Shown: in pieces, positions 1 to 64,000 of the stretch
Layout: each line of letters starts with the position of its first letter
Position numbering within the stretch: position 1 is the first letter of the stretch
Source of the DNA: an uncultured Clostridia bacterium
Lineage (GTDB): Bacteria > Bacillota > Clostridia > UBA1212
Direction of reading: 5' to 3'
Length of the DNA: 64,000 bases
Assembly: GCA_947304585.1 (NCBI GenBank)
Contig: CAMZBI010000003.1
Location: 34,811-98,810, forward strand
The notes under the pieces: model-generated
What the model saw: the letters and a program-made list of their open reading frames with translations, nothing else
Databases searched by the model: none
Told to the model about the DNA's origin: nothing
Program-made: the position numbers and the translations under genes

Positions 1-10830: not shown

Positions 10831-12048
10831 ATGAAAAACGTTTACGATATTCTTGTAGAGCGGGGCTTTATTGAACAGGCGACAGACGAAGAAGAGATCA
10901 GGAAGCTTCTTGAGAGCAAGAGCGTTACATTTTATATCGGTTTTGACGCTACGGCAGACAGCCTTACCGCGGGCCATTTTCTCACTATCATGGCAATGAT
11001 GCACATGCAGAGAGCAGGGCACAGGCCAATCGCTCTTCTCGGCGGCGGTACGACAATGGTAGGCGACCCCAGCGGCAAGTCCGACATGAGAAAGATCATG
11101 ACCAAGGAGCAGATCGACCACAACGCGGAGTGCTTCCTTAAGCAGCTGTCGAAGTTCATCGATTTCGACAATGACAAAGCTATAGTCGTTAACAACGCGG
11201 ACTGGCTCTTAAACCTCAATTACGTTGATTTCTTAAGAGAGGTCGGCGCTCATTTTTCCGTCAACAGAATGCTTGCCGCCGAGTGCTATAAGCAGAGGAT
11301 GGAGAGAGGCCTCACCTTCTTTGAGTTCAACTACATGATCATGCAGTCCTACGACTTCTACAAGCTCCACGAGATGTATGGCTGCGAGCTTGAGATGGGC
11401 GGAAACGACCAGTGGTCAAATATCATTGGCGGCGTTGAACTGGTTAGAAGAAAGCTTGGCAAGCCGGCCTACGGTCTCACCTTCAAGCTTCTCACCACCA
11501 GCGACGGCATCAAGATGGGCAAGACCATGAAGGGTGCTGTGTGGCTCGATCCCGAGAAGACGTCTCCCTACGAGTTTTACCAGTACTGGAGAAACATTGA
11601 GGATGTCAAGGTCGAGGAGTGCCTGGGTCTTCTTACTTTCCTGCCTATGGAGGAAGTGAGGCGCCTCGGTAAACTCGAGGGGGCGGACATCAACATTGCC
11701 AAGGAGACCCTTGCCTACGAGATCACCAAGATCGTCCACGGCCGGGAAGAGGCCGACAAGGCTCAGGCAGCCGCAAGATCCTTCTTCGGCGGCGCCAGGG
11801 ACAACGCTGACATTCCCACAACGACTATTACCGAATACACAGACGACGGTATTTCCGTTGTGGACGCTTTGGTCATCACCAAGCTTGCTCCCTCTAAATC
11901 AGAGGCTAGACGTCTTATCGATTCAGGCTCCGTCACTGTTGGCGAGGAGAAGATAACCGACAGAGCCGCAATGATTTCAAAAGAGACTCTTGCAGCAGGA
12001 GTTATCGTAAAAAAAGGCAAAAAAACTTTCCACAAGATCGTGATCTGA
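10831..12048 (+). CDS. tyrS: Tyrosine--tRNA ligase
   Basis: [32 protein letters not shown]-terminal S4-like domain. Confidence 0.97.
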
Positions 12049-12052
12049 AAGA

Positions 12053-12997
12053 ATGGCTGAAGTTAACAGTAATTTGGGGGGAGTTCCTTCACAGGTCTCC
12101 CCTGACAATGAAAACAGAACGGAAGGGTTTGTATTCGACGGCTGCGATACCTACGTTTATCAAGACCCTTCTCTTTTGTTTTCTCCCGAGAAGACTTTTG
12201 ACTGCGGCCAGTGCTTCAGATGGGAGCCTGTTGGCGACTCATATGAAGGCGTTGTTTCGGGTAAAAAACTTCTTGTTTCAGGCTCTGACGGGATCATAAA
12301 CGTTAAAGTGTTGGCGGGCGCGGCGAACTGTTCTTTTGCCTCTTATCTCGGCAATTATTTTGATATTGGTTTTGACTATTCGGCTGCTACTTCGTCTCTT
12401 ACGCTTAAAGACCCTGTTTTGAGAAAGGCTTGCGAGTGCTCAAAAGGCATTCGGCTCCTGAGACAGGACGTGTTTGAGACCGTCATTTCTTTTATAATTT
12501 CCGCCAACAACAACATCCCCAGGATCAAAAAATGCATTGACAACATATGCAGGATCTACGGAAAGTTGATATCAGACGATTGTTTCGCCTTTCCGGAACC
12601 ATCAGCTCTTGCAGCAGCAGATCCTGACGAGCTTCAGAAAGTCTGCCGTGTCGGCTACAGGTCTCCGTATATTGTTGAGACTGCAAGGCGTTTTGCCGAC
12701 GGGTCCGTCAATGCTGACGAACTGCTCGCTCTTTCCCCTAAAGATTCGGAAATACTTATATTGTCTCTTCCCGGTGTCGGACCCAAAGTACTCAACTGCA
12801 TAATGCTTTTCACAGGTCTTGACAGGTCCTCTTTTCCTGTTGACGTCTGGGTGGAGCGTATGATGGTTGACCTTTACGGTCTTTCGGGTATGACCCGGAA
12901 TCAGTTGGAGAAATACGGCAGGGAATACTTTGGCGAGTCAGCAGGCCTTGCCCAGCAGTATCTGTTTTATTACATCCGCGAGATCAGCCGCAAATAA
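12053..12997 (+). CDS. ogg: 8-oxoguanine DNA glycosylase/AP lyase (HhH-GPD, OGG1-like)
   Basis: DCGQCFRW, GIRLLRQD, SANNNIPRI, HhH GVGPKV, FPVDVW, AQQYLF. Confidence 0.88.
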   Translation: MAEVNSNLGGVPSQVSPDNENRTEGFVFDGCDTYVYQDPSLLFSPEKTFDCGQCFRWEPVGDSYEGVVSGKKLLVSGSDGIINVKVLAGAANCSFASYLGNYFDIGFDYSAATSSLTLKDPVLRKACECSKGIRLLRQDVFETVISFIISANNNIPRIKKCIDNICRIYGKLISDDCFAFPEPSALAAADPDELQKVCRVGYRSPYIVETARRFADGSVNADELLALSPKDSEILILSLPGVGPKVLNCIMLFTGLDRSSFPVDVWVERMMVDLYGLSGMTRNQLEKYGREYFGESAGLAQQYLFYYIREISRK

Positions 12998-13064
12998 CGT
13001 CTTAATTTATTTCATTTTCGTGGTATATTAACAATTGGTATTTGTTGTTTGAAAGGAAAACTGT

Positions 13065-14870
13065 ATGCAGACCGGCTCCAATCATTATTTAACAGCTGAA
13101 GAAGTTCTTTCTTCGGTAAATATTGTTTCCCTTGTCGGTCAGTACGTTGCCCTGAAAAAGCAGGGCGCTAATTATATCGGTCTCTGTCCCTTCCACGGCG
13201 ACAGGAGGCCTTCTCTTTTTGTGAGTGAAACAAAACAGATATTCAAATGCTTTGCCTGCGGCGTTGGCGGCAATGCCATCCGTTTCGTATCACTTGCGGA
13301 CAAGCTTCCTTATCCCGAAGCCATTGCCAAGGTGGCGGACTTCGCAGGCATCAAGTACGCCAAATTCAAAGAGACCGACGACAAGGTCCTGAAGCTCCGC
13401 AACGACATCCGTTCGATCAACAAAGAATCCGCCAGATTTTTCTTTAATGCTCTTAAATCCAGCAAAAAAGCTCAGACTTATCTTGAATCCAGAAAAATAT
13501 CACCTGAAACCGTTTCAAAATTCGGCATCGGTTACGCTCCGGACTCGTGGGACGCACTTTACCAGTATCTTCACAAAGCGGGTATTTCCGACGAGCTGAT
13601 TCTTAGAGCAGGACTTGCGGGTAAAAAAAATGACGGTTCCGGATTTGTAGACAGATTCCATGACAGACTGATGTTTCCGATATTCGACGAAGCCGGAAAC
13701 GTTATTGCCTTTGGCGGAAGGGTGATGGATCCTGATGCGAAGACCGCCAAATACATCAATTCACAGGAAACACCTGTCTATGTAAAGGGAGACCATCTCT
13801 ACGGCCTGAACATTGCCAAAAGATCTTCTTCCAAGACTGTTATAATCGTTGAAGGTTTTATGGACTGCATTGCTTTGCATCAAAAGGGCATTGACTATGC
13901 GGTGGCTTCACTTGGCACGGCTCTCACCGCCAAACAGGCTAAACTTTTAAAGAGATATTTTGAAGAGGTGATCGTGGCCTTTGACAATGACCAGGCGGGC
14001 AAAGACGCCACGTTGAGGAGCCTTGATATTGTTAAAGAGGCGGGCCTCTCCGTCAAGGTCTTCAGGCTTGAAGGCGCGAAGGATGCCGATGAATATCTAA
14101 AGGCTCACACCGCGGACGAGTTTGCCGCCCAGCTTGCGAAATCCAGCAGTTTGTTTGAATATAAATGCGCCGTTGCATCGGAAAAATATTTACCGGGCAC
14201 CAATGAGAATACAATTGGCTTTTTAAACGCGGTTAAAAAACTTTTGGCGTCGCTGCCGGAAACAGACAGAGACGTTTATACAATGTGGGTATTTGAAAAG
14301 TACGGCAGCACCTACGGCTTCACAAAAGACATGCTCAGTCAGAAAAACACCGGAAAAGCTCCGCAGCAAAGTCAAAACGAAAAAGCCCGCAGAATATTCA
14401 TCCCCGAAAGCGAGTACGGAAGCCATGAAAGCGACGAGGAAATGTCTGAAGAAGCCAAACGCATCGACAACGTGGAAAAGACATATCTTATTTGTCTTGC
14501 CGACAATCCCGGTTTTTACAAGTACGTCAATTATGCCGAGATCCGGCGGCTGTTCATGTTTGAGATAAACAGGCAGATTTTTGACAAGGTATACGAGTGC
14601 TGCGAAAACGGCTCCATAAAATGTTTCATGGACCTTCCTCCAATAAGTCCGTCGGCCGACAATGCACTGGCGGGTCTTTATCTTTCCTACAACATTTCAA
14701 AAGAAAATGCCAAAAATGCTTTTTCGGAGCTGACGTCAAGGATCATCTTACACAGCCGGCAGGCAAGAATGAAAGAACTTCAGGATCTGATCGACGATCC
14801 TTCCGTTCCGAGAGAAGAAAAAATCAAATATTTGATGGAGTTCCAGAAGCTTAAACAGGCCAAGGGCTGA
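13065..14870 (+). CDS. dnaG: DNA primase
   Basis: CPFH...CFAC zinc finger, [28 protein letters not shown] and FDNDQAG. Confidence 0.97.
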
Positions 14871-14953
14871 CTTTAATTTTTAATAAAATCAAGGTATATT
14901 TACCGTGTGAAGCTTTGACTTCAACAGAATCCCTTTCAGGAGGATTTTTTATT

Positions 14954-16462
14954 ATGGCAAAGAAAAATAAGAAAGACGAAAATGAAACAATTGAGAACAT
15001 GCCGGAAGTTTTGGATGCAGGTGAAGAGACTCCTGTAAAAAAGAAAAACTCCGGCACTTCTAAATCCGATAAAAATTCTTCGAAGACAAAAGACGTTTTT
15101 GAAGATTACGATGACCTCCCTTATGACGGATATTCTTACGACATTGATGATGAATCCGGTGAGGAATACCTTTCCGAAGATCCGGACGGCATGGAAGATG
15201 ATCTTGCCGAAAAGGAGCCTGATGATAAAGATCTGGAGGATTGCGAAAACGATTTTTCCGATCAGGATCTGATGAATCTAGACGATGAAATTGACGATCT
15301 TGATGACGACGTAGACGACTCCGAAGATCCGGATCTTAACTCTTTGATCGAGGCTGTTTCTGCTGAAGACCTGAACGACGATAAGATAAACGACGAAGAC
15401 GATTTCGAGTTCATGTTCATCAAAAAACTGATCGAAAACGCCAAAGAGACCGGAATTATATACGCAGACGAGATCAACGATCAGGCAGGCGACTATAAAT
15501 TTTCCGATAATTTCTTTGACAAGATCTACGAGCAGGCCGAGAAAAACGGCATAACCATCAGCGGCGATCTGAATGAGGCCAAATCAGACGGCAAATTATT
15601 TACCGACTCCATCGGTACAGCAGAAGGCATCAACGTTGAGGACGACGTAAGAATGTATCTCCACGACATCGGCAAAGTGCCTCTTCTTACTTTCGAAGAA
15701 GAAAAAGAATTGGCTATCGCCATTGAAAACGGTGACTCGTTTGCACGGGACAAGCTTATTGAATCAAACCTCAGACTCGTTGTAAGCATTGCCAAAAAGT
15801 ACGTGAGAAGAGGTCTTTTGTTCGAGGATCTGGTATCCGAAGGAAACCTGGGCCTCATGAGAGCAGTTGAAAAATTCGACTACAGAAAAGGTTACAAGTT
15901 CAGCACCTACGCCACTTGGTGGATCAAACAGGGAATTCAAAGAGCTATTGCCGACCAGGGCAGAACAATTAGAATCCCTGTCCACATGCACGAGAAGATC
16001 AATAAAATGGTCAAGGCCCAGAGGCAGCTTGCCCAGGAACTTGGCCAGGATCCCACACCGGAACAGATCGCAAAAGAGATCAATGAGACCCCGGGACAGG
16101 TCAGAGACATGCTTCGTATCGCGCTGGAACCCATCTCCCTTGAAACTCCAATTGGTGACGAGGACGAGAGCAATATTGGCGATTTCATCCAGGATGACGA
16201 GAACAATTCGCCTCTTGAGTATTCAAGACGCGAGAATATGAAGATCGACGTTGACGAAGCTCTCCAGGCTCTGAACGAAAGAGAGGCCCAGGTGCTGATC
16301 ATGAGGTTCGGCCTTGACGACAACAAGCCCAAGACCTTGGAAGACGTTGGCAAGCACTTCAACGTCACAAGAGAGCGTATCAGGCAGATCGAGTTCAAGG
16401 CTTTGAGAAAACTTAAACACCCCTCCAGAAGCAGAAAACTGAAGGATTATATCAACGGCTGA
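14954..16462 (+). CDS. rpoD: Primary RNA polymerase sigma factor with a long acidic N-terminal extension
   Basis: [50 protein letters not shown]; AGGAGG RBS before ATG 14954. Confidence 0.96.
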
Positions 16463-16483
16463 CCGTTATTTTGCGATATTCAT

Positions 16484-17770
16484 ATGAAAAAAGGTTTTTC
16501 ACGAACTATCTGCTTTTTGATCGCTGCAATAATTCTCTCCGGCATTGTGCTCATTCCTTTCAATGTCATTGAATCCGCAGCATTCAACAAAGCAACCGCC
16601 AATTCGATTGCAGGCAACACAAGGCTTGGCAGCATTAAAGCTAAAGCCTATGCCTCGATGTATTTCGATTCCGGCGAGGTCTCTTTTATGAGTGAAAACG
16701 CCCACGAAAAATTTTCCGTCGGCAACCTCATTAAACTAATGACGATTTACCTTGCCTTCGAAGCGGTAGAGAAGGGCGATACCAGCCTTAAATCCGGCGT
16801 CAAAGTTTCAAAAGCTGCTCAGAACATCTCTGTCGGAAAGGAAAGAGTCTTTCTCGACAGCGGCAAAGGCGAAGTCATAACCGTTGAAGAAGCCGTTATT
16901 GCAATGATCGCAGGCTCCGCCAACGACGCCGCCTATGCTCTCGCAGAGCACATTTCCGGTACCACCGAAGGCGATTTTGTGGACATGATGAACAGGAAAG
17001 CCGCTGTTCTTGGCCTTAACGACACCCACTACGTGGACTCCACAGGTCTCAAGATCATCACCGACGGCCAGTACACCAGCGCCTACGACCTCTGTATGCT
17101 CTCCTACAGGCTCATAAAAGACTTCCCTGCAGTTCTGAATTACACCCGTATCACCTCCGGTACTTTCGTTCACTCCTCCACAGGACAGCCCGACACCAAC
17201 ATGCAAAGCTCCAACGCTCTTGTATACTCCGGCATGCTGGAAGGTGCCGACGGTCTTCTTGTAGGTTACTCCAACGCAGACCTCTACGCCCAGGCAGCCT
17301 CCGCAAAGATCGGTGACGAGCGCACGATTGCCGTTGTTATAGGAGAAAAAACTCCCGAAGACCGTGCCGGCGAGCTCAAATATCTTCTTGAAATGACAGC
17401 CAGAGTCTTCGAATGGCGCGAGCTGGACAAAGAAGGCACCTATGTCAGAATGATCTCCGTCAAAGACGGCAAGACACTTAAAGTCAAAACCGTTACCGGC
17501 CAGTCCCTTGACTATATCGCCAACACCAATGAAAAATACACCGTCGAAAAGAAGATAGTTCTCGACGGCGTGATCGAAGCCCCCGTCTCAAAGGGCGACA
17601 TCGCCGGCAAGGTCGTATACCAGAAGGCCTTCTCCCAGCCCGACGGCACTAAAACCTATGAAGAAATCGGCAGCGTTGATCTGATTATTGACGAGGACGT
17701 GGACCGGGCAGGGTGGTTCCTGCGGTTCCTGCGAAGGATATTGGAATTCCTTGGGTTGATGCAGTATTAA
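16484..17770 (+). CDS. D-alanyl-D-alanine carboxypeptidase homolog (peptidase S11/PBP5 fold) with degenerate catalytic motifs
   Basis: Overall DacA/DacF pattern (KLMT, GSANDAAYALAEH, MNRKAAVLGL, TSAYDL, PBP5 C-terminal domain). SxxK position reads NLIK and KTG position reads LVG. Confidence 0.85.
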   Translation: MKKGFSRTICFLIAAIILSGIVLIPFNVIESAAFNKATANSIAGNTRLGSIKAKAYASMYFDSGEVSFMSENAHEKFSVGNLIKLMTIYLAFEAVEKGDTSLKSGVKVSKAAQNISVGKERVFLDSGKGEVITVEEAVIAMIAGSANDAAYALAEHISGTTEGDFVDMMNRKAAVLGLNDTHYVDSTGLKIITDGQYTSAYDLCMLSYRLIKDFPAVLNYTRITSGTFVHSSTGQPDTNMQSSNALVYSGMLEGADGLLVGYSNADLYAQAASAKIGDERTIAVVIGEKTPEDRAGELKYLLEMTARVFEWRELDKEGTYVRMISVKDGKTLKVKTVTGQSLDYIANTNEKYTVEKKIVLDGVIEAPVSKGDIAGKVVYQKAFSQPDGTKTYEEIGSVDLIIDEDVDRAGWFLRFLRRILEFLGLMQY

Positions 17771-17802
17771 TGAAAATAAGCTGCGGGGTGACGGTATTGC
17801 GC

Positions 17803-17894
17803 AGTGAACAGATTACAGTGTATAGTCATCAGTTAGCAGAATACAGTTAAGAATTAACAGTGTAAAATTTTACAGTTGACAGTGTACAGTTAAC
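17803..17894 (+). repeat. Heptamer array B (about 13 units)
   Basis: agtgaac agattac agtgtat agtcatc agttagc agaatac agttaag aattaac agtgtaa aattttac agttgac agtgtac agttaac. Confidence 0.85.
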
Positions 17895-17929
17895 GCTTGA
17901 CAATTATTGTTACAAGATTTTAATTACAG

Positions 17930-17957
17930 CAGCCGTTGGCAATTGGCACGGCTGTTT
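17930..17957 (+). terminator. Putative intrinsic terminator after the dac-like gene
   Basis: CAGCCGT...ACGGCTG stem followed by TTT. Confidence 0.5.
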
Positions 17958-17984
17958 AAATTTTGACAAAACTCAAAATACCAC

Positions 17985-18013
17985 TTGAAACAAATATTCC
18001 GCTGTGGTATAAT
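17985..18013 (+). promoter_or_regulatory. Near-consensus sigma-A promoter of the four-helix-bundle gene
   Basis: TTGAAA-17 bp-TATAAT with an extended -10 TG. Confidence 0.75.
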
Positions 18014-18226
18014 TGTTCCGAAAAGAGATGAAGTTCTCTTTTCTTATTCAGATCTTCGTGCCGAGGCTTTTGTTATTTGAACTTTACTGAGTGCACATTT
18101 ATGGTAAAGCCAAATAATCCTATTCGGAACAGAAACGAACCGGCCAATCGTTTTTGGAGAAATACTTTAAGCTCAAGGGATTTGATTACAGGTATTATTG
18201 ACAGATTGAACAAGGAGGAACTATTT

Positions 18227-18592
18227 ATGAGTCATTCAGAACTATTGAACAGATCATATGATTTTGTAATTGATATTACTAATCTTGCAGGAGTGCTTAA
18301 GGAAAGAAACGAATATTTAATTTCAACCGAAATTTGCCGATCGGGAATAGATGTCGGCGTAAATATCTATCAGGCACAGCATGCTGAAAGTATCGAAGAC
18401 TTTTCGCATTATCTTTCGGTTGCTCTGCAGAAAGCGAACGTCACGGATTACTGGCTGAAATTGCTTCTAAACTCCGGAGATATCGATGAGGTCACATATA
18501 AACGGATCAATAAAAATTGTTCTGATATCATGAGGATGCTAATCTCTGCAGTTAAGACAACCAGGAAAAAGATGGGCAGATATAATCCATGA
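18227..18592 (+). CDS. Four helix bundle protein (TIGR02436 / 23S rRNA IVS protein / Avd-like family)
   Basis: Pattern RSYDF...EICRSGIDVGVNIYQAQHAES..DFSHYLSVALQKANVTDYWLKLL matches the family consensus (QLLRSGTSIGANxxEAQxAxSxxDFxxKLxIALKEAxETxYWLxLL). AAGGAGG RBS before ATG 18227. Confidence 0.82.
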   Translation: MSHSELLNRSYDFVIDITNLAGVLKERNEYLISTEICRSGIDVGVNIYQAQHAESIEDFSHYLSVALQKANVTDYWLKLLLNSGDIDEVTYKRINKNCSDIMRMLISAVKTTRKKMGRYNP

Positions 18593-18644
18593 ATTGACGA
18601 TCATGCGTAAATCGTGCTTCTGTTTTCTAAGAAAAGAAATCGCG

Positions 18645-18704
18645 GCGCCGTCAAAAATACAGCGCCGCACCGCAACTCATCACTGTCCACGCTCAACAAT
18701 TCAC
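18645..18704 (-). repeat. Heptamer array C plus GC hairpin
   Basis: Minus strand from the stop of the M50 gene: agtgaat tgttgag cgtggac agtgatg agttgcg gtgcggc, then GCGGCGC...GCGCCGC hairpin. Confidence 0.75.
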
Positions 18705-19382
18705 TCATATAATCGCACTGAAAGGAATTGTCCAGATCGTTGTGAACAGGCTTGAGAGAAGCGAAGCAGGATAGAAGATTATTTCGCCAAGGTTGGTCAG
18801 TCTCATAAGAATTATAAAACCAAGGTAGACGAAAATACTGTATCGTTCAACCTTGTAGAGAAAACTGTTCCATTTGTAAGGGGTGAAGGTCGTTATGATC
18901 TTGTAACCGTCAAGGCCCGGGAGGGGCAGAAGGTAGAAGATTGCAAGGATCAAAGGGTAATACTGGGCGTAATAAAAAAGGAGTGATATATAGTATAAAA
19001 CCTGTGACTCGGCACCGTTCTTCAAGTAGAGAAGGTTCAGCGGAACGTAGATCATTGAGATTAGAAAGCTGGTTGCCACAAGGGTGAGAGAGCCCGAAAG
19101 ACAGTAAAGCACAGTATCTCTTTTATAATGCTTGTAGTAAGTGCTGTTTGTAGGCATTGGTTTCGTCCAGCCGAAGTGGAAGATTATCATGCAGGCAAGA
19201 CCGATCCAGTCGATGTGGTTGATCGGGTTCATAGTAAGTCTTCCGTTGTTTTCGGGTGTTGGGTCGCCGAGCCATTTTGAGACAAGTGCCTGGCCAAAGC
19301 CTTTTGCCGTGAAAGCAAAGATTATGCCAGGAATTGAGATCAGCATGCCTATCAGTGCGGTTGGTGAAAAAAGATCTATCAT
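18705..19382 (-). CDS. Site-2 protease (M50) family membrane protein lacking HExxH
   Basis: LGDPTPENNGRLTMNPINHIDWIG, FGWTKP and LLPLPGLDG are family hallmarks; the HExxH position reads KGFGQ. Confidence 0.82.
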   Translation of the reverse strand: MIDLFSPTALIGMLISIPGIIFAFTAKGFGQALVSKWLGDPTPENNGRLTMNPINHIDWIGLACMIIFHFGWTKPMPTNSTYYKHYKRDTVLYCLSGSLTLVATSFLISMIYVPLNLLYLKNGAESQVLYYISLLFYYAQYYPLILAIFYLLPLPGLDGYKIITTFTPYKWNSFLYKVERYSIFVYLGFIILMRLTNLGEIIFYPASLLSSLFTTIWTIPFSAII

Positions 19383-19549
19383 TCCGTCTATCTCCGTTAC
19401 TGGATTTACGGATTGATTATATTAAAAATATGCGCTTTCTTCAACGAAATTCGGCGACTTTAATATTTTTTCAGCAATGGTTTTGTTGTATAATCAGGGT
19501 GGGCGCAAATGCAGGTCTTTCCGAATGCGATTCCATCGACAACTGTTAA

Positions 19550-20545
19550 TTGAAAGTGAAGAAAATGGCTGTGAACGTTAAAGATATTATAATAAACAAG
19601 ATCAAAGAGTATGACACGGTCATATTGTGCAGGCATATAAGACCTGACGGGGATGCCATTGGTGGGACCCTCGCACTTATGATGATGATCAAGGCTGCGT
19701 ATCCTGAAAAGAGAGTCTTTGTGGAAAGAAAAGACGATAATCCAGAACTCTCATTCCTTGGAGATCAGGGGCCTCTTCCCGAGGACGTGGACTTTAAGGA
19801 TGCTCTTGTTATTATAATAGACACAGCTGCAGCCCACAGAGTTTCATCAGACAATGCTTTTTCTGGAAAGGAAATCATCAAGATAGACCATCATATTCCT
19901 GCTGATATCGTATGCGATATTTCCTGGACGGACCCGTCTATAAATTCTGTATGCGAGATGATCACCGAGCTTTGGTCTGAACACAGGGACGATCTTATGA
20001 TGACAAAAGAAGCTGCTCTTAACCTGTTTGTTGGTATTGTCACAGACTCGGGGCGATTCAAATACCGGGGTACAACTTCTCAGACTCTTAGATGTGCTGC
20101 GATGCTGATGGATTACGGTTTTGACTATGAACGTGTGTATTCTCTTCTTGATGCAAAGGACCTTAACAGGGTTAAAAATGAGTCAGCGCTGATGTCCTAC
20201 GTCAAATTTACTCCAACCGGTGTGGCTTATCTTTATTTGTCGAAGGATATCATAAACCAATTCTGCCTTTCCGGGATTGAAGCGTCTGATTCAGTGGATA
20301 TCATGGGCAATATTAAAGAAACTTTGATATGGCTTGTATTCATTGAGAATGACGACGGATCGATAAGAGTCAGGATTAGGTCCAGGTTTGTAGCCATACA
20401 GTCCGTTGCAAAGAAGTTTAATGGTGGAGGTCACGAATTGGCTTCAGGCGCGACAGTTTATTCAAAAGAAGATGTGGCGGCAGTACTCGCAGATCTTGAC
20501 TTGATCCACGGTGAGTTCAAGAATAGTAATCCCGACCTTTTCTGA
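19550..20545 (+). CDS. nrnA: DHH/DHHA1 family oligoribonuclease / pAp phosphatase (NrnA-like)
   Basis: RHIRPDGDAIG, DTA, DHH, TDSGRF, GGGHELASG. The true start may be ATG 19565. Confidence 0.88.
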   Translation: MKVKKMAVNVKDIIINKIKEYDTVILCRHIRPDGDAIGGTLALMMMIKAAYPEKRVFVERKDDNPELSFLGDQGPLPEDVDFKDALVIIIDTAAAHRVSSDNAFSGKEIIKIDHHIPADIVCDISWTDPSINSVCEMITELWSEHRDDLMMTKEAALNLFVGIVTDSGRFKYRGTTSQTLRCAAMLMDYGFDYERVYSLLDAKDLNRVKNESALMSYVKFTPTGVAYLYLSKDIINQFCLSGIEASDSVDIMGNIKETLIWLVFIENDDGSIRVRIRSRFVAIQSVAKKFNGGGHELASGATVYSKEDVAAVLADLDLIHGEFKNSNPDLF

Positions 20546-20557
20546 TTTGAGGTGTCT

Positions 20558-21295
20558 ATGAACATACTTGTGACAAATGATGACGGCCTGAGCGCTCCGG
20601 GACTAAAATATCTAGCCGAATTTGCCAAAACTATCGGCAACGTCACTGTTGCAGCTCCAAAATATGAACAAAGCGGCAGGTCCCACGGCGTTGTTATAGA
20701 CAGGCCATTTGAAGTGATCAGGACAGGCGAGTTTGATTACATTGGCGCCGAGACGTACCGCATAGATGCATCTCCTGCTGACTGTGTCAGGTTTGCCGTC
20801 GACGCACTTAACGTAAAATTTGATTACGTACTGGCCGGGGTCAACGGTGGACTCAACCTTGGTGATGATATTTCATATTCCGGGACCTGCGCTTGCGCAT
20901 TTGAAGGCGGTCTTTCCGGTATTCCTTCAGTTGCTTTTTCGGCAAAGCACAGGGCTGTGGAGTCAGCCTGCAGCAGCCTTCCGCATATATGGAGCTTTCT
21001 TTCCGGAAACGCATTCAGCGTTTGCAATGTTTTCAACGTTAACATTCCTGCTGATCCTGTTGGCATTAGATTCACTTCACAGGGCGGCTTTTACTACAAG
21101 GACAAGTTTATCCCTGTTGAGGGTGAAAACTTGTACAAGGCCGAATATACCCGTTCAAGAGACCCTGATGCGCCTCTGGACATAAACTTTGACATTGACG
21201 CTGTCCTTGCCGGTTATATATCTGTAACTCCTCTGTTGGTGAAACGCTTTGACGCCGATGCTCTTCGGCTTCTTGGGCTAAAAAACAACAGTTGA
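20558..21295 (+). CDS. surE: 5'/3'-nucleotidase SurE
   Basis: ILVTNDDG, SGRSH, PADCV, NGGLNLGDDISYSGT, ISVTPL. Confidence 0.92.
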   Translation: MNILVTNDDGLSAPGLKYLAEFAKTIGNVTVAAPKYEQSGRSHGVVIDRPFEVIRTGEFDYIGAETYRIDASPADCVRFAVDALNVKFDYVLAGVNGGLNLGDDISYSGTCACAFEGGLSGIPSVAFSAKHRAVESACSSLPHIWSFLSGNAFSVCNVFNVNIPADPVGIRFTSQGGFYYKDKFIPVEGENLYKAEYTRSRDPDAPLDINFDIDAVLAGYISVTPLLVKRFDADALRLLGLKNNS

Positions 21296-21297
21296 GT

Positions 21298-21326
21298 TTG
21301 AAAATACTCTCTTAATTTAGTATAAT
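21298..21326 (+). promoter_or_regulatory. Sigma-A promoter of metA
   Basis: TTGAAA-17 bp-TATAAT. Confidence 0.72.
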
Positions 21327-21375
21327 CATGCAAAAGAGATCGCCTTTATTTTTGTGATCTTTCGGAGATAAATAT

Positions 21376-22344
21376 ATGCCTATAAGAATTCCGGACAACC
21401 TTCCGGCCAGCTCTATACTTTCGAACGAGAACGTTTTTGTGATCAAGGAAAAGATGGCCTATCACCAGGACATCAGACCGCTTAAGATCGCCATTGTGAA
21501 TCTTATGCCCACAAAGATCGTTACCGAGACTCAGCTTCTCAGACTGCTTTCCAATTCGCCTCTTCAGGTTGAGGTCACCTTCCTGCACCCCGAGAGTTAT
21601 GTTTCAAAGCACGTCAACGAGAGCCATCTCTCTGAGTTCTACAAAGTATTCAGCGAAGTTAAAACAGAGAAGTTTGACGGGCTTATCATAACCGGAGCCC
21701 CTGTGGAGCAGCTTGATTTCGAGGACGTTGATTATTGGCGTGAGCTCTGCGATATAATGGAGTGGTCCAAATCAAACGTAACAACAACTCTTCACATCTG
21801 CTGGGGCGCCCAGGCCGGTCTTTACTATCACTATGGAATTAAAAAATACGATCTGCCTTCGAAACTTACAGGTGTATATAAGCACAGGCCCTGCAATAAA
21901 CGGGCAAGGCTTCTGAGAGGTTTTGACGACGTTTTCTACATTCCTCATTCAAGATACACTTACAACGATATTAAAGAAATCGAAGGTGTCGAAGATCTTG
22001 ATATTATGGCAATGTCTGAAACCGCAGGGGCTTCCATAATCGCGTCTAAGGACCGCAGAAGGATCTTCATCAGCGGACATCTGGAGTACGACAGGGAGAC
22101 AATTAAACTTGAATATGAGAGAGATCTCGCAAAAGGGCTCAATCCTGCCATCCCCTATAACTACTTTCCCGACGACGATCCATCCAAAAAACCTTTTCAC
22201 CAGTGGCGATCTCACGCCTATCTTCTCTATGGAAACTGGCTGAACTATTATGTTTACCAGGCTACGCCTTATGATCTTGACAAGATCGATCTTGAATTCA
22301 AACCTGACAGAAAAGGTGAGAGCGAGAATACAGATCTGATCTGA
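21376..22344 (+). CDS. metA: Homoserine O-acyltransferase (MetA family), predicted acetyl-CoA specific
   Basis: MPIRIP, NLMPTK, ITGAPVE (Glu at the specificity position, as in acetyltransferases), [20 protein letters not shown]. Confidence 0.94.
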
Positions 22345-22378
22345 ACGAACTGCAAATATCCGTAAAGCGGAGGTTTGA

Positions 22379-23965
22379 ATGGATAACAGCGAATATAAAG
22401 TAATATCAAACATATCCATTATGCGGAAGAGGGTCATTATTACGATCCTTGCTTTTCTGCTGGCAGTCGCTTTTGTATTTGCGATTTTTTATCTTGTTGT
22501 GGCCAAAAAGACCGACTCCTGGCTTGACGGTACCAGCGGTATGGCAAGAAGCAGCGTGTTTCCCTTTGTGTACACATCCGGAGACAATATATACGTTGTC
22601 GACGAGGACTTGACAGTTAGCGATATCGACAACAGTACCGCCAATGTCATTTGCGACAACAACCTCCGCAAAGTTTATTATATCTATTCTCCTTCATCTG
22701 AACTGTATGAGTATGATCTGAAATCTAAGACCAGAGTTCTGCTGTGCAAGGATGTGGCCTCGTTTAAGCTCTTCAAAGAACGTACGGTCATCCCCTATGT
22801 AGGCACAGACGGAGCGCTTAAACTCTATTCCTACAATTCAAAATCATCCATCGTGTTAAGGGAACCGGTGGAGATCGACCCCGACGTCAACCTTCCGGAC
22901 AATGCCCTTCAATTTACCATGGGAAAACTCTCCCTTGTGTATTTTGACAATTTCAATTTTGACCAGGGCACGGCCAATATAAAGCAATGGCTCTCGAGCG
23001 GCGAAATTATTACTCTTAACGAGGCTGCAAGATATGCGATCAATCCTGTAATTTTCAGCCGTGATACTGCAGTCAGTTATTATACTAAAGACGGGCTTTG
23101 TATTTCTCCCGTTAACGGAGATTCCCTTGTGGTGGAAGGTGTTGCCTCAGTTGTCAGGACTACCGACTATGCATACGGCGAGGTGTTGTCCGATCCCGTA
23201 TCCGATTTTGACGCCTCTGAGAATATAAAATACTACATGACCGGAACTTCCGGAGGATCTCTTGGCCTGGATATTTATTCTCTTAACGTCACCCGTTCTT
23301 CTGTTACAGGAACTAAAATTGCCGAGAACGTTAACTCAGTTATAAACTACAGCGCAAAATATTCCAACCTGATCTATTCGGTGGTCACGGGAGAGGATGA
23401 GCTTTCAATATACTCGACAAAGACCGGCAACAAGAGTTCCCTTATAGCCATAGCTCCGCTGTCCTCAACGCTTTACTATGATATCTCATCGGATCTCCTT
23501 TACATTGTTGGAACAGACAATACTGTCTATACTATAGATGTATTTGACAACGCAAGTTCCAAATTTGAACTTGAGGAGGGCGTAGGATCCATCGTTCCCT
23601 ATTTCGGAAAGCCTTTTCTCATATTCTATTCAAAGGATTATAAAACAAAGACTTTAATCCTGAAGCAGACAGGAATTGAGAATTATCCCTCTTCAGAGAC
23701 CAGACTGTACGGAAAATCAGACTCGATCTATCTCAAGGTCAGAAACATACAGGGGAAAGCCACTGCGTCTATAGATCTTGTTGATGGAAATACCATCACA
23801 AGGATCACCAACAGCTGCAAACCATCCTGCATCGTCTACGATAAAAAAATAGAGAATGTAATCTATTTCGATAAAAATACACTCTACGCTGTCAGAAACG
23901 GTGTCAGGACTGCAATTGCGGATTATTCAGAAGACGTTAAACCTGTAAGTGTGCTTACGGACTGA
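22379..23965 (+). CDS. Hypothetical membrane-anchored, beta-rich extracellular protein
   Basis: One N-terminal TM helix followed by alternating beta-strand patterns; no family recognised. Confidence 0.7.
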   Translation: MDNSEYKVISNISIMRKRVIITILAFLLAVAFVFAIFYLVVAKKTDSWLDGTSGMARSSVFPFVYTSGDNIYVVDEDLTVSDIDNSTANVICDNNLRKVYYIYSPSSELYEYDLKSKTRVLLCKDVASFKLFKERTVIPYVGTDGALKLYSYNSKSSIVLREPVEIDPDVNLPDNALQFTMGKLSLVYFDNFNFDQGTANIKQWLSSGEIITLNEAARYAINPVIFSRDTAVSYYTKDGLCISPVNGDSLVVEGVASVVRTTDYAYGEVLSDPVSDFDASENIKYYMTGTSGGSLGLDIYSLNVTRSSVTGTKIAENVNSVINYSAKYSNLIYSVVTGEDELSIYSTKTGNKSSLIAIAPLSSTLYYDISSDLLYIVGTDNTVYTIDVFDNASSKFELEEGVGSIVPYFGKPFLIFYSKDYKTKTLILKQTGIENYPSSETRLYGKSDSIYLKVRNIQGKATASIDLVDGNTITRITNSCKPSCIVYDKKIENVIYFDKNTLYAVRNGVRTAIADYSEDVKPVSVLTD

Positions 23966-24033
23966 TTAAATCATACTATTCCGGTTTTAGGGGCTTCGAA
24001 CAGAGTTTCGAGACACCCGGGAAGGAGTTTTTT

Positions 24034-27018
24034 GTGGACTACATTTCAAAAGTAAAAGAAAACCAACTCGAATACGGCGGCATTCCTTTTTGGAGCTGGA
24101 ACGACAAACTTGTGCCGGAAGAGCTTAGACGTCAGATCAACGTCATGCACGACCTGGGCATGAAGGGATATTTTATGCATGCCAGAGGCGGACTTGAGAC
24201 CGAATACCTCTCGGATGAATGGTTTGACTGCATCAAAGCATGTATTGATGAAGGCAAAAAGCTTGACATGGAGTCCTGGGCTTATGATGAGAATGGATGG
24301 CCCAGCGGATTCGGCGGAGGAAAAGTTTTAAATGATCCTTACAATTTTGCAGCTTTTTTGAAGCTTTCGGAAACCGAAGAGTTCCCCGATACCACGCCAA
24401 AGCCTGCTCCCGAGAAATGCACACTGGGGGTGTTCGTCAAAGAAGGCAATACTGTTAAAAAACTCACAGAGCCTCTTCCCGGCAATGGTATTAAGTATCT
24501 TTCCGTGGTCCTTGATTACGATTCCTCATACGTTGACGTTCTTGACGAAAAAGTCATTGCCGAGTTTATAAAAGTCACCCATGAGGAGTATAAGGCTAGA
24601 CTTGGCGATGATTTCGGAAAGGCCATGCCGGGATTTTTCACCGACGAACCCCAGTATTACAGATACGAGACGCCCTGGTCCAAGGTTATCCCTGAGGAGT
24701 TTGAAAAGAGATACGGCTATTCGGTATTTGACAAACTTGTTGCATTGTTCATAGATTTTGACGGTGCAGAAGAGTTCAGGTATGACTATTATTATCTCAT
24801 CCACGATCTCTTTATGAACGCCTTCGCAAAGCAGATATACGACTGGTGCGAGAAAAACGGCGCAAAACTCACGGGCCATGCCGTTGAGGAGTCAGGTATA
24901 AGCCTTCAGATGTGGTGCTGCGGCGGTGTTATGCCTTTTTATGAATATGAACACATCCCGGGAATGGATTACCTTGGAAGAGGCATTCAGACAGATCTGG
25001 CGCCGAAACAGCTTGGGTCCGTTGCCGCTCAGCTTGGCAAGAAAAAAGTTCTGACCGAGACGTTTGCCTGCTGCGGCTGGGACGTTTCACCGACTGAGCT
25101 TAAGAGAATTGCCGACCTTCAGTATTCCGCCGGCGTTAACGTAATGTGCCACCACCTCTATGCATATTCAATAAGAGGACAACGGAAGAGGGATTACCCG
25201 GCCAATTATTCCGAGCATCTGCCCTGGCAGGATGCTTTTGGCGATTTCGTTAAGTATTACAACCGCCTTGGCTATACCCTGTCTCTTGGCAGCGAGAACG
25301 TTAAATGTCTCATTGTACACCCGATCCACAGCGCATATCTCAACTATAAGCGTAAAGAGGACTGGGCAAGCGTTGACGAACTAAACCGGACCATAAACGA
25401 TATTCTGTTCTATTTTTCCGACAGACAGATCTCCTATCACCTTGGCGACGAGACTCTTATGAGGAAATACGGAAGCGTTGAGAACGGCAAGCTTAAAGTT
25501 GGTCTTATGACTTACGATTATGTGGTGCTGCCGAAGATCTACACTCTTGATTCTTCAACCGTTAAGCTTTTAAAGGAGCTGATCAGACAGGGCGGAAAGA
25601 TAGCTTTCTTTGACGGGAAACCGACGAGGATAGACGGAAGAATCGCCGATATGTCCTGGCTTAACGCCAATACAACAATTGACGAGATCGAAAAGGATTC
25701 TCTCTGCACTGTAAGGAAGCCTGACGGAAACCTTTGCCCAGGAGTCAGGACAATGACCAGGGACACTGAATTCGGAAAGATCTATTATGTGACAAACGTC
25801 AGAGAGCAGAATTTCGACGACTGCGTTATAACTCTTCGCGGCGTCGATAAAGTTTCAGAAGTGTTCCTTGAACAGAAGGACTTTTACGGAAACACGCCTG
25901 TAAGGAACTGCTCCTTTGAAAAAAATAATGATGCACTTGTGATCAGAACAAGCCTTGAAAGCGGTCAGTCAAGACTTTTTGTGGAAGACCCCGGCTGCGG
26001 CGAGGCCTTTGTGAAAGATGATGATCCTTCTTCAAGAAATGCGAAAGGTTACAAGCTCGAGGGCAGATTTGAAATTGAAGGAAAGCCTGTCAATCAGCTG
26101 ACTCTTGATTTTGCCGAGATATCAAAAGACGGCGGAAAAACATTCGAATCGAAAAAGCCGATCATTCAGATATTTGACGAACTGTTAAGAGAACGCTACG
26201 CCGGCGATCTCATCATCAGATATACTTTCAATGTGAAGAACGTTCCCGGAAGTGTTAAGGCCGCTCTTGAGCCGCTTAACTACAAAAAACTTCAGATAAA
26301 CGGACGGGATTTCGGTTTTGAAGACGGATTCTATCTTGACAGGAGTTTCAAAGTTGCGGATCTTACAGAGTATATAAAAACAGGTATTAACGAGGTCACC
26401 GCTTCCTTCAGCTATTTCCAGGACGATTACGTCTACGAAGTCCTCTTCGGAAACGTTATGGAATCTCTCAGAAACTGTCTTGTATTCAACACCGAAGTTG
26501 AAGCAATGTATCTCTTCGGCGACTTCTCGGTAGCCTGCGACAGTGATTTTGTCCCGAGCGAGAGAAACAGTCTCGAGTATACAGGCACGTTTGCCATTGA
26601 CAAATCTGTTGATGAGGCTGACGTGAAAGACGTTGTCACTTGCGGATTCCCGTTCTTTGCCGGAAAGATAACTCTTTCCAAGGAATTTGATTACGATGGC
26701 GATGGCTCAATGCTCTGGGTCAAAGGAAGATATGCCTATGCGGACGTATTCGTAAACGGCGAATTTGTTAAAAAACTGATGTTTACGGATCACTGCGACA
26801 TTGGCAAACATTTGAAGAAGGGCAAAAACTTGTTGACTTTGACTTTATGTAATTCCAACAGAAACCTTCTTGGACCTCACCATTTTGCGGATCCCGAACC
26901 CTATTCCGTTGGCCCCGCCACTTTCTCCCTTGAGAAAATGTGGAACAACGGTGAGTGCCCGCTCTACAGGAGCAGATATGCTTTTGTCAGATTCGGCGCT
27001 GATATAGAGATAAAATGA
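24034..27018 (+). CDS. Large glycoside hydrolase (GH106-like / GH2 sugar-binding type)
   Basis: [44 protein letters not shown]; C-terminal beta-sandwich. Confidence 0.72.
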
Positions 27019-27019
27019 T

Positions 27020-27505
27020 ATGATAATTCTTGGCATCGATCCGGGCTTTGCAATAACGGGCTACGGAGTGGTTGATTATACCGGAAACAAGTTTAAGGTG
27101 ATCGATTACGGCGTCGTCAGCACCGACAAATCGGAGCTTTTTTCAAGCAGGCTCAAGTCGATCTACGATACTCTTTCATTTATAATCGACAAGTACAGAC
27201 CGGACTGCATGGCCATGGAAGAATTGTTTTTTAACAACAACGCCAAGACCGCCATCATGGCGGCCCACGGAAGAGGCGTGGCGCTTCTGGCCTGCACACT
27301 GAAAGGGCTTCCTTGTTACGAGTATACGCCTCTCCAGGTGAAGCAGAATATTGCGGGCTACGGCAGGGCCGAAAAGCGTCAGGTTCAGCAGATGGTAAAA
27401 CTTATATTAAACCTGGACAGTATACCCAAGCCGGATGATGCCGCTGACGCATTGGCAATTGCGATATGCCACGCCCATTCAATGCTCACCGCCGAGCAGG
27501 TTTGA
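27020..27505 (+). CDS. ruvC: Holliday junction resolvase RuvC
   Basis: [34 protein letters not shown]. Confidence 0.96.
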
Positions 27506-27529
27506 TTAATAAAACGGAGGAACTGTAAA

Positions 27530-28132
27530 TTGTTTGAGTATATCAGAGGATTTGTCGCCGGAAAAGATGCCGAAAGCGTTGTCGTCGACGTTGGCGGTGT
27601 CGGGTTTAAGATATTTACTTCTCTTTATTCAGCATCTGAATGCGAAGAGGGTGAGGAAGTTAAGTTTTTCACCTACATGTCGGTAAAAGAAGACGATATA
27701 TCGCTTTTCGGGTTTACCACTTATAACGAACTTATTTGCTTTAAAGAACTGATAGGCGTAAACGGTGTGGGTCCGAAAGTGGCCATTTCCCTTCTCTCCC
27801 AGATCACCGTTCCGGATTTCTCCGCCGCTGTGGTGACGGGAAATCACAAGCTTCTTTCAAAAGTGAAAGGTATTGGCCCCAAGCTTGCTCAGAGAATCGT
27901 GCTTGAACTGAAAGACCGGCTTGCGGGAAAAGCTCTTGAGGGAAGCTCCGACGACATGCAACCATCTACTGAAAGCCCGTCGTTCTTTGTCAAAGATCAG
28001 ACGTTTGAAGACGCGGTAGAGGCCCTCTGCGTGCTTGGCCACAACAGGGCGAAGGCAAGGGCGATCGTTGCCAGCGTTTACAAAGAGGGAATGAAACTTG
28101 AAGATATCGTCAAGGCTTCCCTTTCCGTATAA
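27530..28132 (+). CDS. ruvA: Holliday junction DNA helicase subunit RuvA
   Basis: VDVGGVG, LFGF, VNGVGPKVA, VKGIGPKLAQRIVLELKD. Confidence 0.96.
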   Translation: MFEYIRGFVAGKDAESVVVDVGGVGFKIFTSLYSASECEEGEEVKFFTYMSVKEDDISLFGFTTYNELICFKELIGVNGVGPKVAISLLSQITVPDFSAAVVTGNHKLLSKVKGIGPKLAQRIVLELKDRLAGKALEGSSDDMQPSTESPSFFVKDQTFEDAVEALCVLGHNRAKARAIVASVYKEGMKLEDIVKASLSV

Positions 28133-28153
28133 TAAAACAGTTGAAGGTGATTT

Positions 28154-29158
28154 ATGTCGGACGATTACGAAAGAATAACAACAGGCGATCTTCTCCCGGA
28201 TGACGATTTTGAAGCGTCCATAAGACCCAGAAGATTTGAAGAATACGTTGGACAGAACAAGGTCAAGGAGAATCTAAAGGTGTTCATTGAAGCCGCCAAG
28301 AGAAGAGGCGACGCTCTTGACCACGTTCTTCTATACGGCCCTCCCGGACTTGGCAAGACCACTCTTGCAGGCATCATCGCCTCTGAAATGGGCGTTAATA
28401 TAAGGATCACATCCGGCCCGGCCATCGAGAAAGCTGCGGATATCGCGGGCATACTGACAAATCTCAACGAGATGGACGTTTTGTTCATTGACGAGATCCA
28501 CCGTCTCAACAAGTCGGTTGAGGAGATCCTTTATCCTGCCATGGAGGATTTCTCCTTTGATATTATTATGGGCAAGGGCCCTGCAGCCAGATCGTTAAGG
28601 CTTGATCTTCACAAATTCACACTCATCGGAGCCACCACAAGGGCAGGGCTTCTCTCGGCACCGTTAAGAGACCGTTTTGGCATAATCAACAGGCTTGAAC
28701 TGTATTCCACCGAAGAACTCAAACAGATCGTCAGAAGGACCGCTTCGATCCTGAAGTTTTCCATCAGCGACGAAGGCGCTGAAGAGATCGCCAAAAGATC
28801 CAGAGGAACACCGAGAATCGCAAACAGGCTGGTTAAAAGAGCCAGAGATTTTGCGGAAGTCATGGGCGAATCCATCATTACAGAGAAGATCGCATCAAAA
28901 GCTTTAAAGGCTCTTGAGATAGACGAGATCGGACTTGACAACGTTGACCGGAACCTTCTACTTACGATCATCAAGAAATTTGGCGGCGGCCCCGTTGGTC
29001 TTGACACTCTTTCCGCAGCAACGGGCGAAGACGTGACCACCATAGAAGATATTTACGAGCCTTATCTTATTCAGCTCGGCTTTATTAACAAGACTCCGAG
29101 GGGCCGTGTTGCGACTCCCGGCGCTTATGCCCACCTGGGTATTCCCTGCAATGACTGA
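28154..29158 (+). CDS. ruvB: Holliday junction DNA helicase subunit RuvB
   Basis: [45 protein letters not shown]. Confidence 0.97.
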
Positions 29159-30047
29159 CAACGAAAACAGTTTTATAGTATTTGACAACGTTACTTATTG
29201 CTACTCTGAAGATGAGCCTGTCTCTGACGGCAACGCTGCGTCTTTAGATGTTTCTGTGTCTTCAGGCCGGAAAGAAGCGGTTAAAAACATATCACTGACT
29301 ATAGAAAAGGGTTCTTTTACGGTTATATGTGGAAGCAACGGCTCCGGCAAGTCTACTCTTGCCAAACTCATGAACGGCCTTCTTGTCCCTACAGAAGGCA
29401 AAGTCATTACGGGCGGTCTTGACACTTCCGACGATAACAACATGTGGGAGATCAGGCGCAATACCGGCATGGTATTTCAGAATCCTGACAACCAGATAAT
29501 TGCCACCTCTGTTGAAGAGGATGTAGCTTTTGGACTTGAAAACATTGGCGTTCCCCGGGAAGAGATGTTAAAGCGTGTGGACGAGGCTCTTGAGATCTGC
29601 GGAATTAAGGAAATTCGCAAATCTGAGCCCCATCTGCTGTCCGGCGGACAAAAGCAGAGAGTTTCTATTGCGGGCATTCTTGCCATGAGACCCTCCTGTA
29701 TCGTTCTTGACGAATCCACCGCAATGCTGGATCCCAAAGGAAGGAAAAGCGTTCTTGACATTATCAGGAAACTTAACAGAGAAGAAAATATCACTATTGT
29801 GCTTATCACTCACCACATGGATGAGATCACCTTTGCGGATAAGGTCATAGTGATGGAGAAAGGCGAAGTCGTAAGAACCGGAACTCCTGAAGAAATATTT
29901 TCAGACAGCAGAGTAACGGAAGATCTCAATCTAGAACTTCCCCCGGCATCTTGGATATTCAATAATCTTGAGGGGTTTGATTTTGGCGGCACTGTTCTCA
30001 CTGCGGGGCAGGGCGTTTCCCTGATGTTATCCAAACTTAAAAAATGA
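29151..30047 (+). CDS. ecfA1: ECF transporter ATPase EcfA1
   Basis: [34 protein letters not shown]; ATG overlaps the ruvB stop. Confidence 0.92.
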
Positions 30048-30056
30048 GGCAGGTAT

Positions 30057-30911
30057 ATGTCGATCGTTGTTAAGAATCTTAAACACATATACATGCCAAA
30101 GACTCCTTTTGAGAAAGAAGCTCTTAAAGGAATCAATCTTGAGATCGAGAAGGGCGATTTTGCCGCAATTATCGGTAAAACCGGTTCCGGAAAGTCCACG
30201 CTTATACAGCATTTCAACGGTCTGCTTCTTCCCACAGAGGGTGAAGTCAATATTGACGGTGTCGCTGTAACAAAAAAGAATCTCTCCGACATCAGAAAAA
30301 AAGTAGGTTTCGTATTTCAGTATCCGGAGCACCAGCTTTTTGAAGATACTGTTTTCAAAGATATTGCATTTGGCCTAAAACGTTTTAAATTGAGCGAAGA
30401 AGAGGTGAAAGAGAAGGTCTATTCGGCTGCAAAGTTGGTCGGTCTTGACGAGAGCCTCTTTGAAAGATCTGTCTTTGAGCTTTCCGGCGGAGAAAAGAGA
30501 CGTGTTGCCATTTGCGGCGTTCTTGTTCTTGCACCTTCTTATCTGCTTTTGGACGAGCCTGCTTCGGGTCTTGACGCCAACGGCAGAAGAGAGATGCTTT
30601 CACTCCTTAACAAGCTGAATAACAGCGGCGTAACAGTGATCCTTGTTTCACACAGCATGGATGACGTTGCCGAATATGCGAAAAGAGTCACTGTGATTAA
30701 CGACGGTCTTGTGGCTCTTGACGGCACGCCGGAGGAAGTGTTCTCAAAACGTGATCTTTTAAGATCAATGGACCTTGACGTTCCGGAAGTCACCGGCATG
30801 TTCATGGATTTCTCTGAAAAGTCAGGTATACCGCTGCCCACAGTCGTCAAAAAAGAGCAGGGGAGAGACTTGCTGATTAAGCTTATTTCCGAGGGGAGGT
30901 TTTCATTATGA
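30057..30911 (+). CDS. ecfA2: ECF transporter ATPase EcfA2
   Basis: YMPKTPFE, GKTGSGKST, FQYPEHQLF, LSGGEKRR, LDEPASGLD. Confidence 0.92.
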   Translation: MSIVVKNLKHIYMPKTPFEKEALKGINLEIEKGDFAAIIGKTGSGKSTLIQHFNGLLLPTEGEVNIDGVAVTKKNLSDIRKKVGFVFQYPEHQLFEDTVFKDIAFGLKRFKLSEEEVKEKVYSAAKLVGLDESLFERSVFELSGGEKRRVAICGVLVLAPSYLLLDEPASGLDANGRREMLSLLNKLNNSGVTVILVSHSMDDVAEYAKRVTVINDGLVALDGTPEEVFSKRDLLRSMDLDVPEVTGMFMDFSEKSGIPLPTVVKKEQGRDLLIKLISEGRFSL

Positions 30912-31711
30912 AAATATCTCTCGGAAGATACGTGCCGGCCGATTCTCTTTTCCACAGAGCTGACCCCAGAACAAAGATCATCTGGACCGTACTTATGATG
31001 GTCCTCATTCTTCTTTGCCGCAGCTGGATCGAATATCTCATTGCCGCAGTATTTGTGACCGGCTGCTTCATCGCCTCGAAAGTATCGTTCAAGTTTATAC
31101 TTCAGAGCCTGAAACCCATCCTGATCCTGTTGATCTTCACCAGCCTCTTCAATTTCTTTTTCTACAGAGGCGAGACCGTCGCTTTTATGATCGGAACCAA
31201 GCCAATCTATTACGAAAGCATATCCATGAGCATAAAGACTATAGTCAGAGTAGTTCTCCTGATTATCTCTGCGTCGCTGCTCACTTATACTTCTTCAAGC
31301 GTTTCTATAACCGACGGCCTTGAATCTCTTATGAGACCGCTTTCTGTAATAAGAGTGCCTGTCCACGAGATTGCTATGATGATGAGCATCGCTCTGAGAT
31401 TCATTCCCACATTTGCCGACGAGACCGACAAGATCATAAAGGCACAGGCCTCCAGAGGCGCGGAGTTTGATTCTAAGAACGTTTTCAAAAAGATAAGAAG
31501 TTATATTCCCGTTCTCATTCCTTTATTCATAGCGGCTTTTAAGAGCGCTGAGGACATGGCTACAGCAATGGAATCCCGCTGCTACAGAGGAGGCAAAGGC
31601 AGGACCAGGTATAAGATCCTTAAATTCTCCTCTGCAGATATTGTTTTAACTGTTCTTACGGCTGTATTCGGAACAGCTGTCATCGTTTTGCGTTTCGTTG
31701 TTAAAATCTAA
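30908..31711 (+). CDS. ecfT: ECF transporter transmembrane component EcfT
   Basis: DPRTKI, ALRFIP, AQASRG, IPLF, AMESRCY. Confidence 0.92.
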   Translation: MKISLGRYVPADSLFHRADPRTKIIWTVLMMVLILLCRSWIEYLIAAVFVTGCFIASKVSFKFILQSLKPILILLIFTSLFNFFFYRGETVAFMIGTKPIYYESISMSIKTIVRVVLLIISASLLTYTSSSVSITDGLESLMRPLSVIRVPVHEIAMMMSIALRFIPTFADETDKIIKAQASRGAEFDSKNVFKKIRSYIPVLIPLFIAAFKSAEDMATAMESRCYRGGKGRTRYKILKFSSADIVLTVLTAVFGTAVIVLRFVVKI

Positions 31712-31722
31712 ACGGAGAGACT

Positions 31723-32748
31723 ATGAAGGGCAATTTTTTTCTTGGAAATAAGAGTTTTGAAGTTCGTCCGCTGACAGAGAGGGCTCTTTCGGAAGGCGAA
31801 GTTCTTGTCAAAGTAGCTGCCTGCGGTGTCTGCGGAACAGACGTGCATATCTATCATGGGGACAAAGGATCTGCGGAAGTTCACCCTCCGGTGGTCCTTG
31901 GCCATGAGTTTTCGGGTATAGTTGAAGCCATTGGCGCGAGTGTTACTACAGTCAAACCCGGGGACAGGGTAACAGTTGACCCAAATATTTATTGCGGCAA
32001 GTGTTATTTCTGCAGGACCGGAAAAAAGCAGTCCTGTACAGGGCTTCAGGCCATTGGCGTAACGATGAACGGAGGCTTTGCCGAATACTGCTACGTCCCC
32101 GAGAGCCAGTGTTTCCTGCTTTCGCCTGACGTTTCGCTTAGGGCCGGTGCGATGACTGAGCCCCTTGCCTGCTGTCTTCACGGAATCGACAAAGCCGGCA
32201 TCAGGGCAGGTGACAGCGTTTGTGTTATCGGCGGCGGTGCCATTGGCCTTATGATGGTCCAGCTTGCCAGACTCTCCGGCGCTTCCAAGATCATTTTGAG
32301 CGAACCTGTTGAATTCAGGCGCAGGATCGGGCTTGAACTTGGAGCGGATCACGCCATCGATCCCTTTGCAGGACCTGTTTCGGAACAGATTGGAAGTATT
32401 TTACACACACCCGGTGCGGACGTTGTGATCGAGTGCGTCGGCAATACCGCTGCAACCTCGCAAGCCTTTGAAGCCGCCAACGACGGTGCAACAGTTCTTC
32501 TTTTCAGCGTCCCGAAAGCGAATACATATCATCCTTTGAGCCTTGAACAGGTATTTCAGAAGGAACTTAAGATCATTGGCTCCAGGATCAATCCTGATAC
32601 TCATTTGAGGGCCGCCTCGTTGATCAACAGCGGAAAGATAAAGTTTGACAGGCTGATCACCCACAGTTATCCATTGGAGCAACTGCAGGATGCAATCATT
32701 AAACAAACGGAAAACGATTCAATAAAAGTAATTGTGGAGCCGAATTAG
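31723..32748 (+). CDS. Zinc-dependent medium-chain alcohol/sugar-alcohol dehydrogenase
   Basis: CGVCGTD, GHEFSG, CGKCYFC...C structural zinc, GGGAIG. Confidence 0.9.
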
Positions 32749-32843
32749 TTAAGAGTGAACAGTTAAGAGTAATTAGTTGACTGCGTGAGAAGTACCTTTG
32801 CTCTTCAAGCGCACTGAGATGCAAACTCCTGACTTAACTAGCC
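32747..32843. repeat. Heptamer array D starting within the ADH stop codon, with a weak inverted arm
   Basis: agttaag agtgaac agttaag agtaatt agttgac (32747-32781). The reverse complement of ~32833-32853 reads agttatt attggct agttaag. Confidence 0.7.
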
Positions 32844-32853
32844 AATAATAACT

Positions 32854-32889
32854 AAAAGAGGATGTGACGTGAGATCCGCTACATCCTCT
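32854..32889 (-). terminator. Intrinsic terminator downstream of tRNA-fMet
   Basis: AGAGGATGT/ACATCCTCT inverted repeat followed by a T-run on the minus strand. Confidence 0.7.
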
Positions 32890-32896
32890 AATTTAT

Positions 32897-32972
<76 letters not shown>

Positions 32973-33000
32973 ATATGACTGCCCGTTTGCGAGCGAAATA

Positions 33001-33070
33001 GATGATACCACAAAAAAATTGGCAATGCAAGTACTTTTTCACTTGTATTTTTAAAAAATGATGGTATAAT
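33001..33070. promoter_or_regulatory. Back-to-back sigma-A promoters for the divergent tRNAs
   Basis: Minus strand TTGCAT-17-TATCAT with TG; plus strand TTGTAT-16-TATAAT with TG. Confidence 0.65.
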
Positions 33071-33093
33071 GAATGAGCCTTGAGAAGGGTGAT

Positions 33094-33170
33094 GTCGCTA
33101 TAGCTCAGCTGGATAGAGCGACCGCCTCCTAAGCGGTAGGCCGGAGGTTCGAATCCTCTTAGTGACGCCA
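33094..33170 (+). tRNA. tRNA-Arg (CCT)
   Basis: GTCGCTATAGCTCAGCTGGATAGAGCGACCGCCTCCTAAGCGGTAGGCCGGAGGTTCGAATCCTCTTAGTGACGCCA; anticodon CCT, encoded CCA. Confidence 0.97.
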
Positions 33171-33176
33171 ATTAAG

Positions 33177-33211
33177 CCGGAAATCCTTGTTTTTAAGATT
33201 TCCGGTTTTTT
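33177..33211 (+). terminator. Intrinsic terminator after tRNA-Arg
   Basis: CCGGAAATC/GATTTCCGG stem plus T-run. Confidence 0.8.
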
Positions 33212-33226
33212 ATTTTATACAGTTTC

Positions 33227-33255
33227 TTGCGATTTGCTTTTGAATCATGTATACT
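33227..33255 (+). promoter_or_regulatory. Putative sigma-A promoter of the amylosucrase operon
   Basis: TTGCGA-17 bp-TATACT. Confidence 0.55.
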
Positions 33256-33355
33256 CCTTTTATAAGATTTAAGATGAGAATACGGCATGCAGATTATGAA
33301 CATTGGCGAGATCTTTGTCGATATTCCGAAAACAAACTAAAAAAGGAATAGTGCC

Positions 33356-35206
33356 ATGATGGAACGCGAAAACTGGGTAAAAGAGTTTACCGACAGGTAC
33401 GTCCGGCATGAGGACGAACTTAAATGGCTTTACTGTGAATTGTATCACAATGACATGGGTGCATATCGCTATTTTGTCGACATGCTCTATCGGGCGTATG
33501 AAGCGCGTCCGGAGTCGTTGAAAAATATGGATCGTGCGCGGGAGGAATACCCGGATTGGTACCGGGGTCATGATCTTGTCGGCATGTTGATGTACGTCAA
33601 CGCTTTTGCCGGCACGTTGAACGGGGTGAAAGAAAAGATCGATTACATCACCGATTGCGGCGTGAACTATCTTCATCTGATGCCTCTCTTGGAAAGTCCC
33701 AAGGGCAGAAGCGACGGAGGTTACGCGGTCAGCAATTTCCGGAAGGTTCAGCCTGAGCTCGGAACGATGGACGATCTTTTCGCACTGTCAGAAGCTTGTC
33801 ATGAGCGCGGCATTGCGGTTTGTCTCGACTTTGTCATGAACCATACCAGCGAGGACCACGAATGGGCCAGGCGTGCGCGTGCCGGCGAAAAGGAATACCA
33901 GGACCGGTATTTCTTCTACGACAATTGGGAGATCCCGAATGCCTACGAGCAGACAGTGCCTCAGGTGTTTCCTACAACTGCGCCCGGCAACTTTACCTGG
34001 TGCGAAGAGGCGAAGAAGGTTGTCATGACCACGTTCTATCCGTATCAATGGGATCTTAATTACACAAATCCTACCGTATTCAACGACATGACGGATGATA
34101 TGTTGAATCTATGTAACCACGGCATTGATATTATCCGTCTTGATGCGGTTCCTTATATCTGGAAAGCCCTTGGCACCAAGTGCCGCAATCTTAAAGAGGT
34201 CCATACTCTCGTACGCATCATGCGCATGGTGTGCGAGATCGTCTGCCCGGGTACGCTTCTGCTGGGCGAGGTGGTCATGGAGCCAAGTAAAGTTGATCCG
34301 TATTTCGGCACAGTCGAAAAACCTGAGTGTCATTTGCTTTATAACGTAACCACAATGGCATCCATTTGGCACACGGTCGCGACGAAAGACGTAAGGCTCC
34401 TAAAGCATCAAATGGAACAGGTTTTCTCGCTTCCGAAACAGTACACGTTCCTGAACTACCTCAGGTGCCACGACGATATCGGCTGGGGCCTGGATTATGA
34501 ATTCCTCAAGTGGTTCGGGCAAGAGGAAATTCCCCACAAAAAGTATCTCAATGACTATCTGACCGGAAAATGGGAAGGAAGCTTCGCTCGCGGAGAGCTT
34601 TACAACGACGATCCGAGGCTTGGCGATGCTCGGCTGTGCGGTACGACCGCGTCGCTCTGCGGAATCGAAGCAGCTGAGAAGATTGGGGACAAGGATGCAC
34701 TTGCCAATGCTATCCGCCGCGATACCATGCTCCATGCTCTGATGTTTACCATGAGCGGAGTTCCGGTGCTTTACAGCGGCGACGAGATCGCCCAGGAGAA
34801 TGACTACGGCTACCACGACGATTCGTTGAAATATGAAGACAGCCGCTATCTGCACCGTGGCAGTCTGGACTGGGAAAAAGCTGCCCGCAGAACTGACGTT
34901 AACTCCACTGAGGGCAAGGTGTTCCAATCAATCAAGCGTCAGGAGGATATACGGGCAGCTTACCGCGTATTCGATGATTCGGCGGATATGTGGGTTCTCG
35001 ACACGCAAAATGATCATATTCTCGGAATCGGACGGTATTATCAGAAAGAAAAACTGCTGGCGCTTTTCAACTTTTCCGATGAACCGCAGGTTGCCTGGGT
35101 ACGCGATCTTTCGATGTACACGGATCTGATTACAGGCGAACAGCGCGATGCAGGAGCAGTTACGCTGCCTGCCGGCGGATTTATCTGGCTGCATCAAACG
35201 TTTTGA
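33356..35206 (+). CDS. Amylosucrase / sucrose hydrolase (GH13_4-like)
   Basis: LHLMPL, DGGYAVS, LDFVMNHTS.DHEWA, RLDAVPYIWK (nucleophile), LLGEVV (acid/base), RCHDDIGWG, RLCGTTASL. Confidence 0.88.
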   Translation: MMERENWVKEFTDRYVRHEDELKWLYCELYHNDMGAYRYFVDMLYRAYEARPESLKNMDRAREEYPDWYRGHDLVGMLMYVNAFAGTLNGVKEKIDYITDCGVNYLHLMPLLESPKGRSDGGYAVSNFRKVQPELGTMDDLFALSEACHERGIAVCLDFVMNHTSEDHEWARRARAGEKEYQDRYFFYDNWEIPNAYEQTVPQVFPTTAPGNFTWCEEAKKVVMTTFYPYQWDLNYTNPTVFNDMTDDMLNLCNHGIDIIRLDAVPYIWKALGTKCRNLKEVHTLVRIMRMVCEIVCPGTLLLGEVVMEPSKVDPYFGTVEKPECHLLYNVTTMASIWHTVATKDVRLLKHQMEQVFSLPKQYTFLNYLRCHDDIGWGLDYEFLKWFGQEEIPHKKYLNDYLTGKWEGSFARGELYNDDPRLGDARLCGTTASLCGIEAAEKIGDKDALANAIRRDTMLHALMFTMSGVPVLYSGDEIAQENDYGYHDDSLKYEDSRYLHRGSLDWEKAARRTDVNSTEGKVFQSIKRQEDIRAAYRVFDDSADMWVLDTQNDHILGIGRYYQKEKLLALFNFSDEPQVAWVRDLSMYTDLITGEQRDAGAVTLPAGGFIWLHQTF

Positions 35207-35219
35207 ACGGAGGAAACTA

Positions 35220-36044
35220 ATGAATCAAAAGCTGATTTTTCTGGATATTGACGGCACGTTGACTCCTGCGGGCAGCAACACACCTCCCGAAAGCGCCATG
35301 CGCGCGATCAGGGCGGCTCAGAAGAACGGTCACAAGGTTTTTCTTTGTACAGGTCGCAACCCTGCAATGCTGGCACCGGTATTGGCGCTTGGATTTGAGG
35401 GCGCTGTAGCTGCTGCGGGCGGATATGTGTTTGCGGGTGATCGAGTGTTATTCGATTGTCCGATGACAAAGGAACAGTTCGAAACGGGCATGCGGCTTTT
35501 GAAAGAGAACGGAGTGTTCCGTACCATTGAAGCCAAAGATGCTACCTGGGGTGACGAGGATCTTGGCGATTTTCTTTCAAGTGCAGACGAAGTAAACAGT
35601 GAACTTGTTCGTTGGAGAAAGGCGCTTGCCGAGGATTTAAACATTCTACCGATGAGCGAATACGACGGACGGCCTGTTTATAAAATAGTGTTCATGTGTA
35701 CTGATGCGAGTCAGCTTGTGCCTGCACGGGAGGCGCTTGAGAAGGATTACAAGTTCGTTGTACAGAATTTGGAGGCACGTCATTGTCTAAACGGCGAGCT
35801 CATTAACAGGAAATTCGACAAGGGCAAAGGCGTTCGTATAGTGGCGGACACGTATGGAATCGCGATTGAAGATACGATTGGGTTTGGCGACAGCATGAAC
35901 GATTTGGAGATGATCGAAACCGTCGGGACATCCGTTTGCATGGACAACGGCAGCACGACACTAAAGGAAATGAGCGATATAGTTTGCCCGGCTGTGGATG
36001 CGGACGGACTTGCCATTGCGTTTGAACAACTGGGACTGATATAA
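35220..36044 (+). CDS. Cof-type HAD-IIB phosphatase
   Basis: FLDIDGTL, CTGR, DKGKG, FGDSMNDLEM; GGAGG RBS before ATG 35220. Confidence 0.9.
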   Translation: MNQKLIFLDIDGTLTPAGSNTPPESAMRAIRAAQKNGHKVFLCTGRNPAMLAPVLALGFEGAVAAAGGYVFAGDRVLFDCPMTKEQFETGMRLLKENGVFRTIEAKDATWGDEDLGDFLSSADEVNSELVRWRKALAEDLNILPMSEYDGRPVYKIVFMCTDASQLVPAREALEKDYKFVVQNLEARHCLNGELINRKFDKGKGVRIVADTYGIAIEDTIGFGDSMNDLEMIETVGTSVCMDNGSTTLKEMSDIVCPAVDADGLAIAFEQLGLI

Positions 36045-36076
36045 AATAAGTGGACCGGTTTTGTGCAAGTCCTCTC

Positions 36077-36376
36077 TTAACTCAAACCATCGCGGACCGC
36101 AAACCGCCGTTCCGAAGGATCCGGATCGATCTCGGTGACCGTGTAATGCGAAATATGGATTGGCGGATGGCTTTTCAGTTGCATAAGGAATCGCCTCAGA
36201 TTTGAAACGGCGCCTTGAACTTCCGCATCAACGCGTCCGTCGGAAAGATTGCGGACCCAACCGGTAAGTCCAAGCCTCTTCGCAATAAGCATTGCGGTAT
36301 ATCGAAAGCCTACAAACTGAACGTCGCCTTCGAAAATAATATGCCAACGGACGCAGTTGCCTGTTCGTTCTCCCAT
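36077..36376 (-). CDS. acyP: Acylphosphatase
   Basis: GDVQFVGFRY (catalytic Arg), GLTGWVRN (catalytic Asn), GRVDAEVQG. Confidence 0.85.
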   Translation of the reverse strand: MGERTGNCVRWHIIFEGDVQFVGFRYTAMLIAKRLGLTGWVRNLSDGRVDAEVQGAVSNLRRFLMQLKSHPPIHISHYTVTEIDPDPSERRFAVRDGLS

Positions 36377-36551
36377 ATGTCGCTCCTTTCTTTTTTAAGT
36401 ATAGCATGGTCTGTAAAAAAAGGAAAGAAAAAGCAGGAAAACTGACTTTTACCGAATAAAAGGAAATAATGATTGCGTTTTGTGTAAACATACGATAAAA
36501 TTGAAAAAAAACGGGCATTGCCCAAAATCAACAAAAAAGGTGGTATAGTAT

Positions 36552-38387
36552 ATGGCATTGGATTACCGCAAGTGCGCTGAAGAGATCGCCAAACTGATAG
36601 GCGGCGGCAGTAATGTCATCAGCGCGGCACACTGCGCGACCCGGCTTCGATTGGTTATCGCAGACAACAGTAAAATTGACAAGAAAGCCTTGGAAGAGGT
36701 CGAAGGTGTCAAGGGCATGTTCGAGTCGAACGGTCAGCTGCAGCTGATCATTGGAACAGGTACTGTCAACAAGGTGTACGATGAATTCCTCGCCGTCACC
36801 GGAGTATCTGCCGCATCGAAGGCGGACGTCAAAGCCGCCGCAGCATCAAAGATGCCCTGGTGGAAGAAGATATTAAAGACACCCGGCGATATCTTTGTTC
36901 CAATCCTGCCCGCGATCGTTGCATCCGGTCTGATGATGGGTATCGTCGAAGCGATCCCGAAGTTCTGGCCGGCGTTTGGAGAGACCGACTGGTTCTCTTT
37001 CCTTGATCTGGTTGCGAACACCGCATTCGCACTGCTGCCCGTTCTTGTTGCGATTTCCGCCGCACGCGTATTCGGCGGCAACGTTTTCCTTGGCGCAGTC
37101 ATAGGTCTGATGATGGTTCACCCGAGTCTTTTGAACGCATGGGGGGTCGGTACCGCCGAAACGATACCGACATGGAATATTTTCTTCTATCCGATACAAC
37201 AGGTCGGTTATCAGGGACACGTCATACCGGTCATATTGGCAGTTCTGCTCATGTCATATTTGGAGAAACTGCTGCATAAGATCGTTCCTGAAATGATAGA
37301 CCTGTTTGTGACGCCGCTGGTCACCGTTCTGGTTACCGCATTTGCCACGTTCACGATCATCGGTCCGGTATTCTCTATTCTTGAAAACTACGTGCTGAAA
37401 GGCGCAGAGTGGCTGGCAGGTACTCCCTGGGGCGCGACGATCATGGGCGCGATCTACCCATGGACGGTATTCCTGGGACTCCATCATATGTATAATGTCA
37501 TTGAAGCGGGCATGATCGCCCAGACAGGTCTCAACACCTGGATGCCGATCGCGTCTGCGGCTAACTTCGCACAGTTTGGCGCATGCCTTGCGGTTGCTAT
37601 CAAAGTAAAAAACAAAAAAACCAAATCTGTAGCGCTTCCCGCATCACTGTCTGCATCACTTGGAATCACTGAGCCTGCAATCTTCGGTGTTAATTATCGC
37701 TTCATGAAGCCTTTCCTCTGCGGTATGGCCGGCGGAGCTGTCGGTGCACTTTTCGGTGCACTGTTTAAACTTGGCGCACCGGTTTACGGTGTTACCGGCA
37801 TTCCGGCAATTCCTGCGGTCAACAACATTCCGCTGTATCTTGTTGAACTTCTGATCTCGGCCGGCGTCGCGTTTGCACTTACTTTAATAATCTGGAAGGA
37901 AGAGAAGCCGAAGGAAGAGGCCGCTCCCGTACCCGCAGTAGAGCAGGAACTTCCGACTGTTTCAGTCATCCGATGCGCATCGGGTTCTATAATGCAACCT
38001 GTCAAAGGCAATGTCATCGCCCGCGAAGCGATTCCTGACGATACGTTCGCTTCAGGTGTGCTTGGCGACGGCATTGGCGTTGAGCCGGAGGATGAACTTG
38101 TCGTAGCACCCTTTGACGGCAAGATCAGCTCGGTCGCAGAGAGCAAGCATGCCATTGGCATCGAGGGCAACGGAATGGAGCTTTTGATCCATGTAGGTGT
38201 AGATACCGTCAACATGCAGGGTGATGGCTTCGAGTGTCTTGTTCAAGAGGGCGATGAAGTCAAACTCGGTCAGCCTTTGATCCGTTTCAGCCGCGAGAAG
38301 ATCAAGGCAGCGGGTTACAGCGATACTGTTGCAGTTATGCTCACCAATTCCGACGACCTCGAAGGCGTCGAGTGCGGTGTTAAATAA
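36552..38387 (+). CDS. PTS EIIBCA, sucrose/trehalose/beta-glucoside subfamily (ScrA/TreP-like)
   Basis: IIB HCATRLR; IIC GYQGHVIPV, GLHH, GITEPAIFGV; IIA SGVLGDG, KHAIG, LIHVGVDTV. Confidence 0.9.
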   Translation: MALDYRKCAEEIAKLIGGGSNVISAAHCATRLRLVIADNSKIDKKALEEVEGVKGMFESNGQLQLIIGTGTVNKVYDEFLAVTGVSAASKADVKAAAASKMPWWKKILKTPGDIFVPILPAIVASGLMMGIVEAIPKFWPAFGETDWFSFLDLVANTAFALLPVLVAISAARVFGGNVFLGAVIGLMMVHPSLLNAWGVGTAETIPTWNIFFYPIQQVGYQGHVIPVILAVLLMSYLEKLLHKIVPEMIDLFVTPLVTVLVTAFATFTIIGPVFSILENYVLKGAEWLAGTPWGATIMGAIYPWTVFLGLHHMYNVIEAGMIAQTGLNTWMPIASAANFAQFGACLAVAIKVKNKKTKSVALPASLSASLGITEPAIFGVNYRFMKPFLCGMAGGAVGALFGALFKLGAPVYGVTGIPAIPAVNNIPLYLVELLISAGVAFALTLIIWKEEKPKEEAAPVPAVEQELPTVSVIRCASGSIMQPVKGNVIAREAIPDDTFASGVLGDGIGVEPEDELVVAPFDGKISSVAESKHAIGIEGNGMELLIHVGVDTVNMQGDGFECLVQEGDEVKLGQPLIRFSREKIKAAGYSDTVAVMLTNSDDLEGVECGVK

Positions 38388-38412
38388 AAAACCATATCAG
38401 GAGGATAATCAA

Positions 38413-38670
38413 ATGAAGTCTTTTGAATACACCATTACAGATCCGGTCGGTATCCATGCCCGTCCGGCAGGCGTTCTCGTCAAGGAAATCAAAAAGTTTG
38501 TCTCGACCGTCACCGTTAATAAAGGTGAAAAGTCCGTCAATGCGCTTAAACTGATGGCTCTGATGGGCATGGGCATCAAGCAGGGAGACACGATTCGTAT
38601 TGACGTCGAAGGCGCAGATGAAGATAACGCTGCTGCTGAGATCGAAGCATTCTTCAAAGCAAACCTGTAA
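38413..38670 (+). CDS. ptsH: Phosphocarrier protein HPr
   Basis: GIHARPA with His15 in register; position 46 is Lys, not Ser. Confidence 0.9.
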   Translation: MKSFEYTITDPVGIHARPAGVLVKEIKKFVSTVTVNKGEKSVNALKLMALMGMGIKQGDTIRIDVEGADEDNAAAEIEAFFKANL

Positions 38671-38681
38671 GCATTTTAAAG

Positions 38682-38710
38682 AGACGGCTGTCAAAACGGC
38701 AGCCGTCTTT
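38682..38710 (+). terminator. Intrinsic terminator/attenuator between ptsH and ptsI
   Basis: AGACGGCTG/CAGCCGTCT stem plus TTT. Confidence 0.6.
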
Positions 38711-38735
38711 GTGCATATAAATCACGGAGGTTAAT

Positions 38736-40418
38736 ATGATCACAATTCAAGGCAAGGGTGTCAGTACCGGCGTTGCGGTCGGCCCCCTGTATTTCTATCA
38801 TCGTGCCAAGAGCACCGTATCCCGCTATGAAGTGACGGATACCGATGCAGAGTGGGCACGTTTCAAGACTGCACAGGAGAGGGCGGTAAAAGAGCTCGGC
38901 GATCTCGCAGAAAAGGCCCGTAAAGAAGCAGGTGAAGAAGCGGCACTGCTTTTTGAAACCCATGCAATGATGGCTGAAGATCTGGAATTTGAAGAGAACA
39001 TCCAGTCTTTGATCCATGACAAAAAGCTGAATGCGGAAGCTGCTGTGTCAGATACTGCAGCACAGTTTGCAGAGATGTTCGCCATGATGGACGATGCTTA
39101 TTTCCAGGCACGTGCAGCGGATGTCAAGGATGTCGCAGAACGTATTCTCGGCATTCTGACCGGTGCAGTGCAGGGCGGTGTGGATTCACCTGTTCCGGTC
39201 ATCCTCGCAGCAGACGATCTTGCGCCAAGCGAGACTGTTCAGCTTGACAAGAGCAAGATTCTCGGTTTCATTACCGAGGGCGGCAGCGGATCAAGCCATA
39301 CTGCTATCCTTGCACGTACTATGGGAATCCCTGCTATCATTGGCGTTGGCGACGCGATGAAGCCTGAATATGCGGGCCATGAGGTCATCATAGACGGTTC
39401 GAACGGCAGTATTCTTGTGGACGCAGACGAAGCTGCTCGCGCGAAGATGCTGAAAAAGATGGAAGAACAGAAGAAGACTCAGGCTCTCCTTGATGAGTTC
39501 AAGGGCAAGCCAAACGTTACAAAAGACGGGCAAAGCATTCGCATCTACTGCAATATCGGAAGCCCTGACGACGTGACGGCAGTTCTCAAAAATGACGCAG
39601 GCGGCGTTGGCCTCTTCCGCAGCGAATTCCTTTATTTGAACTGCGACGATTATCCGGACGAGGATTACCAGTTCGAAGCTTACAAGCTGGCGCTTTCCAA
39701 CATGGAAGGCAGGGAAGTCATTATCCGGACCCTGGATATCGGCGCCGACAAACAGATTGCATATTTTAACATGCCTAAGGAAGAGAACCCTGCGCTCGGC
39801 AACCGTGCGCTCCGTATCTGTCTGAACCGGCCGGAGATTTTCCATACTCAGCTCCGAGCTCTTTACCGTGCATCCGCATTCGGCAAGCTTGGCATCATGT
39901 TCCCTATGGTCACCTCTGTCTGGGAAGTCCGTGAGGCTAAGAAGATGTGCGAATTAGTCAAAAAGGAACTTACAAATGAAGGTATTCCCTTCGATGAAGA
40001 CGTTGAAGTTGGTATCATGATCGAAACGCCTGCCGCTGCGATAATTTCCGACCGCCTTGCCAAGGAAGTCGACTTCTTCTCCTGCGGCACCAACGACCTT
40101 ACGCAGTACACGTTGGCGTGCGACCGCCAGAACAATGATCTCGGACGCTTCTTCAATCCACATCATACCGCTGTGCTGCGCCTTCTCAAAATGGTTTGCG
40201 ACAATGCTCATAAAAACGGAATTTGGGTCGGTATCTGCGGCGAGCTTGGCGCAGATCTCTCTCTGACCGAAACGTTCCTTTCTATCGGCATCGATGAACT
40301 GTCCGTATCCCCGCGTTCAGTGCTGCCCCTCAGACAGAAAGTGCGTGATATCGACGTACGTGTCGTGCGCGAAAAGATACTCACGGACCTCATGGGCGAT
40401 ACGATCGGTGAGATCTGA
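38736..40418 (+). CDS. ptsI: PTS enzyme I
   Basis: GSSHTAILAR (phospho-His), GLFRSEF, RTLDIGADK, MFPMV, MIETP, GTNDLTQY, GICGE. Confidence 0.96.
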   Translation: MITIQGKGVSTGVAVGPLYFYHRAKSTVSRYEVTDTDAEWARFKTAQERAVKELGDLAEKARKEAGEEAALLFETHAMMAEDLEFEENIQSLIHDKKLNAEAAVSDTAAQFAEMFAMMDDAYFQARAADVKDVAERILGILTGAVQGGVDSPVPVILAADDLAPSETVQLDKSKILGFITEGGSGSSHTAILARTMGIPAIIGVGDAMKPEYAGHEVIIDGSNGSILVDADEAARAKMLKKMEEQKKTQALLDEFKGKPNVTKDGQSIRIYCNIGSPDDVTAVLKNDAGGVGLFRSEFLYLNCDDYPDEDYQFEAYKLALSNMEGREVIIRTLDIGADKQIAYFNMPKEENPALGNRALRICLNRPEIFHTQLRALYRASAFGKLGIMFPMVTSVWEVREAKKMCELVKKELTNEGIPFDEDVEVGIMIETPAAAIISDRLAKEVDFFSCGTNDLTQYTLACDRQNNDLGRFFNPHHTAVLRLLKMVCDNAHKNGIWVGICGELGADLSLTETFLSIGIDELSVSPRSVLPLRQKVRDIDVRVVREKILTDLMGDTIGEI

Positions 40419-40463
40419 CCTGATTGTTTACAGGAGGAAACAATCCTCATAATGACGCCAATG

Positions 40464-40498
40464 ACCGGATCCAATCTTTTAACGGGTCCGGTTTTTTT
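40464..40498 (+). terminator. Intrinsic terminator following the displaced tRNA 3' end
   Basis: ACCGGATC/GGTCCGGT stem plus T7. Confidence 0.7.
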
Positions 40499-40593
40499 GT
40501 GGAATAACCACACCTCTATGTAGTATAATATGGGTGATTGATTATTTGGCGTTTGAAACGACAGAAAATAATAATAGTTCAGGGAGTGATTTT

Positions 40594-41166
40594 GTGAAAA
40601 TACTGTTCATCGGCAACAGCTACACCTTTTATAACGACATGCCAATGATATTCCGCGACCTTTGCGCTAAAAACGGTTTTGAAGCGGAAGTCATGAGCGT
40701 GACCCAGGGAGGGTATACCATTGCCCATTACGTATCTAACGAAAACGAGCAGGGGAGAAGGGCGAAAGAGATTCTCAAAACCCATAAATTTGACTACGTT
40801 GTCCTGCAGGAGCAGAGCGTAAGGCCTGCTGCGAACCCGGAAACATTTCTTGAGAGTGTAAGAAAGTTTATGCCTTATATCAGGGAAAACGGTGCGGTGC
40901 CTGTGTTTTATCAGACCTGGGGACGGCCGGACAAGACGCCTATCCTTGCCCAATACGGCTGGACTCACGAAACCATGCAAGCGCTGCTAAAAGATGCATA
41001 TACGAAAGCTGCGGCAGAGAATAACGGAATACTGGTTCCCGCTGGGGACAGGCTGTCCGAGGGCTACAGAGCGGGCCTTGACGTTTACAGCGACGAGGGC
41101 GGCCATCCGTCACTTCTCGGTTCGCAGATAATCGCCAAAGCCTTCTATGACACACTGATTAAATAA
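40594..41166 (+). CDS. SGNH/GDSL-like hydrolase (DUF4886-like)
   Basis: ILFIGNSYT, VVLQEQS, DEGGHPS; GGGAG RBS before GTG 40594 (track start 40534). Confidence 0.78.
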   Translation: MKILFIGNSYTFYNDMPMIFRDLCAKNGFEAEVMSVTQGGYTIAHYVSNENEQGRRAKEILKTHKFDYVVLQEQSVRPAANPETFLESVRKFMPYIRENGAVPVFYQTWGRPDKTPILAQYGWTHETMQALLKDAYTKAAAENNGILVPAGDRLSEGYRAGLDVYSDEGGHPSLLGSQIIAKAFYDTLIK

Positions 41167-41170
41167 AACT

Positions 41171-42940
41171 ATGATCGCAAGAAGAATTATAATCGGAATA
41201 CTGTTTATACTTTTTATACTCCTGCTGGAACTTTCTTCAAATACTCTTTGGGGCGTGTTCCTGGCAGGGGCCGTGTTTGCAGGTTTTATACTTTTCACCG
41301 AAATCGGCGTATCAAAAGGGCGGCCCTTTGTCGCAGTGATCTCCTGGGTGATCTTTTTGGTGGCGCTGGTGCTTGTGTATATAGTCTCCTATCCGCCTGT
41401 GAAGCGTGTTAAAGCATTTGAGGGCAGCAAAGTAAAAACTGACGTTGTTGAGATCTCAGACGGAAAAGTTACAGGAGTAGTCAACAAAGATGGCACCTGC
41501 GAGCTTTTTGCAGGCATCCCCTACGCCAAGGCACCGGTTGGCGATCTTCGCTGGAAAGAGCCTCAGGACCCCGACAAGTGGGACGGAGTGCGTGAATGCG
41601 ATACTTTTGCGCCAATGTCAATGCAACCCAGAAACCCAAGCATCTATTACAGCCTTGCCCAGATAATCGGTTTCCACGATTACAAATGGTTCGATTTTTC
41701 CGACAACTATATGCCGGAAGTATCTGAGGACGCTCTCTATGTCAACCTGTGGAGACCGACCGGTGCGAAAGTGGGCGATAAGCTTCCTGTCCTTGTCTAC
41801 ATTCACGGTGGATCCCTTCAGACAGGTCAGCCCTGGTATGAGGATTACAGAGGAGAAAACCTTGTAAAAGACGGAATCATCGTTGTGAACATGGGCTACA
41901 GACTTGGAGTATACGGCTTCCTTGCACTCGATGAACTTGCAAATGAATCCCCAAGCGGCACCACCGGCAACTACGGACTTCTAGACCAAATCAAGGCACT
42001 TGAGTGGGTCAGGGACAACGTCGGATATTTTGGCGGTGATCCCGACAACGTTACATTGGCGGGAGAATCAGCGGGAGCTGCATGCGTCAGCGCACTCTCC
42101 GTGTCACCCCTTGCCAAGGGACTGTTTAAAAGGACTGTGCTTGAAAGCTCAACGGTAGCGCCAATAAATCCCCCGCATTCCTTCAGACTCCTTGACGAGG
42201 CATTGTCTTCCGGGAGGAGGGCGATGGAAAAGGTTGGCGCCGGAAGTATTTCTGACCTAAGAGCTCTTCCCGCAAAAGCACTCACAGGCCTATACACATC
42301 CGAGCATCACATCACAGTCGACGGCTACGTTCTGCCGGATACACCGTATAATCTATACAAGAAGGGCGAATATAACGAAGAGGCGATCTTCCACGGTTTC
42401 AACAAAGAGGAAAGCGCCGCCTTTATAATGTTTACAAAGACCGATATAGAGAGTTTCAGAAGAAAAGTGAAGGATTACTTCGGAGATCTTGCGGACGATG
42501 TGTTTGCGGTATACGATCCTTCTGACGATGCAGAGGCGGACACCATGTGGTCCGAGATCTACGGAGCGGTGTTCTTTGATTATCCCCATTACTGTCTAAA
42601 CAGACTGGCAGTCGAAAACGGGATTCCGGTCCACGAGTATTTATTTTCAAAAACCAACGGGAGACTTGGATGCTGGCACAGCGGTGAAGAGGTCTACTTG
42701 TACGCCAATATCCCCTCAGACTCTAAACTTTATGATGCCAATGACAGAGAAGTTATGGACAAAATGTCACGTGCACTGCTCGATTTTGTTAAATACGGTG
42801 ACTGTTCGTTGACTCTTAAGGAATGGAAACAAAACACAGATTCAATATCTTATATGAATTTCGGTGATGAAATAAAGATGATCACAGAATCCGAGAGAAA
42901 GCAGGCGCTTTATAAAATACTGGATGAAATGAACAGTTAA
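41171..42940 (+). CDS. Type-B carboxylesterase with N-terminal TM anchor
   Basis: GIPYA, SEDALYVNLW, IHGGS, YRLG, GESAG (Ser), FNKEES (Glu), WHSGE (His). Confidence 0.9.
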   Translation: MIARRIIIGILFILFILLLELSSNTLWGVFLAGAVFAGFILFTEIGVSKGRPFVAVISWVIFLVALVLVYIVSYPPVKRVKAFEGSKVKTDVVEISDGKVTGVVNKDGTCELFAGIPYAKAPVGDLRWKEPQDPDKWDGVRECDTFAPMSMQPRNPSIYYSLAQIIGFHDYKWFDFSDNYMPEVSEDALYVNLWRPTGAKVGDKLPVLVYIHGGSLQTGQPWYEDYRGENLVKDGIIVVNMGYRLGVYGFLALDELANESPSGTTGNYGLLDQIKALEWVRDNVGYFGGDPDNVTLAGESAGAACVSALSVSPLAKGLFKRTVLESSTVAPINPPHSFRLLDEALSSGRRAMEKVGAGSISDLRALPAKALTGLYTSEHHITVDGYVLPDTPYNLYKKGEYNEEAIFHGFNKEESAAFIMFTKTDIESFRRKVKDYFGDLADDVFAVYDPSDDAEADTMWSEIYGAVFFDYPHYCLNRLAVENGIPVHEYLFSKTNGRLGCWHSGEEVYLYANIPSDSKLYDANDREVMDKMSRALLDFVKYGDCSLTLKEWKQNTDSISYMNFGDEIKMITESERKQALYKILDEMNS

Positions 42941-42978
42941 CAGCAGAAAGTGAACAGTTGTAGTGCGGTCAAAGCCGC
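42928..42978 (+). repeat. Heptamer array E overlapping the esterase stop codon
   Basis: aatgaac agttaac agcagaa agtgaac agttgta gtgcggt, then GCGG-tcaaag-CCGC mini-hairpin. Confidence 0.7.
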
Positions 42979-43016
42979 AAGTAATAGAATTTATCTAAAA
43001 TTAGGAGAAAATTATC

Positions 43017-44021
43017 ATGACCAACAGAGACAGAGTCAATGCGGTATTGAACTTCGAAAAGCCTGACGACAGACTGCCGATGATCGAATGGGCGGCCTGG
43101 TGGGATAAAACCATAAACAATTGGCGTCAACAGGGTCTGCCTCAGGAACTGAACTGGGATACCATTGGGCCTTATCTCGGCCTTGACAGGCAGAAACAGT
43201 ACTGGCTACCCCACAAGAAATTTGACTGCCCGCAGCCCCAGAGGGAGGGTGGGCCGATTGCAGAGGACGAGGATGAATACGAGGAACTGCTTCCGTATCT
43301 CTATCCCGATAACGATTGGGTGTTTCAGGAACTTACTAGGCTTAAACCCGAGCACGAGAAGGGCGATCTGCCGATTTGGTTTTCCCTTGACGGAGGCTTC
43401 TGGTTTCCGAGAACCATACTGGGTATTGAAAACCATTTATATTCGTTCTACGACCAGCCGGAGCTGTATCACAGGATACTTGACGACCTGGCGGAGTTTC
43501 AGCTGAAGCAGCTTGACAGAATGTACAAGATCGTAACGCCGGACTTTATGACTTTTGGCGAGGATATGAGCTACAACAACGGGCCAATGATATCCGAGGC
43601 ATGTTTTGACGAATTCCTGCTGCCGTATTACAGAAAAGTTATTCCGTTTATAAAAGAGCACGGCACCAAGGTAATCGTCGACTCAGACGGCGATGTCACA
43701 AGGATGATCCCCTGGCTTAAGAAAGCGGGAATTGAAGGAGTGCTGCCGCTGGAACATCAGGCAGGCGTTGACGTCAACAAACTGAGAGCAGACCATCCGG
43801 ATTTCCTGTTCATCGGAGCTTTTGACAAGATGACCATGAGGATCGGCAAGGACGAGATGCGGGGCGAGTTTGAAAGACTGCTGCCGGCAATGATAACCGG
43901 AGGATTCATTCCAAGTGTCGATCACCAGACTCCGCCGGATTGTCCGCTGGAAAGATATCGGGTTTACGTTGACATGTTGAGGGAATATGCGGAAATAGCT
44001 GTTAGGCTTTGGAGTAAGTAA
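43017..44021 (+). CDS. Uroporphyrinogen decarboxylase / MtaA-CmuA-like TIM-barrel protein
   Basis: MTNRDRV start, FGEDMSYNNGPMISEACFDEFLLPYY, DSDG, GAFDK, GGFIPSVDHQTPPD. Confidence 0.75.
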   Translation: MTNRDRVNAVLNFEKPDDRLPMIEWAAWWDKTINNWRQQGLPQELNWDTIGPYLGLDRQKQYWLPHKKFDCPQPQREGGPIAEDEDEYEELLPYLYPDNDWVFQELTRLKPEHEKGDLPIWFSLDGGFWFPRTILGIENHLYSFYDQPELYHRILDDLAEFQLKQLDRMYKIVTPDFMTFGEDMSYNNGPMISEACFDEFLLPYYRKVIPFIKEHGTKVIVDSDGDVTRMIPWLKKAGIEGVLPLEHQAGVDVNKLRADHPDFLFIGAFDKMTMRIGKDEMRGEFERLLPAMITGGFIPSVDHQTPPDCPLERYRVYVDMLREYAEIAVRLWSK

Positions 44022-44068
44022 TTATTAGTGAATAGTTAATAGTGATAAGTGCTCAGTTGCAGTGCGCC
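44017..44068 (+). repeat. Heptamer array F
   Basis: agtaatt att agtgaat agttaat agtgata agtgctc agttgca gtgcgcc. Confidence 0.78.
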
Positions 44069-44122
44069 TGCGGTTCGAATATACACACATATCTGAGGAA
44101 GGGCTGAAAATGAAAGATTTAC

Positions 44123-44156
44123 AATATTGCACAAAATAATAATTTTGTGCAATATT
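44123..44156. repeat. Perfect 15-bp inverted repeat
   Basis: AATATTGCACAAAAT-aata-ATTTTGTGCAATATT. Confidence 0.85.
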
Positions 44157-44189
44157 TAATACCGAAACAGGGCAATTCAAAACAAATTC

Positions 44190-44238
44190 AAAAAGATCCG
44201 GAATCTCCTAATTTTACAGGAATTGTCCGGATCTTCTT
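44190..44238. terminator. Probable bidirectional terminator between convergent genes
   Basis: AAGATCCGGA...TCCGGATCTT stem with A-rich and T-rich flanks. Confidence 0.6.
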
Positions 44239-44244
44239 CGTTTT

Positions 44245-44310
44245 GTTCACTGTCTACCATTCACTAATCACTAATAACTTAAAACAGTTCACTAATAACT
44301 AATCACTAAG
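44245..44310 (-). repeat. Heptamer array G directly after the argS stop
   Basis: Minus strand: agtgatt agttatt agtgaac tgtttta agttatt agtgatt agtgaat ggtagac agtgaac. Confidence 0.85.
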
Positions 44311-44311
44311 T

Positions 44312-46030
44312 TTACATTTTCTCAACAACTCCGACGCCGATGAGATTCAGCGCCTCTTTTATGCAAACAGTAACAGCTTCAATGAAGCAAAGTCTTGCAG
44401 CTCTTATATCTTCATCAGATTTTAAAACGTTTGTAGAGTTGTAAAATTTGTTGAAAGCTTTGCACAGCTCAATTATGTATCTTGTAACTATATAAGGTTC
44501 ATTCTTTGATGCCGCGTCGCGAACGACGGACTGCAACTTCATCAGTATTTTAACTATCTGGTATTCCTGATCGTCTGTCAGAAGTTCCAGTTTGACGTTC
44601 TTATAGGAAATCCCCATTTCAAAAGCTTTTCTTAAAACGGATCTGCCTCTGGCATACGTGTATTGTACGTACGGTCCGGATTCGCCTTCAAAATCCAGCA
44701 TTTTGGACAGTTCAAACACTATGTCCCGTTCACGGCCGTTTTTCTGGAATTCGAACAAGACGGCTCCTATACCGATAGTATTGGCGGCTTCGTCAATATT
44801 ATCGATTTGGCTTGCGGTCCCACTTTCGGTGATGATCTCTTTGGTCTTGGCAATTGACTCGTTAAGAACGTCTTCAAGAAGCACAACGTCACCGTTCCTT
44901 GTGGACAGAACGCGGTCCGGGAACCTTACGTAGCCGAATCCAACATGCTCGCAGTCGTCAGCCCAGTCAAAGCCCATCATCTTCAAAACTGTGAAAACCT
45001 GTTTGAAATGCAGCGCCTGGGGCGTTCCCACAACGTAGATGTTCTTATAAAAGTCATAGTGGCGCTTCCTGTAAAGAGCCGCGGCAATGTCCCTTGTTGC
45101 ATAGATGGTGCTGCCGTCGGACTTCAATATAATGCAAGGCGGCATATTTTTATCTTCGAATCGTACAACCTTGGCGCCGTCAGACTCCTCTAAAAGGCCT
45201 TTTTTGCCTAAAATATCCACAATTTCAGGCATTTTATCGGAATAAAAGCTTTCACCGGCAAATGAATCGAAATGAATGTCCAGCAGGTCGTACATCCTGT
45301 TGAACTCTTTGAGAGACACTTCGACGAAGAACTTCCAAAGGGCGGTGACCTCAGGATCGCCCTCCTCCAGCAGCTTGAAATTTTGGCGGGCCTCGTCTTC
45401 AAGCGCGGGATCCTCCTTGGCTTCAGAATGAAATTTTACGTAAATTTTCAGCAATTCATTGATTGGGTCCTTCTCGATGGTCTCCCGGTCTCCCCAGCGT
45501 TTGTATGCGCTTATAAGCTTGCCAAACTGGGTTCCCCAGTCGCCGATGTGGTTGATCCTTACAACGTCGTAGCCGAGAAAATCATAGATTCTCGAAAGAG
45601 AATTGCCAATGGCTGTCGAGCACAGATGACCGATATGGAATGGCTTAGCAATGTTGGGGGATGAATACTCAACAATGACCTTTTTGCCAGCGCCCTCCTC
45701 GCTGCGGCCGTAATTTTCACGCTGAATAAGAATCTCCTGAATGACCGTTTTTGAAATGATCATCCGGTTGAGATAAAAATTCAGATAAGCGCCCACAACT
45801 CTGATCTCAGAGAAGAACTGCTTGAATTCGCTTTCTTCAATGGCAGTTTTGAGCGATTCTGCGACTTCCTTGGGATTTCTTCCTTTTATAAGTTTAAAGC
45901 AAGGTAGCGAAAAGTCGCCAAGCTTCTCATCCGGCGGCACGGCAATGAGACTCTGTACCAATTCTTCAGTCACGGAGGAATCGTTTACGCTTGAAACAAT
46001 TATTTCGGTTAAGATTTTCTTTATATCCAT
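44312..46030 (-). CDS. argS: Arginine--tRNA ligase
   Basis: EYSSPNIAKPFHIGH, NHIGDWGTQFG, YATRD, GESGPYVQY, DALR anticodon-binding domain. Confidence 0.97.
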   Translation of the reverse strand: MDIKKILTEIIVSSVNDSSVTEELVQSLIAVPPDEKLGDFSLPCFKLIKGRNPKEVAESLKTAIEESEFKQFFSEIRVVGAYLNFYLNRMIISKTVIQEILIQRENYGRSEEGAGKKVIVEYSSPNIAKPFHIGHLCSTAIGNSLSRIYDFLGYDVVRINHIGDWGTQFGKLISAYKRWGDRETIEKDPINELLKIYVKFHSEAKEDPALEDEARQNFKLLEEGDPEVTALWKFFVEVSLKEFNRMYDLLDIHFDSFAGESFYSDKMPEIVDILGKKGLLEESDGAKVVRFEDKNMPPCIILKSDGSTIYATRDIAAALYRKRHYDFYKNIYVVGTPQALHFKQVFTVLKMMGFDWADDCEHVGFGYVRFPDRVLSTRNGDVVLLEDVLNESIAKTKEIITESGTASQIDNIDEAANTIGIGAVLFEFQKNGRERDIVFELSKMLDFEGESGPYVQYTYARGRSVLRKAFEMGISYKNVKLELLTDDQEYQIVKILMKLQSVVRDAASKNEPYIVTRYIIELCKAFNKFYNSTNVLKSDEDIRAARLCFIEAVTVCIKEALNLIGVGVVEKM

Positions 46031-46033
46031 AGC

Positions 46034-46179
46034 AGTTAATAGTATTTAGTGAATAGTGTATGGTGGATTCGCAAGTTAATAGTTAATAGTGAAGAGTAAA
46101 ATAGTGGTTGTGCGTTTTGCATTTTTATTTGCGTGGAGCGCAAAATCACTGTTCACTAATCACTCTTCACTAATCACTA
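46034..46179. repeat. Heptamer-array element H: inverted arms filling the leuS-argS spacer
   Basis: Plus arm agttaat agtattt agtgaat agtgtat ggtggat..agttaat agttaat agtgaag. Minus arm (from the leuS TAG) agtgatt agtgaag agtgatt agtgaac agtgatt. Confidence 0.85.
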
Positions 46180-48600
46180 AATAATAATATTCACCAGGCT
46201 GCCCGGAACCGCGATCACCTTTCTGACCTGTTTTCCGGCGATAAGGCCTTTTACGGTCTCGTCTTCTAACACATAATCAGCCAGAGCGGCTCTGTCGAGG
46301 CTTGTGGGAACGTTGATCCTTGCCTTGATCTTGCCGAGGATCTGTATGGCGATCTCAACTGTCTCGGAAACAGTCTTAGACTCATCGCATACGGGCCAGG
46401 CCTGCTCGTGAACGTATCCCTTAAGCTCCAGAGCTTCCCACATTTCCTCGCAGATATGCGGGCAAACGGGATAGAGAAGCTTTATAAGGGCCGCCAGATC
46501 GCCTTTGGAGGGATCGCCCTTGGCGTAGAAGTCGTTCACAAGGGCCATCATCGAGGCTATGGCTGTGTTGTATTTCATCTTCTCGTAGTCTTCGCTCACT
46601 TTTTTAATAGTGATGTTGACTGCTTTTTCGTGGGTCTTGGAGATGGCGGTGTCGGGGGTGACTTTGCCCATCAGTTTCCAGACTCTCTCCAGGAATCTGT
46701 AGCAGCCCCTCGCACCGTCGGTGGACCAGGGAATCGGCTGGTCAAATGCGCCCATAAACATCTCGTAAAGCCTGAAGCTGTCGGCGCCGATCTCCTTGAC
46801 AATGTCGTCGGGATTGATTACGTTTCCCCTTGATTTAGACATTTTCTCACCGTTTTCGCCAAGGATCATTCCGTGAGACGTACGCTTGATATAAGGCTCC
46901 GGACAGGGGACGACGCCAATGTCGTAAAGGAATTTGTGCCAGAACCTGGAGTACAGAAGGTGCAGCGTGGTGTGCTCCATGCCGCCGTTGTACCAGTCGA
47001 CGGGGAGCCAGTATTTCATGGCCTCCTGGCTTGCAAGAGCGTCATTATTGTGGGGATCCGTATACCTTATAAAATACCAGGAGGATCCGGCCCACTGTGG
47101 CATTGTGTCGGTCTCACGCTTGGCGGGTTTGCCGCAGCAGGGGCAGGTGGTGTTTACCCATTCGGGAACGTTCACGAGTGGCGATTCGCCGCTGTCGGTC
47201 TGAACGTAGTTTTCAACCTCAGGGAGAAGCAGGGGCAGGTCTTTCTCGTCAAGAGGCACGTATCCGCAGTCGTCGCATTTTACAACCGGAATAGGCTCGC
47301 CCCAGTATCTCTGGCGGCTGAACACCCAGTCTCTCAGCTTATAGTTGACTTTGCCGGTGCCGATGCCCTTCTCTTCCAGATATTCGATGATCTTAGCCTT
47401 GGCGTCCGTGACAGAAAGACCGTCAAGAAAGCCGGAGTTGATCATTATGCCGGTCGCGATATCGGTAAATGCGGACTCGCTGATATCGCCGCCGCTGACC
47501 ACTTCAATGATGGGTATGTTGAACTTCTTGGCAAATTCGTAGTCTCTGTCGTCGTGGGCGGGAACAGCCATGATGGCGCCGGTGCCGTAGGAGCTGAGGA
47601 CGTAGTCGGAAGTCCAGACAGGGATTTCCTTGCCGTTTACGGGGTTGACAGCGCGGATGCCTTTGAGTTCGACACCGGTCTTTTCCTTGGCAAGTTCAGT
47701 GCGTTCGAACTCGGATTTTCTTGCCGCAGCATCTCTGTAAGCCGCAACCTCGTCGAAGTTTGTGATCTTGTCCCTATATTTGTCAATGAGCTTGTGCTCC
47801 GGTGAAATGACCATGTATGTGGCGCCGAAAAGGGTGTCGGGTCTTGTGGTGAACACTCTTATAAAATCGTCTTCTCCTGCGACTTTGAAATCAACTTCTG
47901 CGCCTGTGGAGCGCCCTATCCAGTTTCTCTGCTGGATCTTGACCTTCTCGATGAAATCAACAGTATCAAGGCCGTCGATGAGCTTCTGGGCATACTCGGT
48001 GATCTTCAGCATCCACTGGCTCTTGACTTTTCTCACCACTTCGCCGCCGCATCTCTCGCAGACGCCGTTGACCACTTCTTCATTGGCAAGACCGACTTTA
48101 CAGGAGGTGCACCAGTTTATGGGCATCTCGGCTTTATAGGCAAGGCCTGCTTTAAAAAGCTGGAGGAATATCCACTGGGTCCAGTGATAGTACTCGGGGT
48201 CGGTGGTGCTGACCTCGGAGGTCCAGGTAAAGGAGAAGCCCAGCATCTTAAGCTGCTTTTTGAACCTTTCGATATTATTCTTTGTGACTATCTCGGGATG
48301 GATCTTGTTTTTGATAGCAAAATTTTCCGTAGGAAGTCCGAAAGCGTCCCAGCCTATGGGGAAAAGCACGTTGAAGCCTTCCATCCTTCTTTTACGGCAA
48401 ATAATATCCATAGCGGTGTTGGACCTGGGATGACCCACGTGAAGGCCGTTGCCGGAGGGATACGGGAACTCGATCAGACCGTAAAACTTCGGTTTGGAGT
48501 GATCCGGAGAGGGTTCAAAAGTCCGGTTGTCTTCCCAGATCTTCTGCCACTTCTTTTCGACTGAAGCAGGATTGTAAGCGCCAATATCATTATGACCCAT
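46177..48600 (-). CDS. leuS: Leucine--tRNA ligase
   Basis: [28 protein letters not shown] (editing domain), [17 protein letters not shown]. Confidence 0.97.
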
Positions 48601-48629
48601 AATAAATACCCCTTTAAGAAATCTAAGTT

Positions 48630-48651
48630 AAAAAGGAGCCCGAAAACTCCT
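48630..48651 (-). terminator. UUCG-loop hairpin plus U-tract upstream of leuS
   Basis: Minus strand AGGAGTT-TTCG-GGCTCCT-TTTT. Confidence 0.55.
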
Positions 48652-48677
48652 CACAACTTTATATTTTAGCAAAACTC

Positions 48678-49397
48678 TTATTGATTGTAAACGATACATT
48701 TGATACCGCCAATATCAAAAAGAGGCCTATCTTTAACCTCAACGACGTTTATTCCGGCTTCTCTGAGAAAGATATAAAGTTCAGGCAAAGCCTCCGACAG
48801 ACAGCCGTTGGCGTACAAAGTCTTTTCGGTTTTTGAATATCCGAGACACCCGCCGATAAAACCGGAATCGTAGCCGGGCAAAAGGATCGACGGTGGCTTT
48901 TCGATAAAAAAGCAGTTAAACGAATGCTTCGAAGAGGCTTTCCTGATGCCCTCGTCAGCCGTAATGATCAGATCAAGATCGTCAACGTAAAGAGCGGAAC
49001 AGCCCGAATATCCTTGCCTGACGTCAATGCCTATATAACCCTTTGAATCAAGATAATCTTGCAGGTCAGGGTCTGTGTGTTTCAGATTGTGAAAATAGTA
49101 ATTGCCGCAGAGAAGTATGTTGTGGGAGCAGCATTCAGGATAAGTTTCCTTGCCAATGACACGCGAGACGACCGTCATTCTGCCTGCCTCTTCAAAATCA
49201 ATTACAGACTGTTCCGAAATACCTCCTTTAACAAAGACTTTATCTTTACCGCAGGGACAGGTCTGCATGTCAGCATGAGTGGACTCGGGACGGGGAAGAC
49301 AGGGATTCTCCTCGAGAAGAGTGACCTTGCCCCTGGCATTTAGGATTTCAAGAAGCTCCGGATATATCAGTTTTGATGCGGCAAAAAGTATTGGCAT
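48678..49397 (-). CDS. Conserved clostridial hypothetical protein (DUF6873-like)
   Basis: HADMQ, YYFHNLKHTD, QGYSGCS, GFIGG, DIGG motifs; family recalled from memory. Confidence 0.6.
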   Translation of the reverse strand: MPILFAASKLIYPELLEILNARGKVTLLEENPCLPRPESTHADMQTCPCGKDKVFVKGGISEQSVIDFEEAGRMTVVSRVIGKETYPECCSHNILLCGNYYFHNLKHTDPDLQDYLDSKGYIGIDVRQGYSGCSALYVDDLDLIITADEGIRKASSKHSFNCFFIEKPPSILLPGYDSGFIGGCLGYSKTEKTLYANGCLSEALPELYIFLREAGINVVEVKDRPLFDIGGIKCIVYNQ

Positions 49398-49404
49398 ATA
49401 TATT

Positions 49405-50298
49405 TCAGGTACCGTCGCTCAAAATTTCCCTGTAGACCTGTTTGAAGGATTCCGTGTAGGAAACAAGGTCTCTCAGCATTTTATTTCCATCGCAGATCTC
49501 TTCAATGCCCTCCTGAGAAAGCTTCGAAGTGTATTGCCAAAGAAAGACGTTTTTATAGTCATTGGCGGTAACCTCATAGGTCCATTCGGCGATCCAGAAG
49601 GGATAGTCTCTCAGCCTGGAAGAGATGAGACGGTCATCCGCATAAGAGTGACTGCAGTAATACCCGGAGAGAATGCCCCGGCTGCATAGGGTGCCACAGA
49701 AGGCGTCAACCATATCAGTAAGGACCGAGCGCGAAAGAGAATTCATTTCATTCTTTCCGTCGTCCTCAACGTCATAAAACACCGGGAGATCAAAAGTAAG
49801 ACCATACCGGTCTATAAGAGAGATCACATTTGAAGCCTCCGCAAGGGCCTCTTCAACGCTGTGGGCGCCTGAAAAATAATAGCACCCAACGTAAATACCG
49901 GCAGACCTTGCAGAGTTGTAATAATCAAGGAACTTCTTGTCAAGATCAAGGTCATATCTTGCAAGTCTTAAGACCGCACCGGATACGCCCTTCTCTTTTG
50001 CAACGGAAAAATCTGCTTCACCGCTCCAGGAGGAAACGTCAACTATCAGTATGTCTTCAAACGTCTCGCTTGCAAAGTCCTGAGCGGAAGGAAGGCTTTG
50101 CGGGAAACTCTTGGAAGCGATCCTTCTTTCTTTTTCCGATTCATGGTTTACAGAGCCCTTGGAAACTCCGCCGTTGCTGAAAGAAAGACCTCCGCAGGAA
50201 CAGAGAAGCAGAGCAGCCGAAAGCAGTATTAAAAGAATTGTTTTTAAGCAGATTTTCTTCATAAACAGTGATGCCTCAGATGCGCTCAGGATCGCCAA
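49405..50298 (-). CDS. GH25 lysozyme-like lipoprotein
   Basis: Lipobox LLCSC; DVSSW, GCYYFSGA, PVFYDVE (DxE), WIAEW, WQYTS. Confidence 0.85.
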   Translation of the reverse strand: MAILSASEASLFMKKICLKTILLILLSAALLLCSCGGLSFSNGGVSKGSVNHESEKERRIASKSFPQSLPSAQDFASETFEDILIVDVSSWSGEADFSVAKEKGVSGAVLRLARYDLDLDKKFLDYYNSARSAGIYVGCYYFSGAHSVEEALAEASNVISLIDRYGLTFDLPVFYDVEDDGKNEMNSLSRSVLTDMVDAFCGTLCSRGILSGYYCSHSYADDRLISSRLRDYPFWIAEWTYEVTANDYKNVFLWQYTSKLSQEGIEEICDGNKMLRDLVSYTESFKQVYREILSDGT

Positions 50299-50335
50299 AC
50301 AGGCGTTTTTAAAATTAATGATAAATTAACTGTTT

Positions 50336-50995
50336 TTATTCCAAAACGTCGTTTCTGGCCTTTATGGCGATCGCGAGAAGCTCTTCAGAAGCCTTAGGTC
50401 CCAAGCTGAATGCAAACAGCGCTTTCAGATCACAGGATACTATATGTATAACCGCCTTTTCTGTTGAAGGATCCCTGAAGGTCTCCGGCATGTCGAAAAA
50501 TCCCTGATCCGAGGCAAGCCTTATATAGAACACGTTGGTGATGAATTCAATTCTCTTGGCAAGCTCTTTGTCGAACGTTTCCTGATCAAGGTCCTTCGGA
50601 ATCTTCGCCACAACGTTGCTGAGAGCATAGAATGTGTTGAGGGCAAGTCTCAGGAGGTCCTCGTCCGGGTTTTCCTCCTGGGAAACGGTTAGAACCGCAT
50701 GGGCCACAAGGTAGGCCGCATCCGAAATCTCAAGGCTCTCTCTGATACTGTAGAAAGACGATATGAGCTCGCACTCGCAGAGAGTGTAGATACCGTTCCG
50801 CCCTTCCGAAAGTTCCATGTTTGAATAGCAGTAATTCTGAGCGCAGGCAATAAAGGGGCTGCCGGGCTTGCTGGCGCCTTTGGCGGAAATGGATATCTTT
50901 CCGAACTCGTCGGATATTGCCGTCAACATTTTGCTGGACTCGCTGTATGAAACGGAGTTCAGAACCAATGCCTTGCATTTAATTCTCTTGCCCAT
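50336..50995 (-). CDS. recO: DNA repair protein RecO (short, no C4 zinc finger)
   Basis: OB-fold YSESSKMLTAISDEFGKISISAKGA; follows era with a TAATG overlap. Confidence 0.85.
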   Translation of the reverse strand: MGKRIKCKALVLNSVSYSESSKMLTAISDEFGKISISAKGASKPGSPFIACAQNYCYSNMELSEGRNGIYTLCECELISSFYSIRESLEISDAAYLVAHAVLTVSQEENPDEDLLRLALNTFYALSNVVAKIPKDLDQETFDKELAKRIEFITNVFYIRLASDQGFFDMPETFRDPSTEKAVIHIVSCDLKALFAFSLGPKASEELLAIAIKARNDVLE

Positions 50996-51906
50996 TATTT
51001 GTCTTCTTTGTAACCAAGCTCTTTCAGCATATGTTTTGAGTTCCGCCAGTCGTCCTTGACTTTTACCCAAAGTTTCAGATTCACTTTTCCGTCCACAACG
51101 TTCTCAATGTCTTTTCTGGCCGCGGAGCCTATCTTTTTGAGCATCAGCCCGTCCTTGCCGATGAGTATGCCCTTGTGGGATTCCTTCTCGCAAAGGATCG
51201 TGGCGTCAATGGAAGTGGCTGTGCCGGGCTTTTTGGGCTCCTTATAAGAAATGATCTCAACGCCAACGCCGTGGGGCACCTCGTCGTTTGTAAAATAAAG
51301 GACCTTTTCCCGGATTATTTCAGCGCAGATATCTCTTACGGTGGACGTGGTGGTGATGTCGTCTGGATAATATCCGGGCCCCTCGGGAAGCAGTTTTACT
51401 ATCTCGTCCACGACTATCTTGAGACCGTCCTTTTTGAGTGATGAGACAGGAATGACAGCTTCAAAATCGCAAAGTGATGACAGCCCGGCAATGATCGGAA
51501 GCAGTTTGTCTTTTTCAATGAGATCGATCTTGGTGATGACCAGGATCTTTTTGGCGTATTTGATGTCCTGAAGCTTCTTGCAGAAGTTCCTGTTAGCCTC
51601 CGAGATCTCGCCGTCTGTGGCGTCGTAAAGGTACAGTATAACTTCGCAGAGGTCCAATGCAGAATCAACGCTTTTGACCATGAACTCGCCAAGCTTTGTC
51701 TTGGGCACGTGAAGACCGGGAGTGTCCACAAATACGATCTGGTAATCGTCGGTGGTGAGTATCGCCAATTGGTTTTTCCTCGTGGTCTGAGGCTTTGGCG
51801 AGGTGATCGCAATGTGTTCTCCCGTCAATGCGTTTATGAGAGTTGACTTGCCAACGTTGGGCCTTCCGGTAACCGTTACGAAACCTGATTTGAAATGTTC
51901 TTTCAT
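50995..51906 (-). CDS. era: GTPase Era
   Basis: GRPNVGKST, PQTTR, DTPG, TKID, KH domain EVPH, GILIGKDG, LWVKV. Confidence 0.97.
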   Translation of the reverse strand: MKEHFKSGFVTVTGRPNVGKSTLINALTGEHIAITSPKPQTTRKNQLAILTTDDYQIVFVDTPGLHVPKTKLGEFMVKSVDSALDLCEVILYLYDATDGEISEANRNFCKKLQDIKYAKKILVITKIDLIEKDKLLPIIAGLSSLCDFEAVIPVSSLKKDGLKIVVDEIVKLLPEGPGYYPDDITTTSTVRDICAEIIREKVLYFTNDEVPHGVGVEIISYKEPKKPGTATSIDATILCEKESHKGILIGKDGLMLKKIGSAARKDIENVVDGKVNLKLWVKVKDDWRNSKHMLKELGYKEDK

Positions 51907-51910
51907 GTTG

Positions 51911-53740
51911 TCATCCTTCCGGGTAATTCAGGTAAAGAGTTGATAAAAATTTAGTGATATTCACAATTGCGGCGGTTTTGTCCAGGGGATCTTTAAGTCC
52001 GCAGGCGGTGCAATTGGCGGATATGTCGAGGTCGCCGATATTGGCGCAGAATTTTTTGTAAGTATCCACGGGATTGTCCGAGAGGAACAATGAAATGGCT
52101 GAGATGGCCGAAACGCCGTAGCTTATATAGTAGAAAGGATAGCTGTAGATGTGATAAATATCGGTCCATCCGCCGCCGTGAAACGCACTGTCCGAACCTT
52201 CGGGAACTAAGCCGTATTCTACGAGAAGCTCAAAATAGATCTCGGATATCCGTTCAGCCGTGAGATTTTTCTCCTCAAAAAGCTTTGTCTCAAAATCATC
52301 TACAATAAATGAAGAAATGATTGAATACAGGCAGGTGGAAACAGCTCTGTTGTAGAGGGTCTCGCAAACATCGCTCTTGTCATATATCATCCCGTACTGA
52401 CTTGTGCACAGAAGCTCAAGGGCCTGTGACATGACTTCCTGAGAATCAAGGTCCTGGGAATAGATGGAAGGCGTGTTTGAAACGAACTGATAATAGTGGC
52501 CGAATTCGTGGAAAAAGGCGTCAACGTCATTGAATGTCCTCACCTGGCCCGGCTGAAGGAATATAAATGGTATCTCGTAGCAGGGAACAACGGTGGTAAA
52601 CGAAACGTCCATCTTGAGAGGCGAGTACTGGTAATTGATCAGTTTCTTAGAGACCATATCGTCAATAATGCTCTTGAAATCAGATGACACCGCCTCAAGA
52701 ACCTTGCGCCCTTCGTCAATGAGCCCGTCGTCATAAAACTCCGCCGCTTTTATATCGGCTTCGCTTAAAAGCACGTTGTCAACAGACTGAGCCGCTGCAG
52801 AATAACCCGATACCAGTATCTCTTTTATGCCTGATTTGAGTTCCCCTATGGCCGTAATATCGTATTTTCTTTCGAAAACCTCGCTGTAGGCATACTTCTT
52901 ATAGGATGCATACCCCATTGAAGAGGCTATCTTCTTTCTTATTGAGATGAGTCTGATAAGGACGTCACCGTAGTCCGCATTCTTCTGACGGTTGATCTCC
53001 TTGATCATTTCGGAAGCGGTCTCGTAGGACAGATATCCCTGCTGAAGATAAGTCATCACGTCGTAGTACGTGAGCAGCCAGGACTTTGATCCGTCTTCAT
53101 TTTCAGTAAAGGTCTTGGCGCCGTCTGGGATCTCGTAAAGGAAGTGGTATTTCGATCCGTCAACCGAATACTCAACGGTTGTCAGGTCTGTGTATTCTTT
53201 CAGGAGAGCGGCCTCTTCCTTTTTGTATTCAACGTAAAACTCGTTGTGGTTGTCGGCGTAGGAACCGCCAAAGATTTCAAGTACCTGGTCAAGACTTACT
53301 AAAGTTCTAAGGACCCAGCCCTCGGAAGCGGTTTTAAGAGTCTCGGTAATGCACCAAAGCCTGTCCACTGCTTCAACCCTGTTGGACGCAATTCTTTCGT
53401 GGGCTTCAGCAAGCTCGCTGTCGGTGACGTCAAGAAAAGACAGTATCTCCGAAAGGGCCTCCATTGCCGTAAAGTCGTATATGAGGTCAAGAGCCTCTTC
53501 AAACTGATTTACTGCTTTGAATCCGGAGAAAAGGTTGTCGTAATTCGCCTCAAGTTCATCACAGAGGGCCGTAAACCTGCTGTAATCGGGCTCCCGGAAT
53601 ACCATTGAAGAATAGCTGCCGTTACCGACGTACTTGTCATAATACGTGGTGTTGTAGCACCCGCACAAACTTGAAGTCGCAAGGGCCAGCAGCACGATAA
53701 CGGCTGTGAGTTTAATTAAAAGGGACTTTTTTCTCATCAT
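51911..53740 (-). CDS. M3-family (PepF-like) oligoendopeptidase, lipoprotein
   Basis: AAGGA RBS before ATG 53740; signal peptide ending SLCGC; FFHEFGHY, HIYSYPFYYISY. Confidence 0.78.
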   Translation of the reverse strand: MMRKKSLLIKLTAVIVLLALATSSLCGCYNTTYYDKYVGNGSYSSMVFREPDYSRFTALCDELEANYDNLFSGFKAVNQFEEALDLIYDFTAMEALSEILSFLDVTDSELAEAHERIASNRVEAVDRLWCITETLKTASEGWVLRTLVSLDQVLEIFGGSYADNHNEFYVEYKKEEAALLKEYTDLTTVEYSVDGSKYHFLYEIPDGAKTFTENEDGSKSWLLTYYDVMTYLQQGYLSYETASEMIKEINRQKNADYGDVLIRLISIRKKIASSMGYASYKKYAYSEVFERKYDITAIGELKSGIKEILVSGYSAAAQSVDNVLLSEADIKAAEFYDDGLIDEGRKVLEAVSSDFKSIIDDMVSKKLINYQYSPLKMDVSFTTVVPCYEIPFIFLQPGQVRTFNDVDAFFHEFGHYYQFVSNTPSIYSQDLDSQEVMSQALELLCTSQYGMIYDKSDVCETLYNRAVSTCLYSIISSFIVDDFETKLFEEKNLTAERISEIYFELLVEYGLVPEGSDSAFHGGGWTDIYHIYSYPFYYISYGVSAISAISLFLSDNPVDTYKKFCANIGDLDISANCTACGLKDPLDKTAAIVNITKFLSTLYLNYPEG

Positions 53741-53768
53741 GATTATCCTTTGTATCATTGCATGATCA

Positions 53769-54803
53769 TCACAGGCCAATATATGCGGCCAGCAGGCTGA
53801 ATGTATTCTTAAGACCTTCAACATGGGTCCGCTCATATCCGTGGCTGTTGAGAGTGCCGGGACCAATGGCCGCATGTCTTATATCATATCCCGCTACAAC
53901 GCTGGCGTCGCCGTCAGTTCCGTAATGGGGAGTGAAAATATCCGTGACGTAATCCACGCCAGCCTCTTCGGCCGTACGCTTAAGTTCAAGGGTGAGAGAT
54001 CTGTGGTAGGGGAATCTGGAATCCTTGGCAAATATAGAGACTTTACGCTCGTCGGAATTCTGCTGGGGTCCGAGGGGAGCTATGTCAACTGCGATGTAAT
54101 CCTTCACATCATCAGGCATAAACACGGTGCCGTGGCCGATCTCCTCGTACATTGCGAAGTAGAAATATATCTTTCTCTCCGGCATGAATCCCTGTTCTTT
54201 CATGGCTTTCATGATAGTGAAGAGGACCGCGGCGCAGGCCTTATCGTCAACGAATCTTGATTTGATATATCCCTTCTCCACTCTGAACCTGGGCTCCAGG
54301 GCAACGTAATCGCCTGTGTCAATGCCTAGCTTTTTAACGTCTTCCGCAGACTTCACGTCTTCGTCAAGGACGACGCACACGTTAGTCCTGAAATCCGGAA
54401 GGACCGTTCTCAGTTCCTCCTCGGTGACGTGGATGGAATTGGGGATCCTGCAGACGGATCCGGTGAATATCTTCCCTTCGAAAGTTTCGATCCTGACGTT
54501 TTCGGTCACGCAGTAAAAAGGATAGAGACCTCCCACCGGGCAGACGTTTAGAGTTCCGTCGCTGTTAACGTGCCTCACCATAAGCCCGATATCGTCAAGA
54601 TGGGCAGACACAAGAAGAGGATCCCCCTCCCCGCCAAGGTCCACGATCACGCCTCCCTTGTGAGTCACAGTATAAGGGAATCCGATCTCATCTGTGATCT
54701 TACAGCAAAGATCCTGAATCTTTTCAAACTGACCCGTGGTGCTGTCAACGCCAATGAGTCTTTCAAAAACGTCCAAACAATATTTTGCGTCAAATTCTGC
54801 CAT
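53769..54803 (-). CDS. M42 family metallo-aminopeptidase
   Basis: SAHLDDIG, RFVDDK, YEEIGHG, VDIA, SHGYERTH. Confidence 0.9.
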   Translation of the reverse strand: MAEFDAKYCLDVFERLIGVDSTTGQFEKIQDLCCKITDEIGFPYTVTHKGGVIVDLGGEGDPLLVSAHLDDIGLMVRHVNSDGTLNVCPVGGLYPFYCVTENVRIETFEGKIFTGSVCRIPNSIHVTEEELRTVLPDFRTNVCVVLDEDVKSAEDVKKLGIDTGDYVALEPRFRVEKGYIKSRFVDDKACAAVLFTIMKAMKEQGFMPERKIYFYFAMYEEIGHGTVFMPDDVKDYIAVDIAPLGPQQNSDERKVSIFAKDSRFPYHRSLTLELKRTAEEAGVDYVTDIFTPHYGTDGDASVVAGYDIRHAAIGPGTLNSHGYERTHVEGLKNTFSLLAAYIGL

Positions 54804-54824
54804 GATTTTTCTCCGTTTTCTTAT

Positions 54825-56519
54825 TTACCAGGTGCTCAGAGGTTTCGTAAAGTCCGGGTTCTCCGGAAGCCTTACGCCCTCTCTGAAATGAGTTATATTG
54901 TATTTTTTCATAAGACCGTAAAGTTCTCCAAGTTCTTTCGGTGAGGTTTTTTCGTCCCAGAGCAGCAGGAGTTTTGCGTATCTGATCTGAAGGGACGACT
55001 TTTCCACGTTGGCGAAGTGTTCTTCGTCTGAAGCTTCAATGGCTTTCCCGAAGAGGTCCTCAAGTTCTTCTACTGCTTTGGCAATATCCTTACCGCCAAG
55101 GCTTAGATTGTTTTCAACCCTGTCGTAGATGCCCATGTGGCTTTCCGCGGCAAGCGCGGAAGTATTTGCAATGTATTCTTTTACGAACCGCCAGCCGGGG
55201 CCGTAGTACCCCTCAAGAAAGTCGTCTGCGATCTCCTCAAATCTTTCACGGCTCATATCCGGATCCCACATTATCTTTGCAAGAAGATAGGCTCTCAGCT
55301 CGCCGAACTCCCCGGAAACGCTCTGACCGTTGCCCTGCTCAAAGAGGCCGATGGCATTGTGGGCCGCAAAGAAGCGGACGTTGTCGTATAGCACACCAAG
55401 GTTCGGGAAAGGTATCAGATAGAACAGAAAATCAGTTGTGTAGTCCCAAATGAACAGGTTTTTGCATATCTTCGACCATTCCTCAATATCTTTCCTGAAT
55501 TCAATATTTTGAGGGCAGTCTGCCTCAAGATTATGGGAAAAGCAGCACTCTATGGAGCAGAGCCTGATAATGACGTTGTCTCTTGGTTTCAGAGTCTTTG
55601 GCGCTTTTCTTGTATATCTGTACGCCAACGTATCCACGTAAACACCGGGATAGTCGTCCTTTATATCTTCTGCGATCCTGTTGACGAAGGTGAGGAGCGA
55701 GCCCATGGGAGTGCCCTCTTTCTCGTCAATAGCTCTGCATTTTTCGCATTGGCAACCGAGGCCGTCCGCATAGGAGTCGTTCTGGGAAACAGAGACTATC
55801 CTGGCGTTTTTATTATCGTCAAGATATTTCCTTACTTTTTTAAGAACTTTGTCGTAAACTTCGGGATCGGTGAGACAGGGCTGAGCGTTGGGCTCCCTTG
55901 GCGTGCCCGCAAGATCCGGCAGTGTGTGGACGAATCCGCCAGCGTAGGTTACAAGTTCTCCTCTTCCCTTCGAGGTTCTTTTGAAGCCTCCGTTTATCTT
56001 GAGTTTTGCTGCAAGTCTCATGTCAAAAGTGTTGAACCAGAAGGTGTCCCTTGACATGATCTTTGGCGAATAGGTTATGCAGGCGTCCTCCGGAAGAGGA
56101 ATTCTGTCCATTTTAACAAGTCTTTCGCATTTGGATGAATAGAACCGCCAGCCGATATAATCTTCAAGAAAAGTATAGACCGCATACATGGCGCCTGTCT
56201 CGTTTTGGCCGGTGAGGAAAATGACATCCCCGTCGCAGACTATTGCAAGGCCGTTGTTGCAAAGGCCGGCGCAGGCAGTTCTCACCTTTTCCGTGTCGTA
56301 AGACGTGTGACCGACAAATATAACGCTGCTCGAATCTCCTGAATAATCATCTACCTGCAAAACCTGAATATCCGCGTCAAATGCCTTGTTTATATAAAAA
56401 GAAAGATCATCTGCGGAGTTTGACAGAGTCTCTTCGACGCACCGTCCGTATACTATCTTGTATTCTCTTATATCCCGCCCGTCAAAGAAGCAGGGTCCGT
56501 TGCTTTTGTCCAATTTCAA
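54825..56519 (-). CDS. DUF4838-type putative glycoside hydrolase
   Basis: N-terminal GH20/GH67-like domain (YAVYTFLEDYIGWRFY); QPCLTDP, SVSQND, FVNRIA, LAYRYT, LFIWDY, WDPD. Confidence 0.72.
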   Translation of the reverse strand: MKLDKSNGPCFFDGRDIREYKIVYGRCVEETLSNSADDLSFYINKAFDADIQVLQVDDYSGDSSSVIFVGHTSYDTEKVRTACAGLCNNGLAIVCDGDVIFLTGQNETGAMYAVYTFLEDYIGWRFYSSKCERLVKMDRIPLPEDACITYSPKIMSRDTFWFNTFDMRLAAKLKINGGFKRTSKGRGELVTYAGGFVHTLPDLAGTPREPNAQPCLTDPEVYDKVLKKVRKYLDDNKNARIVSVSQNDSYADGLGCQCEKCRAIDEKEGTPMGSLLTFVNRIAEDIKDDYPGVYVDTLAYRYTRKAPKTLKPRDNVIIRLCSIECCFSHNLEADCPQNIEFRKDIEEWSKICKNLFIWDYTTDFLFYLIPFPNLGVLYDNVRFFAAHNAIGLFEQGNGQSVSGEFGELRAYLLAKIMWDPDMSRERFEEIADDFLEGYYGPGWRFVKEYIANTSALAAESHMGIYDRVENNLSLGGKDIAKAVEELEDLFGKAIEASDEEHFANVEKSSLQIRYAKLLLLWDEKTSPKELGELYGLMKKYNITHFREGVRLPENPDFTKPLSTW

Positions 56520-56661
56520 TTTTGCCTTTCAGAGATCCTTCAGATCATGAAATCCATAAACGATTATATCAAATAATAATCTCATATTCAAAAAATTTAA
56601 AAGAGCCGGCCTCCCTGAATCACAAGGAAGCCGGCCGGAAATACTATTCTAAAATCTAAAA

Positions 56662-58104
56662 TTACTGTTGCTGCTGTTCCTGAACAGGTTTTTCATACTC
56701 AAAACCCGCAAACTCACAAACTATCCTGACCATGCAGTCGTTGAGTTTTTCCACGCTGTAGTCTCCAACAGTCACTTCCTCATGGGAACCGCCAATGCCG
56801 GAGTCGTCCGTAAGGAATACGAAGGTGCCATTGGTGATAGCCGCAAATGATCTGAAGAGATATTCAGAAGCCTGGTCAGCACCGGAGCAGAATACAGGGA
56901 TGATCCTTATGCCTTCAACCGCAGCTTTTATAAGGCTTTCGCGGATATTGTCGTTGATACCGCTGATCTCGGATTCGCTGTGAGGCGGTGCGTCGAGTAC
57001 AAAGAAGCAGAGCTTCAGGGCGTTATTTCTCCACTGGTGGCCGGAGACAACGTTGTCAAGTGCAGTGTGGACAGCTTCCGGGAAATCACCGCCGCCGGTT
57101 GCGGATTCCTGTTTGATCTGATCAAGGCACTGGTTGATGTCTGTTCTGAAGTCGTAGTATTTAACGATATATTCATCGCCTTCGTCCCTGTAAAAGTTCA
57201 CAGAGACTCTGATGGAAACAGCCTCATCTTTGGCGGCGATCCTTTCCACCATGTCCACAAGTTCGGCTTTAATGTATTCAAGCTCGTCCCCCATGCTTCC
57301 GGTGGTGTCGATCATGTACATAAGGTCTATCTCGGAAAGAGTTATGCCTGCATCCTTTGCCTCGATCTCGATCGAGTCTGCGTTAAGTTCATAATCTTTC
57401 CCGTCAACGGATACTGTGGCGGGTCTTTCAAGTTTCTCGTTTTTAAGATCGTAAAAGAGGTATGCGAAGCCGTTTATATTGGTCCTGCCTTCAGCGACAA
57501 CAGTGTTACCGTTTTTAAGTGCAACTTTTACGTTAAAACAGGGATTGTCTCCGTCCTTCACGCAGACGGTGACAGCTTTGTTTGAAAACAGTGCTCTTTC
57601 TTTGGCGTAGGCGTACCAGTTGTTGTCGTTTATCAGTTTGAACCAGGCGGAAAGGTCGTCGGTATCTCTCCACTCGCCGGCTGTAAGGGTGCCCGCCTTT
57701 GCGGAAATATCAACAATACCGCCGATGACTCCGGTATCAACTATCTCGCCTACTCTGTCGATTGCTCCGTAGTAAGCTGCGTCGGCTCCCGGCATCGGCA
57801 CAGGCATCTCAGCTTCCGACAATATTTCTTTGGAATCGCCCTTTGAGCCAACGATTCCGTCAATGAATTTATCAAGTGCACTTGTGTTTTCTTTTCCGCC
57901 GATTACACCGTCAAGGTTTGAAGGAGTTTTGTTGAGGTTTCCCACTATCAGCCAGGTGGAGAGGACCGCTACACAGAGCACGAAGCAGGCGCAAGAAACT
58001 GCCAGCCCGATCCATTTCTTTTTAGTCATCCTCTTCCCGGAGGTCTCTTTTACTATATCCGGGTCTATATTTCTCATAGCCTCGTCAATGTCGTTTCTGT
58101 TCAT
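56662..58104 (-). CDS. Membrane protein with anti-sigma-like N-terminus, one TM helix and an extracellular vWA domain
   Basis: N-terminal DEAMRNIDPDIV...KKKWIGLAVSCACFVL; LTAGEW motif; MIDAS-like DTTGSM, GGGDFPEAV, LDAPPH. ATG 58104. Confidence 0.8.
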   Translation of the reverse strand: MNRNDIDEAMRNIDPDIVKETSGKRMTKKKWIGLAVSCACFVLCVAVLSTWLIVGNLNKTPSNLDGVIGGKENTSALDKFIDGIVGSKGDSKEILSEAEMPVPMPGADAAYYGAIDRVGEIVDTGVIGGIVDISAKAGTLTAGEWRDTDDLSAWFKLINDNNWYAYAKERALFSNKAVTVCVKDGDNPCFNVKVALKNGNTVVAEGRTNINGFAYLFYDLKNEKLERPATVSVDGKDYELNADSIEIEAKDAGITLSEIDLMYMIDTTGSMGDELEYIKAELVDMVERIAAKDEAVSIRVSVNFYRDEGDEYIVKYYDFRTDINQCLDQIKQESATGGGDFPEAVHTALDNVVSGHQWRNNALKLCFFVLDAPPHSESEISGINDNIRESLIKAAVEGIRIIPVFCSGADQASEYLFRSFAAITNGTFVFLTDDSGIGGSHEEVTVGDYSVEKLNDCMVRIVCEFAGFEYEKPVQEQQQQ

Positions 58105-58105
58105 T

Positions 58106-58588
58106 TCAAAAACCTTCCTTTTCAAAATAATTTCTAAGCCGGATCCTGATCTCCGAAAGCCGCGACCGTATCTCGTCAACGTCAGTTTTTTCGGACTTCG
58201 ATATCTCCTCAGGGGTGTCGTAGAAATAATATCTTCTCATAAATATCTTTCTGTCCGCCGGAGAAAGAGTCCTAAGAAAATCGGAGATCTTCTTTGCAAT
58301 AAGGGCCACCATGACGTCGTCCGCGCTTTCATCACTGTTTTCGCCCTCTCCCGGGAGACAGTCCGACAGTTCCCCCGAGGCCTCGGTTCTTTGAAGATCA
58401 CCCTGTATCAGGTAATCCACCCCGACGCTGAAAAGCTTTGCGATCTCGGAGAGCATTTCCTCCGACGGGTACCTCTTGCCCAGTTCCCACTTGGCCACGA
58501 GAGCTCTTGAAACGAAGAGCCTGTCGGCAAGTTCCTCCTGAGACATCCTGTGTTTTTTTCGTAATGATTTAAGCGCGTCTTTGATCAT
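58106..58588 (-). CDS. XRE-type HTH fused to an ECF sigma-70 region-4-like domain
   Basis: N: LRKKHRMSQEELADRLFVSRALVAKWELGKRYP. C: FLRTLSPADRKIFMRRYYFYDTPEEIS...SRLSEIRIRLRNYFEKEGF. Confidence 0.8.
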   Translation of the reverse strand: MIKDALKSLRKKHRMSQEELADRLFVSRALVAKWELGKRYPSEEMLSEIAKLFSVGVDYLIQGDLQRTEASGELSDCLPGEGENSDESADDVMVALIAKKISDFLRTLSPADRKIFMRRYYFYDTPEEISKSEKTDVDEIRSRLSEIRIRLRNYFEKEGF

Positions 58589-58630
58589 GGTCCGGACCTC
58601 GATGATAGTTTAGGTTTTTGAACCGCCAAT

Positions 58631-58673
58631 GTAAAGTGACACTTCCTGTCACATTTTACCGTAGAAGATTATA
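58631..58673 (-). promoter_or_regulatory. Candidate operator palindrome plus -10 box of the XRE/sigma4 gene
   Basis: GTGACA-N5-TGTCAC (58636-58652) with partially symmetric flanks; minus-strand TATAAT at 58668-58673. Confidence 0.5.
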
Positions 58674-58745
58674 CAATATATCCGGCTCTAAATACAGTAG
58701 AGCCTTGATCTCTCCTGCAGGTGGAGTCCCTCAAAAGAGGTTTTA

Positions 58746-58774
58746 TTGACTAAAAGGGCCTGTTTTTGTATCAT
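58746..58774 (+). promoter_or_regulatory. Sigma-A promoter of the acyltransferase/GT8 operon
   Basis: TTGACT-17 bp-TATCAT. Confidence 0.7.
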
Positions 58775-58851
58775 ATCAATGCGGGATGACGTTGGCGGTT
58801 TCCGGAAACTGCCAAAGATCCGATATATGCAGGAGAGGAGCGCCGGTCACT

Positions 58852-59646
58852 TTGAAGAAAAAAAAGACGATATACTATTCCGACGAGCTGAATGACGAAT
58901 TCTCATCCGCCGTTATCGAACCGATCAGAATAGATAAATTCTACCGCTACGACAGGAGCCGGGGCTTCTCAGGGGTGATAAGATTTTTCTTTTACAGGAT
59001 CGTAGCCACACCCCTTGCATTTATATACTGCAAGCTTTTTCTCCACTACAGCTGCGAAAACCGGGAGATACTGAAGCCTTTCAAAAAGACAGGTCTTTAT
59101 CTCTACGGCAATCACACCTCAAACTATGGCGACCCTCTCATGCCGAATCTATTTGCATTCCCGAGAGACGTTTATTTTGTGGTACATCCTAACAACGTGT
59201 CCATGCCCGTTCTTGGACCCATCAACAGATACATTGGGGCAATTCCTCTTCCCGACGACATTGACGCCGCCAAGAATTTCACAAGTTTTGTCAACGGCAG
59301 GATAGAGAACAAGGACATAGTGACGATATATCCCGAGGCTCACATCTGGCCTTATTACACTAAGATCAGGCCCTTTACCGACAAGTCCTTCGGCTATCCC
59401 GCCAGGACAGGCACTCCTGTGTTCTGCTTTACCAACACATACAGGAAGAGGTATCTCTTTGGCAATGAGCTCAGCAAGCCGAAGATTGTGACCGTGATCG
59501 ACGGGCCCTTTTATCCTGACATGGAAAAGCCCCTTGGCGAGAGAAAAAAAATTTTAAGAGATCAGGTCTACGATACAATGTGCCGGCGGGCTGAGCTTTC
59601 CGATTTGGAGTTTATTGTTTACAAAAGAAAGGATGCAACCTTATGA
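58852..59646 (+). CDS. PlsC/lysophospholipid acyltransferase family protein
   Basis: GNHTSNYGD, IYPEAHIW; GAGGAG RBS before TTG 58852. Confidence 0.8.
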   Translation: MKKKKTIYYSDELNDEFSSAVIEPIRIDKFYRYDRSRGFSGVIRFFFYRIVATPLAFIYCKLFLHYSCENREILKPFKKTGLYLYGNHTSNYGDPLMPNLFAFPRDVYFVVHPNNVSMPVLGPINRYIGAIPLPDDIDAAKNFTSFVNGRIENKDIVTIYPEAHIWPYYTKIRPFTDKSFGYPARTGTPVFCFTNTYRKRYLFGNELSKPKIVTVIDGPFYPDMEKPLGERKKILRDQVYDTMCRRAELSDLEFIVYKRKDATL

Positions 59647-60485
59647 TAAATATTCTTTTCTGCGGCAACGAAGGGGTTTTTGACGGTGTTCTCACCTGCA
59701 TGCTTTCGATCCTGAAAAGGACCGAAACGAAGGAGCCCTTTAAGTTCCACGTCTTCACTATGGATCTTACTGATCTTAAGCCAAACTATACACCGGTAAC
59801 GGAAGACCACAGGAAGTTTCTTGAGGACATTGCCAAAGAATACAACGGCGAAAACACCGTGGTTCTTTTTGACGTCACGGAGCTTTACAAAGAACATTTT
59901 TCCGGATGCCCCAACGAGAGCGCATACTGCTCGCCCTATACGCTTATAAGGCTTCTTGCGGATCTGGTGCCCGGGCTTCCCGACAAAATGCTCTACCTTG
60001 ACACCGATATTATGTTCAACAGGGACGTAATGCTTCTTTATAACATTGACGTTGAGGATTACGAATACGCAGCGGGCCGCGATCACTACGGGAAATATCT
60101 GATCAACCCCAATTACATCAACGCCGGGGTTCTCCTCTTCAACATGAAAATGATGCGTGAGACCGGCATATTTGCCAAGGCGAGAGACTGGCTCCGCAAA
60201 AAGAAGCTGGTGTTTGCCGACCAGAGCGCGCTTATAAGATCCACAACAAAGAAAAAGATGCTGCCCCAGCGGTTCAACGACCAGAAGTTCCTTCACAAGC
60301 ACACCGTTGTAAGACACTTTTCGAAGAGGCTCTTCTGGCTGCCCTACCCCCACACCGACAATATTAAACAGTACCACGTGACCAAAGTCCACAAGGTCTT
60401 CAGGTATTTCGTCTTTGACGACATACTTTTTGAATACATCTATCTGAAGAAAACTTTTGACAAGCAGCAGAGCGGCAAACTCTGA
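59643..60485 (+). CDS. Glycosyltransferase family 8
   Basis: RLLADL, YLDTD (DxD), INAGVLLFN, DQSAL, VRHF. Confidence 0.87.
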   Translation: MINILFCGNEGVFDGVLTCMLSILKRTETKEPFKFHVFTMDLTDLKPNYTPVTEDHRKFLEDIAKEYNGENTVVLFDVTELYKEHFSGCPNESAYCSPYTLIRLLADLVPGLPDKMLYLDTDIMFNRDVMLLYNIDVEDYEYAAGRDHYGKYLINPNYINAGVLLFNMKMMRETGIFAKARDWLRKKKLVFADQSALIRSTTKKKMLPQRFNDQKFLHKHTVVRHFSKRLFWLPYPHTDNIKQYHVTKVHKVFRYFVFDDILFEYIYLKKTFDKQQSGKL

Positions 60486-60507
60486 GATCATACGAAAGGA
60501 ATTACTT

Positions 60508-62286
60508 ATGAAAAAAGCCGTAATACCGATTTTTTACGCCTGCGACGATAACTTCGCCAAATACACCGCCGTGTCCATCACCTCTCTGAAGGAACACGCA
60601 ACAGCTGATTTTGAATACGACATCCATATACTTAACGCCGGCCTCTCGCCGGAGACTGTTCAAATGTTCAGAAACCTGGAGTCTTCCGAGATCAGGCTGA
60701 TCTTTGTTGACGTGTCTGACTACCTGCTGAACGTTTCCGAAAAACTGCCCCTCAGGGACTATTATTCCCGGACCACGTATTACAGGATGTTCATTGCCGA
60801 GATGTTCCCGGAGCTTACAAAGGCCATATACATCGACAGCGACACGGTGATTTTGAGGGACGTTTCGGATCTTTACTATACGGACATTGGCGACTGCTTC
60901 GTCGGCGCCTGCCACGAACAGGTAATGGTGCAGATCGACACCTTTGGCACGTACGTTGAGAAAGCCCTTGGCCTTTCAAGGTACAGTTTCTTCAACGCCG
61001 GTATCCTTCTCATAAACTGCGAGGAGTTCAGGCTCCATTTCGTCCTCGACAAATTCATATACTACCTCAGACTCTACAATTTTGTGGTCACCCAGGACGA
61101 GGACTACCTGAACGTCATCTGCAAGGACCACGTTTTCTGGCTTAACCAGCGGTGGAACACTCAGACGCTTGATTACATTCCCTTCCCCATTGACGAGGCC
61201 AGGATAATCCACTACTGCCTCTACAACAAGCCCTGGCACTACGCCGACACAAAGCACGGAGACATTTTCTGGAACTACGCCAAAAAGACCGAGGTATATG
61301 ATATACTTAAGCAGGAGCTGGAGTCGTACACCGACGAGCAGAAGGCGAAGGACGTACAGGGTGCAGAGAACCTGTTAAAGCTTGCAGATACAGAAACCCA
61401 CAAGGAGGACAATTTTCTCAATATGGTCAACGAACAGCACAGATCATCCGACAGAGTGGAGATCGTCAGAAAGATTGAAGAATTTGAAAAACGGGGCAAT
61501 TTCTTTGAGGACGTGGAAAATGATCCGCCCTCCAAAGAACTCTTGCCAAACGAGATCGATTACTACAGAAAAGGCATTGTCCAGAAGATACAGACAAAGT
61601 TTGCGTTTATCATCGCCCACAGATACGTTAAAAGTCTGATAGCGGAGAAGAAGTTCATACTGAAGGCGATAAAAGGCATTGAATATTTCAAAAATCTGGA
61701 TTCCGGTGCGGTGATAACATGCAACCACTTCAATGCCGCAGACAGCTTTGCGATCCAGCTGACTTATGAGGCCGCAGACCAGCCCAAGAGGAAGTTTTAC
61801 AGGGTAATCAGAGAAGGAAACTATACCTCGTTCCCAGGCTTTTACGGCTTCCTGATGAGAAACTGCAACACCCTTCCCCTCTCCTCCAACAAGGAGACCA
61901 TGAAGAAATTCATCAGGGCCACTGACCAACTTCTCAAAGAGGGCAACTTCGTACTGATATATCCCGAGCAGGCCATGTGGTGGAACTACAGAAAGCCAAG
62001 GCCCCTTAAGAGAGGTGCATTCGTATTCGCTGCGAGAAACATGGTGCCGGTGCTGCCCTGCTTCATAACAATGAAAGACTCGGACAACATTGACGGCGAC
62101 GGGTTCCACATTCAGGAATACACTGTAAACGTGGCGCCGCCAATATATCCCGACCCGTCGCTTTCCGAAAGGGAAAACACAAAGATGCTGATGGAGAAAA
62201 ACTCCGCCATTTGGAAGGATATTTACGAACTGACCTACGGAATACCGCTCAGCTACACCTGTGATACGGAGAACAGTGAGCAGTGA
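60508..62286 (+). CDS. Fusion: GT8 glycosyltransferase plus C-terminal PlsC-like acyltransferase
   Basis: GT8: YYRMFI, YIDSD, FNAGILL, QDEDYLN, IIHYCLYNKPW. Acyltransferase: CNHFNAAD (HX4D), LIYPEQAMW, VPVLPCF. Confidence 0.87.
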   Translation: MKKAVIPIFYACDDNFAKYTAVSITSLKEHATADFEYDIHILNAGLSPETVQMFRNLESSEIRLIFVDVSDYLLNVSEKLPLRDYYSRTTYYRMFIAEMFPELTKAIYIDSDTVILRDVSDLYYTDIGDCFVGACHEQVMVQIDTFGTYVEKALGLSRYSFFNAGILLINCEEFRLHFVLDKFIYYLRLYNFVVTQDEDYLNVICKDHVFWLNQRWNTQTLDYIPFPIDEARIIHYCLYNKPWHYADTKHGDIFWNYAKKTEVYDILKQELESYTDEQKAKDVQGAENLLKLADTETHKEDNFLNMVNEQHRSSDRVEIVRKIEEFEKRGNFFEDVENDPPSKELLPNEIDYYRKGIVQKIQTKFAFIIAHRYVKSLIAEKKFILKAIKGIEYFKNLDSGAVITCNHFNAADSFAIQLTYEAADQPKRKFYRVIREGNYTSFPGFYGFLMRNCNTLPLSSNKETMKKFIRATDQLLKEGNFVLIYPEQAMWWNYRKPRPLKRGAFVFAARNMVPVLPCFITMKDSDNIDGDGFHIQEYTVNVAPPIYPDPSLSERENTKMLMEKNSAIWKDIYELTYGIPLSYTCDTENSEQ

Positions 62287-62379
62287 AGAGTAATAAGTTA
62301 AGCGTGAACAGTGAAGAGTAATCAGTTAAGAGTGAACAGTGAAGAGTGATTAGTTAACAGTGATTAGTGAAAAGTGATT
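62275..62379 (+). repeat. Heptamer array I (15 units, with a 28-bp higher-order repeat)
   Basis: agtgagc agtgaag agtaata agttaag cgtgaac agtgaag agtaatc agttaag agtgaac agtgaag agtgatt agttaac agtgatt agtgaaa agtgatt. Confidence 0.92.
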
Positions 62380-62388
62380 AAAGAAAAG

Positions 62389-62433
62389 ACCCGGGCTTTC
62401 AGAATTTTAGATCTGACGCCCGGGTGATTTTTT
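62389..62433. terminator. Probable bidirectional terminator
   Basis: ACCCGGGC/GCCCGGGT stem, A-rich left flank and T-run on the right. Confidence 0.65.
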
Positions 62434-62449
62434 ATATGTCTATATTATG

Positions 62450-63649
62450 TTAAGGAAGCTTTATGACCATGTCTGACCTAGGGAAAGTGCAGCAGGGGTG
62501 GATATACCCGTAAACAGCGTCCGCCGCCCTTCTGCCATCTCTGTTTCCGGGCATGTAGTAATCTCCTTCCGAAACTTTGGTGTGGCAGTAACCGCAGATA
62601 CCGCTCATGCATTTGGTGCGTGTCCTTATACCGTTTCTTTCCATAGCCTTGAGCAGAGTCTCGTCCCCGCCGCAGGTGATCTCAGTTAAAGCTCTGTGAT
62701 CGTCAACGGTGATCTTATAACTCTCGCAGGAAGCAGGAATATAGTCACCGAGTTTCTTTGGCCGAAGAGGCTCGCCCCGGTAATCGAATCTAATAAATTT
62801 CTTCCTCAGACCAAGCTTTTTCAGTTCGACCTCAAGGAAATCATACATTGCCTCGGGACCGCAGGCAAATACCGAATAATCACCTTCCGGAGCATATTTC
62901 TTTATAAGTTCTGCGGTAACGAAGCCCTTTTCAAAGCCATCGGGCACGTCGCCCTCTCCCGACATAACGTATACAACTCTTATCTTGGGATTTGAGCAGG
63001 CCCTGTCAAATTCGTCTTTCAGCACTATATCAGAGGGATTGTCGATTCCGTAAAACAGTATCAGGTCAAAGTTCTCAGCACCGTCCGAGATCGCCTTGAT
63101 AAAGGATCTGAAAGGAGTAATGCCAACACCACCCGCTATTCCCACAACTGTTTTTGCGTCTCTCAGCGGTTCATAAGTGAGTTCGCCAAAGGGCTCCGAG
63201 ATAACAAAACCGTCGCCGGCATTGACGTTGTCGTTAAGAAAATTTGAGACGATTCCGCCGTTGGCGCTTTTTACGATGATCTCGTAATACCCCTCAAGGG
63301 GCGAAGAGGATATTGAATAAGGCCTGTGATAAGTTCTGCCGTCAATTGAAACCTCAACTGAAATACAGGAGCCTGCGGCAAAGGGAGCAAGCCTTTCGGT
63401 GCCTCTGTCCTTGTCGGGGACAAGCTTTATAAGCTTGGCGGATCCTGTAACAGCGGTAATTTCCGATACTTTGACGAACTGCCTTTCCGGGTGTATAACA
63501 GAGGCTATGGCATTGGGCCTGTAGCCCGAAAGAGGCTTTACGTCAACGCTTTCCGCCGAATCGATCTTCTTTTTGCGGTTGGAGACGATCTTCAGGAAAT
63601 TGGCGGCGTTAAGCTTTATCTTTTTAACCTTGGAGGATATCTTTTCCAT
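62450..63649 (-). CDS. FNR-type FAD/NAD(P) oxidoreductase with C-terminal 2Fe-2S ferredoxin (PaaE/Hcr-like)
   Basis: RPYSISS, GGIVSNFL, AGGVGITP, CGPEAM, CMSGICGYCH...C. Confidence 0.87.
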   Translation of the reverse strand: MEKISSKVKKIKLNAANFLKIVSNRKKKIDSAESVDVKPLSGYRPNAIASVIHPERQFVKVSEITAVTGSAKLIKLVPDKDRGTERLAPFAAGSCISVEVSIDGRTYHRPYSISSSPLEGYYEIIVKSANGGIVSNFLNDNVNAGDGFVISEPFGELTYEPLRDAKTVVGIAGGVGITPFRSFIKAISDGAENFDLILFYGIDNPSDIVLKDEFDRACSNPKIRVVYVMSGEGDVPDGFEKGFVTAELIKKYAPEGDYSVFACGPEAMYDFLEVELKKLGLRKKFIRFDYRGEPLRPKKLGDYIPASCESYKITVDDHRALTEITCGGDETLLKAMERNGIRTRTKCMSGICGYCHTKVSEGDYYMPGNRDGRRAADAVYGYIHPCCTFPRSDMVIKLP

Positions 63650-63650
63650 A

Positions 63651-64000
63651 TCAGTTTTCCTCCTTTTTTCTGCGTTTTCCCGAAACGGTGTTCTTTACGG
63701 TTTGCTTTATGTCTTCGATTAGCTCCTGCTTTTTAAGCCTTGAGATCACTTTCTCGGCAGCCTCAATACCGGAAAGATAGGTGACTCCGTAGCCGTCTCC
63801 CGAAGCGCCGTGGCCGCCGCAGAAAGTGAGCCTGTCGTAGGAGAATCTGTTGATCTTGTCAAGCATCCTGGCCATAAGACCGTCCCAACGGGAAAGCTCG
63901 TAGCCGTAGGCAGTGCCGTCGGGAGCCGCAAAATACCTTGCAAAGGTGACGGGAGTTGCAACGGAGATCTCTTCGATATGGTCTAAAACGTTTATTCCCA
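63651..64000 (-). CDS. C-terminal fragment of a phytoene desaturase (CrtI)-like FAD oxidoreductase; start lies outside the window
   Basis: Manual frame: HIEEISVATPVTFARYFAAPDGTAYGY...LTFCGGHGASGDGYGVTYLSGIEAA. Confidence 0.7.
   Translation of the reverse strand, partial: GINVLDHIEEISVATPVTFARYFAAPDGTAYGYELSRWDGLMARMLDKINRFSYDRLTFCGGHGASGDGYGVTYLSGIEAAEKVISRLKKQELIEDIKQTVKNTVSGKRRKKEEN

Follow-up and report, generated by a model that had tools for sequence, protein, structure and literature searches.

Locus and gene content

The gene under study codes for a four-helix-bundle (4HB) protein and lies in the window, the whole 64-kb stretch of DNA analysed here from a rumen bacterium of the Clostridia, between two convergent genes for a carboxypeptidase and an M50-like membrane protease. 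It is enclosed by two facing arrays of heptamer repeats, array B on the left and array C on the right (Table 1). The neighbours in the window are TyrRS, OGG, DnaG, SigA, carboxypeptidase, M50, DHH, SurE, HTS and GH106.

Table 1 Features of the insertion and heptamer arrays of the window
Feature	Position	Strand	Details
Left host gene, D-alanyl-D-alanine carboxypeptidase (PBP5-like)	16484-17770	+	PF00768 1.3e-41, PF07943
Array B, left arm	17795-17907	+	~13 degenerate units CAGTNNA, one 8-nt slip
Intrinsic terminator of left host gene	17928-17965	+	hairpin plus UUUAAAUUUU; inside arm
Promoter of 4HB gene	17985-18013	+	TTGAAA-17-TATAAT, extended -10 TG, 11/12 matches
5' leader, ~205 nt	18020-18226	+	RBS AAGGAGG at 18212-18218
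4HB gene, 121 aa	18227-18592	+	PF05635/TIGR02436; ATG 18227, TGA 18590-18592
Intrinsic terminator of right host gene	18641-18669	-	11-bp stem, then T-run; inside arm
Array C, right arm	18672-18706	-	GAGTGAA, TTGTTGA, GCGTGGA, CAGTGAT, GAGTTGC
Right host gene, site-2 protease (M50-like) membrane protein	18705-19382	-	profile matches, orthologue alignment
Gene-less facing pair	44005-44060/44239-44315	+/-	between convergent genes; repeat family of B/C
Gene-less facing pair	46026-46107/46138-46193	+/-	between two co-directional minus-strand genes
Longest array	62267-62392	+	15 units, 28-nt higher-order period
Single array	32732-32787	+	overlaps stop of gene 31723-32748
Single array	42927-42961	+	overlaps stop of gene 41171-42940
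Array in divergent promoter region	2242-2283	+	sole exception to the position at gene 3' ends

The 4HB protein was matched by PF05635 with 59.6 bits (cutoff 33.8, E 4.1e-16) and by TIGR02436 with 60.7 bits (cutoff 24). The RBS is located 8 nt upstream of the ATG, and the leader contains a terminator-like hairpin (18054-18066). A structured leader or riboswitch was rejected, as Rfam gave no match and the fold of the leader was not unusual (z -0.66). The insert has the order arm, terminator, promoter, leader, gene, terminator and inverted arm. Its arms are outside the transcription unit of the 4HB gene, the left one lying 332 nt before the ORF and the right one 80 nt behind it. For inward reading both arms hold stops in all three frames, and they abut or supply the stops of the host genes. 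Array B belongs to the 3'UTR of the carboxypeptidase gene, with the stop of this gene 25-30 nt upstream, and the first unit of array C contains the stop of the M50-like gene. The terminator behind array B folds at -15.2 kcal/mol (z -2.45).

Heptamer arrays of the window

Exactly ten arrays of the heptamer NAGTKAW were found in the 64-kb window, compared to 0.055 expected from shuffles. For scoring of B and C a weight matrix was trained solely on the remaining, gene-less arrays of the window, and 30 shuffled windows served as null with a maximum of 14.8 bits. This matrix recognised both arms. Array B, with units such as CAGTGAA, CAGATTA and CAGTGTA, reached 24.8 bits. Array C, in which AGT is clean in 3 of 5-6 units, reached 21.8 bits and is weak yet significant. 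Together with the HMM and promoter results, these scores bear out the original prediction of a 121-aa gene with near-consensus promoter and RBS between the facing arrays B(+) and C(-).

The original prediction also held that other facing pairs have the polarity of B and C and enclose no gene, and exactly this was found at 44005-44315 and 46026-46193. The interior of the former contains two terminators, and its arms are complementary (z -3.67); for the latter a duplex with z -3.61 was calculated. The duplex of B and C was no better than chance (z -1.53, equalled by 25 of 300 shuffles), and an IVS-like hairpin at the window copy was rejected on this ground. In general, the arrays are located at gene ends: for eight of the ten, a stop codon of the sense strand lies no more than 30 nt from the array start, and terminators follow the array (p 5e-12). 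The longest array begins in the final codons of gene 60457-62286, and a strong terminator follows. Of the roughly 50 intergenic junctions of the window just two carry facing arrays, and the lone 4HB gene is in one of these.

The junction in related genera

The related genera L001-L005 share the gene order OGG-DnaG-SigA-carboxypeptidase / M50-DHH-SurE-HTS. Their junction between carboxypeptidase and M50 measures 72-98 bp versus 934 bp in the window and consists of a single bidirectional terminator hairpin, with neither a 4HB gene nor arrays. These relatives with an empty site are distant (61-70% identity of the M50 protein), and no arrays were detected in their loci of ~10.7 kb around the junction. 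As they are wholly array-less there, they cannot tell if the arrays came with the gene. The inner terminators of the insert substitute for the ancestral one, hence the 3' ends of the host genes remain intact.

No transposase and no target-site duplication was seen, and no polymorphic filled or empty site in close strains. In DNA sequencing runs the strain with the gene was present in bovine samples, and no gene-less bridging contig was found in them. RNA sequencing runs were searched for expression, and the stretch was found in none.

Protein fold and relatives

The AlphaFold2 model of the protein is a four-helix bundle (pLDDT 94.3). 2RLD (TM 0.87/0.94, rmsd 1.1 Å) and 2GSC were the top structural matches, followed at lower rank by the Avd proteins of diversity-generating retroelements (DGRs), 8UB7_E and 4DWL (TM 0.75/0.83). 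Both solved homologues, 2RLD and 2GSC, comprise five chains. By sequence the protein also groups with these two and not with Avd, to which no similarity was detectable. A close homologue does not exist among 1.8 billion representatives, where no sequence exceeded 46% identity. A phage or defence origin was rejected, since PADLOC models gave no match and PHROGs models only a marginal, irrelevant one.

Compared to its family, the window protein is worn. Fourteen of 38 conserved columns are altered, versus a median of one and a maximum of six in 49 relatives. Positions that are polar and near-invariant in the subfamily are Q35, T41, S42, E49, K62, K68, E69 and E72. The hydrophobic core and the fold are kept, and most of the conserved polar residues are lost. 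With this protein and with arms that are the weakest in the window and unpaired, the window copy looks old. Because the arms are degenerate and the conserved polar residues mostly lost, it makes a poor candidate for the role of active repeat partner.

Association of 4HB genes and arrays in other loci

In a family sample of 80 metagenomic loci with related 4HB genes, arrays of AGT type were ~15 times as dense at up to 300 bp from the 4HB gene as far away from it (14 in 44.6 kb vs 9 in 422 kb, p 1.9e-9). Inverted repeated arms, defined by inverted shared 6-mers with at least three repeats on each flank, were found for 23 of 70 4HB genes and for none of 277 control ORFs (Fisher 3.6e-18). The comparison of flanks for period-7 arrays between 4HB genes and controls, which had been proposed as a check, was thus clearly positive. 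In the arms of the family genes a period of 7, 14, 21 or 28 prevails with ~4.4 copies each, and inward stops in all frames are present in 33/36 and 31/36 arms.

Furthermore, 120 array loci were examined. In 119 of these no 4HB gene was present within ~8 kb, and arrays far outnumber genes; the only 4HB gene, that of L015, is embedded in arrays. Across these loci 35 inward pairs were counted, mostly gene-less. The inward polarity of B and C agrees with 35 of 41 pairs of other loci. In the loci with 4HB genes, gene-less arrays away from the gene have a unit identical to that of the local 4HB arms in 10 of 57 cases, versus 1.2% for the arms of other loci, and the arm unit is co-inherited with the protein down to ~60-70% protein identity. 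Such co-inheritance is compatible with binding and with linkage alike.

The proposal that the 4HB gene represents the gene-carrying form of the repeat family is fairly supported by the flank comparison and by the shared units. Its second part, which regarded the gene-less pairs as derivatives, was not sustained: no remnant of a 4HB gene or of the cassette interior was detected in these pairs by HMM or DNA comparison, and an origin by deletion was not borne out for this reason. The layout gives the heptamer repeats a candidate protein partner.

The closest relatives of the window protein are P0053, P0201 and P0202 (loci L206, L209 and L210). Their cassettes are ~1 kb long, bounded by arms and located in three unrelated gene contexts, between which their DNA is 78-85% identical. 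With 0.9-1.1 kb for all four inserts, the window shares with them the complete order from arm to arm described above, and no DNA similarity beyond 31 nt was found between the window insert and these cassettes. The dN/dS values of 0.17-0.42 indicate that the P0053-type cassette is under purifying selection. Gene-less copies of the arms were identified 3' of other genes in the loci with P0053, P0201 and P0202. An identical Rrf2 neighbour was used to look for an empty site of the P0053 cassette; its contigs broke off at the arm, and there was no empty one among them.

Interpretation of the insertion

The stretch 17795-18706 is probably one lineage-specific, self-insulated insertion of IVS type, which belongs to a class of PF05635 genes bracketed by inverted heptamer arrays. 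Several observations count against this reading. The arms of the window copy do not pair and its protein deviates strongly from the family, gene-less pairs contain no 4HB remnant, and nearly all array loci lack a 4HB gene. Neither a transposase nor a target-site duplication nor a polymorphic site was seen, and the relatives with an empty site are distant. Finally, both arms are 3'UTR elements that belong to the host genes, as is the case for the gene-less arrays, and terminators separate them from the 4HB gene.

The last observation speaks for another explanation, according to which the arrays are autonomous, slippage-prone repeats of 3' ends, comparable to REP or to GGGAATC of Xanthomonas. 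The 4HB cassettes would merely insert into their hairpins or terminator regions, or survive best there, with no interaction of protein and repeat. The position of most window arrays between stop codons and terminators fits to this, as do the great excess of arrays over 4HB genes and the mostly gene-less inward pairs of the 120 loci. In L206, L209 and L210, moreover, the arm copies are 90-95% alike versus 78-85% for the cassette interior. However, a mechanism would be required which targets the 4HB cassette to the centres of array pairs in many phyla and with differing units. The alignment of the cassettes from three contexts extends into part of the arms, arm unit and protein are co-inherited over the range given above, and the family forms a ring associated with nucleic acid, as known for Avd in the DGR ribonucleoprotein. 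We consider independence of arrays and gene as a serious possibility, though an unlikely one.

A mere coincidence, i.e. a stray 4HB gene between convergent genes each with its own 3' array, is very improbable. The convergent junction 44021/44312 also carries facing arrays and no gene, and the arms in the window are weak, distant and non-complementary. Against this stand the rarity of junctions with facing arrays in the window, the single 4HB gene being in one of the two, and the very strong enrichment in the whole family, with the nearest relatives sharing the layout. The initial reading as chance, with arrays that belong only to the 3'UTRs of the flanking convergent genes, was rejected by the enrichment in the family sample. 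A role as Avd accessory protein of a DGR, suggested by the structural likeness of the model to Avd, can practically be dismissed, because the sequence places the protein with 2RLD and 2GSC, and for the window it is refuted by housekeeping neighbours and by the absence of a reverse transcriptase and of a template or variable repeat, the repeat scans having revealed nothing but heptamer arrays.

Comparison with known systems

ORF-bearing intervening sequences of the 23S rRNA were described for Coxiella burnetii, also for Leptospira and others (PMC4990558). The IVS of C. burnetii consists of an S23p ORF, tandem GACAGAT heptamers of variable number and a 28-bp stem; it is regarded as selfish and was possibly mobile once (PMC4990558). 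This is the nearest published case to an insertion bracketed by heptamer arrays. Common to both are an ORF of PF05635/S23p, enclosing inverted repeats and heptamers adjoining the ORF. In contrast to the 23S IVS, the window insert is located between protein-coding genes and not in rRNA, and it comprises a sigma-70 promoter of its own, a leader of 200 nt and two internal terminators. With Rfam two tRNAs only and no rRNA were found in the window. Since the arms of the window copy are ~770 nt apart and non-complementary, excision by RNase III as in an IVS is unlikely there. As to whether the association had already been described, which the original prediction had left undecided, the Coxiella IVS is one published case with the same ingredients, and no general description was found.

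Intergenic heptamer families were reported with GGGAATC for Xanthomonas and GGGGAYT for Nostoc (PMC4692102), and with TAACTGA for Beggiatoaceae, Cyanobacteria and Bacteroidetes (PMC4679880). The Xanthomonas arrays lie on average 28 nt behind the upstream ORF, and 70 convergent inverted pairs were counted in Xcc (PMC4692102). In X. campestris an array of four GGGAATC units lies across the start of XCC0516, the 4HB pentamer crystallised as 2GSC; 186 such arrays exist in the genome (PMC4692102 supplement). The window arrays resemble these families as dispersed, mostly intergenic arrays of 7-nt units close behind the upstream ORF, with frequent convergent inverted pairs and with forward repeats that stop all three frames. 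They differ in the unit NAGTKAW, and a 4HB partner is not named in those papers. The STRR heptamers of cyanobacteria are a further repeat family.

In REP/RAYT systems one protein gene is flanked by inverted short repeats, which otherwise occur gene-less at gene 3' ends and between operon genes. RAYT is a HUH (Y1) tyrosine transposase with catalytic motifs. The likeness is confined to the logic of the layout, a repeat-flanked gene plus dispersed gene-less repeats, whereas the protein of the window is a 4HB protein of 121 aa without known catalytic site, and the repeats are tandem heptamers and not single palindromes. Avd (4DWL, 8UB7) has the same four-helix-bundle fold and forms a pentameric ring in a ribonucleoprotein; unlike in Avd systems, no RT and no TR/VR are present in the window. 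TRAP reads 11 G/UAG triplets and HutP UAG-N4 repeats with a period of 7 nt. Both serve as model for a ring which reads one unit per subunit, and the register of HutP is likewise NAG plus 4 nt, but their folds are unrelated to PF05635. We know of no PF05635 protein outside DGRs for which binding was shown.

Possible function

In the interpretation preferred above, the 4HB protein would be a pentameric ring like 2RLD, 2GSC and Avd, and could bind the heptamer register as RNA or single-stranded DNA with about one unit per subunit. The arms beside the family genes typically have 4-5 units. Such a ring may have the arms of its own gene as cis targets and, as trans targets, gene-less arrays of the same family at other gene ends. 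It could influence processing or stability of 3' ends or aid the spread of the repeats, comparable to REP/RAYT. A more far-reaching reading, which we put forward as doubtful and speculative, is that PF05635 pentamers and inverted arrays might form one two-component system in many phyla, with a REP/RAYT-like layout, no recognisable enzyme and a ring reading the 7-nt register on RNA or single-stranded DNA. If so, a ring covering about five units would mark transcription units at their 3' ends, or process these ends, and promote spread or upkeep of arrays with the same unit. The intervening sequences of 23S rRNA could then be copies which landed in rRNA, and the NAGTKAW arrays of the window, ten in 64 kb, might be trans targets of such proteins.

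To our knowledge, no role outside DGRs is known for the PF05635 "IVS protein" family, although structures were solved in 2006-2007. The excess of intergenic heptamers in bacteria, noted long ago, has so far been explained by slippage of the polymerase, by G-quadruplexes or by regulators not yet known. If true, the link between 4HB genes and arrays unites both puzzles, and a single small protein and a short oligonucleotide suffice for a direct test of either. As a compact cassette that insulates itself by all-frame stops on both sides, own terminators and own promoter, the clostridial subtype is interesting as nature's solution for a neutral insertion where two genes meet. A practical consequence is that metagenome assemblies break at the arms, which may also be mistaken for CRISPR-like arrays.

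The insert between two convergent genes

The gene for the four-helix-bundle (4HB) protein lies in a gap of 934 bp (17771-18704) between two convergent genes. As the original prediction had stated, the 121-aa gene carries its own promoter and RBS and is enclosed by the facing arrays B and C. Each of these arms falls in the 3'UTR of one of the flanking host genes and is not part of the 4HB transcription unit. In the leader a terminator-like hairpin with T-run was found at 18054-18066 (+), ~35 nt past the predicted transcription start; it may act as an attenuator or mark where a short RNA ends.

Parts of the 4HB insert, its flanking genes and the gene-less array pairs of the window
Feature	Position	Strand	Remarks
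D-alanyl-D-alanine carboxypeptidase gene, left flank	16484-17770	+	PF00768, 1.3e-41
Array B	17795-17907	+	~13 degenerate heptamers: CAGTGAA, CAGATTA, CAGTGTA etc.
Hairpin + U-run	17928-17965		terminator-like, for left gene
4HB promoter	17985-18013		TTGAAA-17-TATAAT, extended -10 TG, 11/12 matches
4HB leader			~205 nt; RBS AAGGAGG, 8 nt upstream of ATG
4HB ORF	18227-18592		121 aa
Terminator of right gene	18669-18641	-
Array C	18672-18706	-	first unit GAGTGAA contains stop codon of M50-like gene
Site-2-protease/M50-like membrane protein gene, right flank	18705-19382	-
Gene-less pair	44005-44060/44239-44315		inward polarity as B/C
Gene-less pair	46026-46107/46138-46193		inward polarity as B/C

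By a scan for AGT every 7 nt, nine arrays were detected in the window versus 0.055 expected from shuffles. A weight matrix trained on the window arrays excluding B and C marked exactly ten places, among them B with 24.8 bits and C with 21.8; the highest score over 30 shuffled windows was 14.8. The other arrays mostly reached 31-47 bits, with 19-23 for minor arrays at 2242 and 42927. Arrays B and C are real, though among the weakest of the window. Several arrays are followed by strong intrinsic terminators. The pairs described earlier as having the same geometry but no gene were also found (44005-44315 and 46026-46193). Their arms are clearly complementary (z -3.7 for the 44k pair, z -3.6 for the 46k pair); the duplex energy of B/C was within the shuffle range (z -1.53).

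The longest array (62272-62380) has a higher-order period of 28 nt, equal to four heptamers (3.9 copies, 86% matches), which suggests that the array was recently amplified in a block of four units. Array 2242-2283 (+), located in a divergent promoter region, is the sole one of the ten away from a gene 3' end; it has a weak partner near 2345-2365, and the arms do not pair (z +1.3). The terminator and inner end of array C (18632-18684) showed ~85% identity to contigs of other organisms from bovine and goat gut runs, which continue into TCACTAA-type arrays. Arms with an inner boundary resembling that of array C are common in rumen metagenomes.

The 4HB protein

The ORF product was assigned to PF05635 (59.6 bits) and TIGR02436 (60.7 bits), and its structure was confidently predicted as a four-helix bundle (pLDDT 94.3). 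Nearest to the model were 2RLD (BT_0352) and 2GSC (XCC0516), each deposited with five chains, followed by the DGR protein Avd. No homologue above 46% identity was found among 1.8 billion representatives. At 38 columns conserved to at least 85% across 49 relatives, the window protein deviates from the consensus 14 times (relatives: median 1, maximum 6). Changed polar positions are Q35E, T41I, S42D, E49Q, K62Y, K68Q, E69K and E72V; the hydrophobic core is retained, and ORF, promoter and RBS are undamaged. The copy is probably decaying. We read it as an old copy in which the fold persists and the conserved surface has drifted or switched specificity.

Empty site in related lineages

Five loci, drawn from three related lineages with an M50 protein of 61-70% identity, conserve the neighbourhood in the order OGG, DnaG, SigA, carboxypeptidase / M50, DHH, SurE, HTS, GH106, with the same neighbours as in the window. 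The 934-bp filling is lineage-specific, because in these five syntenic relatives the carboxypeptidase/M50 junction comprises 72-98 bp with one terminator hairpin and the 4HB gene is absent from it. No arrays were detected across 10.7 kb of these loci. With relatives this distant and array-free, the comparison bears on the filling as a whole; arms and gene may have arrived together or separately.

Cassettes of the nearest relatives

The best full-length relatives of the window protein, P0053, P0201 and P0202 (mutual identity 83-84%), are encoded in three unrelated contexts: Rrf2/acetyltransferase, unknown gene/flavodoxin, and beside DUF1667. Two of the three are between convergent genes. A cassette of ~1 kb is shared over these contexts at 78-85% DNA identity, and the similarity stops at the arms. 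Its first arm consists of AAGTAAN heptamers and is bounded by GC-rich GGTGCCGGAC. Then follow a terminator, a promoter (TTGCAA-17-TATAAT), leader, gene, hairpins with terminator and the inverted arm; the order of these parts is identical in the window insert. The dN/dS ratio of the gene, 0.17-0.42, shows purifying selection. Extra gene-less arm copies, 90-95% identical, are located right behind the stop codons of other genes of these loci. These cassettes look mobile.

In two P0053-type loci the arms are multiplied: the right-arm region is in triplicate with a period of ~165 nt (L209, 5563-5937), and four arm copies in the same orientation stand in tandem behind nifU (L206, 250-620). Among contigs with the Rrf2 neighbour, 12 of 15 are only 2-5 kb long; in L215-L218 (four of the eight read, L213-L218 group) the contig ends at the cassette arm, 25-100 nt past the Rrf2 gene. 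Short-read assemblies break at these arms; therefore, counts of such cassettes in MAGs are probably too low.

Association of 4HB genes with heptamer arms

Relatives from the subfamily nearest to the window protein were examined in 80 metagenomic loci, some of them near-duplicates. Within 300 bp of a 4HB gene (44.6 kb) 14 AGT-type arrays were found, versus 9 in the other 422 kb (binomial p 1.9e-9). The flanks were also scored independently of the unit, for a 6-mer present at least three times upstream with its reverse complement at least three times downstream. This check, a form of the flank scoring against control genes proposed in the original prediction, gave inverted arms for 23 of 70 4HB genes versus 0 of 277 control ORFs of the same loci (Fisher 3.6e-18). 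The arms mostly have a period of 7 or a multiple of 7, typically with 4-5 copies. Inward-reading stops in all three frames were present in 33 of 36 arms upstream of the gene and in 31 of 36 downstream of it. Where a gene-less array lay over 600 bp away from a 4HB gene, its unit exactly matched that of the gene's arms in 10 of 57 cases (p 5e-9), compared with 1.2% for arms from other loci. Thus, of the earlier repeat/protein-system reading, the gene-array association is real by the locus statistics; binding of the repeats by the protein and derivation of the gene-less pairs are putative.

In the reverse direction, a five-unit AGTDAWN pattern with one genome per species yielded 120 loci from Cyanobacteria, Bacteroidota, Nitrospirota, Clostridia and other phyla. 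Inward pairs (35) were counted versus 6 outward ones, nearly all gene-less. Only one locus, L015 (Ignavibacteriaceae), has a 4HB gene, located within the arrays. This gene (5006-5590 of the MAG locus) has an apparent N-terminal frameshift; it is preceded by an empty (+)/(-) array hairpin and followed by another (-) AGT-type heptamer array.

The main rival explanation is that the cassette lands in array hairpins, as opposed to arrays spreading from the cassette; it is favoured by gene-less arrays outnumbering 4HB genes and by the arm copies, which resemble one another more closely than the cassette interiors do. Chance association, with arms as mere host 3'UTR elements, was first judged likely because each arm lies outside the 4HB transcription unit, and was overturned by the locus statistics.

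Proposed working and comparison with known systems

The window insert insulates itself by all-frame stops, terminators and its own promoter. The outer arms, abutting or providing the stop codons of the host genes, halt translation in all frames from both sides, the terminator inside each arm ends the host transcript, and the cargo 4HB gene has its own promoter. The linkage across the family, arms that usually have 4-5 units, and the part that the structural relative Avd plays in an RNP lead us to infer that a predicted pentameric 4HB ring may bind the 7-nt register of the arrays. The layout is like that of REP/RAYT, in a cassette without transposase.

We rated the window cassette as belonging to the IVS-type elements. 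The nearest published case is the 23S IVS of Coxiella burnetii, discussed as a selfish element (PMC4990558). Its S23p ORF is from the same protein family, its ends form a stem of 28 bp, and GACAGAT heptamers stand in tandem upstream of the ORF, two to three of them depending on the strain. The window locus adds a Clostridial subtype with internal terminators and own promoter, a filled-versus-empty comparison and a genome with frequent gene-less arrays of a shared unit.

For Xanthomonas 186 dispersed heptamer arrays were reported close behind ORFs, often in convergent pairs (70 pairs; PMC4692102). Arrays of this kind were also described for the TAACTGA repeats of Beggiatoaceae, Cyanobacteria and Bacteroidetes, with a remark on their stops in all frames (PMC4679880). 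Neither paper names a 4HB partner, and a general account of heptamer-armed 4HB genes did not turn up in full-text literature searches. In X. campestris, repeat 15 (GGGAATC x4, 622956-622983) lies 6 nt from bccP and overlaps the start codon of XCC0516, whose product is the pentamer of crystal structure 2GSC (PMC4692102, supplementary file 2); that paper does not comment on the overlap. A CRISPR survey listed '23S rRNA IVP' among families associated with repeat arrays (PMC10910872). In many Firmicutes-type loci (L127, L132-L134, L142, L178), the 4HB arms consist of 20-23-nt units, each combining a conserved 7-mer with a small GC hairpin of variable sequence. Such arms resemble mini CRISPR-like arrays, which may explain the survey's listing.

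Follow-up and report, generated by a model that had tools for sequence, protein, structure and literature searches.

A predicted sigma-derived regulator with XRE and sigma region 4 domains, paired with a vWA membrane protein in an uncultured Clostridia bacterium

The window analyzed here, a whole stretch of 64,000 nucleotides from an uncultured Clostridia bacterium, contains a two-gene operon in which a gene encoding a regulator, composed of an XRE helix-turn-helix (HTH) and a sigma-70 region 4, is followed by the gene of a single-pass membrane partner with an extracellular vWA domain. The features of the operon, from its operator to its terminator, are collected in Table 1.

Table 1. Features of the regulator/partner operon, with positions in the window
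Feature	Position	Strand	Basis
Operator GTGACA-GGAAG-TGTCAC, ca. -53 to -37	58636..58652	minus	exact palindrome, conserved in orthologs
Likely promoter, TTTACA (58635-58630), 17 bp, TAAACT (58612-58607)	58607..58635	minus	promoter scan, ortholog conservation
XRE-sigma4 regulator gene, 160 aa	58106..58588	minus	ORF; Pfam and NCBIfam matches; AF2 model; full-length homologs
XRE (HTH_3) domain, residues 6-60	58409..58573	minus	HTH_3 profile match, Foldseek
Inter-domain linker, residues 61-86, conserved EL..C.P (E73, L74, C77)	58331..58408	minus	alignments, AF2
Sigma-70 region 4 domain, residues 87-157, four helices	58118..58330	minus	Sigma70_r4, TIGR02937, PDB profile matches
Partner gene, single-pass membrane protein, 480 aa	56662..58104	minus	ORF; begins 1 bp past regulator stop codon
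Partner cytoplasmic N-terminal motif, residues 1-22, MNRNDIDEAMRNIDPDIVKETS, presumed anti-sigma peptide	58039..58104	minus	family consensus
Partner TM helix, residues 29-54, after basic stretch KRMTKKK	57943..58020	minus	hydrophobicity scan, AF2 helix
Partner extracellular beta-sandwich, residues 176-248	57361..57579	minus	AF2 secondary structure, pLDDT 65-88
Partner extracellular vWA domain, residues 258-440	56785..57333	minus	VWA profile match, Foldseek, invariant residues
Intrinsic terminator ending the two-gene operon	56604..56636	minus	14-bp stem, then T run

The original prediction had described the regulator as an XRE HTH joined to a sigma region 4, with region 2 absent, and this is borne out by profile matches and by an AF2 model (pLDDT 87) in which a helix connects the five helices of the XRE domain to a sigma4 bundle of four. 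The HTH_3 profile of Pfam matches with 52.8 bits (E 4e-14, cut-off 23), and residues 1-62 fold as an XRE domain (AF2, Foldseek) at an rmsd of 0.6-1.7 A to the DNA-binding domains of ImmR, CylR2, P22 c2 and SinR, and of about 1 A to those of ImmR, P22 c2, C.BclI and SinR; the above-threshold score and the five-helix fold place it among the Cro-C1 regulators. Its recognition helix is S27-R-A29-L-V-A-K-W-E35. In the alignments the linker exceeds that of the main family by about 10 aa; it is modelled as a helix (65-75) and a disordered stretch (82-88). Region 4 is borderline in this protein and clear in its relatives: Sigma70_r4 matches residues 100-152 with 24.0 bits (cut-off 24.1), and TIGR02937 covers only model positions 95-164 of 165 (E 6e-8). 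Sigma70_r4_2, too, is below its cut-off in the regulator itself (21.7 bits versus 25.7). The family profile matches sigma4 of SigF, RpoS, SigL and SigK in the PDB, including a sigma4 bound to the beta-flap tip helix (6ido); the recognition helix of the region-4 HTH lies at about residues 137-152, and the C-terminal end, YFEKEGF, corresponds to the L.keG ending of canonical ECF relatives, as had been claimed. No region 2 (PF04542, Sigma70_r2) was found in the Pfam and NCBIfam profile searches, and no dimerisation module is evident in the AF2 model. Because region 2 is absent, the regulator cannot be a conventional sigma factor, a point already made from the sequence, and the promoters of the family carry a sigmaA-type TATAAT, not the CGTC of ECF type.

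The partner has the layout of a single-pass anti-sigma factor, with an adjoining gene, a short cytoplasmic N-terminus, one TM helix and an external sensor; the predicted 1-bp distance and the succession of short motif and TM helix were found as described, in the ORFs and in the AF2 model, respectively. The N-terminal motif (MNRNDIDEAMRNIDPDIV) belongs to a family consensus, MN...lydAiagIDe.lidrae. Searches with Pfam and NCBIfam detected no recognised anti-sigma domain (zf-HC2/RsiW-type, RskA, RsgI_N and others) in residues 1-60, and none of 64 family partners has a recognised N-terminal anti-sigma domain. A helical segment, AGTLTAGEWRD..W, with columns invariant in the ortholog alignment, precedes the beta-sandwich. 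The vWA domain proposed originally is confirmed by a VWA (PF00092) match at residues 260-435 (37.8 bits versus a cut-off of 23.8), and its fold gives Foldseek matches to integrin beta I-like domains and VWF A1 (E 7e-8, TM 0.6 to A1) in a low-confidence model (pLDDT 55), of which only this fold assignment was used. A MIDAS-like motif, D266-T-T268-G-S270 (DxTxS), GGGD340 and D371, is invariant in seven orthologs; the classical pattern is DxSxS...T...D. Since the vWA domain is present in only 5 of the 64 partners, those of the ortholog group of the regulator, it is one of many putative sensor heads. Ectodomains range from 149 to 780 aa among the complete family partners and are longer in the cut ones, and 55 of 64 lack any Pfam domain, so that the family may also point to a pool of uncharacterised extracellular sensors among fibre-degrading communities. 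The genome also contains a site-2 protease gene.

Eight paralogous regulator/partner pairs are present in this genome, together with no canonical ECF sigma: its only two region-2 matches are RpoD and a 351-aa sigma, and neither is a small separate region-2 protein of the SigO-RsoA type. GTDB genomes contain 206 related loci; among the best 80 of these, which come from about 66 assemblies, 76 have a coupled single-pass partner with the motif, and orthologs keep the partner despite unrelated gene neighbourhoods. Sigma4 of a canonical clostridial ECF sigma, P0017, is 41% identical to that of the regulator, both sharing FL..L....R..F.RRYY...I....G.....V...L.R.R.KL...L.keG, and a motif of the same type is found on the gene after a canonical ECF sigma in 28 of 31 loci, as anticipated in the original prediction. 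Because the partner motif also follows canonical clostridial ECF sigmas with a similar region 4, sequence comparison indicates that the pair is a descendant of a clostridial ECF sigma/anti-sigma pair, retained as a unit. In the sigma4 tree a single XRE-sigma4 clade is not rejected (p-AU 0.66). The scenario that would have undone the original prediction, an intact ECF sigma in relatives and an XRE part joined by recent deletion or misassembly, is ruled out by the eight paralogs, the 206 loci and DNA contigs of run X1 that pass over the gene without joints. The pair belongs to an apparently undescribed family of rumen and gut Clostridia; a full-text literature search returned no account of a protein that joins XRE and region 4.

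The palindrome GTGACA-N5-TGTCAC, for which 0.13 occurrences per window are expected with up to one mismatch, is exact and conserved among orthologs of 47-69% identity: it is kept in L001, L004, L034 and L035, and in L036 and L037 both halves are changed symmetrically to GTTACA/TGTAAC. The palindrome itself thus stood, but not its location just downstream of a -10 box, since the conserved promoter lies directly downstream of it. The TATAAT formerly taken as the -10 box (58681-58676) has no -35 partner in the promoter scan and is not conserved in position among orthologs; its role is uncertain, possibly that of a second upstream promoter. The -35/-10 pair of Table 1, with its 17-bp spacing, is found at the same place in six of seven orthologs, the fit in L004 being ambiguous. 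The operator adjoins the -35 hexamer, in an activator-type position and not as a roadblock beyond the -10. The predicted leader of the regulator gene is only about 11 nt, a point against the model proposed below.

Almost every operon of the family carries a conserved 15-bp operator directly adjoining a sigmaA-type promoter (a TTTACA-/TTGACA-like hexamer, N16-18, TATAAT). Family operons are not preceded by promoters of ECF type, with an AAC-type -35 and a CGT-type -10, and at least seven canonical ECF relatives show G(T/A/C)(G/A)AC-N16-17-CGTC promoters. Among 90 loci, 79 distinct operator sites score at least 12 bits with an operator model whose background is 43 matches in 4.8 million genome positions; in these 79 the gap to the -35 hexamer is fixed at zero and the -35/-10 core is never overlapped. 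An exact TATAAT, 16-18 bp from the TTGACA-like hexamer, is present at 49 of them, the -35 hexamer is never consensus, and the -10 is weak in the ortholog subgroup of the regulator (TAAACT, TAAATT, TACATT). The operator of the main family is asymmetric, with a left half G-N-T-R-C-R and a right half TGT[C/A]CC that is not its mirror, and the perfect inverted repeat of the subgroup, 11 bp centre-to-centre, is a local variant of it. Because most family members have an asymmetric, non-hairpin version at the same place, the palindrome is unlikely to act as an RNA hairpin or terminator. The idea that the left half is an ECF -35 (GTGAC/GTAAC) fits some subgroups, including that of the regulator, but not the commonest GGTGCG type.

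The recognition helices of the two domains co-vary with different operator halves. At position 29 of the XRE helix, Asp/Glu follows C/A at operator position 13 (40:0 versus 5:25, Fisher 2e-14; CMH 8e-9 when stratified by left half), Asp going with TGTCCC and Glu with TGTACC in the downstream half-site. In the sigma4 helix, Ser/(Thr,Val) follows G/A at position 4 (34:2 versus 5:30, 1e-12; CMH 5e-6) and Lys/Arg follows G/other at position 2 (23:0 versus 0:49). Of the four cross-combinations, three lack significance (p 0.10-0.44) and the remaining one, XRE Asp/Glu versus position 2, gives p 0.02. In addition, the N5 operator spacer of the subgroup of the regulator (versus N3) accompanies its longer linker. 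A tree-based independent-pairs test found three co-changes and no opposite ones in five pairs (p 0.25), the same direction with too few supported pairs; because this conservative test is underpowered, relatedness may inflate the contingency statistics. Since each recognition helix co-varies with its own half-site, both HTHs appear to read DNA, the XRE helix at the promoter of its own operon, and both appear to supply specificity. The XRE domain had originally been assigned this function, which appears to hold for the downstream half, though not alone, and region 4 appears to be more than a handle, its helix residues following the upstream half. When the partner peptide was scored for covariation with the regulator (MI with APC), neither region 4 nor the XRE domain was enriched.

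These observations are consistent with a regulator in which sigma region 2 would have been replaced by a Cro/C1-type HTH, so that the protein, no longer a working sigma factor, would act like an ordinary transcription factor and read DNA with two heads of different kinds. Within a 15-17-bp operator next to the -35 of the operon's own sigmaA-type promoter, the regulator, probably as a monomer, would read the upstream half-site (GTGACA in this operon) with region 4 and the downstream one (TGTCAC) with its XRE head. The XRE head would then be placed at about -41 to -36, the position used by lambda cI at OR2, from which cI activates PRM by touching sigma region 4. Most likely the partner uses the ancestral short peptide to keep the regulator at the membrane by its region 4; a signal received by the ectodomain would release it, and the freed regulator would activate its own operon, probably along with a small number of other promoters. 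As a whole, this model of a membrane-sequestered, sigma-derived, two-headed activator of its own operon seems to us fairly probable.

The same promoter geometry can also be read in the opposite sense, with free regulator shutting off a near-consensus sigmaA promoter and sequestration by the activated partner relieving the repression. Repression is the usual role of XRE proteins, the operator is in contact with the -35, and the TTTACA-17-TATAAT of most members looks strong on its own, which counts against activation: with a promoter so near consensus an activator may not be needed, and autorepression would be possible. Nevertheless, a core that is never overlapped and a zero-gap operator in all 79 sites represent a class II or lambda cI-type activation geometry, the -35 is never consensus and the -10 of the subgroup is weak, and ECF sigmas, the ancestors of the regulator, are positive autoregulators. 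We consider autorepression unlikely.

It can also be the case that the originally predicted division of labour holds, with an XRE dimer reading the palindrome and region 4 staying off the DNA, where it would serve only as a handle for the membrane partner or RNA polymerase. Many XRE proteins are dimers on inverted-repeat sites, the PDB matches are of that type, and the perfect repeat of the ortholog group and the symmetric changes in L036 and L037 are what a homodimer of one head would produce, and to that extent they weigh against two heads. However, in the asymmetric operator of the main family changes at position 13 are not matched at position 3, the left half goes with residues of the sigma4 helix and not of the XRE helix, and no dimerisation module is evident in the model. 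An XRE dimer is therefore a rather improbable explanation, somewhat more so than autorepression. A region 4 that still docks on the beta-flap, as a detachable promoter-recognition module that replaces or assists sigmaA region 4 (sigma appropriation or a split sigma), would fit the retained fold with its RRYY/RxRxKL signature, as in canonical ECF sigmas, the flap-tip-bound sigma4 among the PDB matches, and a niche left free by the lack of ECF sigmas in the genome; it is very improbable, as the site tracked by the sigma4 residues, at about -50 to -45, lies some 15 bp further upstream than the -35 and off the flap-bound position, a separate TTGACA-like hexamer 17 bp from TATAAT is open to sigmaA region 4, and the genome encodes no region-2-only partner. 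Least probable, with hardly any weight, is a membrane protein acting as co-sensor or tether of a regulator active while attached (a ToxR/CadC-like logic over two chains), or a non-regulatory pair: there is no sign of inhibition by the partner, and translational coupling, with ca. 1:1 synthesis, suits a stable complex, but the N-terminal motif also occurs in partners of canonical ECF sigmas, sigmas that are unable to transcribe when bound to the membrane, and a short constant peptide followed by variable ectodomains is the pattern of anti-sigma factors.

The systems closest to the proposed two-headed activator are ECF (group 4) sigmas with single-pass anti-sigma factors, such as Bacillus subtilis SigW/RsiW and SigV/RsiV and the clostridial P0017 and L114-L144. 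Common to them are a homologous region 4 (RRYY...RxRxKL...keG) and a translationally coupled downstream gene, and with the canonical clostridial partners also the short N-terminal motif, basic stretch, TM helix and variable ectodomain, and the many paralogs per genome; the differences are the XRE HTH in place of region 2, a -10 of its own that is TATAAT instead of CGTC, and a region 4 that appears to read DNA outside the holoenzyme. The half-site of the XRE HTH adjoins a sigma70/sigmaA -35 as in lambda cI at OR2/PRM and in Cro/C1 regulators acting from about -42, and autoregulation is likely here too, but in place of a second XRE subunit the same chain supplies a sigma region 4 as the other head, control would be exerted by a membrane partner and not by RecA-type cleavage, and activation is only predicted. 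Like the family, SigI/RsgI of Clostridium (Acetivibrio) thermocellum comprise multiple paralogous pairs whose hosts are cellulolytic or rumen Clostridia, and the extracellular sensor modules that follow their single TM helix are diverse; SigI, however, is a complete sigma, and RsgI carries the RsgI_N domain not found in the family partners. In SigO-RsoA of B. subtilis, too, region 4 occurs without region 2 in the same chain, but that system needs a second small region-2 protein, which was not found here, where the N-terminal domain is an XRE HTH. PhyR, a sigma-like domain with a receiver that acts as anti-anti-sigma, is another ECF-derived module repurposed with a presumably conserved anti-sigma-type interaction, although it retains parts resembling both sigma2 and sigma4 and is not a DNA-binding protein, whereas region 4 of the regulator seems to have kept DNA reading.

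Among the means of transmembrane signalling in bacteria, ECF sigma/anti-sigma pairs form the third great pillar, and the family would show a way of rewiring such a pair, in which sensor and docking peptide stay while the output changes from a sigma to a sigmaA-dependent transcription factor. A bolder form of the proposal, with chances slightly short of even, is that of a sigma turned classical transcription factor, in which region 4 reads double-stranded DNA outside the polymerase beside an XRE head, the anti-sigma peptide still gates it from the membrane, and eight pairs have replaced the ECF sigmas of this genome; if true, these pairs would have taken over the whole ECF role, and region 4 would be a natural case of a free-standing DNA-binding domain. 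The recognition code would then be simple and partly readable, with XRE Asp reading C and Glu reading A, and with sigma4 Lys/Arg and Ser/Thr reading the upstream half. The conserved operator abutting a sigmaA-type promoter and the covariation of both heads are new in this analysis, and the latter gives testable specificity rules that could serve to predict regulons for the numerous paralogs of uncultured Clostridia from rumen and gut and could help to build orthogonal two-headed regulators.

A genome-wide scan with the operator PWM and a search for the exact palindrome returned the promoters of the paralogs themselves, an orphan copy (C34) and a further candidate (C1:164282), with no wider regulon visible by either. 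In public RNA data no metatranscriptome contig covers the 5' end of the operon as evidence of its TSS; the partner gene is seen in a rumen metatranscriptome, in two short contigs that both lie inside the vWA gene.

The 160-residue protein carries an XRE helix-turn-helix (residues 6-60; HTH_3 of Pfam, E 4e-14) and a sigma-70 region 4 (residues 100-152), the latter scoring slightly below the curated Pfam cut-offs (Sigma70_r4, 24.0 vs 24.1 bits; r4_2, 21.7 vs 25.7). Only the last 70 positions of the NCBIfam ECF model TIGR02937 are covered (95-164 of 165, E 6e-8), and the Pfam and NCBIfam searches rendered no match to region 2, so that the domain composition put forward in the original prediction was borne out. 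In an AlphaFold2 model based on 75 family sequences (pLDDT 87), residues 2-61 are predicted to form an XRE domain of five helices and residues 87-157 a sigma4 bundle of four; the two are joined by a linker helix (65-75) and a disordered segment (82-88). Foldseek and PDB profile searches matched the XRE domain to ImmR, P22 c2, SinR and CylR2, and the C-terminal domain to sigma4 of SigF, RpoS, SigL and SigK, but found no solved protein with both; full-text literature searches found no description of this architecture. The inter-domain linker contains Cys77 (window 58358-58360) in a conserved EL..C.P motif, in which, across the family, Glu and Leu are invariant or nearly so and Cys is the majority residue; this motif may serve in redox sensing or in docking.

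Features of the operon and its surroundings in the window
Feature	Position	Strand	Remark
Operator GTGACA-GGAAG-TGTCAC	58652-58636	-	window copy of the family element
-35 TTTACA	58635-58630	-	directly after operator
-10 TAAACT	58612-58607	-	17 bp past -35
XRE-sigma4 regulator gene	58106-58588	-	160 aa
Membrane partner gene	56662-58104	-	480 aa; starts one base past regulator stop codon
Strong terminator	56636-56604	-	ends two-gene operon
Promoter of DUF4838 gene, TTGAAT-17-TATAAT	56563-56591	-	TG-extended; past operon terminator
DUF4838 gene	54825-56519	-	downstream of operon
Divergent promoter TTGACT-17-TATCAT	58746-58774		own promoter of divergent cluster
Divergent cluster	58786-62286	+	acyltransferase and Glyco_transf_8 genes

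Outside the family, the C-terminal half is best matched by P0017, a canonical ECF sigma of 184 aa with regions 2 and 4 (region 4, ...ISDFLRTLSPSDRVMFMRRYYY...KLARIKEKLKQYLMTKG vs ...ISDFLRTLSPADRKIFMRRYYF...RLSEIRIRLRNYFEKEG in the regulator). Of 300 genomes of the class, 69 have sigmas of this type, which can number 11 or more per genome; at 28 of 31 loci they overlap the next gene by 4 nt. The partner of the regulator begins with the motif MNRNDIDEAMRNIDPDIV, after which come a basic stretch and a single TM helix (residues ~29-54), and the same kind of motif (e.g. MKDYKFIDAIGDIDEDLIAQA), basic stretch and TM helix are found in the partners of 28 of the 31 canonical loci; its N-terminus is therefore correctly described as the type that follows clostridial ECF sigmas. 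Since region 4 is the domain common to both kinds of regulator, it is the likeliest docking site for this peptide. Constraining the XRE-sigma4 proteins to a single clade in a region-4 tree costs no likelihood (p-AU 0.66), which would be compatible with a single swap of region 2 for an XRE domain. Past the TM helix, the partner has a low-complexity spacer and a beta-sandwich, followed by a vWA domain (PF00092, 37.8 bits vs a cut-off of 23.8). Seven orthologs share the MIDAS-like residues of this domain (D266-x-T-x-S270, D340, D371) without variation. The partner has no match to any known anti-sigma domain family. Expression of the vWA gene is weakly indicated by two rumen metatranscriptome contigs that fall inside it.

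The genome holding the window (2.39 Mb, 97% complete) encodes eight full-length XRE-sigma4 paralogs, each with an overlapping or adjacent next gene for a single-pass membrane protein bearing the same N-terminal motif. In contrast to these eight pairs, no sporulation sigma was found in the whole genome, nor was any canonical ECF sigma; only RpoD (window ~15743-16420) and a 351-aa sigma (contig C1:134939) have region 2. With each GTDB species represented by one genome, a scan rendered 206 related loci, the best 80 of which lie in ca. 66 assemblies, nearly all of them rumen or gut Clostridia MAGs (Acutalibacteraceae, Ruminococcaceae, Oscillospiraceae, 'Mageeibacillus'). In 76 of these 80 a coupled partner is present; the intergenic distance is -23 to +5 nt, in most cases an ATGA overlap, and the TM helix of the partner lies at ~32-56. 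Two further loci are at contig ends. Full two-domain members were found in just three of 301 genomes of an even class sample, at 5-8 copies apiece; the family has a narrow and patchy distribution and is rich in paralogs. An assembly chimera is rejected by the eight paralogs and the 206 loci. Complete partners range from 149 to 780 aa (cut ones are longer), and in 55 of 64 Pfam recognises no domain beyond the motif; among these 64, vWA is restricted to the ortholog group of the window and BspA-type LRRs occur in three. Orthologs (53-69% identity) keep the vWA partner even where the flanking genes differ completely, and in a relative at 41% identity the ectodomain differs.

When the sequences upstream of the eight paralogs were aligned, a shared element emerged whose distance to a TATAAT box is constant. 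Iterating a weight matrix over 90 loci gave the consensus G-N-T-R-C-R-TTT-TGT(C/A)CC, with TT(T/G)AC directly after it, and 79 distinct sites of at least 12 bits; in the whole genome (4.8 million positions) 43 hits reach this threshold, the top ones being the paralogs' own promoters. A -10 box, found without the matrix, lies 16-18 bp past the TTGACA-like hexamer and is exactly TATAAT in 49 of the 79 sites, in which the -35-like hexamer agrees with the consensus at 4.0 of 6 positions on average and at no site in full. By their sequence these promoters are of the sigmaA type; at least seven canonical ECF relatives have G(T/A/C)(G/A)AC-N16-17-CGTC instead. In canonical loci L114-L144, a TATAT(A/G)GGTGAA(A)GG stretch that could be a leader or discriminator is conserved 10-30 nt past the CGTC box. 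Because the operator-promoter block of the window is kept in orthologs (-10 variants TAAACT, TAAATT, TACATT), the palindrome noted originally is real and appears functional. It lies, however, upstream of the conserved promoter (ca. -53 to -37) and not just downstream of a -10 box; the TATAAT first taken as -10 (58681-58676) is not conserved in position.

Mutual information over 81 distinct protein/site pairs was strongest in two separate sets of positions: operator positions 13-14 pair with the residue that varies in the XRE recognition helix (SR-x-LVSKWE), and positions 2-5 with residues of the region-4 recognition helix. C vs A at position 13 (TGTCCC vs TGTACC) is 40:0 with XRE Asp and 5:25 with Glu (Fisher 2e-14; CMH over six left-half classes, 8e-9); G vs A at position 4 is 34:2 with sigma4 VR-Ser and 5:30 with VR-Thr or Val (Fisher 1e-12; CMH 5e-6); and G vs other at position 2 is 23:0 with LS-Lys and 0:49 with LS-Arg (Fisher 3e-19), relatedness being the remaining caveat for these counts. 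Cross-combinations, used as controls, gave p values of 0.02 to 0.44. An independent-pairs test limited to well-supported branches, and thus conservative, has the same direction: it gave about three co-changes and no opposite change in five pairs, too few for significance. The two operator halves of the main family are not mirror images of each other, which speaks against binding by a homodimer of a single head. For the regulator of the window, an XRE-head dimer may bind the palindrome: in its subgroup the site is perfectly palindromic, and in orthologs L036 and L037 both halves have changed symmetrically. The spacer in this subgroup is 5 bp rather than 3 bp, and the linker is ca. 10 residues longer. 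Two long-linker paralogs (C18:28145-28678 and C1:57984-58505), with another right half-site (TTTTGTGGC) and the XRE helix SRSLVSMWE, appear to be a further specificity variant beyond the reach of the matrix.

Lacking both region 2 and an ECF-type promoter at its own operon, the regulator is not a sigma factor; the system as a whole resembles an ECF sigma/anti-sigma pair in its input and a Cro/C1-type regulator in its output. We propose a sigma-derived transcription factor whose two helix-turn-helix domains would occupy neighbouring half-sites, with the XRE head beside the -35 hexamer (~-41 to -36), the same geometry as lambda cI at OR2/PRM. We consider positive autoregulation through the sigmaA holoenzyme quite clearly likelier than repression, on account of the strict placement without a gap, the -35 below consensus and, in the subgroup of the window, the weak -10. 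The partner would presumably sequester the regulator through region 4 until a signal at the ectodomain releases it, possibly by regulated proteolysis, since a site-2 protease gene is present.

The DUF4838 gene is syntenic in the closest orthologs only (L001) and not in L004, and is thus placed outside the unit; the divergent cluster is also kept beside the pair in the closest orthologs only. Elsewhere in the genome, C34:10911-11021 is a 111-bp orphan copy (98% identical) of part of this operon: it spans the operator, the promoter and the 11 codons that open the regulator gene (MIKDALKSLRNQ*) and is followed by unrelated sequence. It may be a duplication or recombination remnant or a decoy site. 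GC-rich repeats (e.g. GCGCCGCACCACTCG..., CGCAGTGATGCAACTACG...) sit just upstream of this copy and of two paralogs' promoters (C41:~17530-17730, C66:~1170-1340, C34:~10700-10830). A family-type operator/promoter at C1:164282-164325 (+) (GTGACATTTTGTCTC, then TTTTTT-N17-TAAAAT) has no XRE-sigma4 gene behind it but a 13-codon ORF and then two genes for lipoprotein-like products, and is a candidate non-auto target of one paralog.
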